Part shown: one piece after another, positions 1 through 26,811 of the stretch
Numbering within the stretch: position 1 is the stretch's first letter
How the letters are laid out: each line of letters starts with the position of its first letter
DNA from: Phycisphaerae bacterium
Lineage (GTDB): Bacteria > Planctomycetota > Phycisphaerae > UBA1845 > PWPN01
DNA: 26,811 bases
Assembly: GCA_026647385.1 (NCBI GenBank)
Contig: JAPKGY010000001.1
Span: forward strand, 1-26,811
Reading direction: 5' to 3'
Position numbers and translations under genes: made by a program
The notes under the pieces: model-generated
The model's database searches: none
Seen by the model: only the letters and a program-made list of their open reading frames with translations
Told to the model about the DNA's origin: nothing

Positions 1-1
1 T

Positions 2-2227
2 CCCGACATTCGTCCTGACGAGCAACTGGCCCGCGGTGAGTGGGAGTGCCGCCCGCCGACGGGATTCCACGGACCGCTCCGGTGGCAGCCGACGGACGAG
101 ACGCATGCTCTCGATGTCACGCAATAGGGTAACCGCTTCCTGGAACCCTTCCCATTTTAGCATGTTGGCGAGCACGGTTTTCATGGCGGCCAGGATGGTT
201 GCCTGCGAGCGGCGTGTGCGGGCCACGGCGTCGGGCGGCAGGATGGGCGGCATCTGGTCGAGGTGGTCCGCGGCTGCGGGCATCTGCTCGCGGAAAAGTG
301 TCCCCAGCGGTTCGACGATCCCCTGGCCGAGGCGTTCCTCGACGGACGGCGTGGCCAGGCGATTGATCCGCATTTCCGCCAGGACCTGCTCGAACTGAGT
401 GTGGGTCGTGCCGACCCGGCCGGCGTAGTCGCGCTGCCTGCGGGCGAGCTGTTTGGTCCGGCGCGATCGCTCGGCTTCGTCGAGCCGGTCGGCCGCCTCG
501 ATCAGGCTGAGGAATTCCCCGTAGAGTTCCTCCTGGCGGCGAACCCAGCGATCGAAGTCGAGTCGATACTCTTGCTCGCGCCGCTGAAGCTCCGCCAGCA
601 GCTCCTCGCGGCTCACGATCCTAAAGCCGATCGCCTGCGACCGCCCGACGTTCGGTCCGGAGATCCGATCGAAGTCGGCCGCTTCGGCCTGCAGGCTGAT
701 GCGGTCGCCTTCGCGGAATCCGTGGGCGGCCGGCACCCAGTCGAACGATCGCCGGAAGGTCTTCGTGTCGGGTTCGAAGCCCTCGATCGGTTGTGTGGTC
801 GGTACGGCTTTCCCGTCCTGCGGGTGGGCGGTCAGCGCGGCGGACGACAGGCCGTAGGTATCGGCGAATTCGGTTTCGACGGGCAGGGCGGCGTCGGGCA
901 CGATCATTTCGCCCGCCCCGCGGATGCGCATGCGCACGGTCGGGGGCTGATCGGCGATAAGGCGCACGGAGATCTGCACCGGCCGACTGCGCTCGCTGAC
1001 GTTGCTCAATCCGAGCAGGTCGGTCATGCGGAAGGAGTAGGTTGCGGAATCCGGAGGAACATCCTCGGCGGTGAACTCCCGTGAATTGATCCGGACGACG
1101 GGTGCGATCTCCTCTTCCTCGTCGCCGATCCGGCGCAGCAGTCGTATGTCGGCGATCGCCCGGTTGGTTTGCACGCGCAGGCCGATGCGACTGCCCTTGA
1201 GTGCCTGTGCGACGGTCTGGCCGGCACGCAGATCGTAGGGTTCGGCCTTTGTGTATCCGGGGGGAGTCACGTGCAGCGCGACGTTCTGCACCTCCGGTCT
1301 GTCCACTGCTTCCACGGTGAACCAGTCCGTTCGGGCATCGCCTCCGAGGACGCGGCACCGCAGGGTCTCGGCCAGGCGCTCGAACGTGTAGGTGAAGACC
1401 GCGCTGGGCGTCCGGGCGGACATCGAGGACTGGGAGGCCGGGGGACGCTCGCGCGTGACCGCGGGCATCTGCTGGCGACCGGTCTGGCCGCCGGGGCTCT
1501 GGTACTCGATGAAGACCTGGCGCGGAGCCTCATAGCCCTCGTCGACGAAGGCGGTGATCGGAGCGTCTTCGCCGCGGGCGACGATCATTCCGCCGTCCTT
1601 GAGCCCTTCGACGGTGAGCCGGTTGCGCTGCGGCCAATCGATGTCGCGGATCAGCACGTTACGGTGGAACCAGATGGACAGGGTCGGCCGGGCCAGCAGC
1701 CCGGCGAGAGTCAGAACCAATACGCAACCAATCGCGCCGGCGGCGCGCCGGCGAGCGCGTCGGTGATCCAGAACGTCTGTGAACCGCACGACTGACGCGG
1801 CTTGCGCCGCCTGCCGGACGAGTGCTTCCGTCAGAGCGGCTGAACGCGGGCCGACGGTGCGCTGCTCGATGTCCGAACGCGTGAACTCGACGGCGGAAAT
1901 CAGGCGGCTGTGCAGATCCGCGTGCCGGCGCTCGACGAGCAAGGCCAGGTCGGAACGAGAAGGTCGCACCCGCAGCGGATCGATGACGAATCGCCACGCG
2001 ATGGCCAGAAGGGCGGCGGACAGGGTGACGAGCTGGGCGATGCGCATGTCCGCGTCGAGCTTGAACGCGCGGTCGACAAGCAGTGTGATCGCGACGACCG
2101 CGACCAACGCGACGCCGAGAACCGACGCCCCCTCCAGCAGCAGGTAGAAGCGCAGGCGACGCCGGAGCCGATCGAGCTTCGGCTTGACCTGCGATTCGAA
2201 ATGCTCCCTGGCGACCGGGTCGATCAT
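2..2227 (-). CDS. Large membrane-anchored coiled-coil protein, DUF4175-like; partial, 3' end runs off the window (>740 aa)
   Basis: Hand-translated because it is absent from the ORF track (no stop in the window). ATG at 2227 follows AAGGA. It begins MIDPVAREHFESQVKPKLDRLRRRLRFYLLLEG with N-terminal TM helices, then LVERRHADLHSRLISAVEF, WFHRNVLIRDIDWPQR, DQPPTVRMRIRGAGEMI, GPNVGRSQAIGFRIVSREELLAELQRREQEYR and MLKWEGFQEAVTLLRDI. No in-frame stop was found down to base 2. Confidence 0.85.
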   Translation of the reverse strand, partial: MIDPVAREHFESQVKPKLDRLRRRLRFYLLLEGASVLGVALVAVVAITLLVDRAFKLDADMRIAQLVTLSAALLAIAWRFVIDPLRVRPSRSDLALLVERRHADLHSRLISAVEFTRSDIEQRTVGPRSAALTEALVRQAAQAASVVRFTDVLDHRRARRRAAGAIGCVLVLTLAGLLARPTLSIWFHRNVLIRDIDWPQRNRLTVEGLKDGGMIVARGEDAPITAFVDEGYEAPRQVFIEYQSPGGQTGRQQMPAVTRERPPASQSSMSARTPSAVFTYTFERLAETLRCRVLGGDARTDWFTVEAVDRPEVQNVALHVTPPGYTKAEPYDLRAGQTVAQALKGSRIGLRVQTNRAIADIRLLRRIGDEEEEIAPVVRINSREFTAEDVPPDSATYSFRMTDLLGLSNVSERSRPVQISVRLIADQPPTVRMRIRGAGEMIVPDAALPVETEFADTYGLSSAALTAHPQDGKAVPTTQPIEGFEPDTKTFRRSFDWVPAAHGFREGDRISLQAEAADFDRISGPNVGRSQAIGFRIVSREELLAELQRREQEYRLDFDRWVRRQEELYGEFLSLIEAADRLDEAERSRRTKQLARRQRDYAGRVGTTHTQFEQVLAEMRINRLATPSVEERLGQGIVEPLGTLFREQMPAAADHLDQMPPILPPDAVARTRRSQATILAAMKTVLANMLKWEGFQEAVTLLRDIESMRLVRRLPPERSVESRRRAALPLTAGQLLVRTNVG

Positions 2228-2263
2228 TCCCGCGTTTCCTTAAGCCCGAGCTTCAGATCCACG

Positions 2264-4747
2264 TTACAACAGGCACGCCCTTTTGCGTAAAAACCATTCG
2301 GCTGCGAGCAACACGATCAGCAGCGACAGGGTCCACCACCGGTCCCACAATGTCAGCGGCTCTCCGGTCAGCACCATGCCGACCTGCTTGCCGGGGATCA
2401 GGTTCACCAGTTGGTCGGCCTCGGCCAGGTCGAGGTACCTGCCGCCGGCTGACTGCAACGCGAGCGTGCGGAGCGATTCGCGATCCAGGTTCGTCGCCCG
2501 GTATTCGAGGTCGGACCGGCCGACGCTGATTTCGTGTCGAATGACGGCCGGCTCGACGTTCGGCCCGCCTGGCAGATCGATTCGCAGGCCGTACGTTCCG
2601 CCGTGCGCCGGGACCCATCGCCCGCGGTACCAGCCGGGGCGGTTGGGCTGCGTTTTCAGGGTGATCGTGGAGGCCGGCTCGTCCTCGCGTTGAATGGTGG
2701 CGGTGACTTCCTCGCCGCGGAGCGGCTGGTTGCGGTCGTCGAGCAGTCTGGCTTCGACGATCACCGGGTCGCCCGCGGCGTAGCGGCTGCGATCGGTCTG
2801 GATGAGCCCGCGTTTCTGGCCGGTGAAGAGTTTGCCCTCGACCAGATGCCGCAAAAGCTGCACCCAGAACCGATTGAAGCAGCGATCGCCCGCGCGTCGC
2901 CACCGCCAAGTCGAGTCCGACGCCAGAAAGCCGACCCGTCCCGAGCCGAGGAATTGCGTAGCCAACAGAACGTGCCCGCCATCCTGGCCTCGCATGCGCG
3001 GATTCGAGTCGCGCAGGAGCACCGTTGCGACGGGCTTGGCCCGCATGGCCGGGTAGTGCCAGTACCAGCCGGGCAGCATCGCCCAGACCTGAAGGTTCTC
3101 CGTGGTGGTGTCCGCCATGACCAGGACGGGGTGATCCGCCACCGGGGGCGGTACGGCGACCGGCCAGGGCGTCGTCTGGAAATAGCCGAGTTCGTTGAGA
3201 ATCAGTTCGGCCTCGCCGGGGTCAATCACCACGGGAAGCATCTCGACAAGAGATCGGGTGCCATCGCCGCGCAAGAACCTCGAGGTGTTCGTTCGGCCGG
3301 CGACGTAGAGCAGGGCGGCTCCGTTGTTGGCGACCATCGACTCGACGGTGGCCGTCCACGCCGGCGTGAAATCCTCCGGTTCGGGGTCCATCAGGATGAT
3401 ACAGTCGTAAGCGGTCAATTCCTCCGGGCGAGTCGGGAAGCGATCGATGATCGTCTTGCCGTCGCGGACCGCGGTCTCGTCGGCGGATTGCAGCCAGCAG
3501 CTCAGATCCATCGTCGCATCGCGGGTGAGGAGGCGCATGACGTAGCGGTAATCCCAGCTCGGTCCGCCCGCGACAAGAAGGACGCGCATTCGATTGTCGA
3601 GCGCACGGACGGTGATTTCCCGCTGGTTGTCGACGGTGAGTGTTTCGCCTTCGACCGGTTCGACGCGAACGATCAGGCGGGTCTGCCCCGGGTCGGCAAG
3701 CTGGTGCTTGAAAGCGATCGGTGCGACCCGTCCCGCGGCGTCGAGGGTAATCGTCTTGCGCTCGATCGGCTGCTCGTCGGCAGGCCCGCCTCGCAGCAGG
3801 GTGACGGTCAGCGATTGGCCGGCCAGACCCTGGACCTTCAATTGCACGGTGACCTGGAACGGGTCCTTGACGAAGACGTTGGCCGGCGCGTCGAGGGATG
3901 CGATCGCGGCATTACGCGGCTCACCCGGATCGCCCACGCCGACCGCGTAAATCGGCAGTTTGCGGGCGTGTGCGAACCTCGCGACGGTTTCGACGGGCTC
4001 GCCGCGATTGAATCGGCCATCCGACAACACGACGACGGCTGCGATCGGCGTATCGCCCTGCATCTCGACGGCCGACCGGACCGCTCGTCCCAGATCGGTG
4101 GCCTGCCCTTCGGCGCGGAGCAACGGGGCCAGCATCGTCGGAAGCGGCACCGGTTCGCCTTTGGGCTGCGAGGAGTCGGCCGCCGGAGAGGTGGTCGGAG
4201 GGGCGGCCTCGGGTTGCCCGTTGCGCGGGATGAACCCGACGGCGGACAGTTCGTCGGCGAATTCGTAGACCCGCACGGCGTTGTGCTTGGCTAATCGACT
4301 CAGCAAGGCGTTTGGCCCGCCGCCCAGCATTCGCTCCGCCAAATGCGAGCGGCTTAGACGGCGGGGATCGCCCCCGGCGGGCAACTCGGGCAACGGCGCG
4401 GACTGATCTTCGTTCGCGTAAAGGTCTCGCAGGCCCATGCTGGCGGACGTGTCCGCGAGAACGAGTGTCTCCGACTCGATCTCGCGATGAATGTACGTCG
4501 CCATCACCGGTTCGAGCCAGATGACGGCCAGGACGCAGATCACCGCGCAGCGCAAGGCGGTCAGGGTAATCCGTCGCCGGGGCGTCAGTCCGGACCGCTG
4601 TTCGCGGTGGTAGAGCAGAATGACCAGGCCCAACAGTCCGATCAACACCACGATGGAGGCGAGGGATGCCCATCCCTCCGGTACGGATGCGAACTCGAAC
4701 CGTCGTTCGATCGTGTCGACCGCCAGGATGTGGCCGAAAGCACTCAT
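2264..4747 (-). CDS. Membrane protein with vWA domain and class I glutamine-amidotransferase-like domain (~827 aa)
   Basis: MIDAS-type LVLADTSASM...TDLG...VVLSDGR; GATase-like VLLVAGGPSWDYRYV...YDCIILMD; N- and C-terminal TM helices, ending LLIVLLAAEWFLRKR. The start at 4747 forms an ATGA overlap with the upstream stop, so the ORF-track start at 4858 is probably too long. Confidence 0.85.
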   Translation of the reverse strand: MSAFGHILAVDTIERRFEFASVPEGWASLASIVVLIGLLGLVILLYHREQRSGLTPRRRITLTALRCAVICVLAVIWLEPVMATYIHREIESETLVLADTSASMGLRDLYANEDQSAPLPELPAGGDPRRLSRSHLAERMLGGGPNALLSRLAKHNAVRVYEFADELSAVGFIPRNGQPEAAPPTTSPAADSSQPKGEPVPLPTMLAPLLRAEGQATDLGRAVRSAVEMQGDTPIAAVVVLSDGRFNRGEPVETVARFAHARKLPIYAVGVGDPGEPRNAAIASLDAPANVFVKDPFQVTVQLKVQGLAGQSLTVTLLRGGPADEQPIERKTITLDAAGRVAPIAFKHQLADPGQTRLIVRVEPVEGETLTVDNQREITVRALDNRMRVLLVAGGPSWDYRYVMRLLTRDATMDLSCWLQSADETAVRDGKTIIDRFPTRPEELTAYDCIILMDPEPEDFTPAWTATVESMVANNGAALLYVAGRTNTSRFLRGDGTRSLVEMLPVVIDPGEAELILNELGYFQTTPWPVAVPPPVADHPVLVMADTTTENLQVWAMLPGWYWHYPAMRAKPVATVLLRDSNPRMRGQDGGHVLLATQFLGSGRVGFLASDSTWRWRRAGDRCFNRFWVQLLRHLVEGKLFTGQKRGLIQTDRSRYAAGDPVIVEARLLDDRNQPLRGEEVTATIQREDEPASTITLKTQPNRPGWYRGRWVPAHGGTYGLRIDLPGGPNVEPAVIRHEISVGRSDLEYRATNLDRESLRTLALQSAGGRYLDLAEADQLVNLIPGKQVGMVLTGEPLTLWDRWWTLSLLIVLLAAEWFLRKRACLL

Positions 4748-7065
4748 CGGTCGCCACCTCGCCAGAGGAGGCGGAGATTCCGCCCGCTTCCGAAGTACCA
4801 CCCCAGCGCCTGCTCGCTCATCAGCACCACGACGAGCAGGATCAGCGCGATCGGCCACAGTTCGCGGCGCACCTCCACGTCGCGCAGGGCGGCCAGGTCG
4901 CGACCGGTGACGTAGCTGAGGTTCAGGTTTGGCATGGATGCCCGCAGCGCCGCTTCATCCGCCCGGCCCAGGTCGCTCTCGCGCGTGTCGACATTGACGG
5001 CCATCGGCCGGGTGACCGTTCGGCCGGAGATTTCGCTGAGGTCGAAGCGATAGATGCCCGGTTCATCCGTTCGAGTCCAGGACAGCACGGTTTGGCCGGT
5101 GCCGGGGTCGGGCTGGGGTTCGATGCGCGAAGCCGGGTCGGCGGGAAAGGTCGGCGGCTTGAGCGTGGCCGGCGGCTGGTACCGTTCGCCGTCGAACGGG
5201 ATCACGATCGGCGCGCCCACAAGCTGCTGGCCGCCTGCCTCCGCGCGGCGGGCCAGGTATTGCACCAGTTCCATCGCCCAGACGACGTAGGCCGGCTGAT
5301 CGGGCAGGTTGTTCCACTCCTTGTCGGTGCTCGACGTGAACATCACGACGTGCCCGCGCCCCAGCGACTGATCGACGACGAGCGGGTCCTTGTCCGCACT
5401 GTTCAATCGGATGAGTATGCGAGCGGGTGTTCTTTCGTCAGCCGCGGCCGAGGCGGGCTGAGTGAGGGATGCGGCTTCGGCGGACTCGGCTTCGCCCGGT
5501 TCGCAGCGGAAACATTCGCGCACGCGCACGTTCTGAAGCAGACTCGCTTCTCCGGCCGCCAACCGCGCGGTCAGCGGATGGGCGGCGTCGATCTCGCCGA
5601 TGCCCCATCCGGCGGATTCCGCCGGGCAGATGGCGACCTGCCCGATCTTCGCCGGCAACAGTCCGGAACCCTCGCGATACAGCAGGCGGTTGTATGCGTC
5701 CGCGTCCACCTGATCGCCGAGAAAGATCGCCAGTCCGCCGCCGCTCCGCACGTAGGTTTCCAGGTGCTCGACAGCCGACTCGTTGAAGCGATAGACGTTC
5801 GCCAGAACGACAACCTGGTAATCCGACAGGTCGGCTCCCTCCAGGTCGTTTTCATCGATGACGGTGACCTCGTTGCCGCTGAACTGCGGGCCTTCGGGCT
5901 GGAGCGCGACCGTCAGCAGGAACGTTTCGTCCTCGTAAGGGTCGGGCGATTTCTCCCCATTGACGATCAGGGTGCGCAGCGCCCTGGCCACCGGAACGAC
6001 CAGGCGGCGCGCGTTGTCGACGGGCAGCCCGTCCGGCGGCAGTTCAACCGTCAATACGTCCAGGCCTTCATTGGGAAAGGTTGCGTCGATCGCCAGGTCA
6101 ACGTGGCTGCCGGCGTCAATCGAAGGAACCGATGTTGCCGGAACGGCCGCGTCGCCCACATAGGCCTCCAGAACCGTGGCGGCGCTCGGCGTCCGGCCGA
6201 AGTTCACGATGCGGGCGACATAACGGCCTTCGATCGTCGCGACCGATTGCGCCTGCCGCGGCTCGATGTCGGCGATCGCCAGGTTATCCGCCGGGTTGCC
6301 CACGTCGATGAGCACGACGTGCAGCGAACGGCCATCCCGGCCCCAGTCGGCAAGGGCGGCGGCCGGCGACGGATCGGGGCCGGCGGAGTCATGGCGTCCG
6401 ATCCAGTCGATGCGCTGAAAGTCGCTGATCACGTAAACCGTCGCATCCGCCCCCGCGGACAGGGCGTCGAGGCGTTGGCGCACGGCCGCCATCGCGGCGG
6501 GGAAGTTCCCGGGCCGAAAGGAAACCGGCGTCGACGCGAGATCCTCTTCGAACGTCTTCAGGTTGATCTCACCGATGCGCGGTTCGGACCGCAGAGGTTG
6601 ATCGGGCCGAGACGTGAGCAACACGGTTACGCCGTCGTCCGGCGAGGACTCGCGCCAGGTGCTCACGAGGTCGCGCAGGGTCGATTGGGCTCGACTGAAG
6701 ACCGTGCCGCTTTTCTCGAAGTCGCTTTCCGAGGCCTGGACCGGATCGCGCAGGCCCATGCTGAACGAGTCGTCGAGTATCACGATTCGCTCGGATTGCC
6801 CGCGCGTGCCCAGCGCGGCGGTCAGCGACTCGGGGCGAATGAACCACCGCGCGAGCATGACGCCCGCGACGGCCATGGCCAGGCAGCGCAAGGCCAGGAG
6901 GATGAGTTCCTCGATCCGGATGCGCCGGCGGTTCTCGCGGTCCGCCTGGAGCAGGAACTCCACCGCCGCCCAGCGGATCCGCCGGAATCGTCGCCGGTTC
7001 AGCAGGTGAATGAGGATGGGGATGGCCGCCGCCGCCGCACCGGCGTAGAACATCGCCGGCGTCAT
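4744..7065 (-). CDS. BatA N-terminal domain / vWA / GATase-like membrane protein (~773 aa)
   Basis: BatA signature AIPILIHLLNRRRFRRIRWAAVEFLL; MIDAS ILDDSFSM...VISDFQ; LSDYQVVVLANV; C-terminal TM helix RRELWPIALILL. The ORF-track extension to 7359 reads through a repeat hairpin and is spurious. Confidence 0.88.
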   Translation of the reverse strand: MTPAMFYAGAAAAAIPILIHLLNRRRFRRIRWAAVEFLLQADRENRRRIRIEELILLALRCLAMAVAGVMLARWFIRPESLTAALGTRGQSERIVILDDSFSMGLRDPVQASESDFEKSGTVFSRAQSTLRDLVSTWRESSPDDGVTVLLTSRPDQPLRSEPRIGEINLKTFEEDLASTPVSFRPGNFPAAMAAVRQRLDALSAGADATVYVISDFQRIDWIGRHDSAGPDPSPAAALADWGRDGRSLHVVLIDVGNPADNLAIADIEPRQAQSVATIEGRYVARIVNFGRTPSAATVLEAYVGDAAVPATSVPSIDAGSHVDLAIDATFPNEGLDVLTVELPPDGLPVDNARRLVVPVARALRTLIVNGEKSPDPYEDETFLLTVALQPEGPQFSGNEVTVIDENDLEGADLSDYQVVVLANVYRFNESAVEHLETYVRSGGGLAIFLGDQVDADAYNRLLYREGSGLLPAKIGQVAICPAESAGWGIGEIDAAHPLTARLAAGEASLLQNVRVRECFRCEPGEAESAEAASLTQPASAAADERTPARILIRLNSADKDPLVVDQSLGRGHVVMFTSSTDKEWNNLPDQPAYVVWAMELVQYLARRAEAGGQQLVGAPIVIPFDGERYQPPATLKPPTFPADPASRIEPQPDPGTGQTVLSWTRTDEPGIYRFDLSEISGRTVTRPMAVNVDTRESDLGRADEAALRASMPNLNLSYVTGRDLAALRDVEVRRELWPIALILLVVVLMSEQALGWYFGSGRNLRLLWRGGDR

Positions 7066-7150
7066 CAGCGCCGCAAGCGGAAGGCTCAACCATATGCCCC
7101 ATTCGGTTTTCACGGCCCCACCCACAAAGGCCACCGTCCCAACGCCGGCT

Positions 7151-7257
7151 GGAGTGGAGAACGGGGAATTGAGAATGGAGAAAGGACCCGCGTTCTCGGA
7201 CGAACCATCGGGCCGGCCATGAGCTTTCTCAATTCTCCGCTCTCCATTCTCCACTCC
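7151..7257. repeat. Heptamer (GGAGA[A/G]T) inverted-repeat hairpin, copy 1
   Basis: Arms 7151-7184 and 7224-7257 match at 28 of 34 positions as reverse complements. The 39-nt spacer has internal CCCG/CGGG and GTTC/GAAC pairing. It starts 10 nt after the DUF58 stop. Confidence 0.9.
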
Positions 7258-7267
7258 GCCTTCAGCT

Positions 7268-8185
7268 TCATCTTTTCGCCATCCGGTGCATCCGCCCAGC
7301 CAGGTACGCCGACAGAGCTGCGTCCGGTGGATCGTGTGTCGACAGCAGCACGTAATCAATCCGGCTGTCCACGCAGGCCGACCTCATCCGGGCGATGAAA
7401 TTCTCGACGATTCGCAGATAACTCGCCCTCAGCGACTGCGGGTCGGTCAGCAGTTGCACGTCGACCCGCTCGAGTCCCTCGAACAGCGTGTTCTCGGAGA
7501 ACGGAAACGTCAGCTCGTCGTGATCGAGCACGTGCAGGACAATCACGTCATGGCCGGCATGGCGCAATCGCTGCAATCCGGCGATCGTGGCTTCGACGTC
7601 GGTCAGCAGGTCGCTGATCAGCACGACGAGCCCCCGCCGGCGGAGCTGCTCCGCTATCTGCCCGAGCAGCATCTTCATGTCGGTGGCTTCAGCCGGCGGG
7701 TTCGCCTCGATGCGCTCGATCATCGTCTGAAGCTGAACGGTCCGGCTGGTCGGCGGGACCTGCTCGCGGATCGCCCGGTCGAAAAGGACCAGCCCGCAGG
7801 CGTCCTGCTGCATCATCAGCAGATAAATCAACGAGGCCGCCATCGTCGCGGCGTAGTCGTACTTGTTGCGCCATCCGCCGTGCTCGTGCTCGGGATAGGC
7901 CATCGAGCGCGAGCAGTCCAGCAGGACGTGTGTCCCAAGGTTCGTCTCTTCCTCGTACTGTTTGATGTACAGCCGGTCGCCGCGGGCAAACAGCCGCCAG
8001 TCGATATGTCGGATGTCGTCGCCGGGCGCGTACTCCCGGTGCGACGCGAACTCCACGCTGAAGCCCTGGTAGGGGCTGCGGTGCATCCCCGCGACGAACC
8101 CCTCCACGATCATCTTCGCCCGCAATTCGAGCCGGGAGATGCGCGTGAGGGTCTCAGGATTCAAATACTTTGCGTAGTCTGCCAT
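7268..8185 (-). CDS. DUF58 family protein (305 aa)
   Basis: [31 protein letters not shown]...[10 protein letters not shown]; vWA-like LLDCSRSM and LISDLL; adjacent to moxR. Confidence 0.93.
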
Positions 8186-9230
8186 CCTGGCTCAATGCCG
8201 ACTCGTTCGGCGGCGTGAGGTTCAACAACTCGTCGATGATCCGATCGGCCGAGTACCCCTGGGCCTCGGCGGAGTAGGTGGTGATGATGCGGTGCCGGAG
8301 CACGGGGTGCGCGACCGCCCGCACGTCCTCGACGGACGCGTGGTACTGCCCGTGGAGCACCGCCCGGGCCTTGGCCGCCTGCACGAGGAACTGCACGGCC
8401 CGCGGGCCCGCGCCCCACTTGATCATCTGCCGGGTGATCGGCGGCGCCGTCGGCTCGTCAGGCCGGGTCCGGCGTACAATGTCCAGCGCATGCGCAACTA
8501 CCGGTCGGGCGATCGGAACCTTCCGCACCAGGTCCTGCAGCCGCAGGACCTGCCCCGCGTCCAGCACAGGCGGGATGGATTCCCGCGCAGCCGCGATATC
8601 GACCAGCGTCGTCTCCGCGATTCGAAGCTCCTCGTCGTAACTCGGATAGCCGACGAAGACCTTGTACATGAACCGGTCCTGCTGGGCTTCGGGAAGCGGG
8701 TACGTCCCCTCCTGCTCGATGGGGTTCTGGGTGGCCAAGACGAAAAACGGCTCGTCCAGCGGGTGCCGTTGCCCGCCCACCGTCACCTGTCGCTCCTGCA
8801 TCGCCTCGAGCAGGGCGGCCTGGGTTTTGGGCGGCGTGCGGTTGATTTCGTCCGCCAGGACCACGTTTGCGAATACCGGCCCGCGCAGGAACCTGAACGA
8901 TCGCGAACCGGTGGCTTTGTCTTCCTGGATGACCTCCGTGCCGGTGATGTCCGACGGCATGAGGTCGGGTGTGAACTGGATGCGCGAGAACGTCAGGTGA
9001 AGCGACCGGGCGAGCGTCGAGATCATCAGCGTTTTGGCCAGGCCGGGCACGCCTTCGAGAATGACGTGGCCGCCGGCGAACAGCGCGGTCATCAACTCCT
9101 CGAGCACCCGGTCCTGCCCGACGATCACCTTGCTTAACTCCGACCGGATCCGCTCGTTGGCCGACCGAAGCTGCTCGACAGCCGCCAGATCGTCCGATCC
9201 CGCTGGAATGGGTGTGTCACTGTTCGGCAT
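8154..9230 (-). CDS. moxR: MoxR family AAA+ ATPase (~358 aa)
   Basis: Walker [11 protein letters not shown]; [15 protein letters not shown]; Walker [23 protein letters not shown]; [26 protein letters not shown] at 9230 follows AAAGGGGG. Confidence 0.96.
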
Positions 9231-9281
9231 CAAACCCCCTTTCGCCTCAATGTTCGTGCGATGTTGACGAGCCGCGGGCTT

Positions 9282-9345
9282 CCCTTGACACGACGCGGGC
9301 ATACGCCCGCCCGCAGCCGCCTTGCGGCGAGCCGCGTGTCAAGGG
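9282..9345 (-). other. Compact three-way-junction structure upstream of moxR (candidate cis-regulatory RNA or REP-like element)
   Basis: Perfect 11-bp outer stem CCCTTGACACG/CGTGTCAAGGG encloses two hairpins: CGCC-GCAA-GGCG (GNRA loop on the minus strand) and GCGGGC-GTAT-GCCCGC. Confidence 0.5.
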
Positions 9346-9452
9346 CTTCAGGTCGCCGCGGGGAGCCGCGCGGCCTTTCGTTTCGATCGGCGCCCCGGGG
9401 ATTGCCCGCGGTCATAGGGTCATCGGTCCGCCGCAATCGCGAACGGGCCGGC

Positions 9453-9549
9453 TGAGACTCCAGAATGGACAATTGAGAAAGGTTCGCCCGGTCCGGAAGT
9501 TCCGCTCGCATTTGTAGGGCCGTTCTCAATTCTCCACTCTCCATTCGCC
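9453..9549. repeat. Heptamer inverted-repeat hairpin, copy 2
   Basis: Left units TGAGACT CCAGAAT GGACAAT TGAGAAA GG. Right units (reverse complement) GGCGAAT GGAGAGT GGAGAAT TGAGAAC GG. It starts 17 nt after the stop at 9567. Confidence 0.85.
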
Positions 9550-9566
9550 CGCGGTTTCCCGTCGGT

Positions 9567-10679
9567 CTACCGTTGCAGAATCGGCAGATACCCGTACGGC
9601 ATCTGCAGGATGGTCAACGCGATGGCCGTCCCGTACACCTTGCCCACCGCGTCGCCGTCCCACGATCCATCGCTGTTTTGGGCGGTCAGCAGCCAATCCC
9701 GCATGGTCGGGAAATACCAGTTCCAGTTCTCCTCTCCGCTCAGCCACATGACCTGGGCCATGTAGAAGTGAGCGTAATAGTAGTGCCCCCAGGTTCCGGA
9801 GCTGCGCCCGCCCCGCCCGATGTGGTCTTTGACGAACTTCAGCGATTTGACCGCTTGCGGGTGATCGTATTTCCCCGCGTTGTACCAGCAGGCGACAGCC
9901 GCCGCCGTGATCGGAGGGCGCGGGCCGCCTTGGCGATCCGCCCGGTAAGTGATTCCGCCGTCCGGCAGCGAGGATTTGTCCAGGTACCCCAGCGCCCGGT
10001 CGATCGTCTGTTTGGGCACCGACACCCCCGCGTTCCGGGCGGCACGCAGGCCCTGCAACTGGGTGATCGTCACCGACCCCTCGTCCGAACGCGAATCCGG
10101 TGTGTACAGCCAGCCTCCCAGATCGCTCTGGCTCCGGGCGGTCAGGGCAACCGCCTTCTGCAGCACGGTGTGGATCTGCTTGCGTTTGTCCGGGTCGGAT
10201 TCCATGCCGTGCAGTTCGCCCAGCACGAGCATGCTGAAGCCGTGGCCGTACATCGAGCGGCTTTCCTCCTCGATGCGCGAGATCAGGCCTTCCGAATCGA
10301 CGCACCGCAGGAGCAGATTGACCGCCCGGCTCACCTGCGGCGCGTACCTGCCTTCCGTCATCGTGTTGCCGTTGGCCATCAGGGCGAACGTGGCCAGCGC
10401 CGTCATCGCGACCGGGTAGTATCCCATATCCCCCTGGCTTCGCCATGAGCCCTCGCGACTCTGCGTGCGAGCCAGGAATTCGAGTCCGCGATCGATCGCC
10501 TGCTGCGTCTCCGGAGTGATCAGCGGCGGCAGCGGCGGCGCGATCCGCGCCTCGCTCTGGGCGGACGAACGTGTCGGTCCCATCAGCGCGATCACCATCG
10601 CCAATCCTAAGGCGGATCGCCTTTTTGTGGTCCGCAACCAAAGAGGAACCCTTGGCGCAGACCGGCGCGCAAATCGCAT
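9567..10679 (-). CDS. Prenyltransferase/squalene oxidase repeat (alpha-alpha barrel) protein with signal peptide (~370 aa)
   Basis: QW-like repeats QSREGSW, QSDLGGW, SSLPDGG and QNSDGSW; AIDRGLEFLA; hydrophobic N-terminus RRSALGLAMVIALMGPTRSSA. ATG at 10679 follows GAAGGA. The ORF-track extension (MESGEWRMENG) is translated repeat DNA. Confidence 0.88.
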   Translation of the reverse strand: MRFARRSAPRVPLWLRTTKRRSALGLAMVIALMGPTRSSAQSEARIAPPLPPLITPETQQAIDRGLEFLARTQSREGSWRSQGDMGYYPVAMTALATFALMANGNTMTEGRYAPQVSRAVNLLLRCVDSEGLISRIEEESRSMYGHGFSMLVLGELHGMESDPDKRKQIHTVLQKAVALTARSQSDLGGWLYTPDSRSDEGSVTITQLQGLRAARNAGVSVPKQTIDRALGYLDKSSLPDGGITYRADRQGGPRPPITAAAVACWYNAGKYDHPQAVKSLKFVKDHIGRGGRSSGTWGHYYYAHFYMAQVMWLSGEENWNWYFPTMRDWLLTAQNSDGSWDGDAVGKVYGTAIALTILQMPYGYLPILQR

Positions 10680-10750
10680 CGATCCTTCGCCGCGAGGTTC
10701 CAACGCGTGCAATCGAGTCATCAATGGTTGCGGCCCGCGGAACAGGGCGA

Positions 10751-10868
10751 GCAAAGTTGGGAATGGAGAACGGAGAATAGAGAAAGGGTTCCCCGGTTCG
10801 CGGGTCGATCTCGCGCAGGGAGAACCATTCTCCATTCTCCACTCTCCACTCTCCACTTTCGACTCTCC
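10751..10868. repeat. Heptamer inverted-repeat hairpin, copy 3
   Basis: Left GCAAAGT TGGGAAT GGAGAAC GGAGAAT AGAGAAA GGGTTCCCC. Right (reverse complement) GGAGAGT CGAAAGT GGAGAGT GGAGAGT GGAGAAT GGAGAAT GGTTCTCCC. Confidence 0.9.
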
Positions 10869-10899
10869 TGCTCGATTCCGTCCGTGCGGGTCCGCGCTC

Positions 10900-11523
10900 T
10901 CACGGGTCCTCTCGTTTCCTCGCCTGTGTCTCGATCGGCCTTTGCGTTCGCAGGTGAATCAATCTTTCCCGGGTGAAGGATTCCGGCCGATCCCGTAACT
11001 GCCGCCGGGCGAATTCATCGAAGAACGCCTCCTCGGGCGGCAGGTCGTTGTCTGGATCATAGAACTTCAATGCCTCTTCGACGCAGGTGCCCGCCAGAAG
11101 TTCCCATTCGCGGGCCGCCCCGCGGTCGGCTGTCCCGCTCGCCCAGGCCCGAAGCTGCCGGGCTTTCTCCCCCAGCATCGCCTCCAGCGTCAGCCAGCCG
11201 GCTACGTCGATCGCCCGCGACGGCTCCCCCGTGGGGTTGACCGGCGGCGCCGGGGGCACCGGTGATTCTTCCAGCGTCACGAACCGGGCCAGTCGCGGGT
11301 CGCCGGCCTTCGGGTCGATGCCGGCGAAGCGCAGCACGGTCACCTCCCCGCACGAACGACAGGTGACCGGCAGCGCCAGGATCGGCCCGGCGGCCGACGG
11401 CTCGATCGCTCCGGTCTCCGGGGCCAGGGGCCCGTTCCCACATCGCCCGCACCGCTTCGCCCAAACGACCAACTGGGCCTCGGTCAGACTGTGAATCGCC
11501 AAAACGGCTGGAGAGGTGCCCAT
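10900..11523 (-). CDS. Hypothetical protein with N-terminal zinc-ribbon (2x CxxC), ~207 aa
   Basis: CGRC...CRSC pairs, Pro-rich linker and a helical C-terminal half (IDVAGWLTL...CVEEALKFY). AGGA precedes ATG 11523. Confidence 0.7.
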   Translation of the reverse strand: MGTSPAVLAIHSLTEAQLVVWAKRCGRCGNGPLAPETGAIEPSAAGPILALPVTCRSCGEVTVLRFAGIDPKAGDPRLARFVTLEESPVPPAPPVNPTGEPSRAIDVAGWLTLEAMLGEKARQLRAWASGTADRGAAREWELLAGTCVEEALKFYDPDNDLPPEEAFFDEFARRQLRDRPESFTRERLIHLRTQRPIETQARKREDP

Positions 11524-11579
11524 AACACCCAATCCTAAACCAACCCGTCTCCTCGGTAAACAAGTGCCTGTGACGACTG

Positions 11580-11608
11580 TTGACTTGGTTGAAAAGTTGG
11601 CGTTTCAT
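11580..11608 (+). promoter_or_regulatory. Putative sigma70-type promoter TTGACT-N17-TTTCAT
   Basis: Near-consensus hexamers with a 17-nt spacer in a locally AT-richer divergent intergenic region; ~260 nt upstream of the next CDS. Confidence 0.4.
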
Positions 11609-11872
11609 GCGATGCAGTTTGAGCGGTGTATACGGCTTGAGCCTCCTTGCTCCGACGGGATCCATCGTGAGGCCTCCGTGGAATGAGTACTCCACAAGTC
11701 AGCCATGGAGACCTTCTTTATCGTGGATCACGCCGGCGCGCCGGTTCAGTGGCGCTGAAGCGGCGTCGGCTGGCTCCGAGCGTGAGACCGTTCAACCGGA
11801 AAAGGCACTGGATCGCCACTATGACCATTGTATCCGGCGGATGTGCGCGATAGGGGCCAGGAAGGAGATAGC

Positions 11873-13570
11873 TTGGACCGGAGAATCCGCTTCGCCTGGG
11901 TATGTGGGCTCGCGATCGCGGTTCTGCCGTCGGTTGGCCCGGCCCGGTCGGCGTCGCAGCCGGCGGTCCCCGTCCTGTTGGGTGTCGATGACGGGGGTGC
12001 GTATCATCATACGGTCGGCAAGCGACAGCCGTTCGAGTTTCCGGCCTACTTTGAGGCATTGGATGACCTGGGCGTGCAATTCGTCTCCGTGCACTTCTGG
12101 CCGGTGACCGATGCCGGCAAGGATAGCCCCGCCAGGACCGGCCTGAGGCTGATAGCCCTCGACCAGACTATGCGCGATCACGGCCTGAGGTACTCGCTGA
12201 ACGTCGAACTGTCGAACTTCGTTCCCCGCCTTGAGATCACGCCGGGCGTCGACGAGTTCGAGCATCCGGACGGCATGCACCGCTGGGACTTTCGCATGGA
12301 GTGGCTTGAAGCCGTCCTGCCGCCGCGTCGGCTCGAACCGGCCGCCCTGATCGCGATCACCTACGATGAGTGCGAGCACATGATCCTGTCGAACAATAAA
12401 TTCGCCAACAGCCCCAAGTCGACGTTCGATCAGCCTTTCCTGGTGAACACGCACGGTATGCCGCTTGCAAAGGCCTGCGATCGATTGGTGGCTGAGGCCC
12501 GACGAATCCGCGAGGAACACTATCAGAACCGTGTTCGCCCGCAGACCGAACAGGTCTGGCCCGACTTGTTCCACATCTTCGCCCGGGCGGGATGGATCGT
12601 CGCACCGAAGTTGCTCAAGGAGAACTTCAGCTCGGTCGTGATGTCCATCGCCATGGGGGCTGCCATTCAATACCGGGATACGGGCACATGTTTATGGGCG
12701 TCGCCGGACCTGTGGAACTGGAATCGCTACCCCGGCCATTCGCCGGAGGCGCTCCGTTCGGCGCTGTTGATGGCCTATTGGCTCGGGGCCGAGACGATCT
12801 ACGTCGAAAACCTCGATTTTCACCAGTGGTCGCCGCGGCATCCGGAGGCTGACCCCGAAGGTTCGCTCCTCCACTGGACCAGCCTCGATCAGTATGAGGT
12901 GACCGCGCACGGGCGCGTCGTTCGCGAGTTCTACCGGGAGTACGTGCCGAAGCATCCGCGGACCAGCGATTGGCGGGAGTACGATCCGCGCGTGGTTATC
13001 ATTCGCCTGCCCGACGGTGGATGGGGACAGTACGACGCCGTCGCGTCGCGCAATCGGCTCCTCGGCAACCGGGACATGCCCCTGGACGAACCCGCGTCCG
13101 AGTGGCTCCACTTGTGGCCCATCCTTACGCATGGAGTGGTTCTTTCCGGAGCGATCTCCACCGGTAATCCGAAGGTGTATCCCAAGGGCGTCGAGGACTT
13201 CTTCGTGCCCATCGACAGCGTGGCGGTCTTCGATCACAACGTGGAGGCGGGTCGGTTGGCGAACGTGGATTGTCTGATTGTCTGTGGGCATGCGCTGTCC
13301 GCCGGGACCTTCGAGGCTGTCCGCGGACGGGTTGCCGCCGGCGCGACCTGCATCATCGCCCGCCGGTTGTACGCCCGGCACGCGCCAGGCGGCCTGCCCG
13401 GTGATTGGCTGATCGTCGACGATTTCAAGGACCCGCGGATCGCCCCCAAACTCCAGCGGTTCCTGGGGCCGGCCGACGTCGCCCGTTTTCGCTTCAGGCA
13501 TCAGCTCGTGGAGTTTCGCAAGTCCGGCAAGCCCGACGGCATCACCGTCCGCGTCGTCGAGCGAAAGTGA
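11873..13570 (+). CDS. Secreted hypothetical protein (~565 aa), possibly glycoside-hydrolase-like
   Basis: Long ORF with protein-like composition. TTG start follows AAGGAG, and there is a signal-peptide-like N-terminus (RRIRFAWVCGLAIAVLPSVGPARSA). No family was confidently recognised. Confidence 0.75.
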   Translation: MDRRIRFAWVCGLAIAVLPSVGPARSASQPAVPVLLGVDDGGAYHHTVGKRQPFEFPAYFEALDDLGVQFVSVHFWPVTDAGKDSPARTGLRLIALDQTMRDHGLRYSLNVELSNFVPRLEITPGVDEFEHPDGMHRWDFRMEWLEAVLPPRRLEPAALIAITYDECEHMILSNNKFANSPKSTFDQPFLVNTHGMPLAKACDRLVAEARRIREEHYQNRVRPQTEQVWPDLFHIFARAGWIVAPKLLKENFSSVVMSIAMGAAIQYRDTGTCLWASPDLWNWNRYPGHSPEALRSALLMAYWLGAETIYVENLDFHQWSPRHPEADPEGSLLHWTSLDQYEVTAHGRVVREFYREYVPKHPRTSDWREYDPRVVIIRLPDGGWGQYDAVASRNRLLGNRDMPLDEPASEWLHLWPILTHGVVLSGAISTGNPKVYPKGVEDFFVPIDSVAVFDHNVEAGRLANVDCLIVCGHALSAGTFEAVRGRVAAGATCIIARRLYARHAPGGLPGDWLIVDDFKDPRIAPKLQRFLGPADVARFRFRHQLVEFRKSGKPDGITVRVVERK

Positions 13571-13598
13571 GGGGGATTCAAACGTGGGAGATCGCGCC

Positions 13599-14597
13599 AT
13601 GAAAGCGATGGTGCTCGAACGGATCGCTCCGATCGCGTCGTCGCCGCTGAGGCTGAGCGACTGGCCCGAACCGCAGCCTCAACCGGGCGAAGTCCGACTC
13701 AAAGTGCGTTGCTGCGGGATCTGCCGGACCGATCTGCACGTCATCGAAGGGGAACTGCCCCCGCTCAGGCTGCCGATCGTTCCGGGCCATCAGATCGTCG
13801 GCGCCGTGGATGCGATCGGCCCGAGCTGCACGCGGTTCAGTGTGGGGCAGCGCGTCGGGATCGCCTGGCTGCGGCACACCTGCGGCCAATGCGGATTCTG
13901 CCTCGCGGGACGCGAGAATCTCTGCGAGTCATCCCGGTTTACGGGTTACCATGCCGACGGCGGTTACGCGGAGTATGCGGCCGTTCCGGAGGCGTACGCG
14001 TACGCGATTCCGGATGCGTTTGACGACGCGTCGGCCGCTCCGCTGCTCTGTGCGGGCATCATCGGCTACCGGGCGCTCAAGCGGAGCAATCTGCCGCGAG
14101 GCGGGACCCTGGCGGTCTACGGGTTCGGGTCGTCGGCCCACGTGGTGCTGCAGATCGCGAAGCATCGCGGCAGCCGGGTGTTCGTGGTCACCCGGGGCGA
14201 GAGTCATCGGCAACTCGCCCGCGAGATGGGCGCGGATTGGGTCGGCGAAAACGCGGTGGACGTGCCCGAGTCAGCCGACAGCGCGATCATCTTCGCCCCA
14301 GCCGGCGAACTGGTCCCGCCCGCGCTGCGATCGCTCAAGAAGGGCGGGACGTTGGCCTTGGCAGGCATCTACATGACGCCCGTGCCGGGCATGGATTACG
14401 AACGCCACCTCTTTTACGAACGAAACGTGTGTTCCGTGACGGCCAATACGCGCGAGGACGGACGTGAGCTGCTGGCGGAGGCTGCTCGGATCCACCTTCG
14501 TCCGCACACGACCGTCTATCCGCTCGGCGAGGCCAATCGGGCCCTGCAGGACCTCAAGGGGGACCGAATTCGCGGATCGGGAGTCTTGAAGGTATGA
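13599..14597 (+). CDS. Zinc-dependent alcohol dehydrogenase family protein (MDR, ~332 aa)
   Basis: CGICRTDLH; PGHQIVG (GHQ variant); structural Zn CGQCGFC...ENLC; LLCAGIIGY; Rossmann YGFGSSA. Confidence 0.93.
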
Positions 14598-14600
14598 GCC

Positions 14601-15350
14601 ATGTCGATCGGCCGGCACCACATCGGGACTAGTGGTTGGAGCTACCCCCACTGGGGCAAGGGGAGATTCTATCCGAAGGGAACCAAACCCCGCGATTTCC
14701 TCGAGTATTACTCCCGGCACTTCGGCACGGTTGAGCTTAACGCATCGTTCTATCGACCGCCGAAGCCGGAAATAATCGAGCGATGGCGGGAGGTGGTCGG
14801 GAGCGATTTCCTCTTCGCGGTGAAGCTGTGGCGGCGGATCACCCACGAGAAAAAGCTGAAGGACTGCGCGCCGGAGTTGAGGGATTTCCTGCCTTTGATG
14901 GAGGGTTTCGGACGCAAAGGCGGACCGCTCCTCATTCAGTTGCCCCCGTCCCTGCATCGCGACGACGAACGACTGGATTCGTTCCTGAACGACCTGAGCG
15001 CCGGGCTCGGCAGGAAGCGGTGGCTGATCGCCGTCGAGTTCCGGCACACGACCTGGCTGGCGGATCCGGTCTATGAGTTGCTCACCCGGCACCGGGCAGC
15101 CTGCGTTCTGGCCGACCACGCGCGGTGTCCGATCGTCGAGCCGAACGACGTGCCGTTCGTCTACATCCGCCGACACGGGCCCGGCGGCCCTTGCCGCGGC
15201 TGCTATGGCGAGGAACATCTGGCCGCCGACGCCGAGCGCGTCCGCGGCTGGCTGGGGGCGGGCAGGAACGTCTACGCCTACTTCAACAATGACGTGGAGG
15301 GGCACGCCGTCGCCAACGCACGGCGACTGATCGAGTTGATCGGACACTGA
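14601..15350 (+). CDS. DUF72 (YecE-like) family protein (249 aa)
   Basis: IGTSGWSYPHW...FYP; TVELNASFYRPP; FAVK; LIQLPPS; AVEFRH; YAYFNNDVEGHA. Confidence 0.92.
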   Translation: MSIGRHHIGTSGWSYPHWGKGRFYPKGTKPRDFLEYYSRHFGTVELNASFYRPPKPEIIERWREVVGSDFLFAVKLWRRITHEKKLKDCAPELRDFLPLMEGFGRKGGPLLIQLPPSLHRDDERLDSFLNDLSAGLGRKRWLIAVEFRHTTWLADPVYELLTRHRAACVLADHARCPIVEPNDVPFVYIRRHGPGGPCRGCYGEEHLAADAERVRGWLGAGRNVYAYFNNDVEGHAVANARRLIELIGH

Positions 15351-15480
15351 TCGGGGACACCGCCCCCCGCGGATACGGTCACGGTTCCCGTGGCCGCGGT
15401 GACCCTTACCCCCGGCCCCGCAGGCTCCTGCCCCTCTCTTGCGGAGGCACTCCCTGCGCCGGGAACACCGGCGGCGGCCC

Positions 15481-15508
15481 TCGACGGATCGACCCGGCCC
15501 GTTACAAT
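15481..15508 (+). promoter_or_regulatory. Putative sigma70-type promoter TCGACG-N16-TACAAT
   Basis: Good -10 box and partial -35 box, about 40 nt upstream of the DUF547 gene. Confidence 0.35.
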
Positions 15509-15550
15509 GGTCGCTCGAATCGGGACAGACAAACCCAACTGCACGGAAGC

Positions 15551-16438
15551 ATGAGCATGAGCCTACATACGATCCTCGTGATGCGGCCGACCCGTGGGAT
15601 ACGGATGCTGATGGGGGGGGTTGCTCTAGTCGCGGCCGGCTGCGCCGAGCCGAACGTTCGGCCGAGCATGTCCCTGCTGCCGCCGACGCGTCCGTTGATC
15701 TATGCGGACACCGACTGGGCAGCCGTCCTGCAAAACCATGTCCGCGAAGGATTGGTGGACTACTCCAGTCTGCTCGCCAACCGCGAACCGCTGGAACGGT
15801 ACTACGCCCTGATCGGACAGACGGGGCCGACGGCCACCCCCGACCAGTTCTCGACGCGGGCCGCGACGACCGCCTACTGGATCAACGCATACAACGCGCT
15901 GGTGTTGCGGGCGGTTCTGGAACGTTATCCGGTCAGTACCCTGTACGATCTGGCGATGCCCCGCCTGGAGTTCGACTATACGTTCCGGGTGGATCGCAGG
16001 ATCATGAACCTGACCGAGGTCGAGCATCACCTGCTGGCGGATAGCGCCCAGGATGCGCGGGCACTGCTGGCGACGAGTCGGGCGGCGATGGGTACGCCCC
16101 GGTTGACCAGTGAGCCGTTCCGGGCGGATACGCTGGAGAACCAGTTGGCGCGGGCGGCGGCTGATGCCCTGGACAACCCCAACCTCTTGCGGATCGATCA
16201 CGTGTCCAAGTCGATCCTGGTCTGGCAGGAGATTCTCGACCACGAGCAGGACTTCGTCGATTACTGGCGGCTGCGTCGCCGGGTGAGAAGTGCCTACCTG
16301 TACAACGTGATCCTGGATCTGTCCTCCATCCACCGGCGCCGGGGGCTCCAGAGCGCGGTGGGTTACCAGTTCCGCGAAATCCCGTTTGAACGGAGACTGA
16401 ACGACTGGAGCCGTCCGGGCGTGCAGGCTGCCCCCTGA
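15551..16438 (+). CDS. DUF547 domain lipoprotein (start uncertain)
   Basis: GLVDY and AYWINAYNALVL motifs typical of DUF547; lipobox-like LVAAGC. Confidence 0.8.
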   Translation: MSMSLHTILVMRPTRGIRMLMGGVALVAAGCAEPNVRPSMSLLPPTRPLIYADTDWAAVLQNHVREGLVDYSSLLANREPLERYYALIGQTGPTATPDQFSTRAATTAYWINAYNALVLRAVLERYPVSTLYDLAMPRLEFDYTFRVDRRIMNLTEVEHHLLADSAQDARALLATSRAAMGTPRLTSEPFRADTLENQLARAAADALDNPNLLRIDHVSKSILVWQEILDHEQDFVDYWRLRRRVRSAYLYNVILDLSSIHRRRGLQSAVGYQFREIPFERRLNDWSRPGVQAAP

Positions 16439-16638
16439 GCCGGAGCCGCGCCTGCAGCTACGCTCCGCGTCCTGCCCGCTGAGTTTCCACAGGCGTCCCG
16501 GGAGTCGCCGAGCGACAAACGGCGCGTACCCAGGTGCGCCAACCAGCCCGGGCCGCGAGGCTTCGACCGCCACCCTGACTACAATAACAAGTGCCGAAAG
16601 CTGGTCGTAAAGCGGTTCGATCGGGCGGGTGTTGGAAA

Positions 16639-18348
16639 ATGGCTCCGCTGGATTCCCAGGTTGTCGACATCGTGCGGTCCGTGGCAGGGTCCGAGGGCCA
16701 CGGCGAGTACCTGCGCCGCATCCTGACGGAGCTGGTGGCGATCAATACAGTGCCGCAGGCGGACTTGGCCGCCAACCGGCAGCGGGAACAGGCCCTGTTC
16801 GACGTGGTCGAGCGCGAGATCCGCGCCGCGCTCGACGGGCAGGTCCGGTTCGAAAGGCCGGCGATCGACCTGGCCATCGCGAGCGATCCGGCGTACGCGA
16901 CCCCGGCATATGCCGCCAATGGCCGGGGTAACGTGCCCCCCCCGGAAAAAGTTTACGCAGGGCGGACCAATTTTCTGGCCATCGTACCCGGCGAGGACAG
17001 CGGGGCTCCTCCGGCGGCGATTCTGCACGCCCACATCGACGTGGTGCCGCCCTGGTTCGGGCCGCGACTGGAAGGGAATCGCGTCTACGGCCGAGGCGCG
17101 TGTGATGACAAGTCGCAGATCGCAGCCGTCCTGGGGCAGCTTCGGCTGATCCGCGAGGTGATGGAGCGCGCCGGGCGGAGTCCCAGGCGCGGTTTCGTCA
17201 TTCAGCTTACCCTTGATGAAGAGATCGGCGGCAACGGCTCGGCGTCGATGGTCCGCGATCCGCGGTTCGCCGGGCTACCGGTCATCATGCTCGACTCGAG
17301 CAATCTGGTGCCCTATTGCGCGCATCGCGGCGCGGTGTATTACCGGTGCCGCCTCTCGGCCTCGAGCCACCCGCGGACCAGCGGCCTGGAGATCCTGCCG
17401 TTCGTCGTGCTTGAACTGGAAACGGAGGGGCGGCGCATCGCGCGGGAAACAAACTGCGAGCTGTTCGATTACCGCCACGTGCAAACCAACCAGGGCATGG
17501 TCGGTCCGTTCGGTCGCCATCCGGGAAGCGTGTGCGACCACGTCGCGTTCGAACTCACCGCGGGCTCCCGTTCCGACAGCCGGGCGATTCAGCGGCAGGT
17601 GATCCAGAGCATGAGCGAGGGGCTCCAGGAGTATCTCGATCTCTACGGCGACAAGCGGCTGGTTACCGACCCCGCCACCGGCCGGCCCAAGGTCGAACGT
17701 CACTTCGATCTGCGGCCCGATCCCGCGTTGGGCATCGGTACGCTCCGGCTCGACGTGTGGGGAAAAAGCGGGCACATGGCGGCGGTCCGCGACTGCGACA
17801 ACGCCATCACCAAGGCGGCGTGGATGCTTCGCGGCGTGCTTCAGGTCCACAAAACGTACCCGGACGCGAGAATCGATATCCTGTTCGGCGACGTGCACGA
17901 TACGACCGATGTGCACGCGGTCGAGTTGCAGGGCGGGCAAGGGTTCGCGCCCTGCCACAAAATGAAAGAGGTGATGGAACGACTCGCCCGGGCCGCCCGG
18001 CGCGGGGCGAAGGAGTATTGCCTCCTCCGTCAGGTACCGTTCGAGGAGAACATGATCGAGACGACGTTCGATCGGCTGCACAACGACGCCTACGCGGACT
18101 CGCCCGACTCGCCCCCCATGCGGATGCTCAAGGCCGCGTTCGAAGCGATGGGCGAGCCCTGGCCGACCTTGAAGGCGTGGGAAACGAGTTGCGACGCCCG
18201 CATTTACCATCACCGCGGTCACCCGGTCGCAATCATCGGCGCGGGCGCACTCGAAGCGTGCCACAGCGACCACGAATACGTCGAGATCCCCGACGTGCAG
18301 AAGTTGTCGGCCTTGACCACGCTGGCGACATGGGGCTTGACGGGATAG
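16639..18348 (+). CDS. M20/M25/M40 family metallo-hydrolase, enlarged (~569 aa)
   Basis: LHAHIDVVP; YGRGACDDK; DEEIGGNG; SCDARIY; CHSDHEYV. ATG at 16639 follows TGGAAA. Confidence 0.88.
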   Translation: MAPLDSQVVDIVRSVAGSEGHGEYLRRILTELVAINTVPQADLAANRQREQALFDVVEREIRAALDGQVRFERPAIDLAIASDPAYATPAYAANGRGNVPPPEKVYAGRTNFLAIVPGEDSGAPPAAILHAHIDVVPPWFGPRLEGNRVYGRGACDDKSQIAAVLGQLRLIREVMERAGRSPRRGFVIQLTLDEEIGGNGSASMVRDPRFAGLPVIMLDSSNLVPYCAHRGAVYYRCRLSASSHPRTSGLEILPFVVLELETEGRRIARETNCELFDYRHVQTNQGMVGPFGRHPGSVCDHVAFELTAGSRSDSRAIQRQVIQSMSEGLQEYLDLYGDKRLVTDPATGRPKVERHFDLRPDPALGIGTLRLDVWGKSGHMAAVRDCDNAITKAAWMLRGVLQVHKTYPDARIDILFGDVHDTTDVHAVELQGGQGFAPCHKMKEVMERLARAARRGAKEYCLLRQVPFEENMIETTFDRLHNDAYADSPDSPPMRMLKAAFEAMGEPWPTLKAWETSCDARIYHHRGHPVAIIGAGALEACHSDHEYVEIPDVQKLSALTTLATWGLTG

Positions 18349-18984
18349 ACCGCGAGGCGAGCGGAGTCGCACACCCGAATCATGCCGCCGCGAAAAACCG
18401 GGACGCAGTTCAGCGAGCAGATCATCAAGCCCCGAACCCGCAATGCGTGACAAAGTAGAGCCCCCAAACGAAGTCAAGGGGGATCGTGAGCGCAGAGGGT
18501 GCGGCCTCTTTCCGGACCGGCCCCTCCGTTCCGGCTTCGCCTGAGCCGCGCCGGGTCAAGTCCTCCACGGGCCCCGACCGCGTGCGGCCGGCGCGCACGA
18601 AAGGTCCGGACGACCGGCGCGCCTGGAATGGAGACGGGCGTATTCCTGATCCTGGGGCGCGGCGACGGCCAGCGGTCGGCAAGTAATTCCCTTTACGGTT
18701 CAGGGGCACTCCTCCGTGTGCCGCCGACATGCAACTTTGCAAACAACGCTGCAACCCAACCGAGGTGTGCGGCCACTTGCGCGACCGCACCGCCGGATCG
18801 GGGGCTATGATAAAACACGCCGCCGCGGGCCATCGATCGACGGCGGGAGCCGATCGCAATCCGCGTGTGCGATCGGCATCGGATTCTTCAGGCCGCCGAT
18901 TCGCGCGACGTGCGCGGGTGATCTTCCGGAGGGTTCTATGTGCGTTGCGGACCACGACAAGGCTGTCCGCCCGGGGTGACGCCG

Positions 18985-20256
18985 GTGATCGAAGCCCTCC
19001 AGGAAACGAGCCGAAGCGAGGCTCAACGCGCGAGCGAGACGGTGGAGGCTGTCTACCGGTCGGAGTCGCGCCGCGTGTTCGCCACGCTGGTCCGCCTGCT
19101 CGGCGACTTCGACCTGGCGGAGGAAGCGCTCCACGACGCGTTCGCCTCAGCCGTGGAGCAGTGGGCGCGCGATGGCGTGCCGGCCAACCCGAGAGCGTGG
19201 CTCGTGTCAGCGGGCAGGTTCAAGGCCATCGACGCCATGCGCCGTCGAGCCCGATTTGACACCTCGCTCGTCGAACTGGCGGAACGGCTCGATGCCGATT
19301 CGCGTACCACACTCGAGGAAACGGACGACGGCGTCGAGGATGATCGTCTGAGGCTGATTTTCACCTGCTGCCATCCCGCTCTGCCGCCGGACGCCCACGT
19401 GGCGTTGACGCTCCGAGAAGTCTGCGGGCTGACCACCGAAGAGATCGCGCGGGCGTTCCTCACGGCTCCGCCCACGGTGGCTCAGCGAATCGTCCGGGCC
19501 AAGGCAAAGATCAGGAGCGCGGGCATCCCGTATCAGGTGCCGTCGCGTTCCGACCTGCCGGTCCGGCTCGACGGCGTGCTTCGCGTGGTCTACCTGATTT
19601 TCAACGAGGGATACTCCGCTTCCTCGGGTCGGTTGCTCACGCGCGCCGACCTCTCGGGCGAAGCCATCCGGCTGGGGCGCTTGTTGATCGAGCTGCTGCC
19701 TGAACCGGAAGCCCTGGGTCTGCTCGCCCTGATGCTTCTGCACGAATCGCGGCGCGCGGCCCGCACCTCGCCGACGGGCGATCTTGTTCTGCTCGTCGAT
19801 CAGGATCGCAGCCTCTGGAACCGCGATCAGATCGCGGAGGGAATGGGCTTTCTTGAACGCGCGCTGTCATCGGGCCAGGTCGGTGCTTACACCCTCCAGG
19901 CGGCTATCGCGGCGGTACACGCTCGGGCGTCCGATCCGGCCGCGACCGATTGGGGCAGAATTGTCGCCCTGTACGATGCGCTGGCTCAGGTGGAACCCTC
20001 CCCCGTCGTCGAGTTGAATCGGGCTGTGGCGATCGCGATGCGCAACGGCCCGTCGGCCGGTCTGGATCTCATTGATGCCATTCTTGCCCGCAACGACCTG
20101 GCCGACTACCACCTGGCCCACGCAGCGCGGGCCGACTTGTGCCGAAAACTGGGCAGGACGGCGGAGGCCCGCGATGCGTATCAACGAGCCCTCACCCTGA
20201 CGCGGCTGGAGCCTGAGCGGCGATTCCTCGAACGACGGCTGAACGAGTTGGGCTGA
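18985..20256 (+). CDS. ECF sigma factor, ECF42-type, with C-terminal TPR-like (DUF6596) extension (~423 aa; start uncertain within 18940-18985)
   Basis: Region 2 GDFDLAEEALHDAF...PRAWL...RFKAID; DDRLRLIFTCCHPAL; region 4 CGLTTEEIARAFL...AQRIVRAK; YLIFNEGY; extension LQAAIAAVHA...PSPVVELNRAVA; adjacent to DGPF genes. Confidence 0.92.
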   Translation: MIEALQETSRSEAQRASETVEAVYRSESRRVFATLVRLLGDFDLAEEALHDAFASAVEQWARDGVPANPRAWLVSAGRFKAIDAMRRRARFDTSLVELAERLDADSRTTLEETDDGVEDDRLRLIFTCCHPALPPDAHVALTLREVCGLTTEEIARAFLTAPPTVAQRIVRAKAKIRSAGIPYQVPSRSDLPVRLDGVLRVVYLIFNEGYSASSGRLLTRADLSGEAIRLGRLLIELLPEPEALGLLALMLLHESRRAARTSPTGDLVLLVDQDRSLWNRDQIAEGMGFLERALSSGQVGAYTLQAAIAAVHARASDPAATDWGRIVALYDALAQVEPSPVVELNRAVAIAMRNGPSAGLDLIDAILARNDLADYHLAHAARADLCRKLGRTAEARDAYQRALTLTRLEPERRFLERRLNELG

Positions 20257-20295
20257 ACGCGAGGCATCGACTTTTTTGCGTTCGGAAAACCCGGA

Positions 20296-20322
20296 TGTCG
20301 ATTTCGGGCTCGGGCGAACGAC
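20296..20322 (+). promoter_or_regulatory. ECF42-type promoter 1: TGTCGA-N17-CGAC
   Basis: Matches the described ECF42 consensus (-35 TGTCGA, -10 CG[A/T]C) and lies upstream of the first DGPF gene. Confidence 0.7.
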
Positions 20323-20411
20323 TATCCAGTGTGAGACAGACGCAGGGCTTATGCCCGGCCGGCAAGGCCGGAGGCCCCGTACAGACAAGAACCCGGTCAG
20401 GAGACATACCG

Positions 20412-20822
20412 ATGCGATTCATGATCATCGTCAAAGCTACCCAGGACTCCGAGGCAGACGCCATGCCGCCGGAGGAACTCTTCGGTGAAATGGCGACCTA
20501 CCACGAGGAACTGGCCCAGGCTGGCGCGTTGCTCGATGCGTCGGGTTTGCAGCCAAGCTCGAAAGGCTGGCGCATTCGATACTCGGGAGGGAAACGAACC
20601 GTCATCGACGGCCCGTTCGCCGAGACCAAGGAACTGATCGCCGGCTATACGCTGATTGAGGTGAAATCGAAGGAAGAGGCCCTCGAATGGTCCAAACGGT
20701 TCCCCAATCCCTATGGGGCGGACGGCGAGATTGAAGTTCGTCGGCTCTACGAGCTCGAGGACTTCGGACCCAGCGAGGCGATCGAGCGTTTTCGCGAGTT
20801 GCAGGTCGGGACCCAAGGGTGA
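20412..20822 (+). CDS. YCII-related / DGPF protein 1 (136 aa)
   Basis: VIDGPFAETKELIAGYTLI...EIEVR; RBS AGGAGA. Confidence 0.92.
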   Translation: MRFMIIVKATQDSEADAMPPEELFGEMATYHEELAQAGALLDASGLQPSSKGWRIRYSGGKRTVIDGPFAETKELIAGYTLIEVKSKEEALEWSKRFPNPYGADGEIEVRRLYELEDFGPSEAIERFRELQVGTQG

Positions 20823-20888
20823 TTCCGGCGCGCCTCTCGATGACCGGCTCGCCCACGCGGGCCTCCCGGCCATGAGTGGCAACGCCGT

Positions 20889-20915
20889 TGCGGATTTCGG
20901 GCTCCCTTGAACGAC
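20889..20915 (+). promoter_or_regulatory. ECF42-type promoter 2: TGCGGA-N17-CGAC
   Basis: Shares GATTTCGGGCTC-N4-GAACGAC with promoter 1, with identical spacing. Confidence 0.6.
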
Positions 20916-20969
20916 GGTGACTCCCGTTCTGGGGGCCGGAGTATAGCCATCAGAAAAAGGAGAAAACCC

Positions 20970-21362
20970 ATGCGATATGTCTGCCTCGGATACGCGGAGG
21001 ATGGGAAGTGGGAGGCCATGTCCGAAAGCGAGCGGCAGGCCATGATGGAGGAGTGCTTTGCCTACGATGATTTCCTGCGAAAGAACGGCCACTTCGCGGG
21101 TGGGGAATGCCTCCAAAGCGCTCGCAGCGCGGTCACCTTGCGGTGGCAGAACGGAAAAGTGGTCGTCACCGACGGCCCCTACGCCGAAACCAAGGAACAG
21201 TTGGGCGGGATCCTGATCCTGGAGGCCAAGGATCTGAACCACGCAATCCAGTTGATGTCGAAGCACCCGGGCGTGCGACTGGGAGGCCCGTTCGAGATTC
21301 GACCGGCGGACGAGGAAATCAATGACCTGATCGCAGCCAGAAGCATCGCGGCTGAGGCGTGA
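20970..21362 (+). CDS. YCII-related / DGPF protein 2 (130 aa)
   Basis: [19 protein letters not shown]...FEIRP; RBS AAGGAG. Confidence 0.92.
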
Positions 21363-21373
21363 ACGCTGAATCG

Positions 21374-21400
21374 AACGAGGCGTCACAACCTGCGTTTTTT
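21374..21400 (+). terminator. Possible weak intrinsic terminator after DGPF gene 2
   Basis: AACG-AGG / CCT-(G)-CGTT stem with an 8-nt loop, running into a T6 tract. Confidence 0.3.
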
Positions 21401-21409
21401 CGGGTTTGT

Positions 21410-21436
21410 GGTCGATTCGATCGTCGGCGGTTCGAC
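21410..21436 (+). promoter_or_regulatory. ECF42-type promoter 3: GGTCGA-N17-CGAC
   Basis: One mismatch to TGTCGA with the same 17-nt spacer; the -10 box lies 20 nt before the ATG, leaving room for the GGAG RBS. Confidence 0.6.
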
Positions 21437-21456
21437 GGATTCATGGAGAAAGAACG

Positions 21457-21846
21457 ATGCGATACCTGTTGCTGATTTACAGTGAAGAAAAGGCCTGGAC
21501 GGAGAACGATCGCGAGCACTGTTACGCTGAGTCCACGAAGCTGATTCACGAGCTCGAGGCGCGCGGGCAGTACGTGGCGGCCGCTCCGCTGCATCCCGTC
21601 TCGACGGCGACCAGCGTTCGGGTCCGCCAGGGCAGGCGGCTCGTAACCGACGGCCCCTTCGCCGAGACGCGCGAACAGCTTGGAGGGTATTTCCTGATCG
21701 AGGCCATGGACCTCGATCAGGCGATCGAAATAGCGGCACGCATCCCCGCAGCCCGCAAGGGCACGGTGGAAGTGCGTCCGGTCATGGAACTGGCTGGACT
21801 GCCGACGCCATCGCCGGTGATGGCCGGCAGCGTGAACCGGGACTGA
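21457..21846 (+). CDS. YCII-related / DGPF protein 3 (129 aa)
   Basis: VTDGPFAETREQLGGYFLI...VEVRP; RBS GGAG. Confidence 0.92.
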   Translation: MRYLLLIYSEEKAWTENDREHCYAESTKLIHELEARGQYVAAAPLHPVSTATSVRVRQGRRLVTDGPFAETREQLGGYFLIEAMDLDQAIEIAARIPAARKGTVEVRPVMELAGLPTPSPVMAGSVNRD

Positions 21847-21872
21847 TTTGAGACCCATGGGAAGGAGACATC

Positions 21873-22277
21873 ATGCAAGTTCAACCTTATCTGTTCTTCG
21901 AAGGCCGATGCGAAGAGGCGATCGAATTCTATCGCCGCGCGATCGGGGCGGAGGTGACCACGATCATGCGATACAAGGACGGTCCGGAGCCCGGCGCGTG
22001 CCCGGCCGGTGCCGAGAACAAGGTGATGCATGCCAACCTCCGCATCGGCGACAGCACGGTATTGGCTTCCGACGGCAGGTGTCAGAACCAGCGACAATTC
22101 CAGGGGTTTTCGTTGTCGTTGACCGTGGCGAACGACACGGAGGCTGAGCGACAGTTCACCGCCCTGGCCGACGGAGGCCAGGTGATGATGCCGCTGGCGA
22201 AGACTTTTTTCGCGTCGCGATTCGGTATGCTCACGGACCGATTCGGCGTGTCCTGGATGGTATACGCGGCGCCTTGA
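21873..22277 (+). CDS. VOC family, PhnB-like glyoxalase-fold protein (134 aa)
   Basis: PYLFFEGRCEEAIEFY...VMHANLRIG...FFASRFGMLTDRFGVSWMV; RBS AAGGAG. Confidence 0.92.
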   Translation: MQVQPYLFFEGRCEEAIEFYRRAIGAEVTTIMRYKDGPEPGACPAGAENKVMHANLRIGDSTVLASDGRCQNQRQFQGFSLSLTVANDTEAERQFTALADGGQVMMPLAKTFFASRFGMLTDRFGVSWMVYAAP

Positions 22278-22391
22278 CGGATCAATCCGCCAAACCGCCG
22301 CCGAGACAAACGTGAATTCAAGCGTCAACCTGCACTCGGTCGGCCCCGTCCGCGTGAGACGGGCGACCGGGTCTTTTCCGGAGTAGTTGCC

Positions 22392-23063
22392 ATGAACCGC
22401 AAGAAACTGCTCGCCTCCGCCCTGGTTGCGGGGGTCAGCCTGGTCGTTGTTGTCGGCTCGATCGCGATCGCCGAGTCTTCCCAGGAGGCCAAACCCGCCA
22501 AACAGCCGGAGATGAAGCTGCCGCCCGGCTGGACGGAGGCCGACATGCAGGCGTGCATGCTGGCGGGTACGCCCGGCAAGATGCACGAGCACCTCGCCAA
22601 AGGCATCGGTGAGTGGCAGGGCAAAACCATCATGTGGATGGCTCCGGACACCGAGCCCACCACCAGCGCATGCACGTTCACGGTCACGTCGGCGATGGAC
22701 GGCCGGTTCATCAAGTACAAGGTCGCCGGCGAAATGCCCGGCATGGGGCCGTACAAGGGAATGGGCATTCACGGCTTCGACAACGTCTCGAAAAAGTTCG
22801 TGTCCGCCTGGATCGACAATCATAACACGGGCATCATGTCCGGCCTCGGCGAGTTGTCGTCCGACGGCAGGACCATCACCTGGAAGTACACCTGCAACTG
22901 CCCGCTGATGGGCAAACCGACCGAAATGCGGGAGGTCGAGCAGGTCACCGGTCCGAACACCAAGACGTTTGAAATGTTCGGCCCCGATCGCAAGAGCGGC
23001 AAGGAATTCAAGATGATGCGCATCGAACTCACTCGGAAGCCGACCGTGCAAGCCGAAAGGTAA
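22392..23063 (+). CDS. DUF1579-like exported protein (223 aa)
   Basis: Signal peptide; TPGKMHEHL...GEW...MWM; MPGMGPYKGMGIHGFDN...KFVSAWIDN. Confidence 0.78.
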   Translation: MNRKKLLASALVAGVSLVVVVGSIAIAESSQEAKPAKQPEMKLPPGWTEADMQACMLAGTPGKMHEHLAKGIGEWQGKTIMWMAPDTEPTTSACTFTVTSAMDGRFIKYKVAGEMPGMGPYKGMGIHGFDNVSKKFVSAWIDNHNTGIMSGLGELSSDGRTITWKYTCNCPLMGKPTEMREVEQVTGPNTKTFEMFGPDRKSGKEFKMMRIELTRKPTVQAER

Positions 23064-23147
23064 GACTCAACGAGCCGTCCGGGCAGGCGATGACTCCCCT
23101 CCCTCCCCCCGCACTCCGTGCCGCCCGGGCAGGTGGCCTAGCCGATT

Positions 23148-23211
23148 CCCAGAGGGTGTGTGAGAAACCTGAGAGGGGGACAGCCCTCGAACTTCTCACA
23201 CACCCTCTGGG
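23148..23211. repeat. Perfect 19-bp inverted repeat (MITE/REP-like hairpin)
   Basis: CCCAGAGGGTGTGTGAGAA - 26 nt - TTCTCACACACCCTCTGGG, with an inner GAGGG/CCCTC stem. Confidence 0.85.
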
Positions 23212-23282
23212 GCTTGCCCCTTTCGACATCTTCGAGAACGGTCCCCCGGACTGACTCCCGCTCCGAAGCCGATCTGGAAAGC

Positions 23283-23310
23283 TTGCTTGGTGCATTCCAC
23301 CGAGTATCAT
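23283..23310 (+). promoter_or_regulatory. Putative sigma70 promoter of the tRNA: TTGCTT-N16-TATCAT
   Basis: Near-consensus boxes; the -10 box lies ~76 nt upstream of the tRNA. Confidence 0.45.
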
Positions 23311-23386
23311 GTAGTGCAAACCGAGGGAACCTGCACCACTGAAGCGGGCGGCCTCGTTTCGGTAACTCCTTATACGGCAACCACTT

Positions 23387-23459
23387 GCGGGCGTAGCTCA
23401 ATTGGTAGAGCATCAGCCTTCCAAGCTGAATGTTGCGAGTTCGAGCCTCGTCGCCCGCT
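23387..23459 (+). tRNA. tRNA-Gly (anticodon TCC), CCA end not encoded
   Basis: Acceptor stem GCGGGCG/CGCCCGC; D arm GCTC-AATTGGTA-GAGC; anticodon arm TCAGC-CTTCCAA-GCTGA; T arm GCGAG-TTCGAGC-CTCGT; discriminator T followed by TTT. Confidence 0.97.
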
Positions 23460-23743
23460 TTTCTCCTCCCGATGCCAGCATGTTCCCAGGCGTTACAAGC
23501 CACGCGGGGGCCGATAGTTACGGCGGCCGCGCTGGCTTTACCCGCGGGTGACGAATGTTCAGCCGGGAGCCCGAGTTTCCCGCATCTTCCACCGGTTGGC
23601 ACAAACGCTGCTGCAAAGCTTCGGCAGCCATTTCCGGGGTCGCACCCGCCCTGGAACACCCATGAAGGTCGCGAGGCCGGGTGACTACCCCGCAGCTCAG
23701 TAACTTGGGTTAAGGAGCCGCGGATTTCGTCGCTCGCCGCCGG

Positions 23744-26062
23744 CTACTCCGTTCTCCCCGAAGCCTTCGTCAAATTGGCGAGCAGGTCGGGGCTGGGTCT
23801 CCCCCCGTGTTGCCGGCACAGCCTCACGTCCGCCCAGGCCTTGTCGTATTCCTTCAGCGAGTAATAAGCTTCCGCACGGTTGGCGTAGGCAGGCGCGAAA
23901 TTCGGCTTGATCTCGATTGCCTTGGTGTAATCAGCGATAGCCCTTACGAAATCACGCCGCCGGGCGTAACTGTTCGCGCGGTTGTTGTAGGCTGTCACGT
24001 AATCGCTCTTCAGCTCGATCGCCCGCGTGTAATCCTCGGTCGCCCCGGCATGCTCGCCCATCCGGTCGTACGCGGTGCCTCGGTTATAGTGGGCCTGGGC
24101 ATACCCCGGATCGAGCCGGATGGCCTCGGTGAAATCCTCAATAGCCTTCCTGTAATCCTGCTTCGCGCCGTAGGCGGCCCCACGGCTGTGATAGGCCGTC
24201 GCATCGTCGCGCTTCAACTCGATCGCCCGGCTGCAATCGCGGATGGCCCGGTCGTGGTCGCCTTGCCGGCCATAGGCAGCCCCCCGGATGACGTGCGCCT
24301 GCGCGGAATTCGGCCTCAACTCGATGGCCCGGGTGCAATCCTCGACGGCCTGACCTGGCTCCCCGACGGTCAGGTAGGCATTGGCCCGATTGAGGTAGGC
24401 CTGCACGAAATCCGATTTCAACTCGATCGCCCGCGTGTAATCCCGGATCGCCTCGACCGGTTTGCCCAGCCCGACGTACGCGTTCCCGCGATTGTTGTAG
24501 GCTTGGTGGTACTCGGGGTTCAATTCGATCGCACGACCGCTGTCGTCGATGGCCCGGGCATGCTCGCCCAATTGACCGTACATCATCGCCCGGTTGTTGT
24601 AGGCGTCCGCGAAATCCGGTTTCATCGCGATCGTGCGGTCGTAATACTGGAGTGCGCGAGCATAGTCCTTCTTTTCCCGGAGCACGTTGCCGTAATAGTA
24701 CTGCTTGTAAGGCGAGTCCGGCGCCAGGCTGAGCATGTAGTCGCCGTACCGCTCGCTCGTCTGCCACTGGCGGAGATACTGCCGCGTGCTGAGAGTCAGC
24801 ACCAAGGCCACCGCCGCGACGCCGACGCAAACCGCCGCCGGGAGCCAGGCACGCCCGCCGCCCGCGGGGCGAACCGCCACCCGATCGATCAGCCGGGACA
24901 GGAGGATCAGCAGACCCAAGGCCGGCAGATAGACGTACTTGTCCGAAGCCGCCACCCAACTGTATTGCACGACACCCAGCGTCGGCGAGATCGCCGCCAG
25001 AAAAAACAGCCCCGCCATCATCGGACCGCGCGTGCGACGCAGCGAGAACACCATCAACGCAATCAGAACGCCCGTGCCCGCGACCGAGACCAGGACAACC
25101 GGCTTCATCAGCGACATCGGCTCGGGCAGCACGTAGATCGACGAAAGATTCGTCGGCCAAACGATCTTGCACGCGTAGAACCCGATCAGATAGCAGATCT
25201 TGAGCGGCAGTTGCAGCAGCGAATGTTCGCCCAGCAGCGCGACGGGCGCCGTGCGGGCGGTCGAAACCACGGTGACCACCGCCGAAATGCCCGCGATCGC
25301 GAAATAAGGCGCCTTCTCCATCGCCGCCCGCTTGCTCAGCCGGTGCAAAGGCCAGAAGTCCAGCAGAAGCAGCAGCGCCGGAAGCGGAGTGACCGTGGGC
25401 TTGGCCAGCAGGGCCAGAAGAAACATCGCCAGCGAGCCGAGATACGCCGCTACGCCCCGTCGCCTGACGTGACGGACATAGAGTAGCAGGCTCCACAAAG
25501 CGAAAAACGCCGCCAACAACGTCTTGCGCTCCCAGACCCACGCCACCGGCTCAACCGTCAGCGGATGAACGCCGAAGAGCAGCCCGACGGCCGCCGCCGC
25601 CCACGGATGACCCAACAGCATGTACAACAGCACCACGATCAAGACCGTGTTGCACACGTGCAGCGCCAGACTGGTCACATGGAAAGGTCTCAAATCGTCG
25701 ATGCGACCGCCGGCCGCCACGTCCAGCATCAGCGACAACAGCGTCAGCGGCTCGTAATAACCCTCCACCGTGCCCGACCCGAGCACCTCGCTCAACACGA
25801 TGCCCGCCGACGCCCAACTCGGATTCTGAAGAACGGGGTTTTCAAAGAGGGATACCTGATCGTCCAGGTTGACCGCCCCCGCATCGAGCACGGGCCAGTG
25901 GACGACCGTCACAATCATCGCCACCGCCAAAGCCAGCGCCGCGAGAACCGCGGGACTGCCGGCGCGCAGAACCCGTGTCGCCGGCTGCGAAGCCTCGCAC
26001 CCGGTACCGGTTTGCCGCCCGCGTCGCGGCGATTTCCTCCTGCTGTCGCGATGCCCGGCCAT
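23744..26062 (-). CDS. TMTC-like GT-C membrane glycosyltransferase with ~9 C-terminal TPRs (~772 aa; alternative start 26089)
   Basis: First TM helix followed by NLDD; YYEPLTLLS; FHVTSLALH; LLFGVHPLTVEPVAWVWERK; LLAKP; SDKYVYLP; ~10 TM helices; then 34-aa AYNNRG...AIEL repeats. Confidence 0.85.
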   Translation of the reverse strand: MAGHRDSRRKSPRRGRQTGTGCEASQPATRVLRAGSPAVLAALALAVAMIVTVVHWPVLDAGAVNLDDQVSLFENPVLQNPSWASAGIVLSEVLGSGTVEGYYEPLTLLSLMLDVAAGGRIDDLRPFHVTSLALHVCNTVLIVVLLYMLLGHPWAAAAVGLLFGVHPLTVEPVAWVWERKTLLAAFFALWSLLLYVRHVRRRGVAAYLGSLAMFLLALLAKPTVTPLPALLLLLDFWPLHRLSKRAAMEKAPYFAIAGISAVVTVVSTARTAPVALLGEHSLLQLPLKICYLIGFYACKIVWPTNLSSIYVLPEPMSLMKPVVLVSVAGTGVLIALMVFSLRRTRGPMMAGLFFLAAISPTLGVVQYSWVAASDKYVYLPALGLLILLSRLIDRVAVRPAGGGRAWLPAAVCVGVAAVALVLTLSTRQYLRQWQTSERYGDYMLSLAPDSPYKQYYYGNVLREKKDYARALQYYDRTIAMKPDFADAYNNRAMMYGQLGEHARAIDDSGRAIELNPEYHQAYNNRGNAYVGLGKPVEAIRDYTRAIELKSDFVQAYLNRANAYLTVGEPGQAVEDCTRAIELRPNSAQAHVIRGAAYGRQGDHDRAIRDCSRAIELKRDDATAYHSRGAAYGAKQDYRKAIEDFTEAIRLDPGYAQAHYNRGTAYDRMGEHAGATEDYTRAIELKSDYVTAYNNRANSYARRRDFVRAIADYTKAIEIKPNFAPAYANRAEAYYSLKEYDKAWADVRLCRQHGGRPSPDLLANLTKASGRTE
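23800..24716 (-). repeat. TPR-encoding tandem repeat (102-bp period)
   Basis: The motif (A/G)CTCGAT(C/G)GCCCG recurs at about 24013, 24217, 24319 and 24421, with a variant near 24523, i.e. multiples of 102 bp. Confidence 0.85.
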
Positions 26063-26071
26063 GTCCGTGCG

Positions 26072-26077
26072 ATTATA
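26072..26077 (-). promoter_or_regulatory. Perfect -10 box TATAAT 9 nt before ATG 26062
   Basis: Minus strand reads CAGG-TATAAT-CGCACGGAC-ATG. No good -35 box at 17 nt. Confidence 0.45.
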
Positions 26078-26085
26078 CCTGCATC

Positions 26086-26811
26086 TCATCGCGAATCACG
26101 CGAAAGCAAGCCCCGTTTATCGAACGGAGACGCATTCCCGCACACCGGCGCGCGATCAAGGCCCGGAGCGGACGAGTCGCGGCGCCGCTCGGGCGAGGCC
26201 GAAAGCGACGGGCCAGATCGCACAGCCACCGCATCCAATCCTGCGACGCTGCATGCTCTTCCGGTCACCTCGGGTGTCGGGGAATCGCGGGTTTCAAGGG
26301 CTCGCTCGGACGGCGTCGTCGCCGGAGCATCCGCCCCGACGTCCAGAGTGATGTCATCGTCGGAGTCGAATTCTCCATCCACTCCGGCACTCACCAGCGC
26401 GTAACGGATTTGATCGCCTTCGCTCTTCCGCAGGCGCATCGGGCGAAACCAGCCATCTTTTGTGACGTCGTGGTTCCTGGGCAGGGCCTTACCCAGCTCG
26501 GCGATATCATCGGGTACATCCTCACCAACCTGCTGGCGACCAAGTATCTGGTCTCCCAGGACCAGCATGCGAAAGTGGGTTACTCCCTCGGGATGCGCGT
26601 AACCCCTCGCCCTTTCATCCCTGGGGCCCAAAGCCAGGATTCCGGCTCCCCCCGAGGCCAGCACGACGCCCACGAGCACCCAGACGCGAGGCCTCCGCAG
26701 ATTGCCCAGGATCTTCCGCCCTCTCTCCGTGTGGACGACCCGGAACTTGGTGGCCACGAGAAAGCCGAGGATCACCAGCCCAATGGCGACTCCAGACCAT
26801 GGCTTGGCGAT
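26086..26811 (-). CDS. Membrane protein with GspG/type-II-secretion-pseudopilin-like C-terminal motif; partial, 5' end off the window
   Basis: The frame is open to the window edge (IAKPWSGVAIGLVILGF...). Two TM segments, then DGWFRPM...YALVSAGVDGEFDSDDDI, resembling the GspG DPWG...SxGPDG...DDI motif. Confidence 0.6.
   Translation of the reverse strand: MAKPWSGVAIGLVILGFLVATKFRVVHTERGRKILGNLRRPRVWVLVGVVLASGGAGILALGPRDERARGYAHPEGVTHFRMLVLGDQILGRQQVGEDVPDDIAELGKALPRNHDVTKDGWFRPMRLRKSEGDQIRYALVSAGVDGEFDSDDDITLDVGADAPATTPSERALETRDSPTPEVTGRACSVAGLDAVAVRSGPSLSASPERRRDSSAPGLDRAPVCGNASPFDKRGLLSRDSR

Follow-up and report, generated by a model that had tools for sequence, protein, structure and literature searches.

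Inverted heptamer hairpins between the genes of a Phycisphaerae operon: candidate gene-less, IVS-like inserts

Introduction

What are three hairpins built of tandem heptamers doing inside a single operon? In the window analysed here, a stretch of 26,811 nt from an uncultured Phycisphaerae bacterium, three inverted (GGAGAAT)n arrays all lie inside one minus-strand MoxR/Bat-type operon. A preliminary description of the window reported these elements and offered several readings of them. Its observation is confirmed below, while its interpretation is partly supported. Our best explanation, which we judge to have about an even chance of being right, is that the elements are gene-less hairpin inserts of a genome-wide family, resemble the intervening sequences (IVSs) of 23S rRNA, and would act at the RNA level.

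Results

Three hairpins follow three stop codons

The operon stretch begins with a gene of about 200 aa (10900..11502, minus strand; coding frame by GC3 and codon score), which has no Pfam or NCBIfam match and has orthologues in relatives. A predicted secreted protein with a prenyltransferase/squalene-cyclase fold follows (9567..10721, minus strand; PF13243, 6e-11; TIGR01787 weak). Its start is probably ATG 10721, or else ATG 10679, as judged from GATGACTCGA, which is conserved and common to the congener G001. Next come a MoxR-type AAA+ ATPase (8154..9232, minus strand; PF07726 AAA_3, 6e-65; AAA_lid_2), with AAAGGGGG upstream of its start ATG 9232, and a DUF58 (vWA-like) protein (7268..8185, minus strand; PF01882, 6e-45), whose start overlaps the end of MoxR. 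Synteny of the DUF58 gene is kept in about 20 relatives. Downstream of element 1 lies a BatA-like membrane protein (4744..7113, minus strand; PF07584 BatA N-terminal domain, 2e-13; frame analysis). The PF07584 match begins near residue 101 of an over-long ORF, and the start is probably GTG 7113, 37 nt past the element 1 hairpin.

Repeat searches place element 1 (7151..7257, minus strand) at the junction of the DUF58 and BatA-like genes. Its arms (7151-7184 and 7224-7257) are 34 nt long and 82% complementary, the loop between them (7185-7223) measures 39 nt, and 43 nt separate the innermost GAGAA from the innermost TTCTC. Element 1 reaches -64.2 kcal/mol when folded as sense RNA (z -6.4; all z-scores of folds are against dinucleotide shuffles) and -58.5 as antisense RNA. 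Element 2 (9453..9549, minus strand), at the junction of the prenyltransferase-fold gene and MoxR, is the weakest hairpin among the three (sense RNA -39.8 kcal/mol, z -2.0). Its core arms (9462-9482 and 9520-9540) are 21 nt long and 86% complementary, with a loop of 37 nt and again an inner distance of 43 nt. Element 3 (10751..10868, minus strand), at the junction of the 200-aa gene and the prenyltransferase-fold gene, has arms of 42 nt (10753-10794 and 10818-10859; 76% complementary) separated by 23 nt, and its right array of about six units extends to 10868. Its sense RNA folds at -70.8 kcal/mol (z -9.2). For all three elements the sense RNA is stabler than the antisense RNA.

TRF finds period-7 arrays of 3.3-6.3 copies at 7155-7186, 7234-7256, 10761-10784 and 10825-10868, the last with 6.3 copies. 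TRF reports such arrays solely in elements 1 and 3 of the window; for element 2, pattern scans supplied the right arm. These scans found no heptamer arm in the window beyond the three elements, and the overlapping junctions MoxR/DUF58 (8154-8185) and BatA-like/VWA-like (around 4744-4747) carry no array. The distance from stop codon to hairpin is 10 nt for the DUF58 gene (stop 7268-7270, element end 7257), 17 nt for the prenyltransferase-fold gene (9567-9569, 9549) and 31 nt for the 200-aa gene (10900-10902, 10868). The positions, the spacing past stop codons and the absence of arrays elsewhere are all as first described, and the 7-nt phase and inverted geometry are indeed kept while the units vary. 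Only the proposed self-pairing of the spacer does not go beyond chance: the mean z over 11 loops of the family is 0.1, and element 3 alone stands out (z -2.5).

A genome-wide family of heptamer arms

The preliminary description had called for a scan of the whole genome. In this Phycisphaerae MAG (4.7 Mb, 84% complete) the GGAGAAT family comprises 51 arms at about 36 loci. All but two of the arms (49/51) lie outside called CDS in a genome that is about 80% coding, and they sit close to upstream stops. Many arms start 7-12 nt past a stop codon. The median distance from hairpin to upstream stop is about 25-32 nt, whereas the following start is about 58 nt away, and paired copies lie -6 to 43 nt from the upstream ORF versus 16 to 686 nt from the downstream ORF. 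In related genomes, the palindrome GAGAA-NN-GAGAA / gap / TTCTC-NN-TTCTC matches 6 of 31, and its reversed control matches none. Fold z-scores, intergenic placement and the reversed-pattern control show that the heptamer-hairpin pattern exceeds chance.

The family has a common design. Inward arm ends are conserved (GGAGAAAGG / CCTTTCTCC), and the same inner terminus recurs at at least 10 loci. Measured between innermost units, 8 of 11 copies have a loop of 42-43 nt, and two further relatives have loops of 42 and 44 nt. By contrast with this fixed length, loop sequences are barely more similar between copies than shuffled ones. Unit number differs between arms and between copies. The family holds no near-identical copies, which, together with the at most faint loop similarity, argues against a recent burst.

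Two features of the family count against our best explanation. A clearly paired partner arm is present at 10 of the 36 loci, the other 26 having a single or decayed arm, and the orientation of flanking genes (24 tandem, 6 convergent, 3 divergent) is near the baseline for similar-sized spacers. Both speak for a reading of the elements as selfish or neutral repetitive DNA, similar to REP/REPIN sequences or MITEs, that spreads or persists only because it is tolerated after stop codons and benefits neither host nor mRNA. The lack of a recent burst argues against this reading. A MITE identity does not hold: MITEs have near-identical copies and a conserved interior, and here there are neither. In a REPIN/RAYT system the RAYT gene would be flanked by the same repeats, but the Y1 (RAYT/IS200-type) transposase genes found here do not have GGAGAAT arms; the three PF01797 matches (C994, C761 and C756) have unrelated repeats of 27-53 nt beside them.

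Gain, loss and constraint at orthologous junctions

The elements are lineage-specific at their junctions. At the element 1 junction the congener G001 has a hairpin of the same family (L006), which is shared within the genus. Element 2 has an orthologue in a metagenome contig (L065, 91% aa identity), and the congener lacks its right arm. At the element 3 junction, stop and start overlap as ATGA in the congener, and the 10-mer GATGACTCGA is kept here at 10726-10717. Orthologous junctions of the congener show an ATGA overlap or a short spacer. In other genera, some orthologous junctions carry hairpins with the units GAGAGAT, CCAATGA, GCCGATT or GAATGAT; the remaining ones have spacers of 0-17 nt or a small GxxExxY gene. 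Relatives do have, at these junctions, both the empty and the ORF-filled alleles that the preliminary description had suggested looking for. Elsewhere in the genome of the congener, the junctions corresponding to C55 and C40 are empty and that of C216 holds a hairpin with a different unit.

This patchy, lineage-specific presence with empty sites in the congener would also suit selfish or neutral DNA, as would the fact that the operon works insert-free in relatives with junctions of 0-17 nt. There is, however, no clear target-site duplication: the element 3 junction offers a possible TGA repeat of 3 nt. Sequence constraint also tells against selfish or neutral DNA. Between element 2 and its L065 orthologue the arms are identical at 50 of 54 positions (93%), with the order of variant units unchanged, whereas identity is 56-65% at 4-fold sites and 21 of 42 positions in the loop. 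Loop sequence evolves neutrally with its length kept, and in this one orthologous pair the arm sequence itself is conserved. With arms at 93% against about 60% at neutral sites, we consider selfish or neutral repetitive DNA unlikely, if still worth keeping in mind. The earlier proposal of selection on structure rather than slippage is amended accordingly, to conservation of the arm sequence itself.

Could the arrays have grown where they stand? In such a scenario a Shine-Dalgarno-like GGAGAA expands by slippage and intrastrand template switching supplies the opposite arm, with neither mobility nor function. The C55 junction fits: the congener has a 32-nt spacer there with GGAGAACC as ribosome-binding site, and in this genome the first array unit, GGAGAAC, occupies the same place. 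The variable number of units points the same way, as does the differing heptamer copy number among Coxiella strains (PMC4990558). In-place growth nevertheless leaves unexplained why an inner terminus and a loop of 42-43 nt are shared by at least 10 loci, why the order of variant units is unchanged between orthologues, why different unit families occupy one junction in two species of the genus, and why the same design surrounds PF05635 genes. We regard it as improbable. Elements 1-3 are gene-less members of a fast-turning-over insert family with conserved arms.

Evidence at the RNA level

Across the genome, 27 repeat-armed hairpins lie between co-directional genes, and in 20 of them the sense RNA folds better than the antisense RNA (mean -3.7 kcal/mol, Wilcoxon p=0.0017). 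In control spacers the mean sense-antisense difference is -0.98 (Mann-Whitney p=0.014 versus the hairpins). GGAGAAT copies show the sense-strand advantage without exception (10/10), and single arms place the purine arm on the sense strand at a ratio of 12:4. The gene for RNase III (rnc) is present in this genome. An RNA-level role, as the preliminary description had proposed, has moderate support from the folding advantage. Some observations do not fit it well. G.U outnumber A.C mismatches on the sense strand 26:18, which is not significant, and transversion mismatches exceed transition mismatches, which goes against our reading. Moreover, loops of constant length combined with arms conserved in sequence are not what a plain RNA hairpin predicts.

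Conserved rather than compensated arms and a fixed distance between inner units speak for a reading in which the elements act as DNA. The arms would then be arrays of protein-binding sites or cruciforms, serving nucleoid organisation, replication or recombination, and the spacer would set the geometry. Three heptamers would correspond to two helical turns, and heptamer repeats of Nostoc have been proposed as protein-binding sites (bioRxiv 10.1101/2022.06.06.494920). Yet both the sense folding advantage and the 12:4 bias of the purine arm point to the transcript, a position just past stops is easier to tie to transcription or translation, and no candidate binding protein is tied to the family. 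A role at the DNA level is in our view a long shot.

Within an RNA-level role, strong stems immediately 3' of stop codons could be intrinsic terminators or attenuators that tune the relative expression of the operon genes, as the preliminary description suggested with subunit stoichiometry in mind. Nothing speaks for this beyond the strength and position of the stems. A terminator scan of the minus strand found no U-tract or terminator-like site at any of the three elements, and no T run follows the stems. Intrinsic (Rho-independent) terminators combine a short G+C-rich stem with a U tract; the stems here are A/U-rich and much longer, and relatives lack such stems at the same junctions. The terminator reading is very hard to credit.

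Relation to PF05635 cassettes

The preliminary description mentioned heptamer arms around four-helix-bundle genes of the 23S-IVS/Avd type in other genomes, and such arms do occur in this clade. Inverted arms, with bracketing counted at a score of at least 16, enclose 22 of 29 PF05635 genes in relatives versus 2 of 218 control genes, with 7 as the best period in 20 of 24. In this genome PF05635 genes occur at C71, C516, C354 and C743, away from elements 1-3. Two of them are flanked by arms, one of the CAGGAGA type and one of the AATGTCT/TAATGAC type, families that also form gene-less arrays here, about 14 of the first and about 27 of the second. Neither this 84%-complete genome nor 30 loci of relatives yielded a PF05635 gene with arms of the GGAGAAT type; therefore the cassettes are linked to the elements by design, not by sequence. 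Loops of 23-43 nt leave no room for an ORF. The assembly contains no 23S rRNA. In two relatives (G022 and G005) the 23S rRNA is free of inserts, which does not favour our best explanation.

Discussion

How much of this is new? The preliminary description spoke of an undescribed system, which is too strong. Heptameric simple sequence repeats (SSRs) are known from Xanthomonas (GGGAATC) and Nostoc (Rehm et al. 2015, PMC4692102). The Xanthomonas arrays are 89-93% intergenic, lie mostly between co-directional genes at a mean of 28 nt from the upstream ORF versus 160 nt from the downstream ORF, and include 70-75 convergent pairs able to form stem-loops at ORF 3' ends (PMC4692102). The elements described here likewise consist of tandem, purine-rich 7-nt units, very similar to the Xanthomonas one, in at least three copies, form inverted pairs, and lie between genes, closer to the upstream than to the downstream ORF. 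They differ in host phylum, here Planctomycetota, and in their unit. The Xanthomonas unit contains a GGG tract, and its study centred on G-quadruplex formation, whereas GGAGAAT-like units have GG only and never GGG, short of what three tetrads take; other families of this genome (GAATGAC, CAGGAGT) are also free of G runs. The fixed loop of 42-43 nt, the conservation of arms relative to neutral sites, the sense-RNA bias and the PF05635 link are absent from PMC4692102. Inverted pairs of heptamer arrays close to ORF ends are a repeat type already described, with functions that are so far putative.

The second precedent is the ORF-bearing IVS of 23S rRNA in Coxiella and Leptospira. In the helix-45 IVS of Coxiella burnetii (S23p), terminal inverted repeats form a long stem, a PF05635 four-helix-bundle ORF is the cargo of the loop, the stem region contains tandem GACAGAT heptamers in strain-variable copy number, and RNase III cuts within the stem (PMC4990558). 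Elements 1-3 have the same long inverted-repeat stem with heptamers. Unlike these IVSs, they sit between protein genes of an mRNA operon, not in an rRNA helix (9, 25 or 45), and have no PF05635 ORF in the loop. Heptamer-armed PF05635 cassettes with gene-less copies were not found as a class in the literature that we searched.

Other comparisons are more distant. REP/REPIN sequences (PMC3116915) are also multicopy, extragenic, imperfect palindromes, often just past stops between co-directional or convergent genes, with arms better conserved than the spacer; unlike here, their arms are not tandem heptamers, and our copies are far from identical. The cyanobacterial STRR and the TAACTGA repeats of Beggiatoaceae, Cyanobacteria and Bacteroidetes (PMC4679880) share the period of 7, the strictly intergenic location and the lineage-specific units. 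Those arrays are mostly direct, lie just upstream of start codons and are inverted in 1 of 170 cases in Beggiatoa (PMC4679880), whereas ours are inverted pairs just past stop codons. The analogy with STRR drawn in the preliminary description is merely formal, because this organism is a planctomycete.

If the elements are gene-less, IVS-like inserts, each would consist of two inverted tandem arrays of GGAGAAT-like units around a loop that is fixed in length (42-43 nt) and free in sequence. This is the design of the PF05635 gene cassettes of the clade and of ORF-bearing 23S rRNA intervening sequences elsewhere. Individual lineages would have acquired inserts between cistrons, a few nucleotides past the upstream stop. 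The inserts would be transcribed within the operon mRNA, where they would fold into imperfect stems of 20-40 bp. The stem would have its effect in the RNA, in all likelihood by providing a processing site for a double-strand-specific (RNase III-type) nuclease or a barrier to 3'-exonucleases. Such processing or such a barrier would spare the operon polar damage from an insert between its cistrons, and may allow neighbouring genes to differ in decay or translation.

Three hairpins in a conserved operon

The three hairpins of the minus-strand operon are a real and non-random feature. They lie at 7151-7257, 9453-9549 and 10751-10868 (elements 1, 2 and 3), exactly where the preliminary description had placed them, and start 10, 17 and 31 nt after a stop codon. 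Their arms, 34, 21 and 42 nt long, are built from period-7 units and are 82, 86 and 76% complementary. Scans of the window revealed no further such array, and none at the two overlapping gene junctions, again as described. The loops had been thought to be partly self-pairing. This part does not hold: over 11 loops self-pairing does not exceed chance (mean z-score 0.1 relative to shuffled sequences). The sense RNA of the complete elements folds at -64.2, -39.8 and -70.8 kcal/mol (z-scores -6.4, -2.0 and -9.2). An Rfam search of the window found no family that matches the three hairpins; its sole match is a tRNA gene (23387-23459, plus strand).

On the minus strand, the gene string encodes a 200-aa protein that matches no family (10900-11502), a secreted prenyltransferase/squalene-cyclase-fold protein (9567-10721), a MoxR AAA+ ATPase (8154-9232), a DUF58 protein (7268-8185) and a BatA-like protein (4744-7113), followed by additional vWA-type genes. 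Its gene order is conserved in about 20 relatives. Compared with that of a congener, the prenyltransferase-fold protein here appears longer by about 38 N-terminal residues, provided that translation starts at the conserved ATG at 10721 and not at the ATG at 10679.

The window is an entire 26.8-kb contig from a fragmented MAG of 4.67 Mb (1008 contigs, 64% G+C, 84% complete), whose close relatives are uncultured Phycisphaerae and Planctomycetota MAGs. The strain turns up repeatedly, in metagenomes that several studies obtained from activated sludge and bioreactors. In its metagenome contigs the hairpins are the same, except for an A>G change at 7172 in one run. At the hairpins these runs show neither contig ends nor joints, as judged from assembled contigs only, with the best "RNA" run probably being DNA.

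Orthologous junctions are empty, hairpin-filled or gene-filled

Comparing orthologous junctions had been suggested as a check, and all three kinds of allele, empty, hairpin-filled and gene-filled, are present among relatives. At the DUF58>BatA junction (element 1) the congener genome G001 carries a hairpin of the GGAGAAT family, and other genera carry hairpins made of GAGAGAT, CCAATGA, GCCGATT/TCCGATT, GAATGAT and other units. Eight relatives have a spacer of only 0-17 nt. In another relative, G002, the spacer is 838 nt long and contains a GxxExxY gene between hairpins (locus L012:941-1330, minus strand; TIGR04256, 3.5e-40).

The prenyltransferase>MoxR junction (element 2) has a matching hairpin in the metagenome contig L065, at 91% protein identity. 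The right arm is missing in the congener, and other genera have arrays of other units or spacers of 31-50 nt. At the element 3 junction stop and start overlap by 4 nt (ATGA) in the congener (L144:60-200), compared to a 178-nt spacer here (within the compared segment 10679-10902). The 10-mer GATGACTCGA of the congener's overlap is still found downstream of element 3, and hence about 180 nt were added between stop and start. The only candidate for a target-site duplication at this junction is a possible 3-nt TGA repeat.

We compared four further family loci with the congener. Two are empty there (spacers of 32 and 12 nt), one has a hairpin of a different heptamer (CTGACAA/TTGTCAG) and one is without synteny. 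Together, the junction comparisons indicate high turnover within the genus, with some junctions occupied repeatedly.

The 32-nt spacer of the congener (contig C345:2920-2990) corresponds to the locus on contig C55 (820-1000) here. It bears GGAGAACC, which serves the downstream gene as ribosome-binding site, and the first unit of the array inserted here, GGAGAAC, occupies the position of that site. This hints that GGAGAAT-family arrays may begin at, or target, SD-like motifs.

The repeat family in the genome

A phase-7 scan of the genome detected 51 GGAGAAT-type arms, which are spread over about 36 loci. Of these arms, only two lie inside called coding sequences, with about 80% of the genome coding. 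Forward arms usually end in GGAGAAAGG and reverse arms usually begin with CCTTTCTC. A clear paired partner arm exists at 10 of the roughly 36 loci; the remainder are single or decayed arms.

Flanking genes are tandem at 24 loci, convergent at 6 and divergent at 3. This is close to the baseline for spacers of similar size (64/16/20%), and hence divergent (promoter) gaps are only mildly depleted. For paired copies the distance to the stop codon before them is -6 to 43 nt, and that to the start codon after them is 16 to 686 nt. Many arms begin 7-12 nt past a stop codon. For single arms in tandem contexts the sense strand bears the purine-rich arm in 12 of 16 cases (hand count). The hairpin search scored pairing at +1/-1 and was controlled with shuffled sequences; a stricter mismatch penalty gave only 12 hairpins.

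The family is one of several. Other heptamer families are of the GAATGAC/GAATGTC and CAGGAGT/CAGGAGA types, and (TTTTGACG)n octamers are abundant. Among arrays with a TRF score of at least 50, 42 have period 8 and 16 have period 7, so that the octamers (TTTTGACG)n and (AGGCACAG)n outnumber heptamers (octamer examples: C46:1709-1744, C47:86-136 and C86:6441-6472). A second, unrelated hairpin, CCCTTGACACG ... CGTGTCAAGGG, lies at 9276-9350, in the stretch that separates element 2 from the MoxR start. An 11-mer of it has about 18 genomic copies per orientation. Neither L065 nor G001 has the segment in its orthologous spacer, and the contig depth of the segment in metagenomes is very high. Thus it represents another dispersed repeat family.

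Two candidate associations were rejected. Far-apart arms on contig C221 enclose an ordinary aldehyde dehydrogenase gene, and we therefore regard them as two separate half-elements and not as a pair with cargo. Y1 transposase genes of the IS200/RAYT type (C761:1150-1700 and C756:100-330) adjoin long tandem arrays of about 53-nt and about 27-nt units, which are unrelated to the heptamer family.

Arms are conserved, loops are free in sequence and fixed in length

Element 2 can be compared base by base with its orthologue in L065. At 4-fold degenerate sites of the flanking genes the two sequences are 56-65% identical. The loop evolves neutrally (21 of 42 positions identical). The arms are identical at 50 of 54 positions, and their variant units occur in unchanged order.

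Loop length is nearly fixed. Measured between the innermost GAGAA and the TTCTC that comes first after it, the distance amounts to 43 or 42 nt in 8 of 11 copies, among them orthologues from two other genomes; two additional relatives have 42 and 44 nt. The G+C content of the loops (0.54-0.71) is that of the genome, and their likeness to each other is only faintly above that of shuffled sequences. Arms of conserved sequence around a fixed-length loop of free sequence argue for a function or a recognition step. The same pattern speaks against both slippage alone and a young burst of MITEs.

Folding favors the sense strand

Minimum free energies show that the sense RNA of all three elements folds more stably than the antisense RNA. 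The same is true for 20 of the 27 hairpins with repeat arms that lie between co-directional genes (mean difference -3.7 kcal/mol, Wilcoxon p=0.0017) and for 10 of 10 GGAGAAT copies. Control co-directional spacers reach only -0.98 kcal/mol (Mann-Whitney p=0.014 versus hairpins). Wobble (G.U) and A.C mismatches on the sense strand occur at 26:18, which is not significant.

The most likely target, inferred here, is the operon transcript, in which each hairpin would be a double-stranded element for processing or stability. An RNase III gene is present in the genome, at C890:1168-1812. As for transcription termination, a terminator scan at the stems gave no match, and T runs are absent downstream of all of them. 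A two-tetrad G-quadruplex from the GG runs was considered and is unlikely as a general explanation, because sister families have no G runs. We also considered that the arms mimic SD and anti-SD sequences (GGAG/CUCC), which fits the GGAGAAT family only.

Heptamer arms flank small genes

PF05635 proteins, four-helix bundles, form a large family of "intervening-sequence proteins" that is unexplained, as are heptamer repeats. The preliminary description had mentioned heptamer arms around such genes in other genomes, and the relatives bear this out: inverted repeats (score of at least 16) flank 22 of 29 PF05635 loci of relatives versus 2 of 218 small control genes. Period 7 fits best in 20 of 24 cases. 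GxxExxY genes of relatives (L227-L256) mostly lie between inverted arrays of period 8-9 (AACCACGAAG-type), often with one complete hairpin per side.

Our genome has four PF05635 matches. The copy on C71 is intact and lies between inverted CAGGAGA arrays; the copy on C516 lies between inverted AATGTCT/TAATGAC arrays. Both repeat families also have many gene-less arrays in the genome. The matches at C354:5030-5194, within a 263-aa open frame, and C743:2300-2431 cover only profile positions 1-55 and 61-104, and are thus probably truncated or decayed four-helix-bundle genes.

The three hairpins match the design of PF05635 cassettes and of 23S intervening sequences (IVS). Neither the genome's matches nor the relatives' loci include a PF05635 gene with GGAGAAT arms. 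Hence architecture and junction behavior, not shared sequence, tie the hairpins to these cassettes. The complete 23S genes of two relatives contain no insert, and the assembly itself is without 23S rRNA.

Discussion

Many bacterial genomes have an excess of heptamer tandem repeats, for which to our knowledge no function has been established. The hairpins had been proposed as a candidate for an undescribed system. Instead, they belong to a known, functionally unexplained class, inverted pairs of heptamer SSRs, and are new in phylum and unit. In Xanthomonas, GGGAATC SSRs are 89-93% intergenic, form 70-75 convergent pairs capable of stem-loops and lie 28 nt from the upstream ORF versus 160 nt from the downstream ORF; they were investigated there as formers of G-quadruplexes (Rehm et al. 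2015; PMC4692102). In the Coxiella IVS, which carries an S23p ORF, tandem GACAGAT heptamers adjoin an RNase III site (PMC4990558). Direct heptamer arrays in Beggiatoaceae (PMC4679880) and Nostoc (bioRxiv 10.1101/2022.06.06.494920) have no established role. Our literature search found no paper that ties heptamer-armed hairpins to PF05635 or GxxExxY genes, and a full-text search found the term "GxxExxY" in no searchable paper.

A bolder proposal, which we consider rather improbable, treats the heptamer arms as modules for sequence-specific recognition in a cassette system that would be widespread and undescribed. Arrays of short period in inverted orientation may then define sockets at cistron junctions, either empty, as the three hairpins here may be, or holding small genes: PF05635 genes between period-7 arms and GxxExxY nuclease-fold genes between period 8-9 arms. 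A trans-acting factor may read the arms at the fixed 42-43-nt spacing and install, maintain or process the cassette; it might be an Avd-like four-helix-bundle oligomer or a double-strand RNase. If so, 23S rRNA IVS, "unexplained" heptamer repeats and operon hairpins would share one mechanism.

The locus provides a clean natural series, useful for studying both heptamer repeats and PF05635: within one conserved operon, junctions of close relatives are empty, filled with hairpins of several units or filled with a gene. It also offers three quantitative handles, namely arms conserved above the neutral level, a neutral loop of fixed length and a folding advantage of the sense strand. If the stems are processing sites, they would point to a common, overlooked segmentation of polycistronic mRNAs and to a tolerance of insertions within operons. 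If they are not, they would be a well-characterized case of selfish hairpins that turn over fast.
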